Part shown: in pieces, positions 1 through 64,000 of the stretch
How the letters are laid out: each line of letters begins with the position of its first letter
How positions within the stretch are numbered: position 1 is the stretch's first letter
Source of the DNA: an uncultured Candidatus Saccharibacteria bacterium
GTDB lineage: Bacteria; Patescibacteriota; CPR2; UBA1875; CAIMLA01
DNA length: 64,000 bases
Assembly (NCBI GenBank): GCA_964501135.1
Contig: CAZCRI010000005.1
Coordinates: forward strand, 14,771 to 78,770
Direction of reading: 5' to 3'
Notes under the pieces: model-generated
What the model was told of the DNA's origin: nothing
Seen by the model: the letters and a program-made list of their open reading frames with translations, nothing else
Database searches by the model: none
Translations under genes and position numbers: made by a program

Positions 1-1
1 A

Positions 2-1171
2 AAAATCGATGAGGGCGAGCGTCTCTTTGAACAACTGGTCCTAGGGCGTCCCTACGAAGATGCGCCTTTTATTACCGCTCGAATCTGTGGCGTCTGCCCT
101 ACCGCTCACGTGCTGGTGGCAATCCAAGCAATCGAGGACGCCTTTGGGGTCACCGTAAACGAGAGGATTATGAGCTTGCGTCGCGCCTTACAAGCAGGGC
201 AGATTATTCAATCTCACGCTCTTCACCTCTTTTTTCTTGCTGCTCCCGACTACCTGGATGTCGTAAATGCCATCGAGCTTCATCACACTAGACCCGAGCT
301 TTACCGCACCGCCGTGGCAATGAAGAAATTGGGCGACAAACTGGTAGAGGTTATTGGAGGTCGAGCAATTCACCCGGTAGCCCCAGCGGTGGGTGGATTT
401 CTAAGCGTCCCCGGAAACGAAGTACTAAAGGAGCTGGTGACTGAGCTAAGAGCCGCTATTCCTATGGCGCTAGAGACGGTAGAACTCTTTGCCTCCTTTG
501 ACTACCCGGCGCTAAAGCGTAAGACCGAGTACCTTGCTACTCAGAAAGATGGCAAACTCACTTACCTCGACGGGGACAGCATCGTCTCAAACTCCAAGTT
601 CAAGGCAACAATTGAGAACTATGGCTATGCATTTACAGAAGAAGTGCGTAAAGACTCCAACACAAAGTATGGTACTCGAGACGGTCACGGCTTTATGGTT
701 GGAGCCCTCGCCCGTCTTTCGCTGGACCAGGAGAACCTCAATCCAAAAGCACTCTACGCCCTACGCAGTATTTGGGGCCAGAAATTACCTTCGTACAATA
801 GTTTCCATAACAATGTTGCTCAAGCAATTGAGATCGTACACCTTATCGAGGAAGCTATAATCCAGCTCGAATCAGCAATCGCAAACTCCAAGGAGCTTGC
901 CCGGGTACCATTTACTGTTCGTGAAGGTGCTGGAGTTGGGGCCATAGAAGCGCCTCGCGGCACCCTGTACCACTCGGTAAAAACGGATAAAAACGGAATT
1001 ATCACAGATTACGACATCGTTACACCTACCGTTCAGAGTCTCGTAAACCTCGAGGAAGATGCCGACGAAATGATGAAGAAATACGGCAAACTACCAGAAA
1101 AAGAACTATATCGACAAATCGAAATGCTAATCCGCGCCTACGACCCCTGCATCACCTGTTCGGTACATTAA
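2..1171 (+). CDS. [NiFe]-hydrogenase large (catalytic) subunit, 5'-truncated at window edge; probably a cytoplasmic group 3 enzyme
   Basis: Frame continuous from nt 2: KIDEGERLFEQLVLGRPYEDAPFITARICGVCPTAH (N-terminal RxCGxCxxxH Ni-ligand motif). ORF ends ...AYDPCITCSVH (C-terminal DPCxxCxxH motif). No start codon before window edge. Confidence 0.85.
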   Translation, partial: KIDEGERLFEQLVLGRPYEDAPFITARICGVCPTAHVLVAIQAIEDAFGVTVNERIMSLRRALQAGQIIQSHALHLFFLAAPDYLDVVNAIELHHTRPELYRTAVAMKKLGDKLVEVIGGRAIHPVAPAVGGFLSVPGNEVLKELVTELRAAIPMALETVELFASFDYPALKRKTEYLATQKDGKLTYLDGDSIVSNSKFKATIENYGYAFTEEVRKDSNTKYGTRDGHGFMVGALARLSLDQENLNPKALYALRSIWGQKLPSYNSFHNNVAQAIEIVHLIEEAIIQLESAIANSKELARVPFTVREGAGVGAIEAPRGTLYHSVKTDKNGIITDYDIVTPTVQSLVNLEEDADEMMKKYGKLPEKELYRQIEMLIRAYDPCITCSVH

Positions 1172-1183
1172 ACTAATTCAAAA

Positions 1184-1214
1184 GACCCTCCTACTGGAGG
1201 GTCTACTATTTTTG
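1184..1214. terminator. Rho-independent terminator (bidirectional hairpin) after hydrogenase large subunit
   Basis: gaccctcc-tact-ggagggtc perfect 8-bp GC-rich hairpin followed by tactatttttgtg. Confidence 0.7.
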
Positions 1215-1232
1215 TGCGGGCTGGCTCCCCAG

Positions 1233-1442
1233 TTAATGGAGAGCCAGCTCGTGATAAGCGCCGTGAAGCAGCCCGTAGAGGGTAATGACCAAGGATATGA
1301 CCAAAACCGACATTGGGGCCAGCATCAGCAAGCGCTGATACCACGTTTTGTGTGCTTGGCAATAATCCCAGACACACATCCCCAGGGCGAGTAGCCCTGA
1401 GAGGACGATGGCGGACATGCACAACTCAAGCGCTGTAGGCAT
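1233..1442 (-). CDS. small hypothetical 2-TM membrane protein (~69 aa from internal Met MPTALELCMSAIVLSGLLALGMCVW...)
   Basis: ORF 1233..1511(-); two hydrophobic helices; AAGGG Shine-Dalgarno-like 7 nt upstream of the internal ATG; ends at the shared terminator hairpin. Confidence 0.3.
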   Translation of the reverse strand: MPTALELCMSAIVLSGLLALGMCVWDYCQAHKTWYQRLLMLAPMSVLVISLVITLYGLLHGAYHELALH

Positions 1443-2058
1443 TGTCTTACCCTTCACTAGAATGAATTGGGGACTTGAGCTAGTACTTCTTCTTGGTTTT
1501 GTAAGCCGCAAAGAAGACCGACGCCCAACCGAGGGCGAAAAGCACCTTATCCATTTCTACACCTCCTGGTATCTAGTGAGCTTGACGTGATGTCGTCTGT
1601 GGTGCGTCATCACTGGTTTCCCAACTTTGACACAAAAGGGGTGCGCTCGGATAGCTGGAGTACAAAACTCCTTGGCTTATCCCCCATGGCTAGCCCTTGC
1701 TGGACTAGGAGCGCGTTTGCCTCACGTCAGAGGTATGGTCGATATAAGAGACCTTGGGGCCAATACATCTACGGTTAGGCCGCTAATCCGACAGTTTTCA
1801 GCCTTGACCCGTAGGCCCTGGGCGCGTTACCACTGTCAAACGCTCCGGAGTAAGGGCTCCGGTGGACCCTGTACGCCCAAGCGCACTGACCCGACAAATG
1901 TCGGGCAATGGACGTCATCACTGGTATTTCCAGATTTGACGCATAATACCCTTTCGTCCTACACATGGACTCATCAGCGCAGCAAGGTAGCTGCGGAGGG
2001 GCGAGACAATCCCCCTGGAACTGTCCCGCAAAAAAGCGCGGGTTGAGAGCGGAGCTGC

Positions 2059-2276
2059 TCAGTAGCAGATAAGCTCATCAATTTGGTCGTAATCGTTTCG
2101 GTGTGACCCTACTTCGATTCCATCCGCCTTGAGAACCCTCTCCAACTCTCCCGTGGGACCATAGTCCACGGCGCGAACCTTGATCGCGTGGCGACCCGTT
2201 TGGAAACGGATCTCTGCGAGGAGGGCTTCTGCCGCGAGCGCTTTTAGGATGCGCTCCACCCGGAGTAGATGCTCCA
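2059..2276 (-). CDS. hypothetical 72-aa protein (MEHLLRVERILKALAAEALL...), second gene of a 2-gene GC-rich cassette
   Basis: ATG 6 nt downstream of the stop of the 148-aa ORF (tightly coupled); no recognisable motifs. Confidence 0.4.
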
Positions 2277-2282
2277 TGACTA

Positions 2283-2729
2283 TCACCCCCTTCCCGAGGT
2301 AATATAACGGGCAATGAATACCTGGCGAAAATCTTCTTCTCCTTCGCGCGCATCCTTCCCGAGATTTGCGGCAACGAAGTGCGAATTGCGCGGATACCGG
2401 CCAAGAGCTTCGTCGATATACGAGTCCCATCTCTGCAGTACCACACGGCGCCCACCACGTGCAGAAGTAAAGCTGGCGTTGACTTGGAAGACAGATCCGT
2501 CTTCGTAGATTACTTCTCCACGAATCTTGATCGGCGCGATGAGAGTCGCCTCCATCGCCTTAACGACAGCATCGGCTTCGGATGAAGTCAGATGCTCTGT
2601 CATCACGAAAATCTCGCGTGAGCCCGGATCGCCATCACCCACCAGTCCCTCCGGGTCAATGACTCCTTCGGAGCCCAAAATACCGATGAACTGATGCGCA
2701 AACTTGCTAACCAGATACCTCTGATGCAT
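2283..2729 (-). CDS. hypothetical 148-aa protein (MHQRYLVSKFAHQFIGILGSEG...), first gene of a 2-gene cassette
   Basis: Clean ORF in ~55% GC DNA, preceded by AT-rich promoter region 2730-2950; no family recognised. Confidence 0.45.
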   Translation of the reverse strand: MHQRYLVSKFAHQFIGILGSEGVIDPEGLVGDGDPGSREIFVMTEHLTSSEADAVVKAMEATLIAPIKIRGEVIYEDGSVFQVNASFTSARGGRRVVLQRWDSYIDEALGRYPRNSHFVAANLGKDAREGEEDFRQVFIARYITSGRG

Positions 2730-2871
2730 GATAGCCTCCTAGGCTAGGTTGGTTGTAATGTACCTCGACTCAGTATTTCTGTTTCCCAAGTCGACTGTGT
2801 ATTGTAAACTCTTACCTTACCTTTGTCAATATAATCCTTGCTTTATTTCCATACTTGGTTTATACTATACT

Positions 2872-2916
2872 TTGTAAATCTATTCTGGTTTGTAAATCTT
2901 AATTTTACAATTTAAC
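2872..2916. promoter_or_regulatory. Candidate operator in divergent promoter region: direct repeat TTTGTAAATCT (x2) and inverted repeat TTGTAAA-N7-TTTACAA
   Basis: ctttgtaaatctattctggtttgtaaatcttaattttacaa lies between the divergently transcribed 148-aa gene and the TrmB-family regulator. Confidence 0.35.
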
Positions 2917-2955
2917 AGATGTGTATAACAACTTCTAACCCCATCGGGAGACTCT

Positions 2956-3699
2956 ATGAAACAAAATTTATTAGAAAAATTGGGCCTAAATGAGAATGAG
3001 GCCATTGTTTACAATCTTCTCCTTTCAGAGGGACCGAAGACACCTCCTGAGGTTGCCACAGCGACCGGCATCACTCGGGCAAACTCCTATTTTGTCTTGC
3101 AATCTCTCATGGGAATGAAGCTAGTAGAGCGCAAGGAGCGCAAAAAGAAATTTCTTTATTCTCCCCTTGACCCACATACTCTTGGGGATATTATCGGAAA
3201 AGAGAAAAGGGAAATCTCAGAAAAAGAGCAAGTACTTCAAGCTGTATTGCCAGAGCTCTCCAGTCTTTTCAATCTGCAAAGTAATAAGCCGAGCGTTTCC
3301 TATTTCGAAGGGATTGCTGGAGTAAAAACCCTATATAACGACTCCCTTCTCCAGAAACCTGGAGAAGTCCTGGTGTTTCGTTCCCCACTAGACGATGACT
3401 ATCTCACAAAGGAATTTGCGGAAAAACAATCTCTAAAGATGAAATCTCTAGGCATTAAACTTCGTATGATTAGTCCGGAGACAAAACCCGGAGTCTTCAC
3501 CACCGTTAATGGCGAGGAAATGCTGCGTGAGATACGTTACATCAAAAAGCACTTATTTGAGTCTGAGATATCGATTTACAATAACCGTGTAGCGATCGTA
3601 ACTTACGGTAAAACGAAGGTAAGTATGCTCGTAGAGAACAAGGAGCTGACAAATACTCTACGTAGTATCTTTGAGCTGCTTTGGTCTACACTAAAATAA
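2956..3699 (+). CDS. TrmB-family transcriptional regulator (N-terminal winged HTH, C-terminal sensor domain)
   Basis: N-terminus LGLNENEAIVYNLLLSEGPKTPPEVATATGITRANSYFVLQSLMGMKLVER matches the TrmB/archaeal-type sugar-regulator wHTH; 247 aa. Confidence 0.7.
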   Translation: MKQNLLEKLGLNENEAIVYNLLLSEGPKTPPEVATATGITRANSYFVLQSLMGMKLVERKERKKKFLYSPLDPHTLGDIIGKEKREISEKEQVLQAVLPELSSLFNLQSNKPSVSYFEGIAGVKTLYNDSLLQKPGEVLVFRSPLDDDYLTKEFAEKQSLKMKSLGIKLRMISPETKPGVFTTVNGEEMLREIRYIKKHLFESEISIYNNRVAIVTYGKTKVSMLVENKELTNTLRSIFELLWSTLK

Positions 3700-3743
3700 T
3701 TATCTAAGACGGCTAAGGCCGGCGCTCCGGATGGAGCGCCGGC

Positions 3744-4394
3744 CTACAAGCCCAGTGCCTCTTTCGCCGCCACGGTTGCTTTCTGCAACCTTGGCGTCTT
3801 GTTGTAGTCGAGTAGGGTGACTCCCACCACGTTCTCTGGAATCCCACATGCGGCTTGCGCCGCCAAGACTCGTGCTGACAGCCCCCCGTCGGGAAGCCAC
3901 ACTAGTCCCGCAAGATGCGCGTAAGGGCTTCCATTCGATGGACCGAACTGTACCAGTCCCCGAATCTCCACGTTCGCTACGCCGTTGTCGTAGTAGTAAC
4001 GACCGCCCACTACTGTCAACGGCAGCAGAGTGTGCGCAAAAGCACGAAGTTCCTCGGGTATCTCTCTGCCCACAATGGTAGGTACTGTCTGAAACTTGCG
4101 AAAGTGCTCCGCACCAGAGAAGTGCAGGATCACGCTAGCAAGGTCCACCTTGCCGGTCGTCTGCTTTGCAGTCTCTGCAATCTCCTCGATAGGACGCAGC
4201 TCACGAACCGGAAGCTCGGCCTCTTTCTCGGTAAGACATCTTCCGAATGGCCCGAGAGCGTCGACAAAGTCCTCTGATGTGTTGCACTTCAGATACTCTG
4301 CCGCCTTCACCATCACGATGTTATCGGTACCGCCGCAGGTAGGAAGCAGATGGACGAGTCCATATCTGCCACCCTTGGTTATTTCCAGGTTCAT
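3744..4394 (-). CDS. hypothetical protein immediately downstream of hypC (position where hypD is usually found, but lacks HypD CGxH/GPGCPVC/CPVC motifs)
   Basis: 216-aa ORF, 12-nt gap after hypC, ~58% GC; sequence MNLEITKGGRYGLVHLLPTCGGTDN...; no diagnostic motif. Confidence 0.45.
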   Translation of the reverse strand: MNLEITKGGRYGLVHLLPTCGGTDNIVMVKAAEYLKCNTSEDFVDALGPFGRCLTEKEAELPVRELRPIEEIAETAKQTTGKVDLASVILHFSGAEHFRKFQTVPTIVGREIPEELRAFAHTLLPLTVVGGRYYYDNGVANVEIRGLVQFGPSNGSPYAHLAGLVWLPDGGLSARVLAAQAACGIPENVVGVTLLDYNKTPRLQKATVAAKEALGL

Positions 4395-4405
4395 GCGCTC
4401 ACCTC

Positions 4406-4624
4406 CTAGTGACTACTGTTGGCCTGGGAAATCAATTGTAGTATTTCTTCTGCGTCTTTACTAGGGATTCTGCTCACCGCAAGTTCACCATGGGCAAGAA
4501 TCCAGTCCCCAACCTGGGGATTGTCTATCAGCGAAAGCTCTACTTTATACTCTTTTCCGCCGTGAACGACATATCCATAGTCACCTTCGACGCGAATCAT
4601 TTGCATTGGTGTTGCGAGACACAT
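4406..4624 (-). CDS. hypC: [NiFe]-hydrogenase maturation chaperone HypC/HupF
   Basis: 72 aa beginning MCLATPMQMIRVEG (canonical MC[LI][AG][IV]P N-terminus with essential Cys2), typical size. Confidence 0.8.
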   Translation of the reverse strand: MCLATPMQMIRVEGDYGYVVHGGKEYKVELSLIDNPQVGDWILAHGELAVSRIPSKDAEEILQLISQANSSH

Positions 4625-4679
4625 AGTTACCTACTTTCGACAGCCACTCTCTGTTGGCTTTAATATCTGAATTAAATTC

Positions 4680-5096
4680 TTAAGCTACAGCTCTGTTTTG
4701 CTGTGCTTCAATGTATTGCCTTGCCTTTTCGACATCTATCGCATAAACCAAGGTTCTCCCGTCTTCTAGAATTCGATAAACAGTCGTAGGACGTACAACG
4801 CGTAGGCCAGGCTCCCCGCCATAAACCGGCATTGCCACCTTGATTGCTGCTTCTTCTGAGACTTCTATATTCCCACCAAGATAAATCAAATTATCTCCAG
4901 CTACTAATATCGTATTTTCTGGATCCATCTCCATCAGATGTTGAACCTCTAGTACGTTTGGCTTCTCCCCTACACCGTATTCGACATGGTAGTTCTGGGC
5001 AGTCTTTTCCGAAGACATTTGCCCGCTATTGTAGCCGCGCCACTCGTTTCGTGGCTGCTGCTCCTTCTCTGGTTGTGGATTATATCCTTCTATCAT
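4680..5096 (-). CDS. hypothetical protein (138 aa)
   Basis: ORF only; no motif recognised. Confidence 0.35.
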   Translation of the reverse strand: MIEGYNPQPEKEQQPRNEWRGYNSGQMSSEKTAQNYHVEYGVGEKPNVLEVQHLMEMDPENTILVAGDNLIYLGGNIEVSEEAAIKVAMPVYGGEPGLRVVRPTTVYRILEDGRTLVYAIDVEKARQYIEAQQNRAVA

Positions 5097-5126
5097 AGTC
5101 TGATTTTACCACAAAATGAGGCGAAA

Positions 5127-5483
5127 TTAGCGAAACATCATATAGCCAACGAATACCGTACCACTCGTGATGGCACTAATAGAATTTACGATCGTTAGCG
5201 GCTTATCTTTGTAGAAAAACCCGTATACGGCCCAGCAAATAGAAACTATTGAGTACCCTGCCCAAGTGATTGGAGAAAGGCCTGCCACTGCTTTTGTCGT
5301 AAAGATGTGAAATATCTGGACACTTGTCATCACGGGACCAAATGTCCCTATAGTTGCCATCGCCCTATCAATTTTCTTTACCGAGTTCTTGTTTTGTCTA
5401 TGCTTCGCAAAATATTTGTCATGTACCGCGGTCATCAATTTTCTTAGCCTAGTCAAAACTTTTCTCCTCATTGGCACACGCAA
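5127..5483 (-). CDS. small 3-TM membrane protein, SemiSWEET/PQ-loop-like
   Basis: ~100-aa hydrophobic core with a Pro...Gln motif in the first helix (GPVMTSVQIFHIF), three predicted TM helices. Confidence 0.4.
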   Translation of the reverse strand: MRVPMRRKVLTRLRKLMTAVHDKYFAKHRQNKNSVKKIDRAMATIGTFGPVMTSVQIFHIFTTKAVAGLSPITWAGYSIVSICWAVYGFFYKDKPLTIVNSISAITSGTVFVGYMMFR

Positions 5484-5598
5484 AAATATGTGTCTGCCCA
5501 GTTATAAAATAAAGTAATTATTGCCCGACTAACCCAACAAGACTCCCGCCGAACGCTTTTCGTAAACTATTTTAGCACTACTTGCCAGCAGTTTCAAA

Positions 5599-6159
5599 TT
5601 ACAGAGAAGCTAAGGCCTTTTGTATTCCTAGATATCCAGCTTCGGCATCCTTGACACATTCCGGGAAAGTAAGGACTGCCTTTTTCTGTTCAAATTTTCT
5701 TTGTACGTAGGCGATAAACTGCTCTTTACTATAGCCACGCGAAAGCAAATCTTCATAATAGAGCCTTAGTTTGTCCCAAGTAATAAATTTGTAGCATTCA
5801 GCATTTTTCATAACCTCGGCTGCCAAAGTTTCTGCTTTCCCTGACTTATGATGATCTCGAATCGACTGCAATATCTCTGTGCTTTTATCCCTTGGGCATC
5901 CCCATTGTTCTAGATAGTTCTCAGCCATACTAGCGCTAAGTTCTGGGTGGTTTTTTTGAACTTCACCACCTACCTCTTTATCAAAGCAAATATGTGCTAG
6001 GTAAAGTGCAACCACTACTGTTTCGGCATCTACCCCGTACTTTTTGGACAATTCCCTTCCTTTTGCTACAGCTGTTTCCGTAAGCTCCCAAACCGGCGCT
6101 CCATTTTCCAATGTCTTTTGATACATCAAGACACGTGCATTTTCTATTAAATCCGTCAT
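5599..6159 (-). CDS. hypothetical protein (187 aa from MTDLIENARV...)
   Basis: ORF 5599..6219; internal Met at 6159 chosen to avoid overlap with the upstream gene. Confidence 0.35.
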   Translation of the reverse strand: MTDLIENARVLMYQKTLENGAPVWELTETAVAKGRELSKKYGVDAETVVVALYLAHICFDKEVGGEVQKNHPELSASMAENYLEQWGCPRDKSTEILQSIRDHHKSGKAETLAAEVMKNAECYKFITWDKLRLYYEDLLSRGYSKEQFIAYVQRKFEQKKAVLTFPECVKDAEAGYLGIQKALASL

Positions 6160-6160
6160 C

Positions 6161-6628
6161 TTAGTAACCCTTCGGCGGTTTAGTTTTCTTATCTGGCTTT
6201 TGAAGATCAAGGGCCGCAAGTTGCCTCATAATCTCACTTACTTCTAGCGATACGGTTTGTGGATGTAACCCCTTGGCCTCTAGAATCATATTTACCTCTA
6301 CAATAGTTTTCTCAAAATCATTCTTATTCTTCTGATTAATGTCCTTCCAGGCGATACCAGCTAGAGCCTCGGCTGTTTCGTTATGGTAAGACAAGATACC
6401 TTTGGCAAAAAGGAGGGCAATCGCTGGATACCCCAAGTAACCGGCAAAGAAAGAGGCATTGTCATTGGCATATATCTGTCTGGTTTCCGGGTTGTATGAA
6501 ATCGTGTAGTACTTGCCACGCGACGATGAATAGAGCTTCGCACTGTCTCCATCAACTTTAATTCGGTCATCGCCAATAGCCCCAAGGGCCTCGTATACCT
6601 TAATTGTTGGTGGCATCGTCCATTTCAT
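6161..6628 (-). CDS. hypothetical protein (156 aa from MKWTMPPTIKVYEALGA...)
   Basis: Six-frame ORF extends to 6790, but that part overlaps the tRNA exon and group I intron core; internal Met at 6628 chosen. Confidence 0.35.
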   Translation of the reverse strand: MKWTMPPTIKVYEALGAIGDDRIKVDGDSAKLYSSSRGKYYTISYNPETRQIYANDNASFFAGYLGYPAIALLFAKGILSYHNETAEALAGIAWKDINQKNKNDFEKTIVEVNMILEAKGLHPQTVSLEVSEIMRQLAALDLQKPDKKTKPPKGY

Positions 6629-6633
6629 AGATA

Positions 6634-6664
6634 TATTATAGCTCAAAAAATAAAAAGAGCCGCA
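6634..6664 (-). terminator. Rho-independent terminator downstream of tRNA-Ile exon 2
   Basis: Minus strand: AGAGCCGCgttGCGGCTCT hairpin followed by TTTTTATTTTTT. Confidence 0.7.
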
Positions 6665-6728
6665 ACGCGGCTCTAATTTCCAATTTGGTGGGCCTGGCTG
6701 GACTTGAACCAGCGACCAATCGGTTATG

Positions 6729-7336
6729 CGTACCACTACAGCTTTCACTGCCCCTTTCGGGTTTGTAATCTGGACTATCCCTTCTTCCACGTGGGAAGTC
6801 TGCCAACTAGTCTCTACACCTTCCCCGACGATGCTGTCGGGACTTGGCTCGGGATTGCCATGACGTTTTCACGCTTTAGGTTTCCCCGAATTTGACAGAA
6901 TATACTAATGGATCGCTCCACTAGCAGCCCTTTGACTACTTGGCCTATCTAGAGTATTATCGGATTATGAAGGACTTCATAAACTGCAAGGTCTGCGGCA
7001 AACAACTATCGGGACGCCAACTGATGTTCTGTTCTGGCAAGTGCAAGAACAAAGTACATCAGTCTTATGGTGCCCAAAAGGAACGCGCCCTAGAGAGAAA
7101 GCTTTACTTTATCCGTTTGCTCGGCGGCAAATGCCAGGAGTGCGGATATAGCGAGAACCTAGCAGCCCTTTCCTTCCACCACAAAAGCGGTAAGGAATAT
7201 AAGCTGGATTCAAGATCGCTTTCCAATAGGGGTTTGCAGACAATGAGAGATGAAGTTGCCAAATGCGAGCTGCTTTGTGGCAACTGTCACATGAGACTTC
7301 ATAACCCTTCTCTGGACTTAGCCAAATTGTCAATTG
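6729..7336 (-). mobile_element. Group I self-splicing intron (608 nt) inserted between U33 and C34 of tRNA-Ile(CAU); core P3-P9 in 6729..~6900, long P1/P2 extension 6901..7336
   Basis: Intron RNA (minus strand) shows P3 UGUCAA/UUGGCA, P4 AAAUUCGGGGAAA / AAUCCCGAGCC (P/Q elements), P6 CCCGAC..GUCGGG, P7 GAGACUA / GGAUAGUCC (R/S elements), P8 CUUCC-cacgu-GGAAG, P9 CCC-gaaa-GGG. The 5' exon ends in U and the intron ends in G (GGUACG|CAUAA). Confidence 0.8.
6940..7336 (+). CDS. HNH endonuclease domain ORF (homing-endonuclease-like) encoded antisense within the intron P1/P2 extension; reads through in frame into tilS with no stop codon
   Basis: CKVCGK...FCSGKC zinc ribbon, then GGKCQECGYSENLAALSFHHKSGKEYKLDSRSL...CELLCGNCHMRLHN (CxxC...HH...N...CxxCH HNH signature). 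The ORF continues across the antisense tRNA exon 1. Confidence 0.6.
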
Positions 7337-7419
7337 AGCCGACTGCTCTAACCACTGAGCTACAGGCCCGCGAAATTGCTACGAATAGCAAGGGAATTAT
7401 AGCAAAAAAAGCACTGTCT

Positions 7420-8748
7420 GTGAAGGAATTTGGCTTTAGACTGACCACACTCGGCATCGAGAGGGAAACCAAGCTGGTTCTCGGCGTTTCTGGCGGTGTC
7501 GACTCCGTAGTGATGCTCGACCTCGTAGCGAGCTGCCTTCCAAAGCAAAACATGGTGATTGCTCACGTTAATCATGGATTCCGGGATGATTCGGACAAAG
7601 ATGAGAGATTTGTCCGTTCCTTGGCTAAGAAGTATGACATTACGTACACCTCTACAAAGCTAAAACCACACAACATGGCTTCAAACGAGTCGGGAAACCT
7701 CGAGGAATATTTTCGGGATAAAAGACGACGATTTTTACAGAATGCTGCCAAAAAATATGATGCGGGTTACGTAGCACTTGCCCACAATGCCGATGATCAG
7801 GCAGAAACAGTGCTGATGAATTTGGTCCGCGGAAGTGGTCCAGCGGGACTCTCCGGAATGAAAGAGCGCGAGGGTAAAATTCTTCGCCCCCTGCTAGGTA
7901 TTACGAAGACTGAGATTATTGCTTATGCAGAGATACACAAACTCAAATGGCACGAAGACACCACCAACACCGATACCAGCTACAACCGCAACTACCTTCG
8001 TCACCGAGTCTTACCGTTGCTTGGGCAACTCAACCCAGAGTACCTGGCAAACATTAGCCGCTCGGCAACGATTCAAGAAGAGATTGATGAATTACTAAAG
8101 GAGCGCGCCAAGTGGCTGGTAGAACAACTCCACACTAACACTTCAGTTTCTGCAGAGGTACCACGGCCAATTCTATACGAGGCCTTGGCGCAGATGTACG
8201 AAAAGGTAAAAGGTGATCGCAAGGAGCTCTCACTCGCCCATCTTGAAGCAGTCGCCCAGCTGGCAAGTGATGACCAAGGTACAAAAACCCTCGATCTACC
8301 GGGAAATGTTACAGCGAGGCGACGCTACAATCACCTTGATTTTGTGCTCAAAATGAGAGATAATAAAGCACCAATTATAGCCCCTCTTGAGCTATCTCTG
8401 GGGCACTCGAATTTTGGAAATTATAACGTAGAGATTACCGAATCTAACAGAGCCGACTCCAAGGACAAGTATTCTATTTTGCTCTCCTCCCTAGAAGGAT
8501 ACGTAATCCGCGCTGTCCTGCCAGGAGATAAAGTAGCAAAGACGGGTATGGAAGGCCATAAAAAGCTGCAAGACCTGTTCGTAGATGCTAAAATAGATAG
8601 GCAAAAACGTTCGCAAATTCCCCTTCTAGTCGGTACCACAAATAATGAAGTTCTGTGGATTCCCGGATTAGCAAAATCAAGAAACCTAGATAACAAAAAA
8701 CCGAAATATAGCATAACCATAAGCGAGGCCAGTCATGAAAACCGTTAA
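7420..8748 (+). CDS. tilS: tRNA(Ile)-lysidine synthetase TilS (likely start GTG 7420; six-frame ORF is continuous from the ATG at 6940)
   Basis: PP-loop LVLGVSGGVDSVVMLDLV (SGGxDS) about 18 aa after the candidate GTG start, total ~443 aa; conserved tilS-ftsH adjacency with 14-nt overlap. Confidence 0.8.
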   Translation: MKEFGFRLTTLGIERETKLVLGVSGGVDSVVMLDLVASCLPKQNMVIAHVNHGFRDDSDKDERFVRSLAKKYDITYTSTKLKPHNMASNESGNLEEYFRDKRRRFLQNAAKKYDAGYVALAHNADDQAETVLMNLVRGSGPAGLSGMKEREGKILRPLLGITKTEIIAYAEIHKLKWHEDTTNTDTSYNRNYLRHRVLPLLGQLNPEYLANISRSATIQEEIDELLKERAKWLVEQLHTNTSVSAEVPRPILYEALAQMYEKVKGDRKELSLAHLEAVAQLASDDQGTKTLDLPGNVTARRRYNHLDFVLKMRDNKAPIIAPLELSLGHSNFGNYNVEITESNRADSKDKYSILLSSLEGYVIRAVLPGDKVAKTGMEGHKKLQDLFVDAKIDRQKRSQIPLLVGTTNNEVLWIPGLAKSRNLDNKKPKYSITISEASHENR

Positions 8749-10555
8749 GAAAAATAAATATACTACCGTAATCGCAATAATCGTTGCCCTACTTGTGCTC
8801 GCTGGAGTTTATACCTATCTTGGCCAAGGCACTACGCCCAAAGCCGTAAGCATTAGTGATCTCGCTGGCGAAGTAAAAGATAATAAGGTTAGTAGCATTG
8901 TTGTTGAGGGTACAAACGTCATTATCACGATGAAAGACAAGACCAAACAGTCCTCGCAGATTGGTGCTAATGAGCAGATTACTACCACACTTAAAGATCT
9001 CGGTGCTGATCCAAGCAAGGTAAATTTGGACATCAAAGCGAGTAGCGACAACTCGATTTGGATTACCCTGCTCACTAGCGTCGTACCATTTATCCTTATC
9101 ATCGGTTTCTTTTACTTTATGCTCAAGCAAGCCCAAGGTGGCAACAACCAAGCAATGTCCTTTGGTAAATCTGGAGCCCGACTGGCGGACAACAAAAAGG
9201 ATAAGATTACCTTTGCCGACGTTGCTGGTGCCGCAGAGGCGAAGCAAGAACTCCTAGAAATCGTTGACTTCCTAAAACATCCCAAGAAATTCCTTGCCCT
9301 CGGCGCCAAAATTCCAAAAGGCGTACTCCTCTTCGGACAGCCAGGAACTGGTAAAACCCTGATGGCACGTGCTGTAGCCGGTGAGGCTGGGGTGCCCTTC
9401 TTCTCGATCTCCGGATCAGAATTCGTCGAGATGTTTGTCGGCGTTGGTGCCTCTCGTGTGCGTGATCTCTTTGCAAAAGCCAAGAAGAACGCTCCTTGTA
9501 TCATCTTTATTGACGAGATTGATGCCGTAGGTCGCCAACGTGGTACTGGTATGGGCGGCTCTCACGACGAACGCGAGCAGACCCTGAACCAGATTCTTAC
9601 TGAGATGGATGGTTTCGAGCAAGATACCAACGTGATCGTGATGGCAGCAACCAACCGACCAGATGTACTAGACCCTGCCCTGCAGCGTCCTGGACGCTTT
9701 GACCGTAAAGTTATTCTCGATATGCCAGACATCCAAGACCGTGAAGCTATTCTTATGGTTCACGCTAAGAATAAACCCCTCGCAAAGAACGTTGACCTCA
9801 AGGTAATCGCCCGCCAGACTCCAGGATTCTCGGGTGCTGACCTCCAAAACATCCTCAACGAAGCAGCAATCCTTGCCGCTCGAGAGAACAAAAAGGAAAT
9901 CTTTGCGATTGATGTTGAACACGCTGTCGAGAAAGTTTACCTCGGCCCAGAGCACAAGGGCGCTGGAATGAACGATAAAGAGAAGAAGATTACCGCTTAC
10001 CACGAGGCTGGACATGCAATTGTCGGCCATCTACTGGCTGGTACCGACCCAATCCACAAGATCTCTATCGTCTCCCGTGGTATGGCGCTCGGTGTTACCT
10101 GGTCACTGCCAGAAGAAGATAAGAAACTCTCTAGCAAATCAGAACTCGAAGATGACATCGCCATGATGCTTGGTGGTCGGGCTGCCGAAAAGATCTTTTT
10201 CTCGGATGTTACTACCGGTGCTAGCAACGACATGGAACGTGCTACCAAGCTGGCTCGCGAAATGGTAACTCGCTATGGCATGAGTGACGTCCTGGGCAAT
10301 CGAGTTTATGGCCGCAAGAACGAAATGGTCTTTTTGGGCCGCGAACTTGGCGAACATGACAAGGACTACTCCGAAAAAGTTGCCGCCCTTATCGACTCCG
10401 AGGTAGACAAGTTTGTTGAAAACGGCTACAAAAAAGCTACCGAAACTATCACCAAAAACAAAAAGAAGCTCGAAACTGTAGCTGCTGAGTTGATTGAAAA
10501 AGAAACCTTAGACGCAGAAGACTTCAAAAAGATTATGGATAAAGCAAAGGCATAA
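8735..10555 (+). CDS. ftsH: ATP-dependent zinc metalloprotease FtsH
   Basis: N-terminal TM, AAA+ Walker A GQPGTGKT, second-region-of-homology, HEAGHA zinc-binding motif; 606 aa. Confidence 0.95.
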
Positions 10556-12171
10556 TGAATCGCGTTAAGAAGTTTTGGTATGACATAAGTAATAAGAAGC
10601 TGACTATCGGAAATGCAGCTCTGATTCTTGGTGGTACCGGCCTGCTTTCCAACATTCTCGGTCTCTGGCGTGAACGCGTGATCGCGGGAACCTTCGGCGC
10701 TTCACATATGACCGACGCTTTCTACGCCTCTTTCCGCTTACCGGATATGATCTTTAATCTTCTGATTCTCGGTGCCCTCTCGAGTGCTTTTATCCCCGTA
10801 TTCGTCGAGAAGATTACCGAAAAGAAAAAAGAGGAAGCCAATGAGCTTGCTAGTTCCTTTATAAATTTTATTACTCTTTCGGCTGGCATCTTTGCGGTTA
10901 TTATCTTTATCCTCGCCCCAAAGCTAGTGCCCTTCCTTCTACCTGGGTTCTTTAACCGACCTGAAGCCAACATCGATATTTATAACGTCACCATAAACCT
11001 CACGCGGATGATGATGGTTTCGCCAATCCTCTTCTCGATTTCTGGGGTATTTGGCGGCATTCTAAACTCGTACAAGCGCTTTGTGGCCTACTCCTTAGCT
11101 CCGCTAATTTATAATCTTTCGATTATCTTAGCGGCAATCTTTTTGGCCCCGCGTTTCCAAACCCCGGTCTATGCCCTCGCAATCGGTGTAATTATCGGCG
11201 CCATGCTGCACGCCCTTATTCAGCTGCCATCTGTAATTTCTACCGGATTCCGTTGGAAGCCTACCCTGAACTTCAAGGAAGGTCAAATTGGGCGCATCAT
11301 TAAGCTGATGCTTCCTCGCACAATTACTATCGGCGTCGGACAGATAAACCTCTTCGTCGATACTATTGTTGCCTCCTTCTTTGTTGGCGGCATTACCGTC
11401 CTAAACTTCGCAAACGACATTCAGACCGCGCCAACCGTTATCTTCGGTATTGCCATCGCAACAGCCATCTTTCCTGTTCTTTCAGAGGCAAAAACCAAGA
11501 ATAATATGACCGAATTTATGAAGAATTTTTCTTGGAGTGCCCGCCGTATCCTTTACTTTACTATTCCGGCCACTATCGGCCTAATCGTTCTCCGCGCTCA
11601 GGTAATACGTTTGGTCTTCGGCGTTGGTAACTTCAGCTGGGACAATACCTACTGGACAACCAAGGCGCTGCTCTTCTTTGCAGTTGGTCTCGTTGCCCAA
11701 GGGCTGATTCCGCTACTACTCAAGGCATTTTATGCGATTCAAGACACCAAGACTCCGCTCTACATCAGTCTATCGGTGATGGCAGTAAACGCGATTCTTT
11801 CCGTTGCGCTGCCGTTTATCTCCCCTCTCGGCCTCGGAGTCGCAGGCATTGCGCTCGCCTTTTCTATTGCCGGCATCATCAACGCCATTGCGCTCTTTGT
11901 CGCACTGCATAACAAGGTTGGAGCGCTCGATCCCGACCACAAAATATTTGAATCCACGGCCAGATTAATAATCGCCTCGGTTATTATGGGAATCGTCGTA
12001 CACTACTCTCTCTATCTTTTTGACCCGCTAGTTAATACCCTCAGTGTCGTCGGCCTCTTTGTCCAGACTATGGGGGCGATTGCCTTTGGCGCAATCACCT
12101 ACTTTTTCTTCAGCTGGTTATTCAAATGCGAAGAAACCAAATTTGTTCTCGATAAACTACGTAGGGCCTAA
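10555..12171 (+). CDS. murJ: lipid II flippase MurJ (MviN)
   Basis: N-terminus RERVIAGTFGASHMTDAFYASFRLPDMIFNLLILGALSSAFIPVF typical of MurJ; ~14 TM helices; 538 aa. Confidence 0.9.
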   Translation: MNRVKKFWYDISNKKLTIGNAALILGGTGLLSNILGLWRERVIAGTFGASHMTDAFYASFRLPDMIFNLLILGALSSAFIPVFVEKITEKKKEEANELASSFINFITLSAGIFAVIIFILAPKLVPFLLPGFFNRPEANIDIYNVTINLTRMMMVSPILFSISGVFGGILNSYKRFVAYSLAPLIYNLSIILAAIFLAPRFQTPVYALAIGVIIGAMLHALIQLPSVISTGFRWKPTLNFKEGQIGRIIKLMLPRTITIGVGQINLFVDTIVASFFVGGITVLNFANDIQTAPTVIFGIAIATAIFPVLSEAKTKNNMTEFMKNFSWSARRILYFTIPATIGLIVLRAQVIRLVFGVGNFSWDNTYWTTKALLFFAVGLVAQGLIPLLLKAFYAIQDTKTPLYISLSVMAVNAILSVALPFISPLGLGVAGIALAFSIAGIINAIALFVALHNKVGALDPDHKIFESTARLIIASVIMGIVVHYSLYLFDPLVNTLSVVGLFVQTMGAIAFGAITYFFFSWLFKCEETKFVLDKLRRA

Positions 12172-13952
12172 TGGATCAAAGCAAAATACGTAATTTCTGC
12201 ATTATTGCCCATATTGACCATGGCAAATCGACGCTCTCGGATCGCTTTTTAGAGGTAACAAACACCATCGATAAGCGTGACATGCACGCTCAACTTCTCG
12301 ATACCATGGAACTCGAACAAGAGCGCGGCATCACCATCAAACTTCAGCCGGCCAGGATGGAATACCAGGGTCACATTCTAAATCTAATCGATACTCCAGG
12401 ACATGTGGACTTTACCTACGAAGTCTCCCGTTCGCTTGCCGCTGTCGAGGGAGCTATCCTTGTAGTTGATGCTTCGCAAGGGATTGAAGCACAAACTCTT
12501 TCCAACATCTACCTCGCCCTCGAGCACAACCTAGAAATTATTCCGGTTCTAAACAAGATTGACTTACCTCATGCCGAGCCCGAGAAAGTAGCGCAGGAAA
12601 TCATTGACCTACTGGGAGTAAAACGCGAAGAGATAATCCTTGCTTCCGGCAAAACCGGCGAAGGGGTCGCTACTATCCTTGAGCGCGTGATCGAAAAAGT
12701 TCCAGCGCCCAAAGGAGAAACAGAGAAACCTTTCCGCGCCCTTATTTTTGATTCTTTTTACGATACTTACAAAGGTGTAGTTGCTTATGTCCGGGTTATC
12801 GATGGCGCCCTACCGAAAGGACAGAAGCTACACATGCTGGGTAGCAAATCTGGGGCAGAAAGTATCGAAATCGGCTATATTACGCCGAAATTTGTGCCAG
12901 AAGACCGGGTAAAAACTGGGGAGATTGGCTATATTGTCACCGGACTTCGTGACGTCTCCGGCGCACCTGTTGGTGATACCGTAACACTCGCTAGCGACAA
13001 AGATGTCGAGATGCTCCCGGGATACAAAAAGGTAAAACCATTTGTCTTTGCCGGGATTTATACTACCGAAGGAGATGACTATCCCCTACTACGCGAAGCC
13101 CTTGGCAAGCTAAGCCTCTCCGATTCATCGCTGGCTTATGAGCCAGAGGTTTCTAGCGCTCTCGGCTTTGGTTTCCGTTGTGGTTTCCTTGGTCTCCTCC
13201 ACATGGATATCGTGAAGGAGAGATTGGAACGTGAGTTCAACCTCGACCTTCTCGTTACCATTCCTTCTGTCGCCTACGAGATTGTAAAAACCAACAAAGA
13301 AGTGACGATCATAAACAGTCCTGCAGAACTACCAAACATTATGCACATTCAAGAAATTCGTGAGCCTTGGGTAAGGGTAGAGATTGTAACCCCAAGCGAC
13401 TATATTGGCGTCATTATGGAACTCATTACTAATCGTCGTGGTATCTTCAAAACTATCGACTACCTCGAAGAAACCAGAGTAATCGTAAAATGCGAAATGC
13501 CACTCTCCCAGATAGTTACTGATTTCTTTGATGTACTCAAAAGCATCTCCTCCGGCTACGCCAGCATGAGTTACGAATTCATCGAATACCGTGCCGGAGA
13601 CCTGGTGAAGGTAGATATTTACATTGCCGAAACCGTCGTTGATACCCTCTCACTCCTCGTGCACCGAAGTGAAGCGCAAACCGTAGGTAAACAGGTAGTC
13701 GAGAAGCTAAAATCACTGATTCCAAAGCAACTCTTCAAGGTGGCCTTACAGGCTGCCATCGGTGGCAAGATTATTGCCCGTGAAGATATCTCCGCAATGC
13801 GCAAAGACGTTACTGCCAAACTCTATGGTGGCGACGTTACCCGTAAGAATAAACTGCTCAACAAACAAAAAGAAGGTAAAAAACGCATGAAGAAGTTCGG
13901 CAAAGTTGAAATCCCCTCGGGCGTCTTCATGGAACTACTAAAGAAAGATTAA
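12171..13952 (+). CDS. lepA: elongation factor 4 (LepA)
   Basis: IRNFCIIAHIDHGKSTLSDR G1 motif, DTPGHVDF, NKID; LepA-specific C-terminal domain; 593 aa. Confidence 0.95.
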   Translation: MDQSKIRNFCIIAHIDHGKSTLSDRFLEVTNTIDKRDMHAQLLDTMELEQERGITIKLQPARMEYQGHILNLIDTPGHVDFTYEVSRSLAAVEGAILVVDASQGIEAQTLSNIYLALEHNLEIIPVLNKIDLPHAEPEKVAQEIIDLLGVKREEIILASGKTGEGVATILERVIEKVPAPKGETEKPFRALIFDSFYDTYKGVVAYVRVIDGALPKGQKLHMLGSKSGAESIEIGYITPKFVPEDRVKTGEIGYIVTGLRDVSGAPVGDTVTLASDKDVEMLPGYKKVKPFVFAGIYTTEGDDYPLLREALGKLSLSDSSLAYEPEVSSALGFGFRCGFLGLLHMDIVKERLEREFNLDLLVTIPSVAYEIVKTNKEVTIINSPAELPNIMHIQEIREPWVRVEIVTPSDYIGVIMELITNRRGIFKTIDYLEETRVIVKCEMPLSQIVTDFFDVLKSISSGYASMSYEFIEYRAGDLVKVDIYIAETVVDTLSLLVHRSEAQTVGKQVVEKLKSLIPKQLFKVALQAAIGGKIIAREDISAMRKDVTAKLYGGDVTRKNKLLNKQKEGKKRMKKFGKVEIPSGVFMELLKKD

Positions 13953-13957
13953 ACGAA

Positions 13958-13987
13958 CGAGGGGCAGCGCCGTACCCCTCGTTTTTG
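13958..13987 (+). terminator. Rho-independent terminator after lepA
   Basis: cgaggggcagcgccgtacccctcg hairpin followed by ttttt. Confidence 0.7.
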
Positions 13988-14000
13988 AAACGAAGAGACG

Positions 14001-14600
14001 TCACTGCCCCTGGCGCTGCTGATGTCTCCAAGAAAACAGCGCATGTGAGAGTCGGTAGGTGTTGTAGCCGTTGTCGAAGCGAACTCCCAGCTTCTTCATG
14101 ATGCCATCGATCGCTTCGCGCTTCGATGCGTCGCAGGACCGCAGGAAGTTTCTCCCGAGGCTGCCGTAACCGCCACCAGCTGGCCAGCTGGTGGCTTCTG
14201 TACACTCCAGGAGCAAATCAAACTCGCTGGGTGTGAGCTTAACTACCTCCTCACGGAGTAGCTCACCAGGACGCGTCGTCCCGTTCTCCTCCTTGGTCAT
14301 CCGGGTGCGCCAGGCCTGAGCTGACTCCAGGCTCTGCATGGTGGTGGTCACAGACCCCCGATTGCCTTCCTCCTGGACCAGGCGCGGGTGGCGCACGATC
14401 AACATATCGCAGTCATCCGAGTCGTACTCAAAGACCCCGGCCTGAACAAGCTTGCGAAGTAGAGTCGAACGGAGAGACCCCGAAACCGAGACCTTGCTTA
14501 GTCGCTCACCCGTGCGGTACTTGGCCTTGTTCCTCACCCAGAGTTCGAACTCATCGGAGGTAAGGTAGACCGGACCGAGCTCCTTCTGCCCCGTAGGCAT
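14001..14600 (-). CDS. hypothetical protein (199 aa) in ~58% GC island
   Basis: Clean ORF, compositionally distinct from flanks; no motif recognised. Confidence 0.4.
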   Translation of the reverse strand: MPTGQKELGPVYLTSDEFELWVRNKAKYRTGERLSKVSVSGSLRSTLLRKLVQAGVFEYDSDDCDMLIVRHPRLVQEEGNRGSVTTTMQSLESAQAWRTRMTKEENGTTRPGELLREEVVKLTPSEFDLLLECTEATSWPAGGGYGSLGRNFLRSCDASKREAIDGIMKKLGVRFDNGYNTYRLSHALFSWRHQQRQGQ

Positions 14601-14728
14601 AATATTCCCCTTTCGATTTGGTACCCAAAATATCGCCTTAGCGAGATATTCGCGAAGCTGATTATATCAGGAAAAGTAAATATCGTCAAGAAAAACCGCC
14701 CTTCTGAGCGGCCTATCTTATATACTAT

Positions 14729-15139
14729 CTATTTTAGTCCGTGCTCATGGAAACAGTCGGCGTAGGCTTGGTCTACGGTGGTGATGTGGTTAGTGAGCCA
14801 ACCCTTCATGAAATCCAGGACTTTCATTGCGTACTTATCTTCGTTACCAACATAGTTTTTCTGAAAATCAGCCACGGTGTCGCGAAATTTCTGGTGGATT
14901 TCCTTGTGAGCGGCAGAGTCAGGATATTCAAATTTATCAAAATATTTCTCTTCGGTCGCAAAATGATAGTTTGCGTATGCAGCAAGCTGATCGAGGATAT
15001 CACCAAGAATAATCTCCTCGCTCCCAACCTCTATAGTGTCATATAAATCGTTTAGTAAGAGAACAAACTTCTTATGCTGCTCATCTATTTCGGCGACTTC
15101 TACTTCGTAATCTGGTAACCAGTCTATATACATATTCAT
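14729..15139 (-). CDS. hemerythrin-like (bacteriohemerythrin) domain protein
   Basis: Spaced His/Glu ligand pattern (IDEQHKKF, YANYHFATEEKYF, AHKEIHQKF, WLTNHITTVD); 136 aa. Confidence 0.75.
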   Translation of the reverse strand: MNMYIDWLPDYEVEVAEIDEQHKKFVLLLNDLYDTIEVGSEEIILGDILDQLAAYANYHFATEEKYFDKFEYPDSAAHKEIHQKFRDTVADFQKNYVGNEDKYAMKVLDFMKGWLTNHITTVDQAYADCFHEHGLK

Positions 15140-15262
15140 ATTTTACACTAAACCAAGGGGAATTCACACAGTCGTTCTTAAAATAACCTTTACACGAAGG
15201 CTTTTTTGTGGTACAATACTGCTCGAAACTACGCACCTACAGTCAACGACCGAGGGGACAGC

Positions 15263-15784
15263 ATGGAAATCACACTAGATATTGCGCTGCTCTGCTTCAT
15301 CCTTTCTCTCAGGTACGGGGTAGTCCCGACCGAAGACATTCCGGAGGAGTGCGAGTACGAGATCTACTTGATTGCCCGCGAACATGCACTAACAACCAAG
15401 AACTACGAGTTCGCACTCCACCTCTCCGATAGCAGAGAGCGCTCACGTTGGATCAAGGAAACCAACAGCGAGAAACTCATGGCTATCTGGGAAGCTCTAG
15501 GCTGGGTTGAAGTCGGCTATCACAGCCCCTTCTGGTCCGGCAAGAAGCGCTATGTATTGCCGCGTCGCTACCGGTCCTATCCTCCTTGCGAAAAGAGGGA
15601 GATGGATCCCAGAGAGCTGGACCAGCGTCTTGAGCAAGCCCGGGAGAGTCTCGAAAAAGGCTCCCGGATCACCTTCTCCGGAGGCTGCTCACGTGAATCT
15701 GCTTGGAGACTCCACGAGGCGGGCATCGTCTCGCATGACCCACCAAGACAACCGAACATGATCCTTCGCGCACCATACCGCTAG
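15263..15784 (+). CDS. hypothetical protein (from MEITLD...; six-frame ORF starts at 15206) in GC-rich segment
   Basis: ORF only; Cys/Arg-rich; no motif recognised. Confidence 0.35.
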   Translation: MEITLDIALLCFILSLRYGVVPTEDIPEECEYEIYLIAREHALTTKNYEFALHLSDSRERSRWIKETNSEKLMAIWEALGWVEVGYHSPFWSGKKRYVLPRRYRSYPPCEKREMDPRELDQRLEQARESLEKGSRITFSGGCSRESAWRLHEAGIVSHDPPRQPNMILRAPYR

Positions 15785-15857
15785 CCACAGGGGGCTACCC
15801 GCACAGCACTCAAAAGAGAGGCTGCCTGCTGGTAGCCCCTCTTTCGTGTCTAATTAA

Positions 15858-17576
15858 TTAATGCGGATATTTATCCGGGCTGTCGTATTTACTCGTAAAT
15901 TTGTCGTTATCGGTAAGCTTTCCAGCCGTATCATAAATGTGTCGATAAAAAACTGCTGTGAAAGACTTTGGTCCACGAGCATCTTGCTCGGTAATGCTCG
16001 AGGTCACTTGCTCAACAAGGTCAACCTGACCTACAGTTTCAGCATTTCCAGAAAAAGTAATTTTCCCCGGCTTCTTGGTGCCATAAAAATCAAAGTACAG
16101 TTTGTTCCCGACCACACTGGTCTGAATCAAAATGTAGTGGCCGGTATCATTCTTGAATCGCATGTCTGGTGTCGGTAAATATATGGTCGCATCCACGCCG
16201 TATGGCTTATAGTAGCCAATTGGATAGGCGTGATTGTGACGCTCGAGGATTGGGAGACCCGCATTGAGAGCGGCACGAAACGCGGTCGAAGAAACCTGAC
16301 AAAGACCACCGCCATACTCGGGAACCGTCTTGTCGGCCAGAATCACCAGTTCCGGCAAATACCCTGTACTCGCTTCAACCGGACCCAGGATAGTGTTGAA
16401 GGAAACCTCCTCGTCTGGCTTGATTAGAACCCCGTTGAACTTACTGGCCCCTGTTTTGTAGTTATGTTGCCTATTTGCCGGAGAACCACTAGCATCTGTC
16501 CACCCGCGTGAAATTTGCTCCAGGATACCAAGCTCGTCCAGATTGGCCTCACTCACTGCCGGATTTTTGACCACAAGTGTAAGTTTTACGCCATGGCCAC
16601 CCTTCACAGCGCCTTGAATATCATTGATTAGTCGGGTAGTATCAAGCTCCTGTCCGATAATAGCTGGCGTTTTCACCACCATCTTGCCATCGACACTGTC
16701 GAGAACCACATTTGCAGCGGCTCTATTTACCTTAGCAGCAATATCCTTCGAATAAATGTAAACCATATTCTGATCCAAGTAGTTGTAGTCATTGTCCTCT
16801 CGTGGAAGCAAAGTCGGTAATTCGACAAGAGTGGTTGCAGCTACTGGCGTAATTTTGAGCCATTTGCGTAGAGATTCGATGCTAATTTGCTCGTCAATCC
16901 CACCTGACACCATCACTGGGCGCTGCAAAGCCTGCTGTACGCTGTCTAGGAGCGCTACGGCGTCATTTGCGGTCAACATCGGTGAGATAGAGGCGATACG
17001 AAGGTCGATAGTACTAGAGAGCCTAGAAAGGCCTTCACGAAGCACCTCGCGACTCTCGGGAAGCAGTAATCGCTGCCCATTCTTCTCGGCAGCCACCAGA
17101 CCGTGTTCCAGACTGGTAATCTGGGCGTCCTCGGGTGCAATTGCCAACGAATCGAAACTATCGAGTAAAACAGCGCTTATACCTTCATTGTTGTAGTCAA
17201 GATCAGCATTGTGACTCATTCCCAAGTATTTCGAAAGCCCAAAATAGCCTCGCTCCTCACGACCTAGTGCTTCCTCGAGAGTTTCATCTACTTTGAGCTC
17301 CTTGACGAAGCTAGAAACCGGTAAATCCTGACCCACCACGCTCACCTCGGCTGCCTGATATTGCTTCCAGCGCTGTTCGAGCAAGGTTTTCGCCGCGGCG
17401 GTAGTTTTGCCAGAAACGCCAATACCGGCGATTTCGCTCCCCAGAGCGAAACGATGCTCAAATATAATCGGCTGCAAGGTTACTAGAACCAAGTAAGCGC
17501 CAAAGGCAAAACCAAAAGCGGCCACGACCCTAGGAAGTAGCCGAGACTCATTCACGTTACTGTTATCCCCTGCCAT
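15858..17576 (-). CDS. VanW-family protein (N-terminal TM anchor, C-terminal VanW domain)
   Basis: N-terminal TM helix; C-terminal region ...GGGLCQVSSTAFRAALNAGLPILERHNHAYPIGYY..GVDATI characteristic of the VanW domain; 572 aa. Confidence 0.7.
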   Translation of the reverse strand: MAGDNSNVNESRLLPRVVAAFGFAFGAYLVLVTLQPIIFEHRFALGSEIAGIGVSGKTTAAAKTLLEQRWKQYQAAEVSVVGQDLPVSSFVKELKVDETLEEALGREERGYFGLSKYLGMSHNADLDYNNEGISAVLLDSFDSLAIAPEDAQITSLEHGLVAAEKNGQRLLLPESREVLREGLSRLSSTIDLRIASISPMLTANDAVALLDSVQQALQRPVMVSGGIDEQISIESLRKWLKITPVAATTLVELPTLLPREDNDYNYLDQNMVYIYSKDIAAKVNRAAANVVLDSVDGKMVVKTPAIIGQELDTTRLINDIQGAVKGGHGVKLTLVVKNPAVSEANLDELGILEQISRGWTDASGSPANRQHNYKTGASKFNGVLIKPDEEVSFNTILGPVEASTGYLPELVILADKTVPEYGGGLCQVSSTAFRAALNAGLPILERHNHAYPIGYYKPYGVDATIYLPTPDMRFKNDTGHYILIQTSVVGNKLYFDFYGTKKPGKITFSGNAETVGQVDLVEQVTSSITEQDARGPKSFTAVFYRHIYDTAGKLTDNDKFTSKYDSPDKYPH

Positions 17577-17809
17577 TAGTCCCTCGCTAGTAACTCGTTG
17601 ATTACGGTCTTTGCTAGCGCTTCTCTATCCTTGCGAGCGTCTTCGTCTCTCTTGGCGACAAGCACCAAGACATCGCCCTCGTGAGCATACTCAGGAAGCT
17701 TGGCCTTGGGCCAAAGTATCTGCTCACCATGATGGGTAAGTACAGCGTACTCCCCCTCGAAGCGGTCTATAGTTGTTTTTAGTTCATTGATGGTCATGAA
17801 TATGTCCAT
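17576..17809 (-). CDS. DUF3006-like small protein
   Basis: 77 aa, FEGEYAVL...LP..AHEGDVLVL pattern typical of the DUF3006 family; start overlaps upstream gene end. Confidence 0.45.
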   Translation of the reverse strand: MDIFMTINELKTTIDRFEGEYAVLTHHGEQILWPKAKLPEYAHEGDVLVLVAKRDEDARKDREALAKTVINELLARD

Positions 17810-18252
17810 CTGATAGCATTTAAAATTATTATTGCTATTAGTGAAATTGAAATTACTCTTGGCATTAGATTTTTGAATGTTTTTAATAGGTTCGGTACCA
17901 ATAAAATTCCTGAGATAATTACGGCAATCATCGCAGCATAAACAACCAATGAACAGCCATAACTACAACCAATGTCTGTAAAACTGCTTTTATATAAAAA
18001 TATTATGTAATGCAGCCCGCTAAGTAACAAAACATTAGCGACAATATTAACGTAGCTGATAACCTTAGCCTCTATCTTACTGGTCAGAACGATAGCCAAA
18101 AAAGCTCCCAGTGCAATCAGCATATATTTTAAAATGGCATTTTGAAAAAAAGAAGACAGCAATAGAACCACTACGATAACTGTTAATACAAATATCACAC
18201 CGACAAGCAGGTCGAGAAAGCTTGCTTTGTTTTTTATTTCTCCCTTAGCCAC
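17794..18252 (-). CDS. hypothetical integral membrane protein (4 TM)
   Basis: 152 aa, strongly hydrophobic; overlaps the end of the large secreted protein gene (operon-like). Confidence 0.4.
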   Translation of the reverse strand: MAKGEIKNKASFLDLLVGVIFVLTVIVVVLLLSSFFQNAILKYMLIALGAFLAIVLTSKIEAKVISYVNIVANVLLLSGLHYIIFLYKSSFTDIGCSYGCSLVVYAAMIAVIISGILLVPNLLKTFKNLMPRVISISLIAIIILNAIRWTYS

Positions 18253-21200
18253 AGAAAATCTCCCTTTATTAAATTATACGCGTGTTCAGGGATTATCTTA
18301 AGCTTTTTATCCATTTCAAGCGCCCTGAGCATATTATCAAGGACCATATTTGACTGTTTAACCAACCCTATGCGCTTGAGCAGTTCAGCGGCTGAAAGCC
18401 TGTTCGAATATTTAATATGCAAACTTATCGGAATCTTCTTTTTTGTTAACAAAGAGAACAAATCCATCTGAGTGCTTGAAAATGTTGAGACTACTCTGAA
18501 TGAAACCATAACGGTCACTTCATTGCCCGCTCTGTCCCTCGACTTAGCTCTTACTTCATAATTACCATTTTTCATCTGAGTCAATTCGATAATCTGGTTC
18601 GCGCAAGGATGGTCTATACCCTCAAAGTTTACAACCGCAGTATCGATTCCAGATATTGAATCAGCGGCAGAACAGAATAGCTTTACTATTTCATAATGCG
18701 TATACTCTGCTTTATTGGTTTTCAAACTAACAATCGGAGGTGATTTATCAATAACAAAACGGCCTGTATTCGTAGGCTCAATATTCCCTGCGTAATCAAC
18801 CGACCTATAATACAATGTACCGTTTCCTTCTTTGGAAATTAAAAAGTCCTCAGAATACGTATTCCAGGTAATACCGTCAAGGCTATACTCTGTACCTCTT
18901 ACACCGCTAATATCATCTTTAGCACTCAGGTGAATAACAACTTCTTTGTTGTAGTAATCTGCTGTCTCAACAGATTGGCTCAAAACTGTAACAGGGGGCG
19001 CTGTATCGACTACCTTCGTATCAATAAGACCCTTATCACTAAGTGTAGCTGTGATTGTTTGTAAACTACCCGACTCAGTAAAACCACTGTATGCGCGTGT
19101 TTCTTCTGTTTTCAGACTTTCATCAATATATGTACTCTCGATTTTGTATCCGCCCGTATCATTTCCCTCCGTAACTATCCGGTAAGCACCGACCTCGGGA
19201 TTAGGAATTACTACAAATTCTGCTGCACTCTCATTACCCGAATAAAAAGCCCCGGATACTTCCTGAAATGTGTCTCCGTTTTTATTGTAGCCAATCCTTT
19301 TTCCGCTTGGTGATTCTACATAAAAATCGACGGGCGAATATGCCTTAATTAGCACATACTTATTAATTGTTTCTGTGATTAGAGGCAGCCCATCAATTTC
19401 TAACTCTTCAAAAATTACCTTGATTGAATTATTTGGGATTTCTCTGTGAGAAACGCCATTTAGTAGAATATTATGGCCACTAATTGCTAACTGACTATTA
19501 TTTGTAACCGTACCATCGCCATGTGCAAAAGTTACACCATCAAAACTATTTGCGGACAAAATATTTTTTGGTATCCCATCCACCCACATAAACGGGTCCC
19601 TACTTTCCACCATGGTGAGTCCAGATAGGGTCGTTACACCTGTTTCCCCATATATATTAGTTACAGCTACACCCCTTTCCTTGATTCTTCCACTTGCGGC
19701 CAGTAGATCTGTTAGGAACAGATTCTGGGGTGGCAGTTTGGGCCCAGAATAATACTCAAAGATTGGAAGGAGCTGACCGACTGATGTTACGCTATGCTGA
19801 ATATACTGCACTATGCCAATATCGCCAAACCTCCCAGTTGCCGCGGCCTCTTCAGCCAAAAATAACCTAAATATTGCTTGAAAAACCAATGAATCACTGC
19901 CACTAACATGTCCACCCTCCCATGTATAATACGAATCCACAGAGCCTAGCTGAGGTGTTCCCAAGAAAAACACCCGATCCACGTCATATTGATAACTATC
20001 CCCCTCCAAATAGACACGTGAAACAATACCCCCCATACTATGCGCGATTATATTAACCTTACTTGAGCCGCTTAAAGCTTTCGCTTCATTAATTTTGCCC
20101 TTTAGCATTACTGCCGTAGTGCGATTATCGTTTCGCCAGTCATATGGAAATCTGAATACCGTCTTATCGGGTTCATACCCAGCATTCACTAAACTAGAAT
20201 ACAAACTATCGTACGTATGAGTGAAGGGATCAAGCTCCCATCGACCAGTAAAAGGAGACCACCAACTTCCCAGAATTCCCGGAACTATGATAATGGGATA
20301 TTTTATAAGGTATTCCGGCTTTGTTGCGATGCCATCGTTCCGCGTAATTCCAGAGGAAGGCGACGCAGAAAACAGAACCCCCTGCGAAATCCTCAACGCC
20401 CCGATAGCCTGAACAGATGAAGCTTGGGTTGTTTTCGTAGGGTCGTTGCCTACAAGCGAGTAGTACGATGTTTCTGGGTCCGCATTTCCCCTGGAACTTA
20501 CGATAAAATTACTCGGGATGTCCGGATTTTGCGCGGATAAATAGGCGTGATTATATTCCAAAGTTACATTTGGGTCTGGGGAACGAAATGCAGACCAAGT
20601 AAACCCACTATCGGTAGAAAATGAAATCCCAGAGTTCAAATGTGTTACCACAAGTGTATTGTTACCGAGAAAGTATAGACCATTTATCCCATTTCTAAAC
20701 TGGATGTCTCTCGAGACTACCGACCAAGACAATCCTCCGTCCACGCTTCGGAATAAGCCATCCCCAGTTCCGGTACGTTGTGCAAACACCTCATTACTAT
20801 TTCCTGGATTTACCGAAATATACGAAACAGTACTGACTGTATTAGGAAGATTTCCACTCTGCCACAATAAACCATCACTAGAGGCATAAACCTGATTACT
20901 ATAGGAGTAATAGATCTTACCGTCATTAGCCGATGTCAAATAATACATACCCGAACCATGATAGCGAGCTAACGAGAATGTTTTGCCACCATCTATCGAA
21001 CGAAGCAAACCACTCGTACAACCCTTCCAATATTCATTTGTCCTTCCTGGATTCTGCAATAATGTATAGCAGATTGATGAACCAGGGGTTGAGGCCGACC
21101 AGGTATTCCCGCCATCCACTGTATAATATCCGTTTTGGCCGTCACCATTACTGTCTACAATAGCTACGATATGTTTATTATCTTCCTTGGCAACTGCAAA

Positions 21201-21323
21201 ATCCTTTACCGTTCTACCAGCAAAACCGATGTTTGACCAATCCGCCGCAAAAGCAACATTCGGCAGAAAAACAAAAAGACCCAACAAACATGTTGCGCCC
21301 AAAATAAACTTCCTCAAGCTCAT
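18234..21323 (-). CDS. large secreted multidomain protein: signal peptide, BNR/Asp-box beta-propeller repeats, alpha/beta-hydrolase lipase/esterase domain, C-terminal Ig-like domains
   Basis: N-terminal signal peptide MSLRKFILGATCLLGLFVFLPNVAFA. Four S-x-D-x-G-x-T-W BNR motifs (TVDGGNTWSAS, SIDGGKTFS, SVDGGLSWS, STDSGFTWSA). Lipase nucleophile elbow IIAHSMGGIVSR (GxSxG). Ig-like segment DDISGVRGTEYSLDGITWNTYS...YYRSVDYAGNIE. 1029 aa. Confidence 0.7.
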   Translation of the reverse strand: MSLRKFILGATCLLGLFVFLPNVAFAADWSNIGFAGRTVKDFAVAKEDNKHIVAIVDSNGDGQNGYYTVDGGNTWSASTPGSSICYTLLQNPGRTNEYWKGCTSGLLRSIDGGKTFSLARYHGSGMYYLTSANDGKIYYSYSNQVYASSDGLLWQSGNLPNTVSTVSYISVNPGNSNEVFAQRTGTGDGLFRSVDGGLSWSVVSRDIQFRNGINGLYFLGNNTLVVTHLNSGISFSTDSGFTWSAFRSPDPNVTLEYNHAYLSAQNPDIPSNFIVSSRGNADPETSYYSLVGNDPTKTTQASSVQAIGALRISQGVLFSASPSSGITRNDGIATKPEYLIKYPIIIVPGILGSWWSPFTGRWELDPFTHTYDSLYSSLVNAGYEPDKTVFRFPYDWRNDNRTTAVMLKGKINEAKALSGSSKVNIIAHSMGGIVSRVYLEGDSYQYDVDRVFFLGTPQLGSVDSYYTWEGGHVSGSDSLVFQAIFRLFLAEEAAATGRFGDIGIVQYIQHSVTSVGQLLPIFEYYSGPKLPPQNLFLTDLLAASGRIKERGVAVTNIYGETGVTTLSGLTMVESRDPFMWVDGIPKNILSANSFDGVTFAHGDGTVTNNSQLAISGHNILLNGVSHREIPNNSIKVIFEELEIDGLPLITETINKYVLIKAYSPVDFYVESPSGKRIGYNKNGDTFQEVSGAFYSGNESAAEFVVIPNPEVGAYRIVTEGNDTGGYKIESTYIDESLKTEETRAYSGFTESGSLQTITATLSDKGLIDTKVVDTAPPVTVLSQSVETADYYNKEVVIHLSAKDDISGVRGTEYSLDGITWNTYSEDFLISKEGNGTLYYRSVDYAGNIEPTNTGRFVIDKSPPIVSLKTNKAEYTHYEIVKLFCSAADSISGIDTAVVNFEGIDHPCANQIIELTQMKNGNYEVRAKSRDRAGNEVTVMVSFRVVSTFSSTQMDLFSLLTKKKIPISLHIKYSNRLSAAELLKRIGLVKQSNMVLDNMLRALEMDKKLKIIPEHAYNLIKGDFLWLREK

Positions 21324-21382
21324 CCCAACCCCTATTTTATGGCTTGATTATGGATTAATCGAAAATTACTGTCAAGTATTTC

Positions 21383-21420
21383 CCTACCATACTATTCTAG
21401 TATTCTATAGAATAGTAGAA
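21383..21420. promoter_or_regulatory. 38-bp imperfect palindrome / repeat-rich operator candidate in divergent promoter region upstream of the ArsR-family gene
   Basis: atactattctagtattctatagaatagtagaatagtat: left arm ATACTATTCTA..., right arm ...TAGAATAGTAT, with internal repeats GAATAGTA x2. Confidence 0.4.
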
Positions 21421-21440
21421 TAGTATGGTACAATACATTT

Positions 21441-21713
21441 ATGGCAAAATCAGAAAAACAATTAGAAAGATATTTTAAAGGGGTTGCTAATCACCACCGT
21501 ATACTTATCTTAAGAACGATTGCAAAGAATGAAAACATTACTTTACAGGGGATAACAGAGATTACTAAACTAGAATTCAAGAATGCTTCTGCTCATACCG
21601 CGAAACTCGTTGCGGCTGGCCTGGTTAATAAAAGATATATGAGTAATTTTGTTGTCCATACCTTGTCTCCCTATGGCAAAAGTATGATAGACGTGCTCGA
21701 CCTCTTTAAATAG
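21441..21713 (+). CDS. ArsR/SmtB-family HTH transcriptional regulator
   Basis: 90 aa; ANHHRILILRTIAKNENITLQGITEITKLEFKNASAHTAKLVAAGLV matches the ArsR wHTH core. Confidence 0.7.
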   Translation: MAKSEKQLERYFKGVANHHRILILRTIAKNENITLQGITEITKLEFKNASAHTAKLVAAGLVNKRYMSNFVVHTLSPYGKSMIDVLDLFK

Positions 21714-21720
21714 CACCTAA

Positions 21721-21766
21721 AACACAACCGCCCCGTATCCTGTAGAGGAAACGGGGCGGTTGTGTT
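21721..21766. terminator. Strong bidirectional hairpin between convergent ArsR-family gene and atpC
   Basis: aacacaaccgccccgt ...14-nt loop... acggggcggttgtgtt (16-bp perfect stem); weak T-tract. Confidence 0.5.
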
Positions 21767-21939
21767 GCATGTTGGTGCGGGATCTAGATGTCGGCGAGGG
21801 TGGCCCAGTCGGTGAGGGAAAATTTTCGTAGCCTGCGACATGCTGCCGACTCAACGTCCGCAATCCTCTCTTCGGAAAATTTGCCTTCTCCAGCCATCAG
21901 ATGTAATTGATATCCACCTAAATTAGGTTCGCCGTTAAT

Positions 21940-22394
21940 TTACTGCTTGAGATCTGAGATATCGGCACCGCGGCGGCGCTTGGTACCAGAGTGCTTGGTG
22001 ATAGAGCGAAGTTGGGTAGTAATGCGAGCCAGCTCTGCCTCGGAAGTTGCAATCAGAGCGTGATCCGTACCTGCACCGGCCTTGGCTTCCTCGACGCGCT
22101 TCTTTGCAGCCATAATTTCTACTTCATTGAGCTCGTGTAGATGCTCGGCGGCATCTGCGAGAATCAGAACTTCGATGCCATCCTTTACATAGACAAAACC
22201 ACCATAAACCACTGCAACCTGCTCTTTGTTCCCCTGTTTGACCACGATATCACCGTGAGAAACCTGAGAAACGAGTGGCTGGTGGTGTGGCAAGATCGCA
22301 ATCTGACCAGTATCGGTAGGCAAGACCACCTCATCAACCATGTCGTCGAGAAGTGTGCGCTCCGGTGAAATAATTGTCAGATGTAATTGTGCCA

Positions 22395-22395
<1 letters not shown>
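21940..22395 (-). CDS. atpC: F1Fo ATP synthase epsilon subunit
   Basis: N-terminus MAQLHLTIISPERTLLDDMVDEVVLPTDTGQIAILPHHQPL typical; last gene of the atp operon; C-terminal basic tail. Confidence 0.85.
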
Positions 22396-23777
<1,382 letters not shown>

Positions 23778-23806
23778 TTATTCTTGTTTATTGATAATTT
23801 GGGTTT

Positions 23807-24652
23807 TTATCCTTCGAGGGTCATCTTGCCTGCCGAAATTTCGGCGATTTCGCGGGTGATACCGGCCTGCCTTGTTTGGTTAAAGGACAAGGTAAGATCA
23901 AATATCAGATCCTCTGCATTCTCGTTGGCGTTCTTCATCGCTACCATACGTGCTGAGTGTTCTGATGCAGCTGACTCTAGAATGTACTGCCAAAGCTGAG
24001 TCTCCATCATGCGTGGTACTATCTGGCTCACGAGCTCGGCTTTGGAAGGATCGAAGATAATGTTATCGCTATCTGTATCGCAATCATTAGTCTCGAAAGG
24101 CAGCAGCTGACTAACACGTGCTTCTTGCGACAGACTAGAAACAAAGTGGGTGTAAACTACCACCACCTGACCATAGTTATCTGCCAAGTATTCCTCAGTA
24201 ATCTGCTGTACTATCGGCTGGATACGCTCGAAGTGCAGTTGGTCGCCAAAAGCGAGATAGCTAGCGATAAGTGAGTGATTGTGATTAATCAGATAATCAC
24301 GACTTTTCTTACCAATAGCGATAAAATCAGTCTCTGAACCCTCGGCTTGTAGAAGCGCCTCCTTGATTACGCGGGTATTTAGGGCGCCGCAGAGACCCCG
24401 ATCTGAAGTAATAACTATTACAAGTTTTTTTGCGCTAGAGCGAGGTGCTAGCAAAGGATGAGTAGCCGAATCAACGCCGTAACAAACCTGGGTAAGTAGG
24501 GTTGTTCCCGCGTCGGTATATTTTCGAGACGACAGGTTCTTCGATACTGCTTTCTGCATCTTTACAACCGAAACAAGCTCCATCGCACTGATGATTTGCT
24601 TCGTATTGCTTACCGAGCGAATTCTGCGTTTTATCTCCTTTGCACCTGCCAA
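23807..24652 (-). CDS. atpG: F1Fo ATP synthase gamma subunit
   Basis: MAGAKEIKRRIRSVSNTKQI N-terminus; 281 aa; positioned between alpha and beta. Confidence 0.9.
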   Translation of the reverse strand: MAGAKEIKRRIRSVSNTKQIISAMELVSVVKMQKAVSKNLSSRKYTDAGTTLLTQVCYGVDSATHPLLAPRSSAKKLVIVITSDRGLCGALNTRVIKEALLQAEGSETDFIAIGKKSRDYLINHNHSLIASYLAFGDQLHFERIQPIVQQITEEYLADNYGQVVVVYTHFVSSLSQEARVSQLLPFETNDCDTDSDNIIFDPSKAELVSQIVPRMMETQLWQYILESAASEHSARMVAMKNANENAEDLIFDLTLSFNQTRQAGITREIAEISAGKMTLEG

Positions 24653-24653
24653 C

Positions 24654-26162
24654 TTACGCTTCCTCTCTCTCCTGGCTTAGCTTCTCGAGGTGTTTCTTGA
24701 GCCCCTTCTCGACAGCATCAGTAAGGTCGAGTTCTTTGGCGAAAATCTTCTGGAATTCCTTATCTTTTGCAATTGCAGCCGAAAGCTCTGTTTCAAAGCT
24801 CTTGATTTCACGAATTGCAACACCGTCTAGAAATCCATTAGTCGCAGCGTAAAGAATAGCAACCTGATCGATAACTGGTCGTGGTAGGTACTGATCCTGC
24901 TTGAGAACCTCTACAATGCGTTTACCACGTTCAATCTGTTTCTTAGTATCCTCATCAAGGTCAGAAGCAAACTGCGAGAAAGACTGAAGTTCGCGGTACT
25001 GAGCCAGCTCCAAACGAAGCTTTCCAGCAACTTTCTTGATTGCCTTCACCTGAGCGGCAGAACCTACACGAGAAACCGAAAGACCTACATTTAACGCTGG
25101 GCGAATCCCCTGATAGAAAAGGTCTGACTCGAGGTAAATCTGTCCATCTGTGATAGAGATCACATTTGTTGGAATGTAGGCAGAAACGTCACCGGCCTGA
25201 GTCTCAATGATTGGCAATGCAGTGATAGAACCGCCGCCAAATTTCTCGTCACGTCGGCAAGCACGCTCCAAAAGGCGTGAATGTAGGTAAAAAACGTCTC
25301 CAGGGTATGCTTCGCGTCCCGGTGGACGTCTCAGCAGCAAAGATATTTCACGATAAGCCCAAGCGTGTTTGGAAAGATCATCATATACAATCAATACATC
25401 TTTGCCTTGGTCCATAAAGTATTCGGCAATCGCAACACCAGAATATGGCGAGATAAAGAGTGATGGTGCTGGATCGGAAGCTGATGCATTCACGATCACA
25501 GTATTCGCCATGGCGCCGTGTTCCTCGAGCTGAGAAACAATACGGGCTACCTTGGAATTCTTTTGGCCGATAGCAACGTAGACACAAATTACTCCAGTAT
25601 CCTTCTGGTTGATAATGGCATCTAGTGCGATGGCTGTCTTTCCTGTTTGGCGATCACCAATGATAAGTTCGCGCTGTCCACGTCCGACTGGGATAACGGC
25701 GTCAATCGCCTTGATACCGGTCTGAAGTGGAACCGTTACCGATTTACGCTCGATAACACCTGGGGCAATCTTCTCTACAGGATAGTTCTTGGTAGCGGTG
25801 AGCTTACCTTTCCCGTCGATTGGATTACCGAGGGAATCGACAACTCGTCCAATAATCTCATCTGAAACTGGGATTTCCAACACCTTACCGGTACAGCGAA
25901 CTTCGTCACCTTCTTTGATAGCTGTCGGATCACCCATGATAACGATACCAACGCTGTCTTCCTCCAGGTTCAAAGCTATACCATAAATGCCACCGGCAAA
26001 CTCTACCATCTCAAAAGACATCACCGCCTGAAGACCAGCTGCCTTAGCAACCCCGTCTCCAACTGAGATAACTTTGCCAATCTTATACGAGCTAACCGAT
26101 GGCTTGTAATCTTTGAGTTGCTCTTCTATTTTTTGAATCAGGATTTCTCTATTACCGTCCAT
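24654..26162 (-). CDS. atpA: F1Fo ATP synthase alpha subunit
   Basis: Walker A GDRQTGKT; 502 aa. Confidence 0.95.
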
Positions 26163-26560
26163 TATTTAGCTCCTGGTGTCAGTTTAGTTTGTTTGATGTG
26201 TTCGGCTAACTGCCCAACACGGCTGCGAAGTGTATTGTCGATTACGGTCTCTCCTCGGCGGATAATAACACCACCAAGCAGATCTTCGTTTATAAGGTAA
26301 GTAACCTGAATCTTGCTCTCAAATTTCTTTTCAAAAATAGTCTCGATAAGTTTTTTTTGAACCTTTGTCAGCTCATTTGCGCTTGTCACCGTGACAAAAC
26401 TGTCACGGAACTCGCGTTCCAGCGACATCTTGCGGAGCAACATGTCGGCCTTCTGTGGAAATCTCTCGACAATCTTCTTTGCCAATCGTTCCACGGCAGC
26501 TGGGTCTTCGTCCTCTGTCATGAGTTGCAATATTTGGATAGCATCAAGAGTAACTGACAT
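26162..26560 (-). CDS. atpH: F1Fo ATP synthase delta (OSCP) subunit, short form
   Basis: Operon position; C-terminal [22 protein letters not shown]; 132 aa. Confidence 0.65.
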
Positions 26561-26561
26561 A

Positions 26562-27065
26562 CTACTTCTTCTCTACAAAGCCCGCTAGAGCCTCATTTAT
26601 CAAAGCGTCGTCATATTTCTTAGTGTCATTCTTGAGCAATGATGTTAGTGAAGACTCTACTAGTTTTGCCACGTCATCCTTGGCGCTCTCGATTATACGT
26701 TCGCGCTCTTTTTGCCCAGTAATCTCGGCGTCAGCAATAATTGTCTTTGCCTTGGTCTCTGCTTCGAAGGTGGCGTTTTTATCAATTTCTTTTGCCTCTA
26801 CCTTTGCGGCGTCAACAATCTTGTCAGCCTCTACTGTCGCTTTGGCGATAAGCTTCTCTTTGTGCTTTTCAATCTCTTCATACTCTTTCTCGATTGCGGC
26901 AGCCTTCTTTAGCGACTCCTCAATCTTCTCAGTACGTGTGTCTAGCATTTTTACAATTGGTTTGTAAAGAAACTTCCAAAGGATCAAAAAAAGCAAAGCG
27001 AAATTTACGCCCTGGGCTATAAGTGCCTGTACGTCAATTCCTAGTTTTGTAAATGCTTCTCCCAT
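26562..27065 (-). CDS. atpF: F1Fo ATP synthase subunit b
   Basis: Single N-terminal TM followed by a long charged coiled-coil; operon position. Confidence 0.8.
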   Translation of the reverse strand: MGEAFTKLGIDVQALIAQGVNFALLFLILWKFLYKPIVKMLDTRTEKIEESLKKAAAIEKEYEEIEKHKEKLIAKATVEADKIVDAAKVEAKEIDKNATFEAETKAKTIIADAEITGQKERERIIESAKDDVAKLVESSLTSLLKNDTKKYDDALINEALAGFVEKK

Positions 27066-27088
27066 TGTGGTTTCCGCCTTTCAGAAGG

Positions 27089-27316
27089 TTAAACGAATTT
27101 GATGATAAGAGCGATAACGAGAGAATACACGGCAATAGCCTCAACAAAAGCACAGGTAAGAATCAGACTTGGCTGAATCTTGTCAGCAGCTTCTGGGTTA
27201 CGACCCATAGCTTCAAGACCTTTACTGGCGATGACTGCGATACCGATAGCTGGTGCGATTGCTCCGAGAGCGATTGTTAGGGCTGGTGCGAGTGATTTTA
27301 CGACTTCTGGTTCCAT
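27089..27316 (-). CDS. atpE: F1Fo ATP synthase subunit c (proton-type)
   Basis: 75-aa hairpin proteolipid, GxGxGxG-like first helix, ion-binding Glu in CAFVEAIAVY; lacks Na+ ligand set (no Gln in TM1, AI instead of S/T-T after Glu). Confidence 0.9.
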   Translation of the reverse strand: MEPEVVKSLAPALTIALGAIAPAIGIAVIASKGLEAMGRNPEAADKIQPSLILTCAFVEAIAVYSLVIALIIKFV

Positions 27317-27364
27317 GTTTTGGGACTCCTTTTATTAATTATTTTACGTTACTAAATATAGGCT

Positions 27365-28108
27365 CTAATGAGCGTCGTGGGAAGCAGCTGCCATCGAGAA
27401 AAAAACGAGAGCTAGCATAGTGAATACGAGAGCTTGGATAAATCCGACAAAAAGCTCCAGAAAATAAAATGGTAACGGAATAATATACGGTGCGATTGCG
27501 CCTAAAACGATGAGTAGTACTTCGCCGGCAAATACGTTACCGAATAGGCGAAAAGCAAATGAGATAATACGAACCAGTTCGGATGCGAGCTCAATAATCC
27601 CTACGAAGAAATTGATCGGATTACTAAAGTTGAAGAACTTCTTGCCGTACTTGAATACGCCGATTGCACCTATACCAAAAACCTGCGTCATAAACACCAC
27701 TACTATGCCGAGCATAATTGTGGTATTGAGGTCAGCAGTGCCGGCTCTCAACAGTGGAACCATGACCGTCTCGTGTTCAACAACCTCATGGAAACCAATA
27801 GTTCCCACCCCCGGGACAAGGCCGAACCAGTTGTTGAACATAATGAAGATGAAGAATGTCGCGATGAGTGGAAAAACCTTGCGTGAGTATGCCTTGTCAT
27901 GAATGACACTATCAGTTAGAGCTACGAGTTTTTCGATGCCCATCTCGGCAATGTTCTGTAAGCCCTTTGGAATTAGGTCCATCTTGCGGGTAGCAAAGAG
28001 AGAAACAATCCAGAGAATGATTAGGACGCACAGGGTTGCCAACATACTATTAGTCAGATGAATTGGTCCGAGCTCAATAACTGGGTTAGCTGCAATAGAG
28101 ATGTGCAT
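27365..28108 (-). CDS. atpB: F1Fo ATP synthase subunit a
   Basis: Conserved Arg in FAFRLFGNVFAGEVLL; 5-6 TM; 247 aa. Confidence 0.9.
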   Translation of the reverse strand: MHISIAANPVIELGPIHLTNSMLATLCVLIILWIVSLFATRKMDLIPKGLQNIAEMGIEKLVALTDSVIHDKAYSRKVFPLIATFFIFIMFNNWFGLVPGVGTIGFHEVVEHETVMVPLLRAGTADLNTTIMLGIVVVFMTQVFGIGAIGVFKYGKKFFNFSNPINFFVGIIELASELVRIISFAFRLFGNVFAGEVLLIVLGAIAPYIIPLPFYFLELFVGFIQALVFTMLALVFFSMAAASHDAH

Positions 28109-28330
28109 TTATTTATCATCCTTTAAGTTATCAATAGTTTTTTTGATTCCAAGAACTGAAGTCACGAGAGAAAGTGCAATACCAGCAAATAGAAACGTGT
28201 GACCGGTGTTGAACTCCTTATCCATCCAAATACCGATAAGGATAAAAACGACCAAAGGAATACTAATACGGAACCCTATTTCTAGAGAATATGCATACAA
28301 ATTAAAATTTTTCTTCTCTTCGTTTGCCAT
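28109..28330 (-). CDS. small 2-TM membrane protein directly upstream of atpB (AtpI/AtpZ-like)
   Basis: 73 aa, two TM helices, immediately precedes atpB. Confidence 0.45.
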   Translation of the reverse strand: MANEEKKNFNLYAYSLEIGFRISIPLVVFILIGIWMDKEFNTGHTFLFAGIALSLVTSVLGIKKTIDNLKDDK

Positions 28331-28409
28331 AATTTTCCATATAAAAATGCGTCATCGTAAGCACTGGTGGCGCACTTTGCGTGTATATTCTATCCTAGTT
28401 CACGCTTAT

Positions 28410-28694
28410 TTACAAGCTTTTGCGCTTGTTTTCGGCCATCGCCTCGCGGGCGGTAACGAGAAGTCCCCAAACCGTAAGGGTAACGGCAAAAATAGCAAAA
28501 CTTATTTTAAAGAATTTATGTAGGTGTAGTGTCCGATCGAGACTATATCCAATAAGCTCAAGTACCACTAGCGGCACGAAAATTCTCCAAGCTAGATTCC
28601 TGTAGGTTATGGGCAAATCGGTTTTTAGTACTTCTTTCATTGCGCTGAATATTGTACCGCGTTTGCTAGCCACATCGCAATATTTTTGTCTCAC
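28410..28694 (-). CDS. small membrane protein, AtpI-like, first ORF of the atp operon
   Basis: 94 aa, 2-3 TM helices, position upstream of atpZ/atpB. Confidence 0.4.
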   Translation of the reverse strand: MRQKYCDVASKRGTIFSAMKEVLKTDLPITYRNLAWRIFVPLVVLELIGYSLDRTLHLHKFFKISFAIFAVTLTVWGLLVTAREAMAENKRKSL

Positions 28695-28806
28695 CCCTCC
28701 CCTGTCATTCCCGCGAATGCGGGGGCCTACTTCCCACGTTGACCAATAATACTTTTTTTGCTATAATTTCCGGGTTATCGTATCTAAATACACAGTAAGT
28801 TTATGT

Positions 28807-28881
28807 TCCCGGGTAGCTCAGTGGTAGAGCAGTTGGCTGTTAACCAATTGGTCGTCGGTTCGAATCCGACCCCGGGAGCCA
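28807..28881 (+). tRNA. tRNA-Asn(GUU)
   Basis: TCCCGGG-TA-GCTC-AGTGGTA-GAGC-A-GTTGG-CTGTTAA-CCAAT-TGGTC-GTCGG-TTCGAAT-CCGAC-CCCGGGA-G-CCA; anticodon GTT; CCA encoded. Confidence 0.9.
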
Positions 28882-28894
28882 AATAGATATATCA

Positions 28895-28926
28895 AAAGAA
28901 GCCTCTAAGGAGGCTTCTTTTATTTA
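28895..28926. terminator. Bidirectional rho-independent terminator shared by tRNA-Asn (+) and the convergent beta-helix membrane protein gene (-)
   Basis: aagaagcctc-taag-gaggcttctt hairpin flanked by A-run upstream and TTTTATTT downstream. Confidence 0.75.
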
Positions 28927-28938
28927 ATCAAAGTCTAT

Positions 28939-30063
28939 TTACGCTTGTTGAGCCTTCAGATAGCCGAAGCCCATTTGAGTTAAAGCCCCAAATACTGTCC
29001 AGCCGACAACTAGGCCAAATACTCCACCGACAAATGGGATTACCGATACTAGAACGTAGAGAACTACGCCCAGTGATGCCGTCTTCCAATTCACCGTGAG
29101 CATCTCTTCTTTACGAAGGTATTTCCAAGCAAACGAACCGACTAGAAGCGCGGAAAGTGTACCGGTGAAGGCAAAAAATGCTAGATAAGCAAGGAATACG
29201 TACCAGAGGACTCCCCAGCCAACAAAAGTAATCAGGAGCAAGAGAAGGGCAAATGGGGTCACAACAATAGCTACAAATCCAACCCAGAAATTTCTGAGTG
29301 GTTTTACCATTGCGGCTTCCAAGACCTGTGCCGAAAACTTCGGAAGCAACTTGATGAATACTAGCAAGGAAATCAGGCCCATCAAAATACTGATTACAAT
29401 TCCACCAGCTCTATCGGCTACGGTCTGTCCCGCTGAATTCATGGTAGAAACTTTAGTAAACTCGGTTTTGCCAACTTTAGCGCCTGAAGCTATCGTAGCT
29501 TCCTGCTCGGCACTATACTTCAGCTTTCCCTCGATAACGGCGGCGGCATCAAGTTTGACTTCACCAGCGTTATACAACTCAACATCGCCAGCAGTCTTGC
29601 CGGAAATCGTTACCGTCCCGCCACTACTGCTCTTGACTGATCCCGAGATAGTGCCGCGCATATTTACCGTGCCGCCAAAGACAATCACATCTCCCGCAAC
29701 TACAGATTTGGTGCCAAGTGTAACCTCTCCGCCAAAGACAACAACGTCACCGCCAACCGTACCGTCCAAGGTAACAGTACCACCAGCAACTCGCAAGTTC
29801 CCCCCAGTAGCGCCAAACACATTCAAGGTTCCACCAGCTGCCAAGATGCTGTCCTCAACATCTCCATTTACGGTTACGGTTCCACCGGCAACGGCGAGGT
29901 CACCCAAGACATTCGCATCTACTGTTGGGTTCTCGCCCGCGAGGTAGAGATTCTTGGTTTTAGTTTCTTTAGATATCACCTCAGCAGACCGAAGGTCAGC
30001 TGCAAATGAGAAGACTGGGAAAACGACTACCAAAGCCGCTACAAGCCATAACATATTTTTCAT
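28939..30063 (-). CDS. secreted/membrane protein: signal peptide, N-terminal Gly/Val-rich beta-helix repeat domain (bactofilin/DUF4097-like), C-terminal 4-5 TM helices
   Basis: MKNMLWLVAALVVVFPVFSFA signal; repeats GDVxDSILAAGGTLNVFG / GGNLRVAGGTVTLDGTVGGDVVVFGGEVTL...; hydrophobic C-terminal third. Confidence 0.5.
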   Translation of the reverse strand: MKNMLWLVAALVVVFPVFSFAADLRSAEVISKETKTKNLYLAGENPTVDANVLGDLAVAGGTVTVNGDVEDSILAAGGTLNVFGATGGNLRVAGGTVTLDGTVGGDVVVFGGEVTLGTKSVVAGDVIVFGGTVNMRGTISGSVKSSSGGTVTISGKTAGDVELYNAGEVKLDAAAVIEGKLKYSAEQEATIASGAKVGKTEFTKVSTMNSAGQTVADRAGGIVISILMGLISLLVFIKLLPKFSAQVLEAAMVKPLRNFWVGFVAIVVTPFALLLLLITFVGWGVLWYVFLAYLAFFAFTGTLSALLVGSFAWKYLRKEEMLTVNWKTASLGVVLYVLVSVIPFVGGVFGLVVGWTVFGALTQMGFGYLKAQQA

Positions 30064-30153
30064 AATTCCCCTTACTATTAACTGATACTAATTATAATAC
30101 AACTGCAAAGAGAAAAAAGGATATTCTGTCGCTATCGAAATCGAAGGATAGTT

Positions 30154-30190
30154 ATTGACGATTTGCCATATTTGTTATAATATACCCTGT
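30154..30190 (+). promoter_or_regulatory. Candidate sigma70-type promoter for the 3-gene GC-rich cassette
   Basis: TTGACG -17 nt- TAATAT (tataat overlapping) upstream of 30243. Confidence 0.35.
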
Positions 30191-30242
30191 TCGTCCAATC
30201 AGAGAGATTTCCGAGTGAAATCTGAGAGGGGAAGGAAAGCAC

Positions 30243-30476
30243 ATGGGAGAGAAGAAGAGGAAGCAGCGCAATCGCAAGCCCGCAGAGGCACCTGCTGGAG
30301 CAACTCAGAAGAAGGTCTTCCGACTGCTCTGTGGGGTACTGCTTGCGGCACTTGCCGGATACATCGGCTTCGTAGCCGTGGCCTACGCACTGCGTAACTA
30401 CAGTGTCGTCGAAGACGCCACCGGCAAGGCCCGCGTCCTGCCGACGGCATCCGCCCTCGCCACCGAGACCAAGTAA
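30243..30476 (+). CDS. hypothetical small membrane-anchored protein (77 aa), GC-rich
   Basis: Lys/Arg-rich N-terminus then one TM helix; ~62% GC. Confidence 0.4.
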   Translation: MGEKKRKQRNRKPAEAPAGATQKKVFRLLCGVLLAALAGYIGFVAVAYALRNYSVVEDATGKARVLPTASALATETK

Positions 30477-30487
30477 GGGGGTTCAAG

Positions 30488-30820
30488 ATGCCCGGCCCGC
30501 TGCTTTGCGGCTTCATGAAGCCGCATCCATACGTTGCCTGCCGTGCTGCTGACCTCGCCGGTGAAGACCCTATCGATGTCATCGTGCGTGCTCGTCTGGC
30601 GGTTGCTACACTCTCCAGCTACCAAGTAATCGAGGCGCCCCTGTCACCGCTCTACGCCAAGATGTGGCAGCACGTCTTGATCGTGCGCAACAAGAACACC
30701 GGCGCCAAGCTGGCGCTATGTACCGACAACGGCGAAAGCTACTTCGCGCTCACAACTCAAGGCATGCGCAACGAGGAAGCTACCATGATTCTGAACACCC
30801 TCGTTGCCGACGACTTCTGA
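30488..30820 (+). CDS. hypothetical protein (110 aa), GC-rich
   Basis: ORF 12 nt after previous gene; no motif recognised. Confidence 0.4.
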   Translation: MPGPLLCGFMKPHPYVACRAADLAGEDPIDVIVRARLAVATLSSYQVIEAPLSPLYAKMWQHVLIVRNKNTGAKLALCTDNGESYFALTTQGMRNEEATMILNTLVADDF

Positions 30821-30844
30821 GTCAACGCCACGAGAGGAGGCAAG

Positions 30845-31210
30845 GTGTTCAATTCAGTGAAAGAGTATCCACGTATCGTTCACCTCTTCAGCGCCACCCG
30901 AGAGGAAGTCGAGAAGATCGAGCCGTTCCTCGCTCCGTACCACGCCTCGAAGGGCCCCGAGAAATACTATCCGAGCCTGGACGACCACGACAAGATTCTT
31001 GCAAACAACGGTTGGATGCTCGGAGGTCCCTTCCACGAGGAGAGGATTGACGGTGAGAGCTACAAGGCCGTCTACGTCGCGGTCAACCGATCCTCGGCAG
31101 TAGTCGTAATCGCTGCATTCGTCGAGCAGCGTACTGAAGCCAAGTTCTACGTTGGGAAGGTCAATCGGGAATATGCATCCCAGCTGGAATATGCCCTTCC
31201 CACCAACTAG
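30845..31210 (+). CDS. hypothetical protein (121 aa), GC-rich
   Basis: GTG start preceded by AGGAGG RBS; no motif recognised. Confidence 0.4.
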   Translation: MFNSVKEYPRIVHLFSATREEVEKIEPFLAPYHASKGPEKYYPSLDDHDKILANNGWMLGGPFHEERIDGESYKAVYVAVNRSSAVVVIAAFVEQRTEAKFYVGKVNREYASQLEYALPTN

Positions 31211-31231
31211 CACACATGTCGTGTGCACCTG

Positions 31232-31275
31232 CCCCGCCTGCATACAGCAACGTCCCGTTGCTCTTGCGAGCGGGG
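31232..31275 (+). terminator. Compound GC-rich hairpin after the 3-gene cassette
   Basis: ccccgc...(inner hairpin agcaacg-tcc-cgttgct)...gcgggg followed by a T-rich tract. Confidence 0.4.
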
Positions 31276-31515
31276 CGTTGTCATTTATGTTCTCTTTTGA
31301 CATGCTTCGAAAGAAGTCGAGGTGCATTACTTCTTCGATACCTTTCTCTTGAAAGAAAGGTACCCTAAAGTTCAAGAAAAATCGAACTCCTTCGACTCTG
31401 TACGAAATTTTGCTAAAGCAATAATTTCTAGCATTCGTCGATAGTCGGGGCTGCGAACCCGAGCGATTTTTAAAGGGCTCAGAACGGTATTTTGCAGGTC
31501 ACGGAAGAGAAGATA

Positions 31516-31797
31516 CTATTTCTTAAAGATATCGCCAAATTTATTTGGAACGGGGTCATTTCCGCCGTGGCTCCAAGGATTACAACGCATGATTCGCCAG
31601 AAGCCGATTATGCCGCCCCTTATAACCCCGTGTCTCACTATCGATTGCTTCGTATATTCTGAGCACGTGGGGTAATACTTGCAGTAGCCATGGGGATATA
31701 ACGGTTTTAAAAAACCGTGATCGGGAGAAATCGTTTTCTGATATAGAGTGATTAAGGCCACAAAAGGCCAACGGATGATCTTATTTAGCGTCTTCAT
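31516..31797 (-). CDS. yidD: membrane protein insertion efficiency factor YidD
   Basis: YCKYYPTCSEYTKQSIVRHG (CxxxPTCSxY motif); 93 aa; follows rnpA. Confidence 0.85.
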   Translation of the reverse strand: MKTLNKIIRWPFVALITLYQKTISPDHGFLKPLYPHGYCKYYPTCSEYTKQSIVRHGVIRGGIIGFWRIMRCNPWSHGGNDPVPNKFGDIFKK

Positions 31798-31893
31798 AAC
31801 TACTTCCCCTTAAATATTCTTCGAACGAAGCCAAATCGCTGAGTCGAGAAGCCTGCGGCTCTCCACAATGTCGAGCAATATCGGCTTTGACGA

Positions 31894-32244
31894 CTATTTT
31901 TCGTCGGTAAAGAGTCCTAACCGTTTAAATGAATTGAGCAGATCCTTCTCCAAAGCTTTGTAGTCAGCGTTCATTGCTGGGGCCTTGATAGAGATGATGA
32001 TGCTCTGACCACCTTTGAGCCGAGGATAGGCCAGCCGAGCTGCCTCACGTACTTTTCGCTTCATGGCATTGCGATCATGGGCTTTCTTCGCCGCCTTCTT
32101 GCTAGCAACTACGCCGATTTTCGTGACGCCATAGCGATTGGGTAATACGTTTACACTAAGAAGCGCGGTCGCATTATAACGACCGCGCCTATATATAGTT
32201 TGAAAATCCTTGTTATCAGTAAGCCTGTGGGCTTTACTTAGCAT
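31894..32244 (-). CDS. rnpA: ribonuclease P protein component
   Basis: 116 aa basic protein, [36 protein letters not shown] (RNR-like motif); directly after rpmH. Confidence 0.85.
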
Positions 32245-32387
32245 AAGCCGTAGGAGTCAGCTTCTTGCGACCCTTGAGACGTCGTGCCTTAAGCACTTTA
32301 CGACCAGCAGCAGTAGCCATACGCACGAGAAATCCGTGAGTCTTGCCGACATGTGCTTTCTTTGGTTGGAATGTTCTTTTGCTCATT
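32238..32387 (-). CDS. rpmH: 50S ribosomal protein L34 (too short for the supplied ORF track)
   Basis: Minus-strand translation [49 protein letters not shown]; overlaps the rnpA start. Confidence 0.85.
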
Positions 32388-32456
32388 TGAAACCTTGTAC
32401 TATGTTATTTGGCGCTTTAACCTAGGTATTCTAGCATAAATTGCCGTCTCGGTCAA

Positions 32457-33383
32457 TTATTTAGAAGCGTTTAGATACTCCTCTATAGCCGGAACAATCT
32501 GTTTCTTGCGCGATAAGACGCCTGGGCAATCTAGAATCGAATCTGTGGTAGTACCACCAAATGCAGCTTCTACAAGAGCTTTTTCGTCTTCGCCAACCAC
32601 TACAAAGTCACCCTTTTGCTCAAGAATATCAATAACGGCAAATAGAATATAATCGAGCTGATCGGCGCTCTTTTTTGTCGCGAGGGCTTCTAGAATCTCG
32701 GCCTTTCGCTCGAACACCACGGCCGGCAAAACTGTTTCCCAAACACCGATACCAACTTTTTTATCAGCAAGATTAAATACCTTATAGTCCTTGCCGATTA
32801 ATTCAGCGGTAGTCATAGCGGAAATATCTGACTTTGCGGCAAAAAGCTCCGTTGCTAGCTCATCAATGTTAACTCCAGTAATAGTTGCGAGTGCCGCCAC
32901 TACTTCCCTATCTCTATCTGTAGTCGTTGGCGAAGTAAGTTTGAGGGTATCGGAGATGACCCCGGAAAGCAGAATTCCAGCCACTTCTTTGCTTGGTGCT
33001 ACATTATGTTTTTCGTAGCTGCCATAAATAATTGTGGCCGTGGAACCAACCGGACGCATCGTCACCGAGATTGGACCGCTAGTTGCAAGCCCACCAAGCT
33101 TGTGGTGATCAAAAATACCAACGATTTGTTCTGTTTCCACGTTTCCGTGGATTTGATCACATTCGTTGTGATCAACGAGAACAACTGACTTCTCTCCAGA
33201 AGGAATTAAAGCAGGGACTGTGAATCCAAACTTCGTAAGTACCAGCAAAGTCTCCTTGTTTAAGTCACCAGCAACAGCCGCCTCAAAGTCTTTACCCATT
33301 GCCTTCTTTAGCTCCGCAAGTGCGACGGCAGAAACCACCGAATCTGTGTCTGGATTTGTATGTCCTACGATATAGGTTTTCAT
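32457..33383 (-). CDS. ppaC: family II (Mn-dependent, DHH-type) inorganic pyrophosphatase
   Basis: HTNPDTDSVVSAVA, VDHNE, FDHHK DHH motifs; 308 aa. Confidence 0.8.
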   Translation of the reverse strand: MKTYIVGHTNPDTDSVVSAVALAELKKAMGKDFEAAVAGDLNKETLLVLTKFGFTVPALIPSGEKSVVLVDHNECDQIHGNVETEQIVGIFDHHKLGGLATSGPISVTMRPVGSTATIIYGSYEKHNVAPSKEVAGILLSGVISDTLKLTSPTTTDRDREVVAALATITGVNIDELATELFAAKSDISAMTTAELIGKDYKVFNLADKKVGIGVWETVLPAVVFERKAEILEALATKKSADQLDYILFAVIDILEQKGDFVVVGEDEKALVEAAFGGTTTDSILDCPGVLSRKKQIVPAIEEYLNASK

Positions 33384-34138
33384 ATTTTCTCCCCTTTTCT
33401 TTCTTGAAATATCCGCTCAACCTCAGCGAGCTGCTCGGGTGTATTTACGCCAAGCGTTTCCTTGGCATTACAAGCTGTAAAAACCCGGATCTTACCACCT
33501 TCATGCTTTATTATACCAAGAACATCTGTAAGATAGTATTCACCCTGAGCATTACCGGTCCCAACACGGTGAAGCGCCTGGAATAATTTACCTGCATTAA
33601 AGGCATAAACACCGGTATTAACTTCTTTGACCAGCTTCTCTTCTGCAGTCGCATCTTTCTCCTCGACAATACGGTCCAGATGCCCCTCTGTATCTCGAAT
33701 AATCCGGCCGTAGGCATATGGATCATCCATCATGGCCGTAAGCACGGTAACGTCTGCCCCGGTCTCCAAATGATAGCTAAGAAGCTTCGTAATAGTCCCC
33801 GGGGAAATTAGAGGTGTATCCCCAGCAAGAACCACTACCGTAGCGTCCGGTTCAGAGATCAAACCCTCCGCCATTAATACCGCGTGTCCGGTACCCTTCT
33901 GTTCTTCTTGTAGAGCATAGCTAACTTTGTGATTAAGCTTCCCCTTTACATGATCAGCTCGGTGCCCAACCACGAGGATATTGTTGTCGATTCCTGCTTT
34001 TTCGGCAGCCAAAATCACATGACTCGCCATCGTGACACCGCCAACGGTATGAAGGACTTTCGGCAGGTCGGAACCCATCCGAGTACCTTTTCCTGCGGCT
34101 AGAATAATTGAATATATTTTCTTCATTTTGCTCTCCAA
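33380..34138 (-). CDS. sugar-1-phosphate nucleotidyltransferase, GlmU N-terminal-domain-like (no left-handed beta-helix acetyltransferase domain)
   Basis: IILAAGKGTRMGSDLPKVLHTVGG (G-x-G-T-R NTP-transferase motif), 252 aa. Confidence 0.7.
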   Translation of the reverse strand: MESKMKKIYSIILAAGKGTRMGSDLPKVLHTVGGVTMASHVILAAEKAGIDNNILVVGHRADHVKGKLNHKVSYALQEEQKGTGHAVLMAEGLISEPDATVVVLAGDTPLISPGTITKLLSYHLETGADVTVLTAMMDDPYAYGRIIRDTEGHLDRIVEEKDATAEEKLVKEVNTGVYAFNAGKLFQALHRVGTGNAQGEYYLTDVLGIIKHEGGKIRVFTACNAKETLGVNTPEQLAEVERIFQERKGEKI

Positions 34139-34189
34139 ATAAAAATGGCCTTTCGGCCGCTTAATTCTACCAAATTAATCAATCAAATT

Positions 34190-35233
34190 CTAGGATTTAA
34201 CCTTCCGTTTGATCTCAATAAGTCCTAGCTTCCAGGCAACCGCGAAGAGGACAGCAGCAGTAATGGCAAAGGTAGTTACGGCCTGAGGGTTTGTCATGTG
34301 GGTAGAAAGAATCGCAATCACGCCAAGAATAATATTAACTCCGTAGATTATAAAGGCGGTTTGCTTATGGCTAAAGCCCTTGTGCATGATTCGGTGATGA
34401 AGATGAGCGCTATCCGGCTCAAAGGGGCTCTTTCCTAAAAGTAAACGACGAACGATTGCAAATCCGGTATCAAAGATTGGAATCGCGAGGACTAGCATTG
34501 GTAACAGCATCGAGAAGGCCGCCGCAACCTTAACCATACCCATGATAGAAACTACGGCCAGCGAATACCCTAGGAAGTTTGAGCCAGCATCTCCCATAAA
34601 CATCTTCCGATTGTGGTCACTCGTAAAGTTAGTTGGCAAGAATGCAAAGGCAGCTGCACCAATAGTAAATGCAAGGACTGCGGCGTCATATCGTCCAGAG
34701 AGAATTGCCACTATCCCCAAGGTCCAAGCCGAAATCCCCGAGACTCCGGCAGCAAGACCATCTAAGCCATCTAGGAAATTGATTGCATTTGCGACGCCCA
34801 CAATCCAGATAAAGGTAAAAGGCAAAGAGAGGAACCCTAGATTAATTAGTCCTCCATCTGCAGGATTACCAACAAACTCAATACGAACTCCAGAATATAT
34901 TACGATGAGCGCTGCTAGAATCTGCCCGAAAAATTTGGTAATTGGAGGCAAGTCAAAAATATCGTCTAGTAGTCCGATGCCGGTGATTACAGTACCGCCA
35001 AGCAAAAAGCCTAAAACCTCGGGGCTAGTGCGGTTAAAAAAGAGAATAGCGATTAAGAATCCAAAGAAAATTGCCACGCCTCCGCTCTGTGGGACGGCGA
35101 AGCTATGCTGCTTACGCTCATTCGGCAACGCCATAGCCCCAACCTTCTCAGAGAGACGACGGACAATCGGTAGAAGTATCATCGTAACTACCGCTGCAAA
35201 TAAGGGTAATATAAATAGTTTTGGAGTAATCAT
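34190..35233 (-). CDS. polyprenyl-phosphate N-acetylhexosamine-1-phosphate transferase (MraY/WecA/TagO family) - initiating enzyme
   Basis: ~10 TM helices, GLLDDIFDLPP, NAINFLDGLDGL motifs; 347 aa. Confidence 0.8.
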   Translation of the reverse strand: MITPKLFILPLFAAVVTMILLPIVRRLSEKVGAMALPNERKQHSFAVPQSGGVAIFFGFLIAILFFNRTSPEVLGFLLGGTVITGIGLLDDIFDLPPITKFFGQILAALIVIYSGVRIEFVGNPADGGLINLGFLSLPFTFIWIVGVANAINFLDGLDGLAAGVSGISAWTLGIVAILSGRYDAAVLAFTIGAAAFAFLPTNFTSDHNRKMFMGDAGSNFLGYSLAVVSIMGMVKVAAAFSMLLPMLVLAIPIFDTGFAIVRRLLLGKSPFEPDSAHLHHRIMHKGFSHKQTAFIIYGVNIILGVIAILSTHMTNPQAVTTFAITAAVLFAVAWKLGLIEIKRKVKS

Positions 35234-35275
35234 CTTCGAGAATTATCTTACCACAACCAGAAGTAATTGAGGATA

Positions 35276-36355
35276 TTAAAATTTAGTCGCAGCTTTAGAA
35301 TAGACGTCTTCAATTTGTTTAATCCATGACTTAATACTAAATCTACGGATGGCATCTTCACGAGCATTTATACCGTAAACTGCCAGATTTTCGTGGCTAT
35401 TAATAGCGAGGTCCATAACAGCGGCAATAGATGCCGGAGACATCCCCTTTGAAATTAGTCCTGTCTCACCGTCTTTGATAAGTTCCGGCAAACTACCTGC
35501 GGGTGTTATTATTATTGGTTTTCCGGCATACATCGCTTCCGCAACGGTTATTCCGAACCCCTCCTCTAAAGAAGGCTGAATATAGATATCTACTTCAGAC
35601 AATGCTTTCGCTACGTCTGTCGTAAACCCTTTTAAGAATACCTTTTCTTCCAAGTGATATCTTTTGATTAACGCCTCCAGTTCGTCCCTCTCGTCACCTT
35701 CACCCCAGATGTATACCTTGAATTCATCTTCTCTTAAAAGACTTGCTGCTTCAATCAGCCCATGATAGCCCTTCTTATAATGTAGCCTACCGAGACTGCC
35801 GAATACTAAAGGCAGATCAACTGATTTTGTTAGCAGAGGGATTTCTTTAACCCCGTTATATATTACTGTTATATGCGAGGGCTTCACGCCGAGCTTTATT
35901 GTTTCTCTTTCCAAGAATTCCGAAACAACTACATATTCCTGAGTTAACCTTCTCAAACTTACAAACGTCGCCCAAAAAAGCAAACGCTTCACCCCTTTAT
36001 AATCAAACTTATAGTCACTGTGGATTGTTATCAGATGAGGAATTTTTGCTTTTTTTGCCGCTAATCGTGAGAAGAAATTTGCTACTAGGCCTTGAGAGGT
36101 AACAAGTTCAAATCTATGGTCTAGCAGTTGTTTCGCAATCATATTTATAGAAAATAATTGATACCATTTGGTATTAAGCTCGACGACATTGTAGCCGCTA
36201 CTTGCCAGCACTTCAGTCAACTGCCACTTACCCATACTGACCAAGGTTAACTCAAGCTTTTTTGGGTCAATAGTTTCAAACATCTGTTTTATATATGTTT
36301 CGACACCACCCCAATTTGCAGCACCTGCATAAAATATTGCTATCTTTTTAGGCAT
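35276..36355 (-). CDS. GT-B glycosyltransferase (CAZy GT4-type, Glycos_transf_1)
   Basis: C-terminal EGFGITVAEAMYAGKPIIITPAGSLPELI; 359 aa. Confidence 0.75.
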   Translation of the reverse strand: MPKKIAIFYAGAANWGGVETYIKQMFETIDPKKLELTLVSMGKWQLTEVLASSGYNVVELNTKWYQLFSINMIAKQLLDHRFELVTSQGLVANFFSRLAAKKAKIPHLITIHSDYKFDYKGVKRLLFWATFVSLRRLTQEYVVVSEFLERETIKLGVKPSHITVIYNGVKEIPLLTKSVDLPLVFGSLGRLHYKKGYHGLIEAASLLREDEFKVYIWGEGDERDELEALIKRYHLEEKVFLKGFTTDVAKALSEVDIYIQPSLEEGFGITVAEAMYAGKPIIITPAGSLPELIKDGETGLISKGMSPASIAAVMDLAINSHENLAVYGINAREDAIRRFSIKSWIKQIEDVYSKAATKF

Positions 36356-37196
36356 TTGTAACTTTCCAGGAGACTATCCTAACTACAAATAACGGCACAG
36401 CATCCCAAACTCTTCGCACTCTGCCTCCCCCGGTTAGATCTTTATTCATAAAAAGACGCCACAACCACTCCAAGCCTAGGCGATTCAGCCAGATTGGCGC
36501 TTTTCTTTTAGGTGAGGCGACTCTATCAAACGTGCCTCCTTCGCCTACAGCTATTTTGACCGTTTCCAACTTATCAAGGTTCTCTTCTATCCAATACTCC
36601 TGCTTCGGAGATCCTAGCGCAACAAATAAAACCTTAGCCCCACTACTATTAATGTTGGCGACCACCTCTTCGGTATCAAAACCGTAACCACTGGTACTGC
36701 CGACTATCTTCAGACCCCTATGTGCCGTCTCTAACCTACGTATAGCCTGATCAAGTATCTCCTGCTGTGCACCAAAAATGTAGACTCCGGATTTTTCCTG
36801 TACAGCCGCTTCTACTATCAGCTCCAAGGCTTCAACCCCAGGAAAACTACAAGGGATAGGAGTCTCGATGAATTTTGGTTTTAGAACGATTAGCATCCCG
36901 CTATAAATCATCTGCAGTATACATTGGGCTACTCTTAGAGGCTTATTCTTTGTAGCAGGCATTGAAAGGTATTTGGCAGCCCAAAGCACCCCGCGTCCAT
37001 CCGCGATATTCAAACGACCGCTTTCAAGAAGTTTTTGGAAATTACTATCCGTCATTGCTCTAGATAGATACTCGGTGTTTATTTTAGCTATCACCAACTT
37101 ACCCGGAGAAACTAACTTTCTTCTAAGCGCTAGTTGAAACTGCTCACGATTATAGCAAGCTATTGGAATGGAAAATATTGAAAATTGATTATCCAT
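36348..37196 (-). CDS. WecG/TagA/CpsF-family (GT26) glycosyltransferase
   Basis: IADGRGVLWAAKYL and downstream conserved core typical of TagA/WecG; 282 aa. Confidence 0.7.
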   Translation of the reverse strand: MDNQFSIFSIPIACYNREQFQLALRRKLVSPGKLVIAKINTEYLSRAMTDSNFQKLLESGRLNIADGRGVLWAAKYLSMPATKNKPLRVAQCILQMIYSGMLIVLKPKFIETPIPCSFPGVEALELIVEAAVQEKSGVYIFGAQQEILDQAIRRLETAHRGLKIVGSTSGYGFDTEEVVANINSSGAKVLFVALGSPKQEYWIEENLDKLETVKIAVGEGGTFDRVASPKRKAPIWLNRLGLEWLWRLFMNKDLTGGGRVRRVWDAVPLFVVRIVSWKVTNA

Positions 37197-37278
37197 CTAT
37201 GTCGTTCCCATCTTATCCCAACAAAACTTACTTATAGTGCCGATTGCTGTGAGCCTTTTTATCACGATTTATTCCCGC

Positions 37279-38469
37279 TTATTGCCACTTATAATCGATA
37301 TCGCAAATCCCTGTGCTCTTCTTGTCTCCAACGACGGAAAACCCTTTCGCTTCAATTATTGCATGTATCCGGTCGGACTCACGCGGTCCCATCAACGTAA
37401 CGTTTAGGTGGTAATTCCCCGGAGCAAGAGGCAATTTGGACAGGTTTAGCTCGATACTTATGCTACCTTCGGCTTTAGCAACGTACTTCATACCGCTATA
37501 GAAGGTATTTGTATCAAAACAATTTACTTCGTCCTTAAAGATACCAACAGCCGCATTCAAGACTTCCTCTTGGTGATTAGGATTATAGCAATCCATAACA
37601 ATCCTGATTGTATCTCCTACCGTAATGGGTCCTGAAACCTCATCTGATCCCTTGAGTATCTTCACACTCTTTATCCTTGGGTAATCAGAGTTCCGACCTT
37701 CTAACTCCCCGGCCTTAACAACTTCGGTAGGTTTATTGTTCAATTCCTCATATGCATTGGTAACAGATTCTGGGTCTCCCCCAGCTGTAATTCTTCCTTC
37801 ATTGATCAGGATAACTTTATTACAGAAACGATTAACGGCCGACATATTATGCGAAACAAAAACTATCGTTCTCCCTTCTTTCTTTAGTCGAACAAAGACT
37901 TCGTCGCATTTCCTCTGAAAATTTGTGTCTCCAACAGCCAAAACTTCGTCCAGAAGAATGATTGGGGCATGAGCGTGAATTGCGACAGAAAAAGCCAATC
38001 TCACTTGCATCCCGCTAGAGTAATTCTTTAGTCTTTGGTCCATAAAATTTAAAAGTTCTGCAAATGATACTATCTCATCATAGCGCGCTTCGATTTCTTT
38101 CTGAGACAAGCCCAAAATTGCACCATTTAAGAAAACATTTTCTCTTCCTGTCAGTTCCGGATTAAAGCCTACTCCGAGCTCGAGAAATGGACTTATCTTG
38201 CCGTTAATCTTTAGGCTACCGGAGTCAAAAGTATAGATACCGGCAAGTATTTTCAAAAGGGTACTTTTACCGCTGCCGTTTTTGCCCACAATCCCGAAGA
38301 AATCACCCTCGTAGATATCAAAACTTACGCCCTTAAGCACATTAAATTCGGTATAGCTCTTCTTCTTGAAAAAGCTGACAACTGCCTGCTTCATAGAGGT
38401 GTGCTTTTCGTGCGGGATCCGAAATGTCTTTTTTATATCCTTTGCAGAAATCACTACATTATGCCCCAT
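37279..38469 (-). CDS. ABC transporter ATP-binding protein, TagH/Wzt-type polysaccharide/teichoic-acid exporter with extra C-terminal domain
   Basis: Walker A GKNGSGKSTLLK, signature YSSGMQVRLAFSVA, Walker B ILLDEV; 396 aa with ~150-aa C-terminal extension. Confidence 0.85.
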   Translation of the reverse strand: MGHNVVISAKDIKKTFRIPHEKHTSMKQAVVSFFKKKSYTEFNVLKGVSFDIYEGDFFGIVGKNGSGKSTLLKILAGIYTFDSGSLKINGKISPFLELGVGFNPELTGRENVFLNGAILGLSQKEIEARYDEIVSFAELLNFMDQRLKNYSSGMQVRLAFSVAIHAHAPIILLDEVLAVGDTNFQRKCDEVFVRLKKEGRTIVFVSHNMSAVNRFCNKVILINEGRITAGGDPESVTNAYEELNNKPTEVVKAGELEGRNSDYPRIKSVKILKGSDEVSGPITVGDTIRIVMDCYNPNHQEEVLNAAVGIFKDEVNCFDTNTFYSGMKYVAKAEGSISIELNLSKLPLAPGNYHLNVTLMGPRESDRIHAIIEAKGFSVVGDKKSTGICDIDYKWQ

Positions 38470-39260
38470 TACACATCCTCCGCAAACTTCGCTGCCATTT
38501 TTTCAAACAGAAAATACCCTGAAACGAAAATTATAATAGGCAATAAGTAGGGAATTATTGCCAACCATGAGGATTGATAAATCGAAGATACCGTAACGGT
38601 CTTGGTTGAGATAATTAAATATCTAAAATCTTGAAGAATCTGTGCAATTGGATTAAGCATCAATATTCTTCGATAACTTTCCGGTAAAGCCATTGGAGAG
38701 TACAGAATTGGCGTTGCATAAAACAGGGCCTGCATTGCAACTTCCCAAATATGAGAAATGTCCCTGAATTTAACGTATAAGGAACTTAGGATAAGCCCTA
38801 CTCCTAAAACAAAAATATATAACTCTATCATAACTAATGGTACTAGAAGTACATTCCATGTCAGTGGCACTCTATTGGCAACCATAAATACGAAAACAAT
38901 TACCAAATTTGCCAAAAATGTCAAAAACGCAGTCATGCTGTTTGAAATAATAAGCACCGCTCGAGGAAAGTATACCTTCCGGATAAGATCCCCCTTCCCA
39001 ACAATAGATAGGAGACATGAGATCGATGTCTCGAGGAAAAATGTCCAGACCACTATTCCCAAAAGCAAATAAACAGGATAGTAAGGGATACCATTGCCCA
39101 GCTTAAACACCCGCGTAAAGACAAAGTACATCACAGTAAAGAGCATCAATGGCTTTACGAGTGACCAAAGATACCCCAAAACTGAACCTTGATACTTCAG
39201 CTTGAAGTCGGTAAGAGAAATCGTTTTTATTAGATTAAAATATTTAAATACATCAAACAT
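38469..39260 (-). CDS. ABC-2 type exporter permease (TagG/Wzm-like)
   Basis: 263 aa, 6 TM, start overlaps the ATPase gene stop (ATGA). Confidence 0.8.
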   Translation of the reverse strand: MFDVFKYFNLIKTISLTDFKLKYQGSVLGYLWSLVKPLMLFTVMYFVFTRVFKLGNGIPYYPVYLLLGIVVWTFFLETSISCLLSIVGKGDLIRKVYFPRAVLIISNSMTAFLTFLANLVIVFVFMVANRVPLTWNVLLVPLVMIELYIFVLGVGLILSSLYVKFRDISHIWEVAMQALFYATPILYSPMALPESYRRILMLNPIAQILQDFRYLIISTKTVTVSSIYQSSWLAIIPYLLPIIIFVSGYFLFEKMAAKFAEDV

Positions 39261-40344
39261 TGCGTTTACTCACAGACAGGTACAGATTATAGTACATATC
39301 GGCCACTTTTTCTATGTTAAATTGAGATTTTGCAATGTTGTAACTTGATTGCTGAAAAGCCGCAAAATCACCCTCGACTATCCTTTTACCGGCAGCTGCA
39401 ATCGCTTCAGCATCGCCATACTCCACAAAATAGCCATTCTTTCCCTCGTTTACCATCTCTGGTATAGCGCCGGTTGCGGTTGCAATTATCGGCTTACTCG
39501 CAGCTATTGCCTCCAAGACTGCCATAGAGAACCCCTCTGATTCGGATGGCATTACGAAGATATCACCTTCGGAAAGCGCCGTTGGGACGTCTTTCACATA
39601 CCCTTTAAAATCAACAAAATTATAACCTTTTGTGCCAACCATTTTTTCGAGAGCAGGCCTATACCAGCCCTCGCCATAGACATTAAACTTCATTTTCGGG
39701 TAGGTGCCCACGAGTTGTGAAAGTCCTTCGATGGCATATTGCACTCCCTTCATGTCGATCAGCCTTCCAATGTACATGAACACGGGGCTCTTTCGGTCAA
39801 ATACCCGGGAGGCGTTTTCATAGCTTTCAATACAAATCGCATTTGGAATTACCTCAATTTTGTCGGCTGGTAGCGCATAGTAAGTAGAAAGGTGCTTTGC
39901 GACCACCTTGGAAACAGCTACTGCTTTCGTTAAATATCTATTTAAAAATTTCTGCTTCCTGCCAGGAAACGTGATGCAATCATGGGAGGTTGTGACCACT
40001 GGTTTCCCCAATAGACCGCCGAGTACCTTTGAGAAATCTTCACCGACGGACAAGTGACCATGTATTACATCAATATCTAAATTTTTTACATATAGCCACA
40101 GCCTGAACCTAAAGTAGGTTTCAAAACGATGAAAAAACCTTCGAAACAAATGATAATTAAACTTTCTATAATTTATAGGAAGTTTTAGAAATTCGCTTTC
40201 CAATTCCCCGTGACCTTCAAGTGAAATCAGATAAATTTCAATGTCATCTCGGTGCGATAGCTCAGTAAGTATGTTTAAAAGAACTCTTTCGGCACCACCC
40301 ACACCAAGATTGTTAATAATATGAAGTACTTTAACTTTACTCAT
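39253..40344 (-). CDS. GT-B glycosyltransferase (GT4-type)
   Basis: ESEGFSMAVLEAIAASKPIIATATGAIPEMV; 363 aa. Confidence 0.8.
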   Translation of the reverse strand: MSKVKVLHIINNLGVGGAERVLLNILTELSHRDDIEIYLISLEGHGELESEFLKLPINYRKFNYHLFRRFFHRFETYFRFRLWLYVKNLDIDVIHGHLSVGEDFSKVLGGLLGKPVVTTSHDCITFPGRKQKFLNRYLTKAVAVSKVVAKHLSTYYALPADKIEVIPNAICIESYENASRVFDRKSPVFMYIGRLIDMKGVQYAIEGLSQLVGTYPKMKFNVYGEGWYRPALEKMVGTKGYNFVDFKGYVKDVPTALSEGDIFVMPSESEGFSMAVLEAIAASKPIIATATGAIPEMVNEGKNGYFVEYGDAEAIAAAGKRIVEGDFAAFQQSSYNIAKSQFNIEKVADMYYNLYLSVSKRNV

Positions 40345-41410
40345 TCAAGAATTCCGCAATACTAGACTCAATTTTTTTCTCCAAAAGTGGCAAGTATTCC
40401 AAAATCTGTTTATTTATCAGTTCATAATTTGAGATCACCTCAGAAATCTTTTCGGAAATCCTAATTGGGCTATCTATGGCAGAAGTAGTCAATAACTCTT
40501 TCAGTTTCGTGGAATATGCGTATACATCCGAAGTATCACTGGCAATTGCTGGGATACCATACTGCATACTTTCTATAAGGGTCATTGGGAAACAATCAGT
40601 AAAACTGACATATAAATTGATGTCCATTTTTGAGAACACTTCCAGAAATTCCTTTTTGGGTAAGAAACCGTGCCTAACCACCCTTTTGTTGTCAATAAAG
40701 TCAATTTCTTTCAATTCATTCACATGAATTTCGGCACCAGGAATCATTAGAGCGGCGATAACCTGGTTTAGGATATTTCGGTGCCACCAGTTATTGCCCC
40801 ATACTCCAATCTTTATGGTCCCTTTGCGGCCATCCTTATGGATGGCTGGGACTGAATCAAAACGGTTCATCAGAAAGGTAGTTCTATATCCTAGGTTTGA
40901 AAAATATACAGCCAAATCATTTTTACAAAAGCCAATTTTTTCCACAATTCCCTGCTTATTTAAATCAAGTACCCTTGAGAAAGTATGGTTCTCGTTTGGA
41001 TAATTATCAAACCAAGTAAAGGAAGAGTGTACAAAAAACAAAATTCTTGTCTCTGGTGAGATGCTTTTTAACTTCTCTGCTATCAAATCATAGCCTTCGG
41101 AATATCCAGAGATTATTACAATTTTTGGTTTGTAGGAGCTAACAATCTTTGCCACCTTTGTAGCCCATAATCCATTTGCAACTTCAGAAATTTCAATTAA
41201 GTTGTCTGTAAGTTTCGCTGTTGCAGATCTAACGCCACGGTAATCTGGATGGCAAATTGCAACGACCTGGGGGCTTTTATCCTTAATACTCAAAATTACT
41301 CTTGGGCCCAAAAGTGATAGATATATCTTTTTGACAGCTGTCTTTAATCCAAAATAGCTGAGGAAATTTACAACGTGTTGTTTCAAAATATTTTTTCCTT
41401 TTCTCCTCAT
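40337..41410 (-). CDS. divergent GT-B-like glycosyltransferase
   Basis: C-terminal FPMTLIESMQYGIPAIASDTS resembles the Glycos_transf_1 donor-binding region; 357 aa. Confidence 0.45.
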   Translation of the reverse strand: MRRKGKNILKQHVVNFLSYFGLKTAVKKIYLSLLGPRVILSIKDKSPQVVAICHPDYRGVRSATAKLTDNLIEISEVANGLWATKVAKIVSSYKPKIVIISGYSEGYDLIAEKLKSISPETRILFFVHSSFTWFDNYPNENHTFSRVLDLNKQGIVEKIGFCKNDLAVYFSNLGYRTTFLMNRFDSVPAIHKDGRKGTIKIGVWGNNWWHRNILNQVIAALMIPGAEIHVNELKEIDFIDNKRVVRHGFLPKKEFLEVFSKMDINLYVSFTDCFPMTLIESMQYGIPAIASDTSDVYAYSTKLKELLTTSAIDSPIRISEKISEVISNYELINKQILEYLPLLEKKIESSIAEFLNE

Positions 41411-41480
41411 ATCTTACGCTAAATTGCACTCAAAATAAACCCTGGTTGCTACGGCGGAGCCTTTTTGATAAGATGAACAA

Positions 41481-42890
41481 ATGAAAATATGGATTGTTTC
41501 TTCGGACCCATTTCTAGATGACTTTACGAGAATAGCCTTTAATTGGCCGGGGGATGATGTTTACATCACTCGGTTATCAAACTACGGGCTTGGTCTTAGA
41601 GGAAATTTGGCATTTCTAAACACCTTTCGTAAGTTCAAGCCGGACTCCATACTGACCGACCACGGATTCCCAGGGTTTTTTTGGACACAAATTTATTCGA
41701 TAATGCTATTTAAGAAGTCTCCGCTACTAAGCGTTCTTCTAAGAGGTAACTATTGGCTTGAATCTGGCCAAAAAAGCATGGCCAAAAGACCAAAAGCAAA
41801 AACCCAAGCTGTGCCGATCCATTCCCTAAAAGGCCTCCTAAAAAGGATTCTCCCTATTAGCCGAAGAAGAAGCTGCGACCTTAGGTTGAATCTACCTCAA
41901 GACACTAGATACTCTCTGGTTGACTCATCTACCGGAATAAAACTCGCCCCAAATTCCATTACTCTAAGCAACGGCGATATGTGCGTATTTTATTCGAATC
42001 TCTGGCTTGGTGACTTTAGCCTTGAGATTTTAGACGATAAAATTAATTTCAATACCAATCACTTCGGTAAGGAAGTTATCAATGACGGAGCCAGCCTAGA
42101 AGTCACACCAAAACGATTACCGGTAATCGAGCTAAGTCCTAGCCCACTTCGGGAAATCTTTCGTTTGGCTAATACCTCGCTCGCAAAGTTTGGCTGGGAT
42201 TATACTCTGAGAAATTGCCAGAACCTTTTTGTTGTTTGTGAATATTTGCAAAAGGCGGTTACAAAGAACATCCATCGACATTCAATGATTATTCCTATTC
42301 CCATTAGCCAAGATGACGTTCCCAAAACTCTTGACGAGATAAAACTAAATCATCCCGCAGCTCTTTTAGTTCAAAATCACCAGATCCGCTTGAAGTCAGA
42401 GGCGTTAATTTCTTTTCGGGAGGTGATCGCCAACCTTCCAGGGGTTACTTTCTACATTTCCGAGGGGCTTCCAGAGAATAGGGGAAATGTTTATCACGAA
42501 GCAGTTATCGACACGCTCTCCCCACTTCAGAATGTTGAATTCTTAGAAATCAATAAAACGAATAAGTATGACTACCTCGCTGCTGCTGACTTTTACATCC
42601 TAAGAAGTGGCCTCGACTGCACCCCTGCAACGATCCTGGAAGCTGGCCTTATGAAGAAACCAGTCTTGGCAAGTGCTGTTGGCGGTGTTCCGGAGATGAT
42701 TCAGGAGGGCAGAACTGGTTGGGCTATTAATAATTCGAATCACGAAGAATGGGAAGCAAAGATTCAACAATTTGCAAATAAGCCCAAATTGGCCGAAGAG
42801 ATGGGTGAAAATAACTATGCTTTTGTCTTAGCTAATTACAACATTGGGCTTATAGCCGAGAAGCTACATTCCCTTATGATTAATAAGTAG
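41481..42890 (+). CDS. GT-B glycosyltransferase (GT4-type) with long N-terminal domain
   Basis: C-terminal LEAGLMKKPVLASAVGGVPEMIQEGRTGW; 469 aa. Confidence 0.6.
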   Translation: MKIWIVSSDPFLDDFTRIAFNWPGDDVYITRLSNYGLGLRGNLAFLNTFRKFKPDSILTDHGFPGFFWTQIYSIMLFKKSPLLSVLLRGNYWLESGQKSMAKRPKAKTQAVPIHSLKGLLKRILPISRRRSCDLRLNLPQDTRYSLVDSSTGIKLAPNSITLSNGDMCVFYSNLWLGDFSLEILDDKINFNTNHFGKEVINDGASLEVTPKRLPVIELSPSPLREIFRLANTSLAKFGWDYTLRNCQNLFVVCEYLQKAVTKNIHRHSMIIPIPISQDDVPKTLDEIKLNHPAALLVQNHQIRLKSEALISFREVIANLPGVTFYISEGLPENRGNVYHEAVIDTLSPLQNVEFLEINKTNKYDYLAAADFYILRSGLDCTPATILEAGLMKKPVLASAVGGVPEMIQEGRTGWAINNSNHEEWEAKIQQFANKPKLAEEMGENNYAFVLANYNIGLIAEKLHSLMINK

Positions 42891-42894
42891 TTCT

Positions 42895-44706
42895 CTAAAT
42901 CCAACCTGCCCAGAACATCTCGACCCCGGTAGACGTCTTTGGATTAATGCAATAGCCAACAGTACAAACAGAAGGCCAGATAGTGTACCCTCCTGGGGCC
43001 AAAGTCTGATACATATTTATGTTCAGCGGAACATTTGGAGTTAAGGTCTGCCCTACAGCGGAATACAGCATTGTATTCCATGCGCCGGTAATATTGTTTC
43101 TAATCGGTACCCCTGCGTCTACAACAATTGGTGTACCCTCTAAATTTGTCAGAGATAGATGGGCGTCGAAACGTTCGTTCGGCCTTGGGGGTAATATGTC
43201 AAAATAATAGTAGTTCATTCGAATGTTCGGTATCCTGACACCATAAGAGAACTGTGCCATTTGTGTGCTCAGGGCTTTAGCGTCATACCAAGTACCGTTT
43301 ACACTGGCGGCTATCCAGGTCCTGTGGGCCCCTGGAGCCTTAACAATCTTCGAGAAAGTAAGATATTTTGACTCACCTGGGGCGAAAACCAGCCCCGTCT
43401 GGGGAGTAAAGCTGTTCCATTGTCCATTATCAGTATTGTTATCAGGAACGGCAACGTCTGAGGTAACCGTAGCTCCAGAAACATTCTTTAGACCGAAACT
43501 AACTGTTAGGGTTTCTCCGGCAGCCGGCGAAACATTAGAAAAATATATAGATGAAGAAACCTTTATAACGTCCCCTGCGTTACCAACGTTATATGAATAT
43601 TGAGTCATCTGATTTACTGAAGGCTTTGCATCATACCAGGTGCCGTTGTAGCCAATCGCAATCCAAGTTCTATGTGGACCCGAATATTGCGCTGTTTTTG
43701 TAAAGTTAAATACTTTCTGTTCCCCAGACGCCAAAGTTATGCCGCTCTGAGGGGTGTAGCTATTCCACTGCCCTGTATTAGTATTCATGTCGGCAAGACC
43801 TGCGTCTATAGTAATACTACCCGAGGTTGTATTCTTAATTGCATACGAAGCAGAGACTTGTTCGCCTGCGACTGGGCTCGTATTCGAAAGCCACAAAGAG
43901 GCGACTACAGGAAATCCGTATTCAACTCCATACGCTCCAGGGAACCAATCCAAGAATCTGGTAACAAAATTGTAATTGCCGTAATAATAAACGCCATCGC
44001 TTGCTGCCGTTCGCCAAGCACTGTCCGGCCTGTGCGGGGTGTAGTTATATAGAGAACCAGTGGAGCAGCTTCCAATATATGTCTGCCTACCATCTATATT
44101 TGCTGTTCTGCCAAGGTGCCTATCATAGGCAATATCACCCCAACCAGGGTATGAAGACATGTTATAGCAGGCCCTATCGTACCCTTCACGCAGTAACATT
44201 GAACCCAAATGCACTTGATTATAGAACCCATAATAACTCGTTTCGCAGCCAGCTGTCTCTGGACACCCATAACCCATCGCCGTGCGGTATTGACTAGCAA
44301 AAGGCCAGCTATCTGTGACTAAGCTATTTTCTTTTTGTAAAGTAACCAAAATTACTTGTGGGTTCAGGCCGTTATTTACCGCTTCTTCATAAATGATCTG
44401 TGATGCCTTCTTGTTTACCTTTGGGTCTACGTAGTCTTTCAGACAGGTCCACGGCGGAACTTCGCTGCCACCAACCGTATTGGCATGCCACGTATCACAT
44501 GTAGGCACCTTTGAGTTCAAAAAATTCTGTACGTCAGCAGCAGACATAGTACCAGTGGCCGTAAAAGCCGTATCACTAATTATGATATTGTTGTAGCTAT
44601 CTGCAATTGGAGCCGTGTTTGCATAAGCCCAAGTATTTCCTGGAATAGTAACGGCTCCCACCAAGAGTAAGCACCATAAGCTCCTTGTAAGTAGCCTTCC
44701 AATCAT
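42895..44706 (-). CDS. secreted protein: signal peptide, ~250-aa Cys-containing N-terminal domain (possible lysozyme-like/glycoside hydrolase), then ~2.5 tandem ~105-aa beta-sandwich repeats
   Basis: Signal MIGRLLTRSLWCLLLVGAVTIPGNTWA. Repeats SPVAGEQVSASYAIKNTTSG...GQWNSYTPQSG...HRTWIAIGYNGTWYDAK and SPAAGETLTVSFGLKNVSG...GQWNSFTPQTG...HRTWIAASVNGTWYDAK. 603 aa. Confidence 0.5.
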   Translation of the reverse strand: MIGRLLTRSLWCLLLVGAVTIPGNTWAYANTAPIADSYNNIIISDTAFTATGTMSAADVQNFLNSKVPTCDTWHANTVGGSEVPPWTCLKDYVDPKVNKKASQIIYEEAVNNGLNPQVILVTLQKENSLVTDSWPFASQYRTAMGYGCPETAGCETSYYGFYNQVHLGSMLLREGYDRACYNMSSYPGWGDIAYDRHLGRTANIDGRQTYIGSCSTGSLYNYTPHRPDSAWRTAASDGVYYYGNYNFVTRFLDWFPGAYGVEYGFPVVASLWLSNTSPVAGEQVSASYAIKNTTSGSITIDAGLADMNTNTGQWNSYTPQSGITLASGEQKVFNFTKTAQYSGPHRTWIAIGYNGTWYDAKPSVNQMTQYSYNVGNAGDVIKVSSSIYFSNVSPAAGETLTVSFGLKNVSGATVTSDVAVPDNNTDNGQWNSFTPQTGLVFAPGESKYLTFSKIVKAPGAHRTWIAASVNGTWYDAKALSTQMAQFSYGVRIPNIRMNYYYFDILPPRPNERFDAHLSLTNLEGTPIVVDAGVPIRNNITGAWNTMLYSAVGQTLTPNVPLNINMYQTLAPGGYTIWPSVCTVGYCINPKTSTGVEMFWAGWI

Positions 44707-45299
44707 ATTCGCACCCCTACGTCAGAGTATCCAAGGCGGGTTGTTCCGTTCATTAGATACACCTCAATCACTGCTGAATCATTGCTTTTAGGCAAGGTGT
44801 CAAAGTTCAACGCAAAAGAATACACTAAACCTTCAGCTCCTGCTGCTATGGTCTGTACCTTAGCATCTACTAGAACCCCGGAGCTAGTACTTTTAACCAT
44901 ATAATACAGATCTCCACCCGTAGTACTAGTAACTGTCCCTGTGATGTTTGTAACACCTGGCTCAACCGTAGTCCCGGCAATCGGTGAGGAAATAGTTATT
45001 CCCCCTGTCTCGATCTTAGTCGCTTTTGTGCTAGCAGTGGAATCATTGCCCGTACTGGAATTTCCTGCCTGAGTATCAGAACTGACTCTGCGGTCTGCCT
45101 TCGGCATATTCCCGGTAATATTTGCCCTTTCGGCGTTGTTCTTATTTACGTAGAAGCCGATAAGCAAAATAGCAGCCCCTAATATAACGATAGTGGATGC
45201 GATTACTATAACCCTGTGTTTTTTTACGAACTTATTTATTATCCCCTCCGATGTTTTGACTAGACAATTATACACCTTTTGAACACAAATTACGAACAA
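44703..45299 (-). CDS. hypothetical membrane-anchored protein with Ser/Thr-rich extracellular region
   Basis: One TM helix; low-complexity S/T/G stretch; 198 aa. Confidence 0.35.
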   Translation of the reverse strand: MFVICVQKVYNCLVKTSEGIINKFVKKHRVIVIASTIVILGAAILLIGFYVNKNNAERANITGNMPKADRRVSSDTQAGNSSTGNDSTASTKATKIETGGITISSPIAGTTVEPGVTNITGTVTSTTGGDLYYMVKSTSSGVLVDAKVQTIAAGAEGLVYSFALNFDTLPKSNDSAVIEVYLMNGTTRLGYSDVGVRI

Positions 45300-45338
45300 A
45301 AGGGGTAGCCCCGACTTATTGCCTTGGTAAAAATAAAA

Positions 45339-46754
45339 CTAGATTTTTTGTTTTCTTTCAAGCAAGTAGACCACCGGCACAAAAGGTGTACAGACGTAAA
45401 CAAAGTAGATATATCTGTAGTCAATCGCTGGAGCAACCGCCATAACAATCGCGAGATTAATAAGAATAAATATTGAGTAAACTCCTAGCCCTGGCAAACG
45501 TTTTTTGAGAGCCCAGAAAATCGCGGCTAAGTTCACTATAACCATTGGCCAGGTTGCCCAGAAAACGTATGATCGGTGCTGGGTAAGCCCACTCCATGCC
45601 AAATAGTTACGCAGCTCTGTCCTGAGAGAAGGATTCAATGAGTCGTAATTGACAACTGGGTGCCAAGAACCGCGAGAATTCGCATCAGTGTACCTAAAAT
45701 TATTCATCTGTGTTATTCCGAGCATATTGTTTGCTTGGCAAGCCCTATCTGTAATGAAACCCATCGGATTTCTAAGCGAAGCACTGATAAAGGCCTCGTT
45801 CCAAGCCTTATTATCTGCGTCGCTTTTCACCAATCTAGGAGAATATGAACCCGTGTTCTGGTGCCTCATCACCGAGTAGACCAAAGCATTTATCGAGGTG
45901 CAATTATAAAGTGATTTCCATTCATTCTCCGTTGTCATTTTCTCGAATATCTGACGTTCTGCGGGGGTTAAATCGGGATTCTTTAGGTGGTATATTCCCC
46001 CAATATTTTTAATCATCAAGCCATCCTTCATGGCTGGGACTTTTTGAACTCCAAGGACGTTAAATAAAAACGATGAAAAGAAAAAATATACAAGTAAGGT
46101 AACACCAAGCAGTTGCCCTGCTTTTTTTTGGTCAAGCCGGCGAAACACAACTAAAGCAAGTGTCGGTAGGACAATAAAGGGCAAGCCATTGTGGCGAAAT
46201 AGGGCGACCATCGCCGCTGCCACTGCCAAAGATACCAACAATACCTTGGAATCTTTCAATTTATCATCGGCAAAAAATACAGCGATAAGCAATCCCATTG
46301 CCAAGGTTGAGATCGAATACATCACATCTTTCCAGATACTTACGCTATAAATTCCGAATTGTGGCCAAACGGCAAAGAAGGCAACTGTAAGCAGGAGCAG
46401 AAACCCGTTAACCCTTTTCTTTGCAGCATAATTAATAAAAAGAGAGATTATAGTTACGAAAAGTAATATCTGGAACATCGCCATCGGTGCTGGGGAGTTA
46501 TGGAATACTCTCAAAAGGGACATGGTATAGGCATAAATGTATGGGCTTGCGTTCTTAAAGTGCGAGGTCAGTACCTCCTGCCACTGATCAAAAGAGTCGG
46601 AGGTCATGATGCCGGGGAAGAAGGCCCACCACCATAAAAAATACACCGAAAACAAGGCCATAAAGGTTCCTATAAATGCCTTATTCAAAAGCAAGAATTT
46701 CTGAACCTTACTTAGAAAGGTTCGGGATAAATCTTTTGCGCTCTCCTTTGTCAT
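45339..46754 (-). CDS. polytopic membrane protein, possible GT-C glycosyltransferase/polymerase
   Basis: ~12 TM, conserved-looking periplasmic loop with DSFDQW; 471 aa. Confidence 0.4.
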   Translation of the reverse strand: MTKESAKDLSRTFLSKVQKFLLLNKAFIGTFMALFSVYFLWWWAFFPGIMTSDSFDQWQEVLTSHFKNASPYIYAYTMSLLRVFHNSPAPMAMFQILLFVTIISLFINYAAKKRVNGFLLLLTVAFFAVWPQFGIYSVSIWKDVMYSISTLAMGLLIAVFFADDKLKDSKVLLVSLAVAAAMVALFRHNGLPFIVLPTLALVVFRRLDQKKAGQLLGVTLLVYFFFSSFLFNVLGVQKVPAMKDGLMIKNIGGIYHLKNPDLTPAERQIFEKMTTENEWKSLYNCTSINALVYSVMRHQNTGSYSPRLVKSDADNKAWNEAFISASLRNPMGFITDRACQANNMLGITQMNNFRYTDANSRGSWHPVVNYDSLNPSLRTELRNYLAWSGLTQHRSYVFWATWPMVIVNLAAIFWALKKRLPGLGVYSIFILINLAIVMAVAPAIDYRYIYFVYVCTPFVPVVYLLERKQKI

Positions 46755-48127
46755 GATATCAACTCCTTTGAACCAGACCGTAATTTAATCTCAATATACA
46801 GTGCCACCACAGTAGTAAAACAAATTGGGAGAAAAGCTAGGACATAGCGTTCGAAAGAGGCCGAGGTTACAATTTCAATCTGAGAAAACATTACTAGGTA
46901 TGCTACCGTCAGATAAGCTACGTTCAAAAATACCAAGGTAGCAACTGCGATGAATATCTTCTTTCGAAACACGATTGACCCAAAAATGATAGCCCCAAAG
47001 GACAGAAACCAAATCGCCGTAAAGTTATAATGATTGTTTAGCACAGCGACCATACTATAAGTCATTTCTGAAAAATGAGTTAATCCGTAATTAAAGAATT
47101 CGAAAGGCTTTGAAATATTGAATGGGCTTGCCATTTCTCCCAGGGCCTTAGAAGCAAGCAACAACAAAGCCTGCAGGACAACCAAAAACAGTGAGGCTGA
47201 TAAATATCGTTTCCAATTCCCGTTCTTAAAAATCGCGCGATAACTCACGAAAGCCAAGCTGAATAGTGATATCAATGACAAGACAGCGCCGCCACGTTTA
47301 ATAAATATGACCGCACTCAAAAGGGCTATCCCCAACCAAAATAAATCATTTTTGGAATTTTGCTTATATATACCAAGGAATACAAGAATTGTCCCTGCAG
47401 AGTAAAAACACATCAAAGGAATATCTGCGTGAAGATAAGTCGCATATTGCAGCAAAGCCTGGCTACTAGAGACAAAAAGTAAAAGAAACAGTAATTTTTC
47501 GTTTAGTTTTATATCGAATCGATCTAAAAATCCAAATAAGTAAGTCACAAAGAAAAGGTACATTGAAAAAGTCAGGAGTTTGACGTAATTTTCTACAAAT
47601 CCCCCTGCAAAAATTGCCATGCTGCCCGTACTGGCCGGCCAAAATACTGGCTGCCCGCTACCTTCAACCGTTACTACCTTGTTGATAAACACATTTTTAT
47701 CAACAAAAGTCATCCGGGCTGCTTTCCCCCAATATGAGAATTCATCCCAGCTAGTAAAGCCGCTGGACATCACTCTGAAAAACATCGCGAAGAATACAGC
47801 ACCAAGTATCAATACAACCACAACTGTCAGCCAATTTACCTTGATTTTCTCGACATTTATTTCAATAAAAGCCCGTTTTAGTTTCCTGTCCCAAAAATAT
47901 ACCACCCCCATTAGAGCCAATAGCGGAAAAAGCATTAAAAACGGCGTAATAGCAACATGAACTGCCGACAAAGATGCCACTACTACAAAGTTCAACATCA
48001 GCCCAATCGAGAGAGCTAAACCGAGGTTCTCAAAAAAATTAATTTTGCCTCTAAACAGGTTGTTGATCAAAACAAAACCCGTAAAGGATAGCCCTGCAAT
48101 AAATAATAAATACAAAACTAAAGTCAT
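46751..48127 (-). CDS. polytopic membrane protein, possible GT-C glycosyltransferase or Wzy-like polymerase
   Basis: ~12-13 TM; 458 aa; translationally coupled to neighbours. Confidence 0.4.
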   Translation of the reverse strand: MTLVLYLLFIAGLSFTGFVLINNLFRGKINFFENLGLALSIGLMLNFVVVASLSAVHVAITPFLMLFPLLALMGVVYFWDRKLKRAFIEINVEKIKVNWLTVVVVLILGAVFFAMFFRVMSSGFTSWDEFSYWGKAARMTFVDKNVFINKVVTVEGSGQPVFWPASTGSMAIFAGGFVENYVKLLTFSMYLFFVTYLFGFLDRFDIKLNEKLLFLLLFVSSSQALLQYATYLHADIPLMCFYSAGTILVFLGIYKQNSKNDLFWLGIALLSAVIFIKRGGAVLSLISLFSLAFVSYRAIFKNGNWKRYLSASLFLVVLQALLLLASKALGEMASPFNISKPFEFFNYGLTHFSEMTYSMVAVLNNHYNFTAIWFLSFGAIIFGSIVFRKKIFIAVATLVFLNVAYLTVAYLVMFSQIEIVTSASFERYVLAFLPICFTTVVALYIEIKLRSGSKELIS

Positions 48128-48825
48128 TACATACTACTCACAATTACGAGTTTACCATCCCTGAATTCGTAAAGGATACTTTTGCCTATAAGCTCTTCAG
48201 GTATCGGCAAGATGTTGTCTTGTACATCATATCTAAACAAGTATTTTATATGGTTTTCACTCATGTTTTTCATAATTAATTTTTCGTCATACTGCTTATC
48301 TTTTGTATCAAAGTAATAGCGAACATTACTATCCATATATAGATGAATATTGTAGTAAATGGACATTCCTCCTGACAACGCTGGTCTATCATTGAGGAAA
48401 AGGATGCTACTTCCATCTTCTACTAATTTACCTAACGACTTACCGTAATTTGGCTGGGCATAAACATAGATCTTTTTATCAATATAAGTTCCCTTTGGAC
48501 TTTGCACTAAAGCCACTAAACCCTTATAAACTCCGCTTTTAACGTTAAAAATAAACGGGCTCGAATACCAAATAACCATAAATAATGAAACCGCTGACAC
48601 CGAAACTAAAAAGATCTGAGGAAAATTTAAATTCAGAAACCATTTAGGGAAATTGTTGGTTTTCATGAGTTTATTGCCCAGCAAATACCCAACCGCAAGC
48701 ACAAAAATAACGAATAATTGGATAAAAAAGGACAACCGCAAAAGAAAAAATAACCCAACAGCTATGCAAAGGGCTGCTAATAAGGACAGGATTTCCTGTT
48801 GATATTTAATCTTCATCATTTCCAT
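48127..48825 (-). CDS. hypothetical membrane-anchored protein
   Basis: 2-3 N-terminal TM helices then soluble domain; 232 aa. Confidence 0.35.
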   Translation of the reverse strand: MEMMKIKYQQEILSLLAALCIAVGLFFLLRLSFFIQLFVIFVLAVGYLLGNKLMKTNNFPKWFLNLNFPQIFLVSVSAVSLFMVIWYSSPFIFNVKSGVYKGLVALVQSPKGTYIDKKIYVYAQPNYGKSLGKLVEDGSSILFLNDRPALSGGMSIYYNIHLYMDSNVRYYFDTKDKQYDEKLIMKNMSENHIKYLFRYDVQDNILPIPEELIGKSILYEFRDGKLVIVSSM

Positions 48826-48973
48826 TTATCATTATTGAGATATTTGCGCTGCCAGACATGGTCATAATCTTAACATCTATCTATACTCAGATAAAGTGTG
48901 AAATAATTGCTCAAAGTCACTTTATTTGGTAAGATACTAGGAGCAATTCAAGCATAAAACAAAGAGGAGCTAC

Positions 48974-50002
48974 ATGTTTAAAGATAAGGTTTTACTTATT
49001 ACCGGTGGTACTGGTTCATTCGGGAACGCTGTTTTAAAAAGATTCCTCGAGACTGACATCAAAGAAATTCGTATTTTTTCTCGTGACGAGAAGAAACAAG
49101 ACGACATGCGCAAAAAATACAAAAACGATAAGCTGAAATTCTACATTGGTGATGTCCGTAATCTAGAAGGGGTTCGAGAAGCCGTAAAGGGTGTTGATTA
49201 TATCTTCCATGCAGCTGCCCTGAAACAAGTACCTTCTTGTGAGTTTTTCCCCATGGAAGCAGTTCGAACTAACGTTCTGGGTACTGACAACGTTTTAACC
49301 GCTGCTATCGATGCCGGTGTGAAGAAGGTCGTTTGCCTTTCTACCGACAAAGCCGCCTACCCGATAAACGCAATGGGCACATCGAAGGCTATGATGGAAA
49401 AGGTTATTATCGCGAAATCACGAACAGTCGACCCTAAGGACACTACAATTTGCTGTACCAGATACGGTAATGTCATGGCATCTCGCGGCTCTGTAATCCC
49501 TCTCTTTGTCGAGCAGATTAAGGCTGGGAACGACATCACGATTACAGACCCTACTATGACCCGCTTCCTAATGAATCTTGACGAAGCTGTTGACCTTGTT
49601 CTTTTTGCCTTTAACAACGCTAATCAAGGCGACCTGTTTGTGCAGAAGGCTCCAGCATCTACTATAAAGGACCTTGCTCAGGCCATAAAGGAACTATTTA
49701 AGGTGGAGACAAAAATTCACATAATCGGTACCAGACATGGCGAAAAGGCGCACGAAACACTGCTCACTCGCGAAGAGAAGGCTAAATGTACTGATCTTGG
49801 GGACTACTTCCAGGTACCAGCCGATACTAGGGATTTAAATTACGAAAAATACTTCGAAATTGGTGATAAAAAAATCGAAGAAGTTATCGAATATACTTCC
49901 AGCAACACTAACAGACTTGACGTAGAAGGAGTCAAGAAGAAGCTACTCACTGTAGATTACTTTGTAGATGAACTAGAAAGCAGAACAGGAGAAGCTCTTT
50001 GA
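48974..50002 (+). CDS. fnlA: UDP-N-acetylglucosamine 4,6-dehydratase/5-epimerase (FnlA/Cap5E/WbjB family)
   Basis: MFKDKVLLITGGTGSFGNAVLKRFLETDIKEIRIFSRDEKKQDDMRKKY is near-identical to the Cap5E/FnlA N-terminus; STDKAAYPINAMGTSKAMMEK catalytic region; 342 aa. Confidence 0.85.
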   Translation: MFKDKVLLITGGTGSFGNAVLKRFLETDIKEIRIFSRDEKKQDDMRKKYKNDKLKFYIGDVRNLEGVREAVKGVDYIFHAAALKQVPSCEFFPMEAVRTNVLGTDNVLTAAIDAGVKKVVCLSTDKAAYPINAMGTSKAMMEKVIIAKSRTVDPKDTTICCTRYGNVMASRGSVIPLFVEQIKAGNDITITDPTMTRFLMNLDEAVDLVLFAFNNANQGDLFVQKAPASTIKDLAQAIKELFKVETKIHIIGTRHGEKAHETLLTREEKAKCTDLGDYFQVPADTRDLNYEKYFEIGDKKIEEVIEYTSSNTNRLDVEGVKKKLLTVDYFVDELESRTGEAL

Positions 50003-51114
50003 AAACTGTCTTAGTTACAGGATCTTCCGGTTTTATCGGTCAAAATCTCTGCAAGAGATTGGAGGAAATTACCGAACTTGAAATCCTACGCTTTGAAAAA
50101 GATAATACTACAGATGATCTTCGGAAATTCCTAAAGGAATCTGATTTTGTTTTTCATTTAGCCGGGATCAACAGACCTAAAGACGAAAAAGAATTCGACA
50201 CTGGTAACCGCGGACTTACAGAGGATTTGCTGTCCTTAATCGAAGAAAGTGGAAGAAAGATTCCCGTCCTTATTACTTCATCAATTCAGGCCGAACTAGA
50301 TAATCCTTATGGGAAAAGCAAAAAAGCAGCCGAAACTGCAATTTTTGAATGGTCTAAAACTACCGGCAATAAGGCCTTCGTATACAGGCTACCTAACGTC
50401 TTTGGGAAATGGTGTCGTCCAAACTACAACTCCGTTGTGGCTACTTTTTGCAATAATATAGCCAACGATTTGGAAATATCCATAAACGATCGCTCCATAG
50501 AACTCAACTTGGTCTATATTGACGATGTGACAAAAGATTTTATTGAGGCGTTCAAAGGAAGAAAGAAGCCAGGTGCAGATGGTTATTGTTATATAGACAG
50601 AACCTTCACCTCGACTCTTGGTAAGCTAGCAGACACGATTCAATCGTTCAAGGAAAACCGCTCATCTTTACTTGTGCCAAACTTCGAAAATATTTTTGAT
50701 AGATTTTTATACGCGACCTTTACTTCATACTTAGACAAAGACGATTTTTCCTACCCTCTAGAAATGAGGCACGATGATAGAGGATGGCTCTCCGAATTTA
50801 TAAAATCAAATCAGTTCGGGCAAATTTTTGTATCAAAAACAAAACCGGGGATTACTCGGGGCAATCACTGGCATCATACTAAAATAGAAAAATTCCTTGT
50901 TTTGTCAGGAAACGCCGAGATTAAATTCCGAAATGTTAACGGTCAAGATACCATCAACTATAAAGTGAATGGAGACGAACTAAAAGTTCTTGATATCCCT
51001 GCCGGTTATACCCACTCAATAAAGAACACTGGCGAAACAGAACTCGTCACACTTTTTTGGTCGGATGAAATCTTCAACCAAGAAGATCCAGATACTTACT
51101 TTCTAGAGGTGTAA
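49999..51114 (+). CDS. fnlB: UDP-2-acetamido-2,6-dideoxy-L-talose 4-reductase (FnlB/Cap5F/WbjC family)
   Basis: MKTVLVTGSSGFIGQNL Rossmann motif; C-terminal cupin-like domain KPGITRGNHWHHTK...PDTYFLEV as in Cap5F; 371 aa. Confidence 0.8.
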   Translation: MKTVLVTGSSGFIGQNLCKRLEEITELEILRFEKDNTTDDLRKFLKESDFVFHLAGINRPKDEKEFDTGNRGLTEDLLSLIEESGRKIPVLITSSIQAELDNPYGKSKKAAETAIFEWSKTTGNKAFVYRLPNVFGKWCRPNYNSVVATFCNNIANDLEISINDRSIELNLVYIDDVTKDFIEAFKGRKKPGADGYCYIDRTFTSTLGKLADTIQSFKENRSSLLVPNFENIFDRFLYATFTSYLDKDDFSYPLEMRHDDRGWLSEFIKSNQFGQIFVSKTKPGITRGNHWHHTKIEKFLVLSGNAEIKFRNVNGQDTINYKVNGDELKVLDIPAGYTHSIKNTGETELVTLFWSDEIFNQEDPDTYFLEV

Positions 51115-51143
51115 CGGAATTTAGTAACAATAAGGAGCCTTTT

Positions 51144-52271
51144 ATGAAAAAACTAAAGCTTGTTACCGTGATCGGTACCCGCCCAGAAATTATTAGATTG
51201 TCAGAGGTAATTAAAACTGCTGATAAATATTTCGACCAAGTCCTAGTGCATACTGGACAAAACTACGACTATGAGCTAAACCAAGTATTCTTTGATGACC
51301 TTGGGCTTCGGAAGCCAGACTACTTCCTAGAAGCGGCAGGCGAAAACTTGGGCGCATCAATGGGAAATATTATCGCTAAAACATACGAAACCTTGGTGAA
51401 AGAGGCTCCTGATGCACTACTAGTCCTTGGAGACACAAACAGCTGCCTATCGGCAATTTCCGCCAAAAGATTGAAGATCCCAATTTTTCACATGGAAGCC
51501 GGGAATCGCTGTTTCGACCAGAATGTTCCTGAGGAAATTAACAGGAAAATTGTAGACCACACAAGCGACATCAACATGGCCTATACCGAACACTCTCGCA
51601 GATACTTAATTTCTGAAGGAATAAGAAAAGACCATATTTTTGTAACGGGCTCGCCAATGGCCGAGGTACTCACAAAAAATGAGGAAAAAATTGCTAAAAG
51701 CAAAGTTCTTTCCGAACTTAAACTTAAAAAAGACAACTACCTCTTAGTCTCCGCCCACCGCGAAGAGAACATCGATAACGAGCAAAACTTCCTCTCTTTG
51801 ATGACAGCCCTAAATAATATTGCTGAAAAGTATCAAATGCCTGTTATCTACTCTACTCACCCTAGATCATGGAAGGTTATCGAGAAGAGAAACTTTAAGC
51901 TTCACTCCTTGATCCAACAGATGAAGCCCTTTGGCTTTTTCGACTATAACTGCCTACAGAAAAACGCTTTCTGTGTTCTTTCTGACAGCGGCACCTTATC
52001 CGAAGAAAGCGCAATGCTCGACTTTAGTGGCGTACTTATTAGAACCTCCACCGAAAGACCTGAAGTACTCGACAAAGGAACCATCATCGTTGGCGGTATA
52101 AAAGGCGACGATATAGAGCAGGCAATCGAGCTGTCTAGAGCGATGAAAGAGAACAAGGAAGTCACCCTACTAGCAACCGATTATAAGGATCTCAATGTTT
52201 CCGTGAAAGTGGTCAAGATTATTCAGAGCTACACTAAAATTATTAACCAAGAAATATGGCGAAAGCAGTAA
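51144..52271 (+). CDS. fnlC: UDP-N-acetylglucosamine 2-epimerase, non-hydrolysing (FnlC/Cap5G/WbjD)
   Basis: MKKLKLVTVIGTRPEIIRLS N-terminus, HMEAGNRCF, canonical 2-epimerase core; 375 aa. Confidence 0.85.
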   Translation: MKKLKLVTVIGTRPEIIRLSEVIKTADKYFDQVLVHTGQNYDYELNQVFFDDLGLRKPDYFLEAAGENLGASMGNIIAKTYETLVKEAPDALLVLGDTNSCLSAISAKRLKIPIFHMEAGNRCFDQNVPEEINRKIVDHTSDINMAYTEHSRRYLISEGIRKDHIFVTGSPMAEVLTKNEEKIAKSKVLSELKLKKDNYLLVSAHREENIDNEQNFLSLMTALNNIAEKYQMPVIYSTHPRSWKVIEKRNFKLHSLIQQMKPFGFFDYNCLQKNAFCVLSDSGTLSEESAMLDFSGVLIRTSTERPEVLDKGTIIVGGIKGDDIEQAIELSRAMKENKEVTLLATDYKDLNVSVKVVKIIQSYTKIINQEIWRKQ

Positions 52272-53512
52272 TTTCAAAGTCCAAACCTAAGATTCTGGTC
52301 ATCTGCCAACACTTTTGGCCAGAGGCATTTAAGATTAATGACATTTGCGATTACTTTGTTGAAAACGACTGCGAGGTAGACGTCCTTTGTGGCATTCCAA
52401 ACTACCCAAAGGGGTCATTCAGTGAAGGCTATGGCTACTTCAAAAAGCGAAATGAAGTCCATAATAAGGTAAATATTCACCGGTCATTTGAGATACCGAG
52501 GGGCGATAACTCAAACCTCAGGATTTTCATCAACTACATTTCCTTCCCCCTTTCCAGTCTGTTTCACATACCAAGACTCCTCCGAAATGATTATGACAAG
52601 ATTTTTATCTACCAATTATCGCCAGTGATTATGGCTGTAGCGGGAATTTTGATTGGGAAAATCAAGAAAGTAGAAACCACAATGTATGTTCTCGACCTGT
52701 GGCCAGAGAACCTTTACTCGGTACTTGAGGTGAAAAACAAGTTTCTTCGCAATATCGCCGAGGGTGTCTCACATTGGCACTACCGAAACGTCGATAAGAT
52801 TATTACTATTTCTGAAAAAATGAAAAAGATGCTCCAAGATATTTCTGGTCTACCTTCGGAAAAAATCATTTTTATTCCTCAACATGGCGAAAAGGTTTAT
52901 GAAAAAATCGAGCACGACAAAGCGCTGGAAAAGCGGTTTTCTAAAGGGTTCAACGTCGTATTTGCAGGCAATATTAGTCCCGCCCAATCATTCGATACCA
53001 TCATCAAGGCAGCTAAAATTATTAAGGACGCTAGGATAAACGACATCAACTGGATTATCGTCGGTGATGGCATGTCGAGGAAATGGCTGGAAGAAGAAGT
53101 TTCAAAAGCGAGACTAAGCGACTCTTTTTTCTTTGAAGGGTTTAAACCCATGACAGAAATGCCTAAATATCAGACAATGGCCGACGCACTTGTGGCTTGT
53201 CTGGTGAAAAGTCCGCTTTTGGACTGCACTATTCCGGCGAAGGTAACTTCATACCTAGCATCCAGCAAGCCAGTGATTCTGGCTATGGACGGCGAGGCTC
53301 AGGACCTGATTAACAACAATCACTGCGGTTACGCTGGTCCTGCGGAGGATAGCAATTCCCTAGCCGAGAACATCACTAGACTATACCACTCCACCCAAGA
53401 GGAACGCATTCAAATGGGGAAAAACTCCAGCCGAGTATATTTTGAAAAATTCGAAAGAAGCGTAAACCTAAAAAACCTATTTACATTTATTTTCACAAAA
53501 AGAAAGGCCTAA
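52256..53512 (+). CDS. GT4 glycosyltransferase, WbuB-like (L-FucNAc transferase candidate)
   Basis: PKILVICQHFWPEAFKIND N-terminus typical of WbuB-type enzymes, located directly after fnlABC; 418 aa. Confidence 0.7.
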   Translation: MAKAVISKSKPKILVICQHFWPEAFKINDICDYFVENDCEVDVLCGIPNYPKGSFSEGYGYFKKRNEVHNKVNIHRSFEIPRGDNSNLRIFINYISFPLSSLFHIPRLLRNDYDKIFIYQLSPVIMAVAGILIGKIKKVETTMYVLDLWPENLYSVLEVKNKFLRNIAEGVSHWHYRNVDKIITISEKMKKMLQDISGLPSEKIIFIPQHGEKVYEKIEHDKALEKRFSKGFNVVFAGNISPAQSFDTIIKAAKIIKDARINDINWIIVGDGMSRKWLEEEVSKARLSDSFFFEGFKPMTEMPKYQTMADALVACLVKSPLLDCTIPAKVTSYLASSKPVILAMDGEAQDLINNNHCGYAGPAEDSNSLAENITRLYHSTQEERIQMGKNSSRVYFEKFERSVNLKNLFTFIFTKRKA

Positions 53513-53513
53513 A

Positions 53514-53888
53514 ATGCTAGAAGTAATTGTCTTAACTATTCTATTCTCTATCTCGACCGTAATTTCGATCCTACTACTTGGAAGCCGCGCAATCATTGGT
53601 GGGGAGATGAATTTTGTCCGTATCGTACAGATCTTATTTAGTTGGCAATTTATCGTCGGAGCAATATTCGCGTTTGCCTCAAGAATGATATTTATGCTCA
53701 TCAACAGCGCCCTTTATAAGATGCCAGCGTTATCTAGTAGCTCAACAACTATCACTACCCTAATAACAACTGTTTCTCTAATTTTCGTGATTATTGCAAA
53801 CTATCTATTTTTGCACGAAAAAATCTCACTCATCCAAGGAGTTGGGGCCCTCGTAATACTTCTGGGTATTTTTCTAATTACGAAATAG
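53514..53888 (+). CDS. small 4-TM membrane protein, GtrA/ArnE-like (candidate lipid-linked sugar translocase subunit)
   Basis: 124 aa, four TM helices, ATG overlaps the preceding stop. Confidence 0.4.
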   Translation: MLEVIVLTILFSISTVISILLLGSRAIIGGEMNFVRIVQILFSWQFIVGAIFAFASRMIFMLINSALYKMPALSSSSTTITTLITTVSLIFVIIANYLFLHEKISLIQGVGALVILLGIFLITK

Positions 53889-53890
53889 CC

Positions 53891-55774
53891 TTAGTCTTCC
53901 TTTACTAACTGAGATAAGGGATTACTTTTGAGAATATAGGCAGAAAAATAATTCTGGTCTGCCCTTTTTTTGAGAATATTCGCACAGCTGGATTCCTCCA
54001 CCTCTTCCGAATTCGAAGTAAGAAAGCACTTACTTATACCTCCTTCTTGTGTAGTGTAATATTTGTCATCTATTGTAAATCCTGGCTTATAAGAGTTTAC
54101 CGAAGAGAAGAATCCGGCCTCGCCACCCAAAAGATCGCGACCCAAGACAAGCCCCGTATTTTTTATCCCCAGTAAATTCATGATTGTGGGCATAATATCA
54201 AGATTGTTTGAAATTTTATGATCGACTCTTCCGATAGTACTGTTGGGTAATCTAACCAGCAGCGGAACCTTATTACCCAGATCTGATTTTGTGTCTACAT
54301 AGCCCTCGTCGTCACTATATGAAGGAACCACGGGGGTGTGGTCACCCAAGAGAATAAATAGACTATCTTCATACAGCCCCTCCTTTCTAAGCCTTGCTAT
54401 AAAATTCCCTAAGGCAGAGTCTGTGTAATGTATCGCATTCAAGTATCTGGCTGACATTTCAGGCAGCTCTTTACTACTTACTGCAATTTCTGACTCTCCT
54501 CCTGCTAATGTAAATGGGGCATGGCTAGTAAGTGTAATCGCGTAACTAAATCTTGGCTTCTTCTGTGCCTTAATATATGCCACCGTTTTTTCTAAAAAAT
54601 CCCTGTCATTTACCCCCATACTAATATTTGCGGCCCCTAAATACTTTTCGGAAGTAAAAAACTTCTCAAAGCCTAGTTTTCTATAGGCGTTTTTTCTATT
54701 CCAGAAGTCGCCATTGTAGCCATGATAGGCATATGTACTATAACCATTCTCTTTTAATATTTTTGGTAAGGCGTAAAAATCATTATTGCCGTATTTTGTT
54801 AATGCTGCCACCTCGTTAGATGGAGCTAAAGACGTGTAGGCTCCGTATTCAATGTCTGACGTACCTCCTAGTCCGTATGAGAAAAAATTATTATCAAAAT
54901 ATTGAGACTCTTTGACTAGCCTATTCACATTTGGTGTAATTTCTGTTCCATTTATCTTTCTATCAACCACAGCTTGTGCTAATGACTCAACCTGGATAAT
55001 ATAGATATCTTTTCCTGCTGCATGACCTGTGAAGCCGTTTGGTGCAATTTCTTTTTTGGCTGATATATATTTACTCTTAAATGTCTTGTCTTCACCTTTA
55101 TCATTCGCCGAAAATAATGAACCAACCGTTTTAACTGAATCAATTACGTTATAGCCCAATACCCCATAATTTCTTGCCACGGCTAAATAGTCATAACCCT
55201 GCCTAAAGAATGTACTGACAGCAAATTTATAGTCATTGTTATATATACATACCACCAAAAACAAAGCTAACGCAAAGGGTCTCCAATTCTGTTTTCTATA
55301 TGGCCAAGGATAATTGTCTTTTATTTTATATAGATAAATACAAGTTATTACGATTAGATCAAAGAAAAATATAAAATCACCAAAATGAATAAGACCCAAT
55401 ACTGAACCATAAACATCGTCTACCTGGTTAGCTAAGGTTAGCGACGAAACTCTAGGCAAAGAACCATAGTACCTAAAATAAACCTGGTTAACAAACAAAA
55501 CAATCGCATAAAGCCACGCTATAAGTATATGTATCCCGGCCCTAAATTTTCCCCCCCGTAGAAAATACCCAAGGGCAAATAATGGCAAACTTATAAGAAG
55601 GATGAAGACCAGTGGCAGGGGGTCAGAAATTAACTTTTTGAAATCTAATACCTGAACATTAAATAATAGGTACAAACTCTTTATGTAGACAAAAGCTACC
55701 GCCCAGATTAAGTAAACTGTATCAGGATACCTGCGGTTTATGTTAGAGAAATATTTGTCTAATTTTTTATTCAT
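53891..55774 (-). CDS. LtaS-like sulfatase-family membrane protein (polyol-/phospho-transferase type; 5 N-terminal TM + extracellular alkaline-phosphatase-superfamily domain)
   Basis: N-terminal 5 TM, extracellular domain with ILLGDHTP and metal-binding-type motifs; 627 aa. Confidence 0.65.
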   Translation of the reverse strand: MNKKLDKYFSNINRRYPDTVYLIWAVAFVYIKSLYLLFNVQVLDFKKLISDPLPLVFILLISLPLFALGYFLRGGKFRAGIHILIAWLYAIVLFVNQVYFRYYGSLPRVSSLTLANQVDDVYGSVLGLIHFGDFIFFFDLIVITCIYLYKIKDNYPWPYRKQNWRPFALALFLVVCIYNNDYKFAVSTFFRQGYDYLAVARNYGVLGYNVIDSVKTVGSLFSANDKGEDKTFKSKYISAKKEIAPNGFTGHAAGKDIYIIQVESLAQAVVDRKINGTEITPNVNRLVKESQYFDNNFFSYGLGGTSDIEYGAYTSLAPSNEVAALTKYGNNDFYALPKILKENGYSTYAYHGYNGDFWNRKNAYRKLGFEKFFTSEKYLGAANISMGVNDRDFLEKTVAYIKAQKKPRFSYAITLTSHAPFTLAGGESEIAVSSKELPEMSARYLNAIHYTDSALGNFIARLRKEGLYEDSLFILLGDHTPVVPSYSDDEGYVDTKSDLGNKVPLLVRLPNSTIGRVDHKISNNLDIMPTIMNLLGIKNTGLVLGRDLLGGEAGFFSSVNSYKPGFTIDDKYYTTQEGGISKCFLTSNSEEVEESSCANILKKRADQNYFSAYILKSNPLSQLVKED

Positions 55775-55907
55775 TTCTGTATTTTACTTCAATAGTCTGG
55801 TGAATGGCCGCTCAGCCCATCCAAGGAACATAGATGCGTCTTGTAAGTATGCCCCTACAAGCTTAGCGCTTTTTGAGTCTAGCTGTCTAAACAACAGGTG
55901 TGTTATA

Positions 55908-56792
55908 TTAATTTTCTTCAGGCGTATCGTGTCTAACTATCGGCTTATTTACCCTATACCTTCCTGCTTTTATATCTTCTAGTCCCTTTGCTTCTGAAGC
56001 TACTGTCCTTTGGTATTCAGGCAATTCGGCGACCTTATCCAAATAGCTCTCAAAACGCTTGCTCATAGCCCTCATAACGTCATCTGCGGCAACAAAAGAG
56101 ACTTCTCCACCCTTTGCCTGGAAATAGCTATAAACCTCTCTCAAGAGCTCGTCTTCAACAATTTCCGGAAGGCGTTCATACATTTCTCTCATACGTGGAA
56201 TATGGTATGAGTTTGTAACAACTGCCAGGTGGTGCCAGTCTTTCTCTACTGCAAGCTTCACCATCTCAATGACTTCGGTTATAGTACTGATTGATTTTTC
56301 TTCATAAACAATTCTATTTGAGTCAACACCTCTAGCGATTAGCTCTTCGGCAATAACTGCCGCGTGGGTAGGTTCATCGTCAAAAACCTTACTTGTTGCG
56401 ACGATTGGGATTTCCGGGTAGATATTTGCGATTTCTGTAGTTGCAATTATTCTTGGCTTGCTACCCGTAACATGTCCTGTATCGGTTTTTTGATCAAATG
56501 CGGTGCTCCCGTAATAGTCCCCCCTGGGGTCTGTTTTCTTTGCGATTCCCCCGCTCATGGAGAAAACCACATCAGGTGTAGCTCCTTCGCTGAACCCGTT
56601 GGTGACAATACCCCTGATCTTCTTCTCTCTGGCAGTATCGAGTGCTTCTCCTGTCTCTGCATCGCCCTCTATCTCGGCCAAGACCTCGACGTCAGTCTCC
56701 GCTCTTTCATTTTCTCCGTGTGTCTGCCCGTTCTCTGGGAAAGAAGATATACCAGATTCTCCGATGGGTCCCCCGTGTCCTGTTTCTGCCAT
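55908..56792 (-). CDS. DUF218 (SanA/YdcF/ElyC-like) domain protein with acidic Gly-rich N-terminal extension
   Basis: HLAVVTNSYHIPRMREMYER matches the DUF218 core; 294 aa. Confidence 0.6.
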   Translation of the reverse strand: MAETGHGGPIGESGISSFPENGQTHGENERAETDVEVLAEIEGDAETGEALDTAREKKIRGIVTNGFSEGATPDVVFSMSGGIAKKTDPRGDYYGSTAFDQKTDTGHVTGSKPRIIATTEIANIYPEIPIVATSKVFDDEPTHAAVIAEELIARGVDSNRIVYEEKSISTITEVIEMVKLAVEKDWHHLAVVTNSYHIPRMREMYERLPEIVEDELLREVYSYFQAKGGEVSFVAADDVMRAMSKRFESYLDKVAELPEYQRTVASEAKGLEDIKAGRYRVNKPIVRHDTPEEN

Positions 56793-56816
56793 TTTGTGTC
56801 TCCTGCCTTTCCGGTA

Positions 56817-57167
56817 TTATTGCTTCTTTTCGAGGTCTGATATTCTCTTCTCAAGCAAGGCTTGTTTTTGCGTTAGTACAATTACCCTATCCGTTTGATG
56901 GGAAACAATAACCGAAAGCATGAGTGTGAGCAAAAGTAGCCCAAGTATGGCTGCCAAGAAGACCATTGTCGGTGGATACTGAATCCCCACAAAGTGAGAT
57001 GCCCATGTTATCAGGGGCACATCTAGGAATCCGATTGGCATCGCTAAGACAATAACCAACCATAAAATCGCGTATTTTTCTCGCAGGTGATTCTTTTTCA
57101 GTAACCAGATAACAGTTCCGAGCAAAACAACACATACCGTTGCGGTTAGAAGGTAGTAATTCTGCAT
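56817..57167 (-). CDS. DUF2304-family small membrane protein (commonly paired with GtrB-like GT2)
   Basis: 116 aa, 3 TM + C-terminal coiled-coil (LTQKQALLEKRISDLEKKQ); sits 1 nt after the GT2 gene. Confidence 0.5.
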   Translation of the reverse strand: MQNYYLLTATVCVVLLGTVIWLLKKNHLREKYAILWLVIVLAMPIGFLDVPLITWASHFVGIQYPPTMVFLAAILGLLLLTLMLSVIVSHQTDRVIVLTQKQALLEKRISDLEKKQ

Positions 57168-57168
57168 T

Positions 57169-57864
57169 TTATCCTCTTAATTTCTGCATAAGCATTGAGC
57201 TTATAACTTTTACCATATAATAGACCGACTTAAGGGGGGTAATAGATGACTTTCCTCCCTGTCTTTCGTGCATTTTAACGGGTGTCTCAGAAACTTTAAG
57301 TCCATGGTTCTTTAGATACACAATTACTTCTGGCTCTGGATAGTCGCTAGGGTAGTACTTGGTGTAAAGTTCTATCACTTTCCGGTCTGCCAGTCTGAAC
57401 CCAGAGGTAGCGTCCGTTATCTTCTGCCCGGTCAGTAAGTACGAGGTAAGAGCAAAAATATTTATTCCAATCCTTCGAGCGAATGAAGACCTAAAACTTC
57501 GTTCCCCCATAAACCGAGAGCCTATGACAAGATTTGCCCCTGTTTCTTGTTGCGCCTGAACTAGGCGTTTAATTTCTTTTGGCTCATGCTGGCCATCGCC
57601 GTCAACTTGAACTGCAAAGTCATAGCCATTATCGCGAGCGTACTTATAGCCAGTTTGCATGGCACCACCAATCCCTAGATTTACAGGGAGGCACAAATGA
57701 CTAATCCCGGATTCTAGAAGCACCTGCTCGGTCTTGTCGGTGGAGCAGTCATTTACAACCACAGTATCATATGCGCTATCTGCTGCACTGATCGAAGTAG
57801 CAACCTTTGCAATTGACATCTGCTCATTGTAAGCCGGTACTATAACCAATATTCGCTTATCCAT
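57169..57864 (-). CDS. GT2 polyprenyl-phosphate glycosyltransferase (GtrB/DPM1-like)
   Basis: ILVIVPAYNEQMSIAKV...VVNDCSTDKTEQ...DGDGQHEP GT-A DxD-type motifs; 231 aa, no TM tail. Confidence 0.85.
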   Translation of the reverse strand: MDKRILVIVPAYNEQMSIAKVATSISAADSAYDTVVVNDCSTDKTEQVLLESGISHLCLPVNLGIGGAMQTGYKYARDNGYDFAVQVDGDGQHEPKEIKRLVQAQQETGANLVIGSRFMGERSFRSSFARRIGINIFALTSYLLTGQKITDATSGFRLADRKVIELYTKYYPSDYPEPEVIVYLKNHGLKVSETPVKMHERQGGKSSITPLKSVYYMVKVISSMLMQKLRG

Positions 57865-59413
57865 TTATCCCCCTTCGGAACTGATTAATCCTGTTTCTCG
57901 ATTTATTGAAAATCAAGGAGCCCCAATATTCTAGGTATCCGAGGCCTCCCACTGCTCCGTAGGCAACCAAGGGTATTACTATAACCCTGTATCGTGGTTG
58001 TGACTCCACTAATAGTAGCACAAGAGCCATCAGTGTAGTAAAGAATACAATAAAAACATTATCGGCACTTTCATCTCTCTCTTTAAGCATTCTTAAGATA
58101 TTCATACTGTAAAGAAAAGAAATTGCGAGAAAAAACGCTTTCGATAAATTCTTCACAACATCCTGATCCAAGAATGGTGGAAGCTTAGGCAGAGTGTAGA
58201 ATTCCTTACTATATAAAGACATGTTATTTATGGGGTCGTCATTTGACCACATCATATTGAACTTGTCCAAGAACAATTTAGGATACCCTTGTTGTTTAGC
58301 GATATTTTCTTCCAAGAGACTGATAAACCTTGCGTCTTCCCTCTTGTAGCTACCATCGGTTAGGGTTCCTTCCAGAGCCTCCTTGCTTAGTCTTTCATAA
58401 TAGGGATAGTAATAATTGTAGGTAATCAAACCATCTCCCCTGGGGTTAAGCCCCGTTGCCAAAGTATAGGCAAGTATACTCTTATTTACTGGACCCCGTG
58501 CATAGAACCCAAGTAACGCGTATATCGGTAATGGTACCAGCATAAACACAATAAAGAATGCGCCGATGACAGGTAAAAACAACTTGAGTTTATTCTCTAC
58601 AATAAGCTTTCTTAATACGATTATAATAAAAATTGGAACTAAAATTATGGCTGTTTGTTTGAATAAATTTGAAAGAGCTAGAACTAATGCAAGCACCAAA
58701 ACCTCGAGTATGAGTACTTTTGTCTGGGCACTTCTCTGTATTAGAAACAGCAGAAGTACTGCACAACTGATAAGCCCAATGATTAACGAGTCTGTCCCGG
58801 GAAAATTGGAATAGAGAATATAGGTTGGGTATAAAGCCAAAATAAATATTAAGGGCGAGACAAGAGACTTCTTCCCTTTTATCTCAAGCAGAATTGAGAA
58901 CAACACCGACGGTAATGCTATCGCAACTAGTCCTAGTAGTTTGACTAGTGCCACTTTGGACCCAAAAAATTTGAATGCTACCAGTAATAATAGACCGAAG
59001 ATCCCCCAGTGACTAAAGATTAGGGCATGCGGGGTAACCGAGGGGCCGCTTTGCAGCCAGTGTTTAGCATATTCGAAAGAGTACAGAGGCTCGACAACCA
59101 AGGGGGTCTTCAGGACAAATATTATATAACTACATACTGCTAGTCCAATGGCTGCCATTAAGAAAATTAGAACAACCTTAATGGGGGGGCTGATAATCTT
59201 CGTGAGAACCAGCAGAATTAACACCACAACAACAGCAAAAACAAAAGACATATATGACTTATTCACAGCAAGGTATACAACCTGTGAAAGCACGATGCAA
59301 AAAGACAAAACAAACCCACCCAATAAGCCAACCTTAACCAACACACCCAGCAGTCGTAAGGCGTGGCTCGAAAGACTATGCTTTTTTGTTTTTTGCATTA
59401 TATATCCTATCAA
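57857..59413 (-). CDS. GT-C fold membrane glycosyltransferase (ArnT/PMT, GT39/GT83-like)
   Basis: ~12 TM, 518 aa, directly upstream of and coupled to the GtrB-like gene; annotated start overlaps the upstream GT2 gene, so the true start may be internal. Confidence 0.5.
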   Translation of the reverse strand: MIGYIMQKTKKHSLSSHALRLLGVLVKVGLLGGFVLSFCIVLSQVVYLAVNKSYMSFVFAVVVVLILLVLTKIISPPIKVVLIFLMAAIGLAVCSYIIFVLKTPLVVEPLYSFEYAKHWLQSGPSVTPHALIFSHWGIFGLLLLVAFKFFGSKVALVKLLGLVAIALPSVLFSILLEIKGKKSLVSPLIFILALYPTYILYSNFPGTDSLIIGLISCAVLLLFLIQRSAQTKVLILEVLVLALVLALSNLFKQTAIILVPIFIIIVLRKLIVENKLKLFLPVIGAFFIVFMLVPLPIYALLGFYARGPVNKSILAYTLATGLNPRGDGLITYNYYYPYYERLSKEALEGTLTDGSYKREDARFISLLEENIAKQQGYPKLFLDKFNMMWSNDDPINNMSLYSKEFYTLPKLPPFLDQDVVKNLSKAFFLAISFLYSMNILRMLKERDESADNVFIVFFTTLMALVLLLVESQPRYRVIVIPLVAYGAVGGLGYLEYWGSLIFNKSRNRINQFRRGING

Positions 59414-60305
59414 TAATATACCTCGGCCTGTTGAGGGCCTCTTTATATATTTTATCTATATAGATTCCTACCAACCCAAGGGAAACCAGAATCAAGCTGA
59501 TACAGAGCCCGAACAATGGAAGAAGCAGCTTGTCACTTATTAGAACGCGGCCTGTGGCCATTTGTGCTATTGACAGTGCAAATAGAACCAAGGGCACAAC
59601 CGCAAAATAATATGCCAGAGATAGGGGCAAAGAAGAGAAACTCACAATACCAGATACCGCCAACTTAATCATCTTCTTCAGCGGATATTTAGTTTCACCA
59701 GCCATCCTTTTTGATCGATCAAACAATACGTTGTCATTTCTGAATCCCACAAACGCAACAAGGCCGCGAACAAAGGGGTCTTTTTCCTTCATACCTCTTA
59801 GGGCCATTACAACTTTTTTATCAATAAGGCGAAAATCCCCGACATCGCTCGGTATATCTACGGTTGTTAAGGTCCTAAGAATTCGATAAAACCAATAGGC
59901 TGTGAACTTTTTAAAGGCCCCGTCTTGTCTTTTCTTCCTTTTAGCATAAACAACCTCCCCACCCTTTTCCCACGATTTGATTAAGTCCAAGATCACCACA
60001 GGTGGGTCTTGAAGGTCTGCATCCATTGTCACCACACAATCACCATTCGCATAATCCATGCCTGCGGTAATCGCATATTGATGTCCAAAATTCCTTGAAA
60101 AGTGAATGACGGTAATTCGGTTATCTTTATTAGCAAGGTTTTCTAAAATATCTCCGGAACCATCACTGCTGCCGTCGTTAACGTATATGATTTCGAGTCT
60201 GTATTTTTCTTCGAGAAACCGGAGGCTGGATGACAGTTCTTTGTGGAATCCCAAGATGCCTTCTTTTTCGTTATAGACAGGCGCCACTATGGACACTAAT
60301 TTCAT
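59376..60305 (-). CDS. GT2 polyprenyl-phosphate sugar synthase (ArnC/GtrB-like) with C-terminal 2-TM tail
   Basis: VSIVAPVYNEKEGI...VNDGSSDGS...TMDADLQDPP; C-terminal hydrophobic helices; 309 aa. Confidence 0.85.
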   Translation of the reverse strand: MKLVSIVAPVYNEKEGILGFHKELSSSLRFLEEKYRLEIIYVNDGSSDGSGDILENLANKDNRITVIHFSRNFGHQYAITAGMDYANGDCVVTMDADLQDPPVVILDLIKSWEKGGEVVYAKRKKRQDGAFKKFTAYWFYRILRTLTTVDIPSDVGDFRLIDKKVVMALRGMKEKDPFVRGLVAFVGFRNDNVLFDRSKRMAGETKYPLKKMIKLAVSGIVSFSSLPLSLAYYFAVVPLVLFALSIAQMATGRVLISDKLLLPLFGLCISLILVSLGLVGIYIDKIYKEALNRPRYIIDRIYNAKNKKA

Positions 60306-61288
60306 ACTCGCTCCTTATGTTGCTTCTTTTCCCACTCCCAAGCTGTCTTAATTATTGTCTCCATATTACTATATTTCCTGTCCCAATCCATCAGCCCCCT
60401 TGCCTTTTCTGAAGAGGCAATAGAAATAACAATATCGCCAGCTCTCCGTTTACCCTCTCTAATAAGGAAACCCGAGCCAGTGACCTGCTTCGTAATTTCG
60501 GCAATTTCCCTCACGGTAAAACCCTCCTCGCTACCGAGGTTAACTATGACAGGCAGCCCTCCATTTTCGAGGTACTGTAGTGCTTTTACGTGCGCACTGG
60601 CCAAGTCACTAACATGAATCATGTCGCGAACACAGGTGCCGTCCTTGGTGTCATAGTCGGTGCCCAAGATAGTGAAATCCTTTTCCTCAATTGCTGCCCG
60701 CATTAGGATTGAGATCAGATCCTCTCCTTTTTCGTGATTGTTCCCCAATTCACCCTCGGGATCCGCACCGCCAGCGTTGAAATATCTAAGCGAAACGTGC
60801 TTCATAGGGTGAGCCGCTGAGCTGTCTTGGAGAATTTGTTCAAACATAAGTTTTGACCAGCCGTAAGGATTAGTTGGTATGGTTGGAAAATCCTCGGTAA
60901 TAGGACTACCTTGGACATCTCCGTAAACTGCGGCTGAGGAAGAAAAGATGAGGTTACTTACCTCTCCCTGAACACACATCTTAAGCAGTTGGATGCTCTT
61001 AGACACATTGTTTTCATAGTATTTTTCAGGGTCGGCAACAGATTCAGGAGCTATTTTTGATGCCGCAAAATGAATCACTGTATCAACTCCTCGCTCAAAA
61101 GTTGAGGACAATAGATCCACGTCGGCAAAGTCTCCCTTTAGGAAATCCACACCACGTGGGATTCGGTTCTGGTCGCCGGCTGACAAATCGTCAACAACTA
61201 CAATATCTTTGCGCCCCGCTTTGATTAGTTCCTTTATCGTATGGCTACCTATATACCCAGCCCCGCCAGTTACTAGTATTATACCCAT
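60302..61288 (-). CDS. galE: UDP-glucose 4-epimerase
   Basis: MGIILVTGGAGYIGSH, YxxxK SDR catalytic pattern; 328 aa. Confidence 0.85.
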   Translation of the reverse strand: MGIILVTGGAGYIGSHTIKELIKAGRKDIVVVDDLSAGDQNRIPRGVDFLKGDFADVDLLSSTFERGVDTVIHFAASKIAPESVADPEKYYENNVSKSIQLLKMCVQGEVSNLIFSSSAAVYGDVQGSPITEDFPTIPTNPYGWSKLMFEQILQDSSAAHPMKHVSLRYFNAGGADPEGELGNNHEKGEDLISILMRAAIEEKDFTILGTDYDTKDGTCVRDMIHVSDLASAHVKALQYLENGGLPVIVNLGSEEGFTVREIAEITKQVTGSGFLIREGKRRAGDIVISIASSEKARGLMDWDRKYSNMETIIKTAWEWEKKQHKERV

Positions 61289-61564
61289 TTAGGCCTGCAA
61301 CTCTATCGCTGCGTCTGAGCACATATTTTCACAAATTCTACACATTACACAATTGCCAATTTCACATTTTATAGTTGGTTCACCTTTAGCATTGAGCTGT
61401 TCATTGTCCCACTCCAAAGCATTTTGGGGGCACATATCTACACAAAGTCCGCAGCCTTCGCACTTATTCACCAGCTGTACCCAACTAATCTTTTCATTTG
61501 TATATGTCTTTTTTATGTCGCTCATAGCTCCCCTTTCCGGGCACAAAAAATTGTTAGTTTTCAA
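61289..61564 (-). CDS. 2x[4Fe-4S] ferredoxin-like small protein
   Basis: CEGCGLCVDMCP and CVMCRICENMCS cluster-binding motifs; 91 aa. Confidence 0.7.
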   Translation of the reverse strand: MKTNNFLCPERGAMSDIKKTYTNEKISWVQLVNKCEGCGLCVDMCPQNALEWDNEQLNAKGEPTIKCEIGNCVMCRICENMCSDAAIELQA

Positions 61565-62420
61565 GAGTTCTTAGATATTTACGGAATTCTTGCCCAAGTT
61601 TGTCGTGCTGGAGCGCCATATGAACCGTCGCCTTCAAAAAGCCCAGCTTATCGCCTGTATCAAAACGCTCATCAGTAAGCTTGTAGGCGTGCATTCCATC
61701 GTTTTTTATTAGCTCTAAGATACCGTCTGTAAGCTGGATTTCGTCACCTGCCCCCGGTTTAGTCTCTTCGAGGTAGCTGAATATCTCTGGCTTTAGTACA
61801 TAGCGCCCAATAACCGCGAAGTTCGATGGGGCATCGGCTCTTGCCGGTTTTTCGATAATTCCCTTTAGGGCAAACGAAGATTCCTTACTCCCATCAACTG
61901 GGTCCACGATTCCGTAAGAGGAAACCTTGTCCTCTGCCACTTCCTCAGTCAGAATCACTGACTTACCCGTCTGTTCGAAAACCTCAATCATTTGATCGAT
62001 ACAAGGCTTGGCGCCGACCACCAAATCGTCAGGTAGAATAACCGCAAAGGGCTCTTCGCCTATAAAATCCTTGGCACGAAGCACCGCGTGACCGAGACCT
62101 AGAGGCTCTTTTTGTCGAATGTATACGATATTTGCCATGTCCGAGATGCTCTTAACCTCGGCTAGTACATCGAGCTTCCCTTTGAGCTCAAGGGTATGTT
62201 CTAGCTCATAAGAGTGGTCGAAATAGTCCTCAATGGAGTTTTTACCACGACCAGTGATGATAATAATGTCGGTAATTCCAGATTTTACCGCCTCTTCGAC
62301 AGCATAATGGATTGCAGGTCGGTCAATAATCGGTAGCATTTCCTTGGGCATTGATTTGGTGGCTGGTAAGAACCGGGTTCCGAAACCCGCAGCTGGAATA
62401 ACGGCTTTGCGTATCTTCAA
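61554..62420 (-). CDS. galU: UTP--glucose-1-phosphate uridylyltransferase
   Basis: KAVIPAAGFGTRFLPATKSMPKEMLPIIDRP; 288 aa. Confidence 0.9.
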   Translation of the reverse strand: MKIRKAVIPAAGFGTRFLPATKSMPKEMLPIIDRPAIHYAVEEAVKSGITDIIIITGRGKNSIEDYFDHSYELEHTLELKGKLDVLAEVKSISDMANIVYIRQKEPLGLGHAVLRAKDFIGEEPFAVILPDDLVVGAKPCIDQMIEVFEQTGKSVILTEEVAEDKVSSYGIVDPVDGSKESSFALKGIIEKPARADAPSNFAVIGRYVLKPEIFSYLEETKPGAGDEIQLTDGILELIKNDGMHAYKLTDERFDTGDKLGFLKATVHMALQHDKLGQEFRKYLRTLEN

Positions 62421-62422
62421 AT

Positions 62423-62887
62423 CTACTCTCCTGATTTTGGTTTAATCACAAGTACCCTCTCTTTTCCTACGCCTGATGAGTCGGAGGTAAGCCCTTCTCG
62501 GTCGACAATACTATGAACCAAGCGCCTTTCGTAAGAGTTTAATCCAGTGAGACGCTCGGGAAAACCGCTGGTTTGCACTTTCTTAATCGCGGCAAGTGCC
62601 ATAGTTTCAGTTCGGGAGTCCTTATTTTTCATATAATCGCCGGCATCGATACGAAGCACAAAATCCTTATCTATCTGGTGCCGAACCATAATCCCTAGGA
62701 GATAGGAAAAGTCGGCTAGCGTTTCACCATGGAATCCGATGATAATCGAGGTGTCTTTGCCAACAAGTTTAACCCGAACGGCCTCGGTGTCTGCACTAAC
62801 TTCTGGATGCAAAGAAAGTTTCATCCCACGTAGTAACTCTACGGTGATGTCTTCGATAATCTTTAAATCGCCGTGTGTGATTGCCAT
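62423..62887 (-). CDS. jag: Jag/KhpB RNA-binding protein (KH + R3H domains)
   Basis: C-terminal R3H LNSYERRLVHSIV; position immediately after yidC; 154 aa. Confidence 0.8.
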   Translation of the reverse strand: MAITHGDLKIIEDITVELLRGMKLSLHPEVSADTEAVRVKLVGKDTSIIIGFHGETLADFSYLLGIMVRHQIDKDFVLRIDAGDYMKNKDSRTETMALAAIKKVQTSGFPERLTGLNSYERRLVHSIVDREGLTSDSSGVGKERVLVIKPKSGE

Positions 62888-62889
62888 CG

Positions 62890-63741
62890 CTATTTCTTGC
62901 CCTTTGCTGGCTTCTTTGTCTTGGTATCTTCGGATGCCACCTCTATCGCTGCTTCTTTATCTAGCTCCACAACCTCTTCTCTCATTGATAACCACTGTTG
63001 AAGGTAAGCCACCGCTGTGGTTACCGTCCAATATAGAGGCAAAGCCGCCGGCCAGATAAGCCCGATGTATAGAATCATTAGGGGCATCATGTAGGAGAGC
63101 ATCCCCAGGGTTTGTGCACTTTGGTTGTTCTTCTGGTCTTTTGGTACCATCAGTCGCATCTGGAAGAACTGCGCCACCGCTGCAACAACGGCAAAAATTA
63201 TTTCCTTATTTATTACGAGGGGCTTCGTGCTTGCGAGCGCCTTCTGGGAAAGGTCAAAGAATCCGAGGAAATGAGTGTTAAAAGTCCCTGAGAGAGCACT
63301 TTTCACAAAACCCAGACCATCTACCCAATCGTATAGATAGTGCCAGATACCGGCGTCTTTATTCACCAGATTAATGAATGCTGGCGCGCTAAATTTAATA
63401 ATTGAGTAGTAGAGCGCAATCATCAGCGGTAATTGGATCAGAGAAGGTAAACAAGAAGAAAGAGGGTTAACCTCCTTCTCTTTATAGAGCTCCAGTGTCA
63501 TCGCCTGAACTTTCTGCGGGTCATTCTTATACTTTTCACTTATTTTTTTGATCTCAGGTTGTAGGGCAGTAAGCGCTTTCTGGTTTTTCATTGTCGTTGC
63601 CTGTAGGGGCCAGAGAATCGCTCGGATCAGGAGGGTAAGCAAGATAATAGCGAGTCCAAAGTCGTGAAAAGGGATAATGCTATAAAGCAAAACCAAGACA
63701 TTTACTAGCGGTTGGATAAGAATCGTCTCAAAGATGTTCAT
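62890..63741 (-). CDS. yidC: membrane protein insertase YidC (short, Gram-positive/CPR-type)
   Basis: LIQPLVNVLVLLYSIIPFHDFGLAIILLTLLIRAILWPL 60-kDa_IMP motif; 5 TM; 283 aa. Confidence 0.9.
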   Translation of the reverse strand: MNIFETILIQPLVNVLVLLYSIIPFHDFGLAIILLTLLIRAILWPLQATTMKNQKALTALQPEIKKISEKYKNDPQKVQAMTLELYKEKEVNPLSSCLPSLIQLPLMIALYYSIIKFSAPAFINLVNKDAGIWHYLYDWVDGLGFVKSALSGTFNTHFLGFFDLSQKALASTKPLVINKEIIFAVVAAVAQFFQMRLMVPKDQKNNQSAQTLGMLSYMMPLMILYIGLIWPAALPLYWTVTTAVAYLQQWLSMREEVVELDKEAAIEVASEDTKTKKPAKGKK

Positions 63742-63846
63742 ATATTTCTTTCTCTAATTACAATACGTCAGTGACCATTTTAGCACAGAATACCACCGCG
63801 GTTAAGTACTGTAGGCGCAGCCCCGTTTTGCCAGCCTTATCCCCTT

Positions 63847-63890
63847 AAATGTGGATAAGATAAAGGGGTTGTGGAAAACTATTTTTAGTA
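63847..63890. promoter_or_regulatory. DnaA-box cluster upstream of yidC (perfect TTATCCACA on minus strand at 63860..63868 plus two 7/9 matches)
   Basis: ccTTATCCCCTtaaaTGTGGATAAgataaaggggtTGTGGAAAac. Confidence 0.45.
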
Positions 63891-64000
63891 CTATAATGAG
63901 CACAGATTTGACTAAATACTGGGTCTTGGGCGGCCCAAAAGGGGTGGAAATTGGAAAAAGAACAGGTCTGGAAATCAGTCCTTGGCGAACTTGAGGTTTC

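Follow-up and report, generated by a model that had tools for sequence, protein, structure and literature searches.

RiboJ-type insulators are synthetic elements in which a hammerhead ribozyme placed before a cistron strips away the upstream RNA context and leaves a defined 5′-hydroxyl leader before the ribosome-binding site, and OLE RNA is a long structured RNA encoded beside small membrane-protein genes. In bacterial and prophage polycistronic RNAs, clustered hammerheads flank genes and cleave both in vitro and in vivo (Perreault et al. 2011, PMC3088659). We compared these systems with a locus near the start of a 64,000-nt stretch of Candidatus Saccharibacteria DNA (the window), in which a single minus-strand operon (2829-1183) contains a probable self-cleaving hammerhead ribozyme (2000-1949, minus strand), identified from its sequence. 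The hammerhead is a known kind of RNA, found here in a rare, unannotated setting. Like the type III hammerhead of Rfam (RF00008, clan CL00010), it has the full core, three helices with stem III open, and a cleavage-site C following an A-U pair. Unlike typical RF00008 members, the subfamily to which the window copy belongs has a stem III fixed as 4 bp of CCCU/AGGG, and a hairpin precedes stem III, directly in the closest copies and after a gap of a few nucleotides in many distant ones. The copies resemble the arrays of PMC3088659 in lying between cistrons on the coding strand, often several to an operon, with inconstant flanked genes and with U4C variants. Unlike in those clusters, no integrase or phage genes were found near the window copy, and the arrays come with a divergent TrmB-like regulator and a conserved promoter, a link for which our full-text literature search found no precedent. 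The element also differs from the short hairpin of RiboJ in being natural and in having a leader of about 440 nt with conserved structure (predicted cut at 1995, start codon at 1554), of which about 390 nt (1946-1555) lie downstream of the hammerhead remnant. The comparison with OLE RNA is an analogy only; there is no sequence or Rfam similarity, and the window RNA is part of an mRNA.

The region 2829-1183 forms a single transcription unit, because a terminator search along the operon found no intrinsic terminator ahead of the bidirectional one that closes it at 1183-1204. This terminator is common to the operon and the [NiFe] hydrogenase large-subunit gene on the plus strand (110-1171). The first-pass annotation had placed a promoter within 2730-2950, and a sigma-70-type promoter is indeed present at 2829-2801 on the minus strand, with a −35 element TTGACA (2829-2824), a 17-nt spacer and a −10 element TACAAT (2806-2801), matching at 11 of 12 positions. 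The intergenic region that carries it is 74-76% identical in three other loci (L017, L030 and L096). Just downstream, the 5′ end of the transcript forms a hairpin GUCGAC...GUCGAG (2764-2795, minus strand), whose motif CAGTCGACTTGGGAAAC is kept in the window, L002, L017, L030 and L096; its sequence could equally be read as the operator of the divergent regulator. This 247-aa protein (2956-3699, plus strand) matches PF01978 with 58.4 bits over residues 6-73. It has no Pfam or NCBIfam match past residue ~98, so that the sugar-binding or effector C-terminal domain of characterized TrmB proteins is not recognizable, and its score for the TrmBL1 equivalog is 20 bits against a cut-off of 650. We therefore call the protein TrmB-like only. 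It presumably controls the operon promoter. The divergent arrangement recurs in L001, L017, L018, L030, L034, L041, L044, L072, L080, L085 (two copies) and L096, and hammerhead-punctuated operons with a divergent TrmB-like regulator are found in eight further metagenome loci.

The upper half of the operon consists of two orphan genes, as the first-pass annotation had proposed. The 148-aa gene (2729-2283, minus strand) is preceded by AGGAGG at 2740-2735, and the 72-aa gene (2277-2059, minus strand) starts 5 nt past its stop codon (2282-2278), not 6 nt as first described. Both are real genes under purifying selection, with dN/dS values of 0.17-0.20 and 0.13-0.36, respectively. The 148-aa protein has two homologues in 5.8 billion clusters and five real matches among 1.84 billion representatives. 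The 72-aa protein is found in five clusters with 78-100% identity to the query, and the genes upstream of it differ in the relatives. The absence of a recognizable family also held up, since Pfam, PHROGs, PADLOC and NCBIfam gave no match for these two proteins or for the 69-, 216- and 138-aa proteins. PDB sequence profiles likewise gave no match, and Foldseek returned nothing at E ≤ 0.001 for the AF2 models, which are poor (pLDDT of 43 for the 148-aa and 63 for the 72-aa protein).

The hammerhead follows the 72-aa gene. Stem III pairs CCCU (2000-1997) with AGGG (1952-1949) over 4 bp, and stem I pairs 1995-1990 with 1983-1978 around the loop UACCUU. The core sequences CUGAUGA (1977-1971) and GAA (1955-1953) enclose stem II, which pairs 1970-1967 with 1959-1956. 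All of the core positions are intact, including CUGAUGA, GAAA, the A15.1-U16.1 pair (A1952-U1997) and C17, which is C1996; the predicted cut lies between C1996 and C1995. The score against RF00008 is 30.1 bits (E = 6e-4 for the 1.9 kb searched and 0.021 for the whole window), below the gathering score of 48.5 bits, and a standard Rfam scan therefore reports nothing. Thus, the Rfam scan suggested in the first-pass annotation is empty at the gathering score and productive below it, where Hammerhead_3, on the gene strand, is the sole meaningful match within 1100-3000. The shortfall is a trait of the curated model and its cut-off, not of the definition of the ribozyme. In the local minimum free-energy (MFE) fold, the hammerhead forms with the flanking hairpin abutting stem III. 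In the full-length MFE fold, the 3′ strand of stem III (GAAAGGG) pairs with 1640-1634 instead, and in this model the alternative pairing could compete with the active fold. Past the stop codon of the 72-aa gene, MFE folding gives a pair of hairpins in the 3′ UTR (2041-2001, minus strand). The first, CCCGCG..UGCGGG (2041-2024), is about 100 nt larger in L002 and L017; the 13-bp hairpin (2029-2001) abuts stem III without a spacer, and hairpins of unrelated sequence take the same position before the hammerheads of L017, L020, L030 and L085. The loop I sequence UACCUU and the loop II sequence ...GUA are complementary (UAC with GUA) in eight of the 11 close copies, with too few independent changes among them for the contact to be judged, and other pairs are seen elsewhere (CUA with UAG in L002, UUCUU with AGGAA in L085_4). 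Such complementarity could provide the usual tertiary contact of hammerheads.

Homologous copies with a module identity of 89-96% occur between genes in L002, L017 (two copies), L018 and L020, and the module is also present in dozens of metagenome loci, always intergenic. The TrmB proteins beside the close copies share only 60-78% identity, and the 72-aa gene and the hammerhead are better conserved than the adjoining regulator. In an alignment of 18 sequences, 99.6% of the cells are paired and nine of the 14 pairs show compensatory change, a result that none of 500 shuffles or slid registers came close to; all six pairs of stem I covary, and for stems II and III the pattern used to gather the distant copies already dictated part of the pairing. 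All of the subfamily copies score 24-40 bits, so scans at the Rfam threshold miss this bacterial type III subfamily altogether. In the relatives, the hammerhead lies 30-57 nt upstream of start codons, and an operon can hold several copies (four in L085, three each in L034 and L044).

Given these features, we consider it probable that the operon has an RNA middle in which the hammerhead cuts the nascent transcript and the downstream modules act as a leader in cis. Cutting between C1996 and C1995 would yield an upstream mRNA that encodes the 148-aa and 72-aa proteins and ends in the 13-bp hairpin and CCCUC with a 2′,3′-cyclic phosphate. Before cleavage, the 4-bp stem III is probably stacked against the 13-bp hairpin, which would afterwards shield the 3′ terminus created by the cut. 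The downstream product, with a 5′-hydroxyl end, would run through the hairpin modules (S1-S4 and S1′) to the small membrane-protein ORFs. Once split, the two halves of the operon would therefore become independent of each other in stability and translation, and the modules would most likely serve as a folded leader controlling how stable the small-ORF message is or how easily ribosomes reach it. Of this scheme, the sequence analysis shows the ribozyme motif with its conservation and covariation, the conserved modular make-up of the downstream RNA, a single transcription unit and the association with the TrmB-like gene; that the ribozyme cleaves, what becomes of the fragments, what S1-S4 do and that the TrmB-like protein controls the promoter are the parts that we infer.

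The downstream RNA is composed of several conserved modules, all on the minus strand. First, S1 (1942-1912) is a hairpin with a 3 × 3 internal loop, GCGUCA-AAU-CUGG..CCAG-UGA-UGACGU, and S2 (1910-1884) is the hairpin CCCGAC-AUUU-GUCGGG, both seen in the consensus fold. The S1/S2 region (1884-1942) is 84% identical to L001 5434-5494 and is present in L017 at 3122-3185. Second, S3 (1797-1750) contains the 17-mer UAGCGGCCUAACCGUAG (1785-1769), which makes up a hairpin looped by CCUAA, and then a second hairpin (1761-1750) whose loop is CCAA. The 17-mer is the same in five of six copies (the window, two copies in L001 and L018 among the carriers), and that of L017 has a single U-to-C change that turns a G-U pair into G-C; the second hairpin shows compensatory change in three pairs. 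Third, S4 (1737-1638) comprises a small hairpin (1733-1720) and a three-way junction closed by GCGCUC (1714-1709) with GAGCGC (1648-1643). It is 87% identical to L001 5331-5466, there directly 3′ of a 143-aa gene, and its hairpin CUAGUCC/GGGCUAG has two compensatory pairs. The 3′ tail ACCCC (1642-1638) could pair with AUGGGG of the junction as a pseudoknot. Finally, the consensus fold shows a second copy of the S1 hairpin, S1′ (1633-1604), which belongs to an internal repeat (1946-1913 with 1637-1605, 82% identity). Its 3′ strand could, by complementarity, alternatively pair with 1598-1590, just 5′ of the ribosome-binding site. A circularly permuted or rolling-circle-like unit, suggested by the 34-nt repeat and the permuted order in L001, was dropped, as L017, L018 and L020 reuse the modules in varied combinations.

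Alternatively, hammerhead cleavage might free the 5′ end of an RNA with a function of its own, beyond that of a leader for the small ORFs, in which S1-S4 form a free-standing stable noncoding RNA, a new ribozyme or a riboswitch. The near-invariant 17-mer, the S4 junction with its possible pseudoknot and the reuse of the modules in differing orders and contexts (leading the transcript in L001 and L018, inside it in the window, L001 and L017) are consistent with this idea, as is the lack of an Rfam family: covariance models of other families (among them riboswitches, RNase P, tmRNA, 6S, twister, pistol, hatchet and HDV-like) had no match to 1946-1556, the hammerhead being the sole family in this region of the window up to E = 10, and gave no other meaningful match in L001, L002 and L017-L020 up to E = 1. 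Self-cleaving ribozymes are also reported to cluster in such neighbourhoods (Weinberg et al. 2015). However, the stretch ahead of the small ORFs yielded neither a terminator nor a signal for 3′ processing, and every occurrence of the modules is on the mRNA strand, immediately 5′ of a ribosome-binding site. Their identity among relatives is 84-94% with compensatory changes, but the covariation is thin because only four to five loci are known, too few sequences for a covariation test. We therefore regard a free-standing RNA as doubtful. ARAGORN found no tRNA or tmRNA in the region. The folding z-score is −4.1 for the window RNA strand, −2.8 for a coding control and −2.7 for the opposite strand, and by itself it is not decisive for the window RNA; the corresponding intercistronic RNA of L017 has z = −10.7. 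Searches for the S3 17-mer in genome contigs gave 13 chance matches only, one of them an unrelated repeat in L015, and the S3 pattern had no match in the metagenome or viral contigs, a collection that does not include the sample of L018 (a JGI contig).

Variation within the hammerhead core bears on whether the element cleaves constitutively. Across the 18 aligned copies, the core varies at position 4 alone, where either U or C occurs. This position is C in three of the six closest copies, including L017a and L018, and in the distant copies of L030, L034, L038, L070, L074 and L085, and the window copy has the consensus U. U4C lowers hammerhead activity in vitro, and a viroid with U4C is still infectious (PMC3088659). 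Because this activity-lowering change is present in half of the closest copies, fast cleavage may not be what is selected. The element could then be a three-way junction conserved for its structure or for protein binding, or a switch that works slowly and under regulation, with the operon RNA largely intact; the short stem III and the competing GAAAGGG pairing with 1640-1634 also fit such a role. Against it, the core of the window copy is the consensus, the other core positions do not vary in any copy, and no copy of the family has G at the cleavage site (position 17), only C, A or U. We know of no need for the exact hammerhead core other than catalysis. Thus, a non-cleaving or switch-like element appears rather unlikely, and we retain cleavage of the nascent transcript as the preferred reading.

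The lower half of the operon contains two candidate membrane-protein ORFs on the minus strand. An AGGAGG (1567-1562) lies 7 nt ahead of a 24-aa hydrophobic, C-terminally basic ORF, MDKVLFALGWASVFFAAYKTKKKY (1554-1480), which we treat as a candidate only because no homologue was found; it is absent from the relatives examined. The 69-aa ORF (1442-1233) has two predicted membrane helices and is also called by the gene caller on the identical Logan contig L003. Relatives encode small two-helix proteins at the equivalent place, and those of L018 and L020 have no detectable sequence similarity to it. A hydrophobic peptide (24 and/or 69 aa) behind a strong AGGAGG and a long structured leader recalls a type I toxin-antitoxin system, in which the leader would block translation until processing and an antisense RNA would act from the opposite strand. 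A promoter-like site on the plus strand (1436-1463) would provide RNA antisense to the 24-aa ORF, but only nine of its 12 positions match, and chance alone would produce about two sites of this quality in the region. Since the 24-aa ORF lacks homologues and no PADLOC or Pfam match was obtained, a toxin-antitoxin arrangement is improbable.

The jump in base composition reported in the first-pass annotation is real, with a computed GC content of 54.0% for 1172-2750 against 44.5% for the whole window (55.5% for 1556-2058 and 54.4% for 2059-2729). GC3 values are 0.56, 0.64 and 0.70 for the 148-, 72- and 69-aa ORFs and 0.38-0.55 for 11 other window genes, leaving out the 216-aa gene (0.62). The stretch lacking convincing ORFs shrinks from about 850 nt to about 500 nt (2058-1555), since the 24-aa and 69-aa ORFs lie below it, and the ORFs within 1556-2058 indeed match no family on either strand. 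The earlier description as a two-gene cassette was too narrow, because the unit also includes the ribozyme and RNA, the small membrane ORFs, the promoter, the terminator and the divergent TrmB-like gene. Among the origins offered for the stretch, a structured RNA fits, with the type III hammerhead at its start and, beyond it, conserved hairpin modules that carry compensatory changes. That it is a decayed gene or functionless foreign GC-rich filler, as the unusual composition and a 139-aa open frame on the plus strand might suggest, is very improbable, since none of the internal ORFs has a family match, sequence blocks keep 84-96% identity between loci with far more diverged proteins, conservation tracks RNA helices and not the reading frame, helix substitutions are compensatory and insertions fall in hairpin loops (the enlarged 2041-2024 hairpin of L002 and L017). 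Apparent junk or foreign DNA thus becomes a defined RNA-processing element with a testable predicted cut site.

Lateral acquisition, the third origin offered, is no more than plausible. The distinct composition and a cassette gene content that varies between close relatives are in keeping with it, but no integrase was found in the window and no flanking repeats in 1100-4500. Any acquisition would not be recent, because a relative with a 61% identical TrmB shares the same TrmB/HypC synteny. As judged from the sequence, the cassette would not be classed as a prophage or integrated mobile element. PHROG families gave no match near the window hammerhead, 50,697 phage genomes gave none by DNA or by TrmB protein, and the M-A, S4 and subfamily-hammerhead patterns had no match in viral contigs. 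The general hammerhead pattern matched only three viral contigs, whose hammerheads are open at stem I (type I) and not of the type III subfamily. A serine recombinase and a tRNA fragment occur only at L017, 6-7 kb away.

Taken more broadly, the loci may tentatively represent an undescribed system, in which a conserved promoter gated by a TrmB-like protein drives a hypervariable array of small orphan genes, with cistrons split by hammerheads and reusable RNA modules (S1-S4, M-A and X1, the last at L018 4290-4380); we hold this to be possible but far from likely. Some of the modules could be new classes of ribozyme or riboregulator. Hammerhead-punctuated operons tied to one regulator family and a conserved promoter give a handle on the purpose of bacterial hammerheads, long an open question, and the comparison brings to light several conserved RNA modules and two orphan protein families without known relatives. 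The cargo in distant relatives includes Csx3-AAA, Mvol_0529-family, B116-like, MoxR, radical-SAM and DHH genes, and resembles defence or type III CRISPR accessory cargo. Lastly, two hammerheads flank the 72-aa cistron in L017, and its RNA, if excised by them, would carry the ends needed for circularization.

The two orphan minus-strand genes lie where the first-pass annotation had placed them, the 148-aa gene at 2729–2283(−) and the 72-aa gene at 2277–2059(−), with a spacing of 5 nt rather than the 6 nt it gave. The only strong promoter (TTGACA-17-TACAAT) is found at 2829–2801(−), and the only intrinsic terminator is a bidirectional hairpin at 1183–1204, common to the operon and the convergent hydrogenase gene. 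Judged by these signals, the genes, the ORF-free RNA and the small ORFs below it are one predicted transcription unit. A search of 5.8 billion clusters yielded two homologues of the 148-aa protein and five clusters of the 72-aa protein, one of them the window's own. When 1.84 billion representatives were searched in full with HMMER, just five sequences were credible as relatives of the 148-aa protein. Pairwise dN/dS values are 0.17–0.20 for the 148-aa gene and 0.13–0.36 for the 72-aa gene, and both ORFs are real genes. Neither protein matches a family in Pfam, PHROG, PADLOC or NCBIfam, in line with the earlier remark that they carry no recognizable motifs, and their AF2 models are of low confidence with no fold match.

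About 850 nt without convincing ORFs had been described; the ORF-free stretch exists, but it covers only about 500 nt (2058–1555), since two small ORFs lie below it. The first, at 1554–1480(−), is a hydrophobic ORF of 24 aa whose ATG stands 7 nt behind AGGAGG; the second, at 1442–1233(−), encodes 69 residues with two hydrophobic segments and is also predicted by the gene caller on an identical Logan contig. A weak promoter-like site at 1436–1463(+), with 9/12 matches, would yield RNA antisense to both the 24-aa ORF and the ribosome-binding site that precedes it. The reported jump in GC content over 1172–2750 holds on exact computation (54.0% versus 44.5% for the whole window), with 55.5% for 1556–2058 and 54.4% for 2059–2729. 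In the sliding profile, GC rises from ~47% over the hydrogenase gene to 51–58% between 1200 and 2700 and then falls to 34–43% across the promoter region and the gene beyond it. GC3 is 0.56, 0.64 and 0.70 in the 148-aa, 72-aa and 69-aa ORFs, respectively, and 0.38–0.55 in eleven other window genes, a 216-aa gene (0.62) apart. The cassette region also exceeds its flanks in GC in three of the compared contigs (L001, L017 and L085).

The Rfam scan that had been proposed, run permissively over 1100–3000, gave one meaningful match, Hammerhead_3 at 2003–1947(−), with 30.1 bits and E = 6e-4 (0.021 in the whole-window scan). The gathering score of this family is 48.5, so a default scan is silent. All elements of a type III hammerhead ribozyme can be read at 2000–1949(−): stem III (CCCU 2000–1997 with AGGG 1952–1949), the cleavage-site nucleotide C1996, stem I (CGCAGC with GCUGCG, loop UACCUU), the core segment CUGAUGA, stem II (GUCC with GGAC, loop AUGUGUA) and the second core segment GAA. 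The fold of minimum free energy for the local sequence is identical to this structure, with a 13-bp hairpin (2029–2001) set directly against stem III with no spacer.

The same module occurs, always intergenic and on the coding strand, in contigs encoding homologues of the orphan proteins. L002 (truncated by the contig end), L018 and L020 have one copy each, and L017 has two, on either side of the 72-aa gene; these copies are 89–96% identical to that of the window, whereas the neighbouring TrmB-like proteins of close loci share only 60–78%. A pattern scan of metagenome contigs gave 72 loci, most of which hold type III hammerheads whose stem III likewise has 4 bp; several loci have 2–4 copies. 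In an 18-sequence alignment, 99.6% of cells are paired and 9/14 pairs show compensatory change, a pairing approached by no shuffle and no slid register; the search pattern partly fixed stems II and III but left stem I free, and covariation is seen at all six stem I pairs. Searched with a covariance model derived from this alignment, the window shows one copy, L085 four, L034 and L044 three each, and L017, L041, L072, L046, L074 and L029 two each.

Regarding the core, position 4 is C in three of the six closest copies, L002 1081–1131, L017 2597–2657 and L018 4382–4442 (CCGAUGAG), and also in distant loci (L030, L034, L038, L070, L074 and L085), often beside consensus copies in one operon. This recurrence suggests that slowed cleavage is tolerated or deliberate. 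U4C lowers activity in vitro, yet a viroid carrying it is still infectious, and hammerheads that occur in clusters beside genes on polycistronic RNAs of bacteria are reported to cleave both in vitro and in vivo (Perreault et al. 2011, PMC3088659). In L017 (2597–3123), the 72-aa cistron lies between two hammerheads that are about 466 nt apart; if both cut, a single-gene RNA would be released with 5′-OH and 2′,3′-cyclic phosphate ends, from which an RtcB-type ligase could make a circle. Whenever a gene starts 30–57 nt downstream (L018, L020, L030, L085 and the L017a copy), GUACCUU stands 5–12 nt 3′ of the hammerhead. It repeats the loop I sequence and could be an anti-Shine–Dalgarno element or a loop II competitor.

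Four conserved RNA modules lie 3′ of the hammerhead: the hairpins S1 (1942–1912(−), with a second copy, S1′, at 1633–1604) and S2 (1910–1884(−)), S3 (1797–1750(−)), which holds the 17-mer UAGCGGCCUAACCGUAG, and the three-way junction S4 (1737–1638(−)). S4, S1 and S2 show 84–87% identity to L001 5331–5494, where S4 directly follows a 143-aa gene; in L017, S1 and S2 come after the second hammerhead. S3 is found twice in L001 and also in L017 and L018, within the operon's 5′ leader in L001 and L018. A first impression of circular permutation is accounted for by reuse of modules in varying orders. The consensus folds retain the hairpins with few compensatory changes (two in S4, three in the second S3 hairpin), and the 17-mer hairpin shows one G-U to G-C change. 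No module matches an Rfam family at any locus. The folding z is −4.1 on the RNA strand, while a coding control gives −2.8 and the opposite strand −2.7, so thermodynamics alone is weak evidence within the window; the longer L017 intercistronic RNA reaches −10.7. In L018 (4790–4835), a further module, M-A, is preceded by non-coding sequence left over from the 3′ end of a 60-aa gene of the L020 type (L020 545–592), which is apparently direct evidence of cassette recombination at the RNA modules or close to them.

At each close locus, a TrmB-like gene of 247 aa is transcribed divergently (2956–3699(+) in the window), and the promoter and a 5′ hairpin are conserved, but the cargo varies: 148 aa in the window and L002, 143 aa behind a 370-nt leader in L001, 165 aa in L017, 91 aa preceded by a leader and a hammerhead in L018, and another gene in L096. 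The locus adjoins the hydrogenase and hypC in the window and L096, and dnaJ in L001, L018, L085 and L097. Synonymous divergence of the 72-aa gene across the window, L002, L017, L018 and L020 (dS 0.3–0.8, versus 1.3–2.0 for the 148-aa gene), like that of the hammerhead, is much below expectation from the TrmB-like neighbours (58–78% amino-acid identity); this appears to point either to lineages exchanging the cassette or to constraint on the coding sequence at the RNA level. Among the hammerhead loci, a TrmB profile search recovered this divergent arrangement in L030, L085 (two copies), L034, L044, L041, L072 and L080. The distant operons encode Csx3-AAA, Mvol_0529-family, STIV B116-like, MoxR, radical-SAM and DHH proteins and have ORF-poor leaders of roughly 1–1.8 kb that contain conserved blocks and match no Rfam family. 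These leaders (L034 4704–6470, L044 3884–5338, L072 4967–6527 and L041 1209–2251) may hold undescribed large RNAs; their blocks share 70–89% identity and include a roughly 65-nt hairpin around AAACCUUGAACAAG.

The best-supported reading of the ORF-free stretch is an intercistronic RNA of a TrmB-linked operon. Here the hammerhead would cut the operon transcript at C1996/C1995, leaving the upstream mRNA with a protective hairpin at its end, and the downstream RNA would have a 5′-OH leader of conserved structure before the small membrane ORFs; we infer the role of S1–S4 and the control of the operon by TrmB. As an alternative, the hammerhead element could be a non-cleaving structural junction, to be weighed with the C at core position 4 in its relatives and the consensus core of the window copy. 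The modules might also be an independent non-coding RNA or a new ribozyme; they recur without Rfam relatives, and no terminator was found between them and the small ORFs. Less probably, the lower half, with its two hydrophobic ORFs, could be a type I toxin-like module, lying within the same predicted transcription unit. Gene decay is an unlikely alternative for the stretch, whose ORFs match no family on either strand and whose modules are conserved at other loci. The original observation thus largely stands, and among its explanations structured RNA is the one borne out, by the hammerhead and the conserved modules. The element belongs to a known class of ribozymes, in a context that is rare and unannotated, and the accompanying RNA modules and orphan proteins are without known relatives.

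No phage signature was found with PHROG, phage genomes or module patterns in viral contigs; the general hammerhead pattern matched three viral contigs, all stem I-open (type I) and not of the window's type III subfamily. The only mobile-element hallmark seen near any close locus is a large serine recombinase beside a truncated tRNA gene in L017 (9117–10551), 6–7 kb downstream of the hammerhead cassette. The 216-aa orphan gene at 3744–4394(−), between the TrmB-like gene and hypC, is a second GC-rich gene (56% GC, GC3 0.62) without a family match. In the syntenic relative L096 the same slot holds an unrelated 207-aa gene, so that it is apparently a second variable position adjoining the regulator.

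Finally, 6944–6748(−) matches the group I intron family RF00028 with 58.9 bits. Next on the same strand come a stretch resembling the 3′ half of a tRNA (T-arm GCUGG-UUCAAGU-CCAGC, then CAGGCCC-A-CCA) and a terminator. Within 6640–7350, ARAGORN with introns allowed detected no tRNA that is intact, nor was a 5′ acceptor strand seen that would match. The opposite strand carries a 602-aa 'TilS' ORF, of which the first ~140 residues resemble an HNH endonuclease and the TilS domain begins only near residue 173.

Follow-up and report, generated by a model that had tools for sequence, protein, structure and literature searches.

The window, that is, the whole 64-kb stretch of DNA that was analysed, begins inside the gene for a [NiFe]-hydrogenase large subunit (hydA), beyond which lie a cassette with a TrmB-type regulator, a gene for a 216-aa protein, hypC and a 138-aa ORF, as listed in Table 1. 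The calls made in an earlier note on this DNA for hydA, the TrmB-type gene, the 216-aa gene and hypC were all found to be real, being supported by Pfam and NCBIfam matches and, for the 216-aa gene, by a protein family, here termed the HypC partner family.

Table 1. Features at the hydA–hypC locus, with positions in the window.
Feature	Position	Strand	Basis
hydA, [NiFe]-hydrogenase large subunit, group-3b-type, C-terminal 389 codons and stop	1..1171	+	Pfam, NCBIfam, motifs
Insertion relative to the closest relative (L010), 2.54 kb	1174..~3711		Comparison with L010
Bidirectional terminator-like hairpin, AGACCCTCC-TACT-GGAGGGTCT	1183..1204		Left edge of insertion
ORF, 69 aa, two predicted hydrophobic segments, last in the minus-strand string of the cassette	1233..1442	-	ORF call
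Hammerhead type III-like ribozyme, complete catalytic core	1947..2003	-	cmscan, Rfam
ORF, 72 aa, 5 nt after the 148-aa ORF	2059..2277	-	ORF call; no family match
ORF, 148 aa, divergent from the TrmB-type gene	2283..2729	-	ORF call; no family match
Divergent promoter region, AT-rich (35% GC)	2731..2955		Sequence
TrmB-type protein, 247 aa, N-terminal winged HTH	2956..3699	+	Pfam, NCBIfam
Perfect 13-bp hairpin, AGGCCGGCGCTCC-N4-GGAGCGCCGGCCT	3716..3745		L010 comparison
HypC partner, 216 aa, member of an unannotated Patescibacteria-restricted family	3744..4394	-	Family alignment, AlphaFold model
Spacer between hypC and the 216-aa gene, 11 nt	4395..4405	-	Sequence
hypC, 72 aa, Cys2 and conserved His H45 (= E. 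coli H51)	4406..4624	-	PF01455, TIGR00074, subfamily alignment
ORF, 138 aa, hypothetical protein	4680..5096	-	ORF call; 55 nt upstream of hypC, same strand

The reading frame of hydA is open at the window start and closes at 1171 with DPCITCSVH and the stop codon. Its product matches the Pfam large-subunit family NiFeSe_Hases (PF00374) at 4.3e-23, and both ligand motifs of the type RxCGxCxxxH and DPCxxCxxH are present, reading RICGVCPTAH and DPCITCSVH in the window and in eight relatives. The best NCBIfam matches are the sulfhydrogenase alpha subunits ShyA and HydA, at 250–266 bits against equivalog cut-offs of 700–880. The genes of the beta, gamma and delta subunits lie outside the window; the four-subunit operon was read in relatives, where two receiver-domain proteins are followed by the Fer4_22, NAD-binding, small and large subunits, and the group-3b label is provisional. 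In every large subunit compared the four Cys ligands are retained, the His is the last residue, and a C-terminal extension is absent.

The hypC product matches PF01455 at 5.3e-17 and TIGR00074 with 49.6 bits against a cut-off of 48 bits, and it carries the N-terminal Met-Cys and the His near position 50 that characterise the HypC/HupF family. M1, C2 and H45 are invariant among 30 members of its HypC subfamily, and the subfamily profile matches the solved HypC chains 2z1c, 3vyr, 2ot2 and 3d3r (E 7e-14). The stop codon of hypC (TAG) overlaps the Shine-Dalgarno sequence GGAGGTGA, 6 nt before the ATG of the 216-aa gene, which suggests translational coupling, and the two genes are, as judged from this layout, co-transcribed. 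In the relatives compared for this spacer it measures 3–17 nt. The 138-aa ORF is common only to the nearest relatives (L010 and L002).

The family check of the 216-aa protein proposed earlier returned no known family: the protein has no match in Pfam, NCBIfam, PADLOC or PHROG, none of 26 family members matched Pfam at E values up to 10, and the family profiles gave only noise against PDB sequences, with HypC absent among the matches. The family is rare, as searches gave 12 clusters in a set of 5.8 billion proteins and 23 profile matches among 1.84 billion representatives, which puts it at a few dozen clusters, and its members are 192–218 aa long; the sole contig of one of them (P0001) is 3.4 kb. 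C20, H97, E111, H121 and H160 are conserved, C20 being the sole conserved Cys and standing in a CGG context (C20-G-G-T), while H121 is replaced by Q in one member (P0034) and, as seen by eye, by D in the member at locus L015. These five residues are potential metal ligands.

Synteny was compared across 15 distinct Patescibacteria loci carrying hypC and the partner, whose identity goes down to 23–30%; a genome-collection search with partner alignment A1 gave 2 loci. The comparison of hypC neighbourhoods, suggested in the earlier note, placed hypC directly upstream of the partner gene, and in the same orientation, at 13 of the 14 independent loci with upstream sequence, with gaps of 0–17 nt. At locus L023 two genes lie between hypC and the partner, and the partner still adjoins the hydrogenase. 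A group-3b hydrogenase operon stands beside the partner, co-directionally downstream or convergent, in 12 of the 15 loci, whereas at L015 the hypC-partner pair is intact with no hydrogenase within 8 kb. The partner gene was never found within the hydBGDA string, and the chromosomal neighbours (tilS, ftsH, murJ, hrcA-grpE-dnaK) are conserved. The hypC-partner pair thus travels with the group-3b hydrogenase operon across Patescibacteria. A phosphorelay of the partner with the two receiver proteins was considered and rejected, because the receivers follow hydBGDA and the partner follows hypC when the blocks are inverted or separated.

AlphaFold models of the partner family are confident (pLDDT 92 and 95) and predict a well-folded protein with a helical N-domain (about residues 1–120) and an OB-like barrel with helices (about 121–216). 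The solved structure nearest to the model is HypC, as a weak match, and a Foldseek search of the model against the PDB gave nothing at E <= 0.001. Alignment of the partner family with HypC by hhalign, over the whole length or the C-domain, was not significant (probability 0.1–0.2, E 0.26–0.55), and therefore homology to HypC is not claimed; nor did the C-terminal domain match PF01455. The partner lacks a free N-terminal Cys2, the aligned position being the internal His121 with about 120 residues before it.

Here and in all the relatives, hypC is accompanied by the gene of an unannotated protein of about 200 aa and not by hypD, and the protein is therefore probably a new lineage-specific helper in the assembly of the metal centre. 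The reading preferred here, with a probability of about 0.65, is that the 216-aa protein is a lineage-specific [NiFe]-hydrogenase maturation accessory and the operon partner of HypC and, jointly, that the TrmB cassette is a separate strain-specific insertion; the partner is most likely a HypC-coupled, metal-handling accessory. It would bind HypC, and its Cys/His/Glu site would hold or pass on metal, either the Fe unit on HypC Cys2 or Ni. The hand-over would take place during cofactor insertion into a large subunit that has no C-terminal extension and hence would pass no protease checkpoint.

An unlikely alternative is that the partner functionally replaces HypD and that these genomes, lacking hypD and perhaps also hypE and hypF, may have no dedicated Fe-site machinery beyond the pair. 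The iron would then be held without a [4Fe-4S] cluster, by HypC Cys2 and the Cys20/His site of the partner. The slot next to hypC is taken by the partner in all lineages, signature motifs of HypA, HypD, HypE and HypF are absent from six-frame translations of the 64-kb window and of 294 kb of related loci, and neither the scanned ORFs of the window (120 aa or longer) nor the precomputed gene tables contain a hyp Pfam family; the single invariant Cys in its CGG context and the conserved His residues would also fit. The sequence seen is, however, a minority of each genome, so that hypDEF could lie elsewhere, and HypE and HypF would still be required for the cyanide ligands. The earlier remark that the 216-aa protein lacks the HypD signature motifs was borne out by Pfam, NCBIfam and regular expressions: there is no PF01924 match, the length is 192–218 aa against about 370 aa, a scan of the whole window for CGxH(x)H/E and GPGCPVC found none, and the C-terminal [4Fe-4S] cysteine set is absent from the partner family. 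Having neither Fe-S cysteines nor a Rossmann domain, the partner would be incapable of the redox and ATPase chemistry of HypD (PMC12134894), and the HypC found here retains the His that promotes HypD binding in E. coli (PMC9002611). The notion that the CGG of the partner is a relic of the HypD CGxH motif was rejected, as the His is absent and the solved T. kodakarensis HypD reads VCGTHE...GPGCPVC. The placing of the 216-aa protein at the expected hypD site is a statement about position, and functional replacement would be a further claim. In a bolder form of the same idea, which we also regard as improbable, the HypC-partner pair would be a minimal replacement of the HypCD scaffold in the ultra-small genomes of Patescibacteria, with the Cys/His ligands of a cluster-free partner holding the active-site iron; the origin of such a partner might possibly lie in a duplicated HypC that became fused to a helical domain. 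If this were true, the NiFe(CN)2CO site would be made by a non-canonical route, or a host would have to contribute to its making.

It is similarly doubtful that the partner is a metal-free chaperone that binds the extension-less apo-large subunit and keeps it open for the cofactor, or an extra structural subunit that remains part of the enzyme, in which case the conserved His and Cys would be structural or interface residues. Such a role would be consistent with the missing C-terminal extension of all large subunits, with the arrangement at L023, where it is the hydrogenase that the partner adjoins, and with the OB-like barrel, which is a common protein-binding module. However, the pair is kept with hypC at L015 though the hydrogenase is not nearby, the partner gene stays outside the hydBGDA string, and a conserved set of Cys, three His and Glu is found more typically at metal sites than at interfaces.

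The second part of the preferred reading concerns the segment between hydA and the partner. The claim that the locus is mosaic was upheld, as the comparison with the closest relative identifies a strain-specific insertion of 2.54 kb where hydA and the partner gene converge. In L010 the hairpin that here lies at 3716–3745 follows directly after the hydA stop codon, without the insert, and is the terminator common to the convergent hydA and partner genes. The junctions are identical in an independent assembly and contig (L001), and neither target-site duplications nor terminal inverted repeats were seen at the edges. The insertion contains the TrmB-type gene, two ORFs without family match, a hammerhead-like ribozyme and small membrane ORFs. 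The ribozyme scores 30.1 bits, below the Rfam GA threshold of 48.5, with E values of 6e-5 when 191 nt were searched and 6e-4 when 1.9 kb were; the cmscan alignment shows an intact core, intact stems I and II and a short stem III. The cassette ORFs have no match in PADLOC or PHROGs, nor does the 148-aa protein have any among phages and plasmids. A 24-aa hydrophobic mini-ORF, seen by eye only, lies just upstream of the 69-aa ORF.

The winged HTH of the TrmB-type protein matches PF01978 at 6.5e-16 (58.4 bits against a cut-off of 25.6 bits) over residues 6–73 only, and for the C-terminal 170 aa no family match and no sugar-binding domain were detected. The operator-like repeat TTGTAAA-N7-TTTACAA reported for its promoter region was found at 2890–2910; TTGTAAA occurs on the plus strand at 2802, 2872 and 2890, and TTTACAA at 2904. 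When the 225-nt intergenic region was shuffled with dinucleotides preserved, 49 of 5000 shuffles contained a 7-mer in four copies (p ~0.01), and a minus-strand promoter-like TTGACA-17-TACAAT at 2829–2801 overlaps the first TTGTAAA copy. As the TTGTAAA copies are confined to its own divergent promoter region, with none upstream of hypC or the 138-aa ORF, the TrmB-type protein probably serves the cassette and not the hydrogenase: it probably regulates itself and controls the divergent 148-aa/72-aa operon through these repeats. Its position between the hydrogenase and hypC and the operator-like repeat would also suit a regulator of the hydrogenase and hypC genes, but this is very unlikely, since the gene sits within the insertion, is missing from all 14 related loci, and the hydrogenase operon in relatives begins with the two receiver-domain proteins instead; TrmB relatives were likewise not found in metagenome contigs. 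The earlier placing of a TrmB-family regulator between the structural gene and hypC is right as to physical insertion, and is not supported where it is taken as a feature of the hydrogenase locus.

GC content had been read as linking hypC with the 216-aa gene, which did not hold: hypC has 46.6% against 44% for the window, and the term GC-rich fits the 216-aa gene (56.2%) and the cassette at 1172–2730 (54.1%) alone. The partner gene exceeds its own locus by 4–12 points in all ten lineages examined, so that the GC excess characterises the family as a whole and does not point to recent transfer, and horizontal transfer on this ground was rejected. Of the two options offered earlier, a maturation accessory is strongly favoured by the recurrence of the pair, while an unrelated passenger or recent horizontal acquisition, for which the GC excess and the adjoining real insertion might speak, is scarcely credible, being contradicted by the hypC-partner arrangement in 15 such divergent loci and by conserved neighbours that argue against a single mobile element.

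Should the partner prove to be a genuine maturation factor, a well-studied pathway would gain a new component, and a small, tractable protein would be available for asking how HypC passes on its cargo. Should these genomes really be without hypD, the minimal machinery now accepted for maturation would have to be revised. There is also a bearing on annotation: CPR group-3b hydrogenases are widely relied on when inferring how groundwater and host-associated communities metabolise H2 and sulfur, and we know of no account of whether or how they are matured. The literature search gave no paper combining hypC with Patescibacteria, nor Saccharibacteria with hydrogenase maturation.

Among known systems, the TrmB family (PF01978) shares with the regulator the winged HTH and an inverted repeat in its own promoter region, whereas the NCBIfam equivalogs TrmB, TrmBL1 and TrmBL2 reach only 13.6–20.3 bits against cut-offs of 530–650, with the HTH alone aligned and the C-terminal domain unmatched, so that orthology to the characterised sugar-sensing proteins is not indicated. 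CPR group-3b 'hyd1' gene clusters (Jaffe et al. 2020, PMC7304191) are likewise four-subunit clusters of group-3b type in CPR bacteria and have a hypC-like family nearby, as here; unlike here, a second conserved family paired with hypC is not described in the parts of that paper drawn on. In the published account of [NiFe]-hydrogenase maturation, six universal Hyp proteins are required and the HypC-HypD iron scaffold is obligatory (PMC12134894). The iron of the Fe(CN)2CO unit is predicted to be bound by C41 of HypD and Cys2 of HypC (PMC12130793). Like the partner gene, the gene of HypD (PF01924) usually adjoins hypC, and HypD has an essential Cys41 as the partner has one invariant Cys; HypD is, however, longer (about 370 aa) and has Rossmann-like domains, the motifs CGxH and GPGCPVC and a C-terminal Fe-S cysteine set, none of which occurs in the partner of about 200 aa with its helices and small barrel. 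From the HypC/HybG/HupF/HoxL chaperones (PF01455), which include second HypC paralogues such as HupF, the C-domain of the partner differs by lacking sequence-profile similarity and Cys2. HupK/HoxV, HycH and HyaE/HyaF, which bind HypC-type proteins or large-subunit precursors (PMC12134894), were not detected in the partner family members by Pfam or NCBIfam, and HupK/HoxV resemble large subunits whereas the partner does not; like the partner, they are lineage- or isoenzyme-specific extras encoded with the hydrogenase.

In the window, the top NCBIfam matches of the [NiFe]-hydrogenase large subunit (HydA) were the sulfhydrogenase alpha subunits ShyA and HydA, and both ligand motifs, RICGVCPTAH and DPCITCSVH, were found. 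The final residue is the histidine of DPCITCSVH (1144-1171), with no C-terminal extension that a maturation protease could cleave, and the histidine of DPCITC(S/A)VH is likewise the exact C-terminus in the related loci L002, L004, L005, L006, L010, L012, L019, L020, L023 and L024, which implies maturation without an endopeptidase step. The group-3b-type operon of the relatives is ordered as two receiver-only response regulators, Fer4_22 beta, NAD-binding gamma, small and large subunit. Stand-alone receiver-domain proteins (one or two, 121-127 aa, PF00072 only) were observed at the operon start in L005 (8703-9436), L002, L004, L006, L010, L012, L019 and L020, with no kinase or output domain near them. 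Met1-Cys2 and the conserved His (H45) of HypC are present in 30/30 aligned members of its subfamily, and the profile of that subfamily matches HypC chains of known structure (2z1c, 3vyr, 2ot2 and 3d3r). Eleven nucleotides separate hypC from the 216-aa ORF (the partner), whose GGAGGTGA ribosome-binding site is overlapped by the hypC stop codon; the two genes form an operon and are probably translationally coupled. Upstream of hypC, at a distance of 55 nt, lies a 138-aa ORF that matches no family and is kept in the nearest relatives only (138 aa in L010, 132 aa in L002), L010 carrying an additional 115-aa ORF between it and hypC.

Features of the hydrogenase, cassette and hypC region, in window coordinates
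Feature	Position	Strand	Score
[NiFe]-hydrogenase large subunit, C-terminal 389 residues	2-1171 (stop-free frame)	+	Pfam NiFeSe_Hases 4.3e-23
Hairpin terminator of cassette	1183-1204	-	
Hammerhead type III-like ribozyme, downstream of 148-aa and 72-aa ORFs	1947-2003	-	30.1 bits vs Rfam GA 48.5, E 6e-5 to 6e-4
72-aa ORF, second in cassette string	2059-2277	-	
148-aa ORF, after promoter-like site	2283-2729	-	
Promoter-like TTGACA-17-TACAAT, first in string	2829-2801	-	
247-aa protein, TrmB-type winged HTH in first 73 residues	2956-3699	+	6.5e-16
216-aa partner	3744-4394	-	
HypC, 72 aa	4406-4624	-	PF01455 5.3e-17, TIGR00074 above cut-off
138-aa ORF	4680-5096	-	
tRNA(CAT), interrupted	~6690-7373	-	
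Group I intron	6748-6944		Rfam 58.9 bits

The partner belongs to a rare family, with 12 clusters (39-100% identity, none named) among 5.8 billion proteins searched and 23 profile matches, most of 190-211 aa, among 1.84 billion representatives, and no member has a Pfam match even at E = 10, so that the family search called for by the earlier note returned no known family. Gene neighbourhoods were compared at 15 distinct loci. hypC lies immediately upstream of the partner on the same strand in 13 of the 14 loci with upstream sequence (gaps 0-17 nt), the exception being L023, with a partner of ~25% identity, where EamA and DUF6390 genes separate the two. The group-3b-type operon adjoins the partner in 12 loci, following it co-directionally in L005, L006, L012, L019, L020 and L022 and converging on it in the window, L002, L004/L011, L010, L023 and L024, and the partner is co-inherited with the hydrogenase; in L015/L016 the hypC-partner pair stands alone, hydrogenase being absent within 8 kb. 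The flanks are chromosomal housekeeping genes, such as tilS, ftsH, murJ, lepA, hrcA-grpE-dnaK and yidC-khpB, and the record titles read 'Candidatus Saccharibacteria' or 'Patescibacteria group'. The full order in L023 (3568-8010) is Zip metal permease, two unknown ORFs, hypC, EamA transporter, DUF6390 and partner, convergent with hydADGB, and its DUF6390 and transporters may be further accessory genes. A 586-aa carbamoyltransferase (Carbam_trans_N/C), a class whose fold is related to that of HypF, was observed three genes upstream of hypC in L012 (3539-5299) and L013 (212-1972), together with DUF5989, SGNH/GDSL hydrolase and glycosyltransferase genes, in what is probably a polysaccharide-modification cluster. 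The partner gene (56.2% GC in the window) stands 4-12 GC points above its locus in 10/10 lineages tested (the window and nine other loci), high GC being a trait of the family; the amino-acid composition of the protein, with much Gly, Ala and Pro, or codon usage may account for it. The GC richness earlier ascribed to hypC was not borne out (46.6% vs a window mean of 44%), and only the 216-aa gene and 1172-2730 (54.1%) are GC-rich.

The partner is predicted to fold into two domains, and its ligand-type residues are conserved. Its confident AlphaFold2 model (mean pLDDT 92, pTM 0.89) places helices in residues 1-120 and a six-stranded small barrel in 121-170, with further helices after the barrel, and the C-terminal 105 residues modelled alone reached pLDDT 95. 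By the model, the C-domain is OB-like, and its nearest solved relative, though a weak match, is HypC. A low-stringency hhalign paired H121 with Cys2, P125 with Pro6 and G-x-x-x-A-H160 with G-D-W-x-x-A-H45 of HypC, at a non-significant E of 0.26; the domain is therefore termed an OB-like barrel rather than a HypC family member, and may be a HypC derivative. E111 and H160 are invariant across 26 sequences of the wide family, at least 90% of which also share C20, H97, H121, P113 and P125, and the core subfamily additionally conserves D84, H91 and D169; such a Cys/His/His/His/Glu set is as would be expected of a metal site. We consider the partner a HypC-coupled, metal-handling maturation accessory (probability about 0.65). 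It would bind HypC, which carries the iron unit on Cys2 (PMC12130793, PMC9002611), and its Cys/His/Glu site would hold or transfer a metal, either that iron unit or nickel, during loading of a large subunit that has no extension and hence no protease checkpoint.

A true HypD replacement is an unlikely reading of the partner. The protein itself is not HypD, the earlier note having correctly seen no HypD signatures in it: the profile match, CGxH, GPGCPVC and the Fe-S cysteine set are all absent. No reading frame, whether in the window or in 294 kb of related loci (part of each genome), contains a signature motif of HypA, HypD, HypE or HypF, and HypC is the sole hyp family among the scanned window ORFs of 120 aa or more and in the loci's precomputed Pfam tables; if hypD were truly absent from these genomes, the significance of the partner would rise sharply. 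Equally improbable is a metal-free chaperone or subunit, a reading to be weighed against the conserved ligand-type residues.

The closest relative found (L010, a 188-kb contig of GCA_041738615.1, HypC 94% identical) matches the window in two blocks, one over 2-1173 and one beginning at 3704. Immediately after its hydA stop codon L010 has the hairpin GGCCGGCGCTCC-N4-GGAGCGCCGGCC, behind which the convergent partner gene ends; by this alignment the 2.54 kb of window 1174-~3711 (the cassette) were inserted in the window, or else deleted in L010, exactly between the hydA stop codon and the shared terminator, and the mosaic locus proposed earlier is upheld. Neither a target duplication nor terminal inverted repeats were seen. 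Chimeric assembly was rejected because L001, an independent 3.4-kb contig (run ERR3839025), is 100% identical across both junctions. The same convergent junction holds a 184-aa ORF in L002 (8790-9344), an alpha/beta hydrolase in L004/L011 (L004 8697-9668) and no insert in L010, so that it is a variable spot and looks like a recurrent insertion spot. The cassette's minus-strand string, from which TrmB diverges, continues past the hammerhead-like element through a non-coding stretch of ~390 nt and two small hydrophobic ORFs to the terminator. This element retains CUGAUGA, GAAA and the CUC cleavage triplet, with stems I, II and III of 6, 4 and ~4 bp, and could cleave the cassette's polycistronic RNA. 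Apart from the TrmB HTH, the cassette proteins have no match in Pfam, NCBIfam, PADLOC, PHROGs, or phage and plasmid records.

Beyond its HTH the TrmB-type protein matches no family, NCBIfam TrmB equivalogs scoring far under their cut-offs, and no relatives of it were found in a metagenome scan. TTGTAAA occurs at 2802, 2872 and 2890 (+ strand) and TTTACAA at 2904, the last two forming the previously described TTGTAAA-N7-TTTACAA palindrome of the TrmB promoter. Four copies of any single 7-mer arose in 49/5000 dinucleotide-preserving shuffles of the 225-nt intergenic region, so the cluster is modestly non-random. The first copy shares bases with the -10 hexamer of the minus-strand promoter-like site, and copies 2-4 closely follow a possible trmB promoter, TTGCTT-17-TATACT, read by eye. 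Upstream of hypC and of the 138-aa ORF, none of the window's 20 copies is found, and TrmB is absent from all relatives, which points to TrmB regulating the cassette that carries it and not the hydrogenase. The earlier note had placed this regulator within the hydrogenase locus; it does sit between hydA and hypC, but as part of the insertion, and control of the hydrogenase by it is very improbable. Of the accessory and the unrelated passenger gene that the note had offered for the partner, the former is favoured, and the latter is ruled out by hypC synteny that holds down to 23-30% identity across the loci compared.

Near tilS, the tRNA(CAT) gene, missed by ARAGORN, is interrupted in its anticodon loop by a ~600-nt insert containing the group I intron; the interrupted form is common to the window and L002, and the same-place tRNA of L005, L006 and L021 is uninterrupted and divergent from tilS. 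A 602-aa 'tilS' ORF starts within the intron on the opposite strand (6940-7330, +), its first ~130 residues resembling an endonuclease of Zn-ribbon/HNH type (CxxC...HH...CxxCH) and the PP-loop domain of TilS beginning only at residue 179. It would be either an in-frame fusion of tilS with an antisense homing-endonuclease ORF or an ORF called too long.

Among the papers searched, none combines hypC with Patescibacteria. In the excerpted text of Jaffe et al. 2020 (PMC7304191), CPR group-3b hydrogenases have a hypC-like family nearby, and no second conserved family is mentioned beside it. HypA-F, HypX, HupF/HoxL and HupK/HoxV are named in the consulted passages of a 2025 review on the assembly of the [NiFe] cofactor, none resembling the partner, with which the [NiFe] maturation module would gain a new, unannotated component. 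Where the solved HypD structure reads VCGTHE, the partner family reads CGGT.

Follow-up and report, generated by a model that had tools for sequence, protein, structure and literature searches.

TilS converts the CAU anticodon of tRNA-Ile2 to lysidine-AU, which reads the rare isoleucine codon AUA. In the window, meaning the whole 64,000-nt stretch of DNA that was analysed, a tilS gene lies beside a tRNA(CAU) gene that is broken into two halves on the opposite strand, and an open reading frame that begins between the halves runs on into tilS. The locus raises the question of what divides the tRNA gene, and of whether the frame that crosses it ties a mobile element to the enzyme that modifies the same tRNA. 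It is highly probable that the locus represents a tRNA-Ile2 gene of a CPR bacterium into which an IC3-lineage group I intron has been inserted, with an antisense HNH gene that reads into tilS. The features of the locus are collected in Table 1.

Table 1. Features of the split tRNA gene, its intron and the adjoining tilS gene, with positions in the window.
Feature	Position	Strand	Details	Basis
tRNA-Ile2(CAU) 5′ exon	7337..7369	-	nucleotides 1-33, the last being U33	ARAGORN with introns; covariation with 3′ exon, 54 loci
tRNA 3′ exon	6686..6728	-	nucleotides 34-76, anticodon CAU first, encoded CCA included	ARAGORN; 54-locus covariation
Group I intron, IC3-like	6729..7336	-	608 nt; terminal G (omega-G) at 6729	Rfam and ARAGORN
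Ribozyme core P2-P9	6748..6944	-	Rfam Intron_gpI match	58.9 bits, full-length model; compensatory changes
Internal guide sequence	6925..6929	-	GGCUG, pairs with tRNA nucleotides 29-33 (CGGCU) as P1; G6929.U33 wobble	covariation
P1-extension 5′ strands	7312..7333	-	P1x UUGAC 7333-7329; P1a UUUGGCU 7326-7320; P1b GUCCAG 7317-7312	
P1-extension 3′ strands	6932..6954	-	close the ORF-holding loop; P1x 6936-6932, P1a 6945-6939, P1b 6952-6947	
HNH homing-endonuclease domain	6967..7302	+	residues 1-112; terminal loop of P1 extension; antisense to intron	profile match
Linker of HNH open frame	7303..7419	+	antisense of P1 5′ strand (LDLAKLSI), tRNA 5′ exon (EPTALTTELQA) and tRNA -10 box (IIAKK)	
tilS, tRNA(Ile)-lysidine synthase	7420..8748	+	in frame with HNH ORF	Pfam domains above cut-offs
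Promoter-like site for HNH(-tilS) mRNA	6932..6960	+	TTGACT, 17-nt spacer, TATTAT	10/12; consensus match only
Pre-tRNA promoter-like site	7396..7424	-	TTCACA, 17-nt spacer, TG-TATAAT	11/12 consensus matches and extended -10 TG; consensus match only
Intrinsic terminator-like hairpin and T run	6656..6674	-	12 nt beyond tRNA 3′ end	consensus match only
Intron-less tRNA-Ile2 site across exon junction (slash)			...GAGCAGTCGGCT/CATAACCGATTGG...; L200-type allele: GTCCCCTCATAAGGGAT	

The initial annotation described two tRNA(CAU) halves 608 nt apart on the minus strand (6686-7369), with the insertion between nucleotides 33 and 34. When long introns were allowed, ARAGORN placed the same gene at 7369..6686, broken after nucleotide 33 by an intron of 608 nt. 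Joining the exons (33 + 43 nt) yields a canonical 76-nt cloverleaf with an encoded CCA; its stems measure 7, 4, 5 and 5 bp, its anticodon loop has 7 nt and its T-loop reads GTTCRA. The split gene was detected neither by ARAGORN run plainly nor by the Rfam tRNA model. A metagenome scan found at least 94 relatives, and the whole gene could be delimited in 54 distinct loci, mostly from Patescibacteria/Saccharibacteria metagenomes, all of which are split at the same site. Across these 54 homologous loci, the cloverleaf built from the two halves is paired in 99.9% of 1134 cells, and 10 of its 21 pairs show compensatory changes. As a control, the 3′ partners were slid by one to three columns in the same alignment, which left only 31-49% paired. 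Together with the intron pairing presented below, the cloverleaf signal is far beyond chance.

The split tRNA is most likely tRNA-Ile2. This assignment is based on the closest E. coli match of the spliced tRNA, a gene annotated as tRNA-Ile with 89.5% identity over all 76 nt, on the tilS gene that adjoins the split gene in at least eight lineages, and on a core identity of about 75% to the closest published introns, which interrupt Ile2-assigned genes at 33/34. The body of the tRNA is distinct from those of neighbouring initiator tRNA genes, and many of the related loci have another tRNA(CAU) nearby, an initiator with a C1xA72 mismatch. A lysidine-type tRNA-Ile2 had already been proposed from the presence of TilS identity pairs; the identity is supported, and the argument from the pairs is weak. 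The determinants recognised by E. coli TilS are C4-G69, C5-G68 and C29-G41, and determinants differ between bacteria. All three pairs are present in the window tRNA. Among the 54 orthologues, however, 4:69 and 5:68 vary freely (4:69 is G-C in 33; 5:68 is C-G in 29, G-C in 20 and A-U in 5), and 29:41 is C-G in 48.

The sequence between the exons matches the Rfam group I intron model RF00028 with 58.9 bits (E = 2e-12) against a curated gathering score of 50 bits. The match covers model positions 1-253 without truncation, and the relatives score 54.7-76.7 bits. The earlier assignments of P3, P4, P6, P7, P8 and P9 proved essentially right. In the alignment of 54 loci, pairing in the intron helices reaches 88.5% and 50 of 77 pairs show compensatory change, values that none of 500 shuffles equalled; such changes are found in P2, P3, P6a, P7, P8, P9 and P9a. 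One P7 pair, for example, is G-C in 38 sequences and A-U in 16. The core junctions are invariant and the terminal G is kept in every aligned intron. The 5′ exon does end in U and the intron in G, as first described, and of the three equivalent splice registers a single one has both. Identities of 74.6% and 75.1% were obtained over 213 and 185 columns to introns labelled IC3 in a published survey (PMC13011429), in contrast to short local matches with the IA and Met introns of the same survey. This suggests that the intron belongs to the IC3 tRNA-intron lineage, where subgroup IC3 means similarity to sequences classified by others.

The two strands of P1 lie about 400 nt apart. A compact P1 hairpin appears to be available at the 5′ end of the intron (GGCU/CAAUUGACAAUUUGGCU); however, its proximal GGCU faces U33 with A in 10 cases and forms no standard pair with it in 7 more, and its covariation is with a partner some 380 nt further downstream. 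The real P1 is a different helix, since the internal guide sequence is located about 400 nt downstream. With the distal guide, the U.G wobble is found in 54 of 54 loci and the P1 helix is 97.6% paired; an Acidobacteriota relative has the exon GGACU facing a guide GGUUG, which is a compensatory change. In the stems that extend P1, 12 of the 13 pairs of P1a and P1b have compensatory changes. What the initial annotation took to be a P1/P2 structural extension of some 430 nt is instead an insertion of about 400 nt in the P1 loop that holds the antisense HNH gene.

From these features, a route to the mature tRNA may be outlined. A pre-tRNA of about 715 nt would be transcribed from the extended -10 promoter (7424..7396) to the terminator (6674..6656). 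P1 would then arise by pairing of tRNA nucleotides 29-33 with the guide GGCUG, some 400 nt further along the transcript, with the U33.G wobble at the splice site. Three stems, P1x, P1a and P1b, would extend P1 and enclose a loop of about 360 nt, and the P2-P9 core would fold as in other IC3 introns; covariation supports P1, its extension and the core alike. Attack by exogenous guanosine after U33 would be followed by attack of the U33 hydroxyl after the terminal G (6729), joining U33 to C34 and releasing the 76-nt tRNA. Since the 3′ exon begins with C34 and no anticodon loop is present before ligation, TilS would act only after splicing.

A decayed intron that no longer splices, and with it a tRNA pseudogene, is very improbable as an account of the split gene. 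P10 comprises at most 1-2 bp, which would fit such a relic, and yet the Rfam match is full-length and above threshold, the core junctions are invariant, compensatory changes occur in every helix over 54 loci, and the U.G wobble and terminal G are universally kept. Covariation between the exon halves is expected only with selection on the spliced tRNA. In addition, a tilS gene has been kept beside the split gene, and AUA codons are used: they account for 41 of the 321 Ile codons counted in seven long window ORFs, which also fits the Ile2 identity. The reading of the gene as an elongator tRNA-Met(CAU) is improbable as well. ARAGORN does call every CAU anticodon Met, and the freedom of 4:69 and 5:68 within the family would allow it, as would the Met(CAU) introns that have been recorded at 33/34 in the Patescibacteria class Microgenomatia (PMC13011429); those introns, however, are unrelated to the present one (17-nt local match only) and their exons differ. 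The E. coli match, the adjoining tilS and the Ile2 assignment of the closest published introns all speak against tRNA-Met, and tRNA-Ile2 remains the preferred identity.

The loop of the P1 extension encodes, on the plus strand, a domain that was recognised by phage protein profiles: phrog_2255, annotated 'HNH endonuclease' (residues 5-120, E = 2.5e-21), phrog_3106 (4e-17) and three further PHROGs. The Pfam HNH family PF01844 gave an insignificant match (E = 0.92), other Pfam zinc-finger/HNH matches were likewise below threshold, and a PDB sequence search with the HNH domain identified nothing significant. Twenty homologues with 62-74% identity all possess an HH...N...CxxCH...H motif and four CxxC pairs. 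In alignment A1, residues H71, H72, N87, C104, N106, C107, H108, H112, C26, C56, C59 and C100 are invariant, and C7, C10 and C22 are retained in at least 90% of the sequences; these residues correspond to the catalytic His-His, Asn and distal His and to the Cys4 zinc sites of HNH endonucleases. As regards the beta-beta-alpha-Me fold of such enzymes, the AlphaFold model has a mean pLDDT of 71.6, with residues 1-115 at 70-87, and the top PDB matches identified by Foldseek are HNH nucleases (Cap5, T4 endonuclease VII, Gme HNH and Cas9), all of them insignificant at E > 0.1. The enzyme would be expected to cut intron-less tRNA-Ile2 genes and thereby drive intron homing. The promoter-like site on the plus strand ends 7 nt before the ATG at 6967, which would suggest a leaderless mRNA. 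The dN values of the HNH gene are 0.16-0.36 and its synonymous sites are saturated; judged from such comparisons, the gene is under purifying selection. Recent horizontal transfer was considered as the source of the higher identity of intron and HNH (77-81%) relative to TilS (46-50%). It is unsupported because the synonymous sites are saturated, and long-term purifying selection therefore explains the better conservation.

The HNH frame is free of stops within the intron; it leaves through the antisense of the 5′ exon and the tRNA promoter and then enters tilS in frame. TilS is identified by the PP-loop domain PF01171 (175.6 bits, 1e-51), the C-terminal domain PF11734 (42.1 bits, 6e-11) and the substrate-binding domain PF09179 (24.4 bits, 3e-5, above the Pfam cut-off), and the PP-loop motif is present as SGGVDS (SGGxDS). 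The linker has no stops in the HNH frame versus four and five in the other two frames, its peptides recur in homologues, and it is predicted to be disordered (pLDDT 36-48). The public gene call for the exact same sequence is a 593-aa fusion from ATG 6967 (P0021). The same in-frame order of HNH, antisense-exon peptide and TilS is found in four other lineages (P0023, P0024, L202 and L203), where the linkers are 22-57 aa long and TilS is just 46-54% identical to that of the window. About twenty further TilS proteins begin with a homologous HNH domain in which the catalytic histidines have been lost, with no tRNA exon between the two parts; hhalign relates this dead domain to HNH with a probability of 99.9% (E = 5e-37). 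These proteins show that the clade does have HNH-TilS polypeptides. The intron-borne HNH-TilS fusion may be termed type A, and the dead-domain fusion beside an intron-less tRNA-Ile2 gene type B. The HNH tree places types A and B each in a single clade, but the two are interleaved in the TilS tree, both being neighbour-joining trees without support values, and in FtsH similarity.

Given these observations, an HNH-TilS fusion protein has a slightly better than even chance of being the main product. That HNH and TilS are separate proteins, with the 602-codon frame a by-product of an endonuclease ORF that lacks a stop, TilS made from GTG 7420 and read-through rare or irrelevant, falls somewhat short of an even chance. 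In most family members the HNH ORF ends 2-65 nt before the tRNA or at the intron border, and in a sister clade that also lies beside tilS (L120, L128/L009 and L135) the HNH frame stops 5 nt past the tRNA in L128 and L135. HNH (136 aa) and tilS (437 aa) are called as separate genes in L009/L128, and the fusion is therefore not needed for the element to work. The GTG, the only plausible separate tilS start, sits where ordinary TilS proteins begin, although it is preceded by no Shine-Dalgarno-like motif, unlike most neighbouring genes. The linker, predicted to be disordered, would be constrained by RNA and promoter rather than by protein function. Even so, the frame is open in all five known lineages of this HNH subclade despite the range of linker lengths and the low TilS identity, against a rough neutral expectation of about 0.07 per lineage (1/3 in frame x about 0.2 stop-free), and a catalytically dead relative of the domain is fused to TilS in some twenty other lineages. 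In the window, the HNH frame has no stop codon, and an mRNA that extends into tilS therefore cannot yield the endonuclease as a free protein. The chances are evenly divided on a more far-reaching proposal, namely that TilS receives its N-terminal domain by translation of the intron's antisense homing-endonuclease gene. A nuclease for the tRNA-Ile2 gene and the enzyme that modifies tRNA-Ile2 would then occupy one polypeptide, partly encoded antisense inside the gene of its own substrate, and type B proteins would be the domesticated end or a parallel state.

The HNH gene lies inside the intron in 52 of the 54 loci and outside it in two. Introns are 586-686 nt long in 52 relatives; the two introns without an endonuclease gene (L172 and L167) are 250-258 nt long and ORF-less, and have a homologous HNH gene outside, which in L172 overlaps the tRNA 3′ end. 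The intron and HNH gene occur together in several different, unrelated gene neighbourhoods. Some HNH relatives come from Candidatus Saccharibacteria, and relatives of the neighbouring FtsH are from a 'Patescibacteria group bacterium' (74%), Howlettbacteria (66%) and WS5 (65%); an exact look-up of the FtsH protein itself gave no record. A scan of reference genomes with TilS gave a single remote Dehalococcoidia locus at 31% identity, and no tRNA lies close to it. In viral contigs, the loci from a 104-match scan included 87 tRNA(CAU) genes that share the anticodon arm and have no intron, and no copy of the present intron was among them. One phage-like contig carries a free-standing HNH relative.

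IC3 introns are known at 33/34 of bacterial tRNA-Ile2(CAU), as in GCF_000018425.1 (Bacillota_B) and GCA_016700075.1 (Acidobacteriota), which have introns of 244-252 nt without an ORF (Nakagawa et al. 2026, mSystems, PMC13011429, Table S5). The insertion site alone is therefore not novel and is of a known kind. The window intron shares with these the host tRNA, the site, a GGGCUG-type guide just 5′ of P2 and about 75% identity over a core of about 205 nt; it differs in the antisense HNH gene in its P1 loop and in its Patescibacteria host. Within the complete genomes of that survey there is no IC-type tRNA intron in Patescibacteria, and 12 of 333 tRNA introns have an endonuclease gene, none in tRNA-Ile2 (PMC13011429). 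The Patescibacteria tRNA-Asn introns at 35/36 (PMC13011429) are similar in phylum, in being tRNA introns and in having an HNH-family endonuclease gene. They differ in subgroup (IA), in site and in an HNH recognisable by PF01844, and have a 63-column local core match only.

The cyanobacterial tRNA-fMet(CAU) intron with I-Ssp6803I likewise interrupts a tRNA(CAU) at 33/34 and bears a homing endonuclease aimed at the anticodon region; however, its host is the initiator tRNA and its nuclease belongs to the PD-(D/E)XK family. We know of no report that the I-Ssp6803I ORF is antisense or runs out of the intron. In the Azoarcus tRNA-Ile(CAU) intron, of about 205 nt and without an endonuclease gene, the 5′ exon ends in CAU, implying insertion after position 36. 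This intron resembles that of the window in host tRNA, IC3 subgroup, compact core and GNRA-capped P2 (PMC3984707). Endonuclease genes opposite the ribozyme strand are found in nuclear rDNA group I introns such as L2066, which differ in being eukaryotic and nuclear, with His-Cys box enzymes and an rRNA host (PMC9548176). For bacterial group I introns, a review from 2014 makes no mention of an antisense case (PMC3984707). In collaborative homing, a free-standing endonuclease gene lies beside an intron that has no ORF (Bonocora & Shub / Zeng et al. 2009, summarised in PMC3984707); this is similar to L172 and L167, whereas the HNH gene of the window lies inside the intron. For bacterial group I introns, no description was found of an antisense, stop-less P1-loop ORF that uses a tRNA exon and promoter as coding sequence, and among the papers covered nothing relevant was found on TilS-HNH fusions or on TilS in Patescibacteria.

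Since standard tools miss the split tRNA, itself essential, genomes of this clade would seem to lack an AUA decoder. With at least 94 relatives of one endonuclease-bearing IC3 intron, many of them Saccharibacteria-like, mobile tRNA introns are more frequent in draft and metagenome data than one would conclude from complete genomes. The architecture is of interest in itself: an antisense endonuclease ORF, situated in the P1 loop, lacks its own stop, and the antisense of a tRNA exon and the tRNA promoter serve it as coding sequence. If the fusion is real, a selfish element, the host tRNA and its modification enzyme would be linked in one overlapping locus, and the three states of the endonuclease (free-standing, intronic, and a dead domain on TilS) would make its invasion and domestication directly testable. 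Should the HNH-TilS reading be true, the locus would document how a core enzyme of translation has co-opted a homing endonuclease.

The initial annotation placed a tRNA-Ile(CAU) gene split by a group I intron on the minus strand, and intron-aware ARAGORN called the gene at the same coordinates, with nucleotide 33 followed by a 608-nt intron. The spliced exons, GGGCCUGUAGCUCAGUGGUUAGAGCAGUCGGCU joined to CAUAACCGAUUGGUCGCUGGUUCAAGUCCAGCCAGGCCCACCA, form a canonical 76-nt cloverleaf with an encoded CCA end. The gene was missed by default ARAGORN and by the Rfam tRNA model. The assigned helices were also correct, with the Rfam group I covariance model matching above its gathering score (Table). 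Three splice registers yield an identical mature tRNA; the proposed exon-final U and intron-final G are borne out, since only the register after U33 has both. The split gene is real and the interpretation given to it was right. Only one further tRNA gene lies in the window, a tRNA-Asn(GUU) that has no intron; tRNA-Asn is the tRNA most frequently split by introns in Patescibacteria according to a published survey (PMC13011429).

Table. Features of the window and of related loci (positions in L-numbered loci refer to those contigs)
Feature	Position	Strand	Source or remark
tRNA(CAU) with 608-nt intron after nucleotide 33	7369 to 6686	minus	ARAGORN, long introns allowed
Intron_gpI match	6944..6748	minus	Rfam, entire model length, 58.9 bits vs gathering score 50
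Guide sequence, invariant GGGCUG directly 5′ of P2	6929-6925	minus	U33·G wobble in 54/54
Guide sequence with adjoining P1x 3′ strand	6925-6936	minus	
HNH promoter-like site	6932-6960	plus	-35 box TTGACT
ftsH, murJ, lepA, following tilS	8735-13952	plus	Pfam
tRNA-Asn(GUU)	28807-28881	plus	Intron-less
L172, HNH gene	275-673	plus	Overlaps tRNA 3′ end
L172, tRNA	652-986	minus	
L167, HNH gene	2501-2860	plus	1.5 kb from tRNA
L167, tRNA	4354-4680	minus	
L199, free-standing HNH relative	2429-2866	plus	
L199, tRNA-like gene	2848-2920	minus	Rfam tRNA, 36.4 bits
L200, dead-HNH tilS	3001-4896		P0037; other members of subfamily P0022, P0026-P0042, P0044-P0047, P0062
L200, partial tRNA-Ile2 duplicate	2509-2567	minus	

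A plus-strand ORF lies in the ~400 nt that separate the 5′ splice site from the core; it has 20 database homologues (62–74% identity), two of which are named Candidatus Saccharibacteria. The contigs of these homologues, together with a metagenome-contig scan with protein alignment (94 relatives, 80 loci kept), provided 54 distinct sequences for alignment. All 54 tRNA(CAU) loci have the same split form, with GGCU ending the 5′ exon, G ending the intron and CAUAAC opening the 3′ exon; the intron is 586–686 nt long in 52 and 250–258 nt in two. Across both exon halves, 99.9% of cells in the cloverleaf are paired with compensatory change at 10 of 21 pairs, as against 31–49% of cells when the 3′ partners were slid by 1–3 columns. 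Selection for pairing between segments 600 nt apart requires that both end joined in one RNA. The intron helices (P1 and its extension, P2, P3, P4, P5, P6, P7, P8, P9 and P9a) are 88.5% paired with compensatory change at 50 of 77 pairs, values reached by none of 500 shuffles. At least three different gene neighbourhoods (beside divIC, dus and tilS-ftsH) harbour this combination of intron and endonuclease gene.

A compact P1, in which the first 17 nt of the intron fold onto the exon (GGCU followed by CAAUUGACAAUUUGGCU), was excluded by comparison: the proximal element presents A opposite U33 in 10 sequences and forms no standard pair there in 7. This element covaries with a GCC(A) partner ~380 nt downstream, one example pair being G-C in 32 sequences, A-U in 9 and U-A in 7. 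The wobble between U33 and the guide sequence, the intron strand that pairs with the 5′ exon in P1, holds in both short introns too. In a published Acidobacteriota relative, exon GGACU faces GGUUG, a compensatory change. Since the guide lies just 5′ of P2, P1 continues into three additional stems closing a ~360-nt loop, whose complementary strand encodes the ORF. P2 ends in a GNRA tetraloop, a feature shared with other IC3 introns.

The assignment to tRNA-Ile2 stands on grounds other than those first offered, as the putative TilS identity pairs C4-G69 and C5-G68 vary freely across the family and that argument fails. Support comes from the 89.5% full-length identity of the spliced tRNA to an E. 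coli gene annotated as tRNA-Ile, from tilS, which encodes the enzyme that converts the CAU anticodon to lysidine-AU, only 50 nt away, from the use of AUA for 41 of the 321 isoleucines encoded by seven long ORFs in the window, and from a second tRNA(CAU) near many relatives that has the C1×A72 mismatch of initiators. The core is 74.6–75.1% identical over 185–213 aligned columns to published introns tabulated as "Ile2 (CAT) 33/34, IC3" in Bacillota_B and Acidobacteriota (Nakagawa et al. 2026, PMC13011429, Table S5), while the Patescibacteria Met 33/34 and Asn 35/36 introns of that survey gave only short local matches. Predicted to be a tRNA-Ile2 33/34 IC3 intron, it falls within a kind described in 2026. 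According to the same survey, the IC type is absent among Patescibacteria tRNA introns, and of 333 tRNA introns only 12 both exceed 500 nt and carry an endonuclease gene, with no tRNA-Ile2 intron among them. Thus, the kind is known, and this lineage, host phylum and cargo lie outside that survey. FtsH, encoded beside tilS, has named relatives in "Patescibacteria group bacterium" (74%), Howlettbacteria (66%) and WS5 (65%).

Residues 5–120 of the ORF match HNH-endonuclease families of PHROGs (phrog_2255 at 2.5e-21, phrog_3106 at 4e-17), and the ORF family conserves an HH...N...CxxCH...H motif along with four CxxC pairs. The match to the Pfam HNH model was below significance, which may partly explain why Pfam-based surveys overlook such genes. 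The AlphaFold model was of moderate confidence over residues 1–115; its best PDB matches were HNH nucleases, none of them significant. Between family members, non-synonymous divergence is 0.16–0.36 with synonymous sites saturated, which indicates long-term purifying selection. The ORF is a putative HNH homing endonuclease gene on the antisense strand, its homing role being predicted. Antisense endonuclease genes have been reported in eukaryotic nuclear rDNA introns (PMC9548176) and are unmentioned in a 2014 review of bacterial group I introns (PMC3984707).

Two relatives, L172 and L167, have an ORF-less 250–258-nt intron and an intact homologous HNH gene outside it. Such a combination of a free-standing endonuclease and an ORF-less intron has been proposed as a mobile-intron precursor ("collaborative homing", PMC3984707). 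Another free-standing relative, with 52% identity and an intact catalytic motif, is found on the predicted viral contig IMGVR_UViG_3300015263_000342 (L199), with a weak tRNA-like gene directly at its 3′ end; a search of this locus detected no group I intron. On predicted viral contigs (loci L015-L118), 87 intron-less tRNA(CAU) genes have the exact anticodon-arm sequence of the window's tRNA, TAGAGCAGTYGGCTCATAA; the presumed homing site would be present in each.

Translating the P1 5′ strand and the tRNA 5′ exon in antisense gives LDLAKLSI-EPTALTTEL, the peptide conserved at the C-terminus. In most relatives the HNH frame ends 2–65 nt upstream of the tRNA, and in a subset with one extra P1 nucleotide it stops at the splice junction. 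In the window the frame meets no stop and runs through IIAKK, the antisense of the tRNA's TGnTATAAT box (-10) read as peptide, into tilS for a total of 602 codons; the other two frames over the same 140 nt have 4 and 5 stops. The -35 box of the HNH promoter-like site is antisense to the P1x 3′ strand, so the same bases would serve ribozyme structure on one strand and a candidate promoter on the other.

The public gene call on the window's exact sequence is a 593-aa HNH-TilS fusion (P0021), and a promoter-like site ends 7 nt ahead of the HNH ATG. A G-rich Shine-Dalgarno-like motif precedes most neighbouring genes and is missing before GTG 7420, the only candidate start for a separate TilS. ORFs composed of HNH, antisense-exon peptide and TilS occur in four other lineages (P0023, P0024, L202 and L203), whose TilS is only 46–54% identical to that of the window, with linkers of 22–57 aa and all frames open; for L202 and L203, both the split tRNA inside the ORF and a complete HNH domain were confirmed. 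About 20 further TilS proteins with a homologous N-terminal domain also argue for a fusion. Against it, in a sister clade beside tilS the frame of L128 and L135 terminates 5 nt after the tRNA, and tilS is called as a separate gene in L009 and L128. On the whole, these observations lean slightly toward a real fusion protein. The order tilS-ftsH-murJ is common to L200, L201, L202 and L203.

The N-terminal domain of the further TilS proteins (554–638 aa) is a homologue of the intron HNH (hhalign probability 99.9%, E 5e-37) with its catalytic HH replaced by FY (SFHH to SFYD) and CHNCH by CRNC and with all zinc cysteines kept; the tRNA exon is absent from their linker. This dead domain looks like a domesticated endonuclease domain. 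In L200, 267 nt separate the gene from a tRNA-Ile2 that lacks an intron and whose differing anticodon stem, GUCCC/GGGAU, could not pair with the guide sequence of the window's intron. The intron-borne fused HNHs and the dead-domain HNHs form separate clades in a neighbour-joining HNH tree; in the TilS neighbour-joining tree and by FtsH similarity the two types interleave. Partial duplicates of the tRNA-Ile2 3′ part lie just downstream of the full gene in L200 and, ~190 nt past the tRNA 3′ end, in L203, and may be scars of recombination or integration; none was found in the window.

Every step of the mechanism, including splicing, cleavage and the fusion protein, we infer from sequence and comparison. 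With respect to the published Ile2 33/34 IC3 introns, three features are new: an HNH gene lies antisense within the P1 loop, its ORF takes in the antisense exon and promoter as coding sequence, and that ORF continues in frame into tilS. In relatives of the window's element, TilS has permanently incorporated a dead HNH domain.
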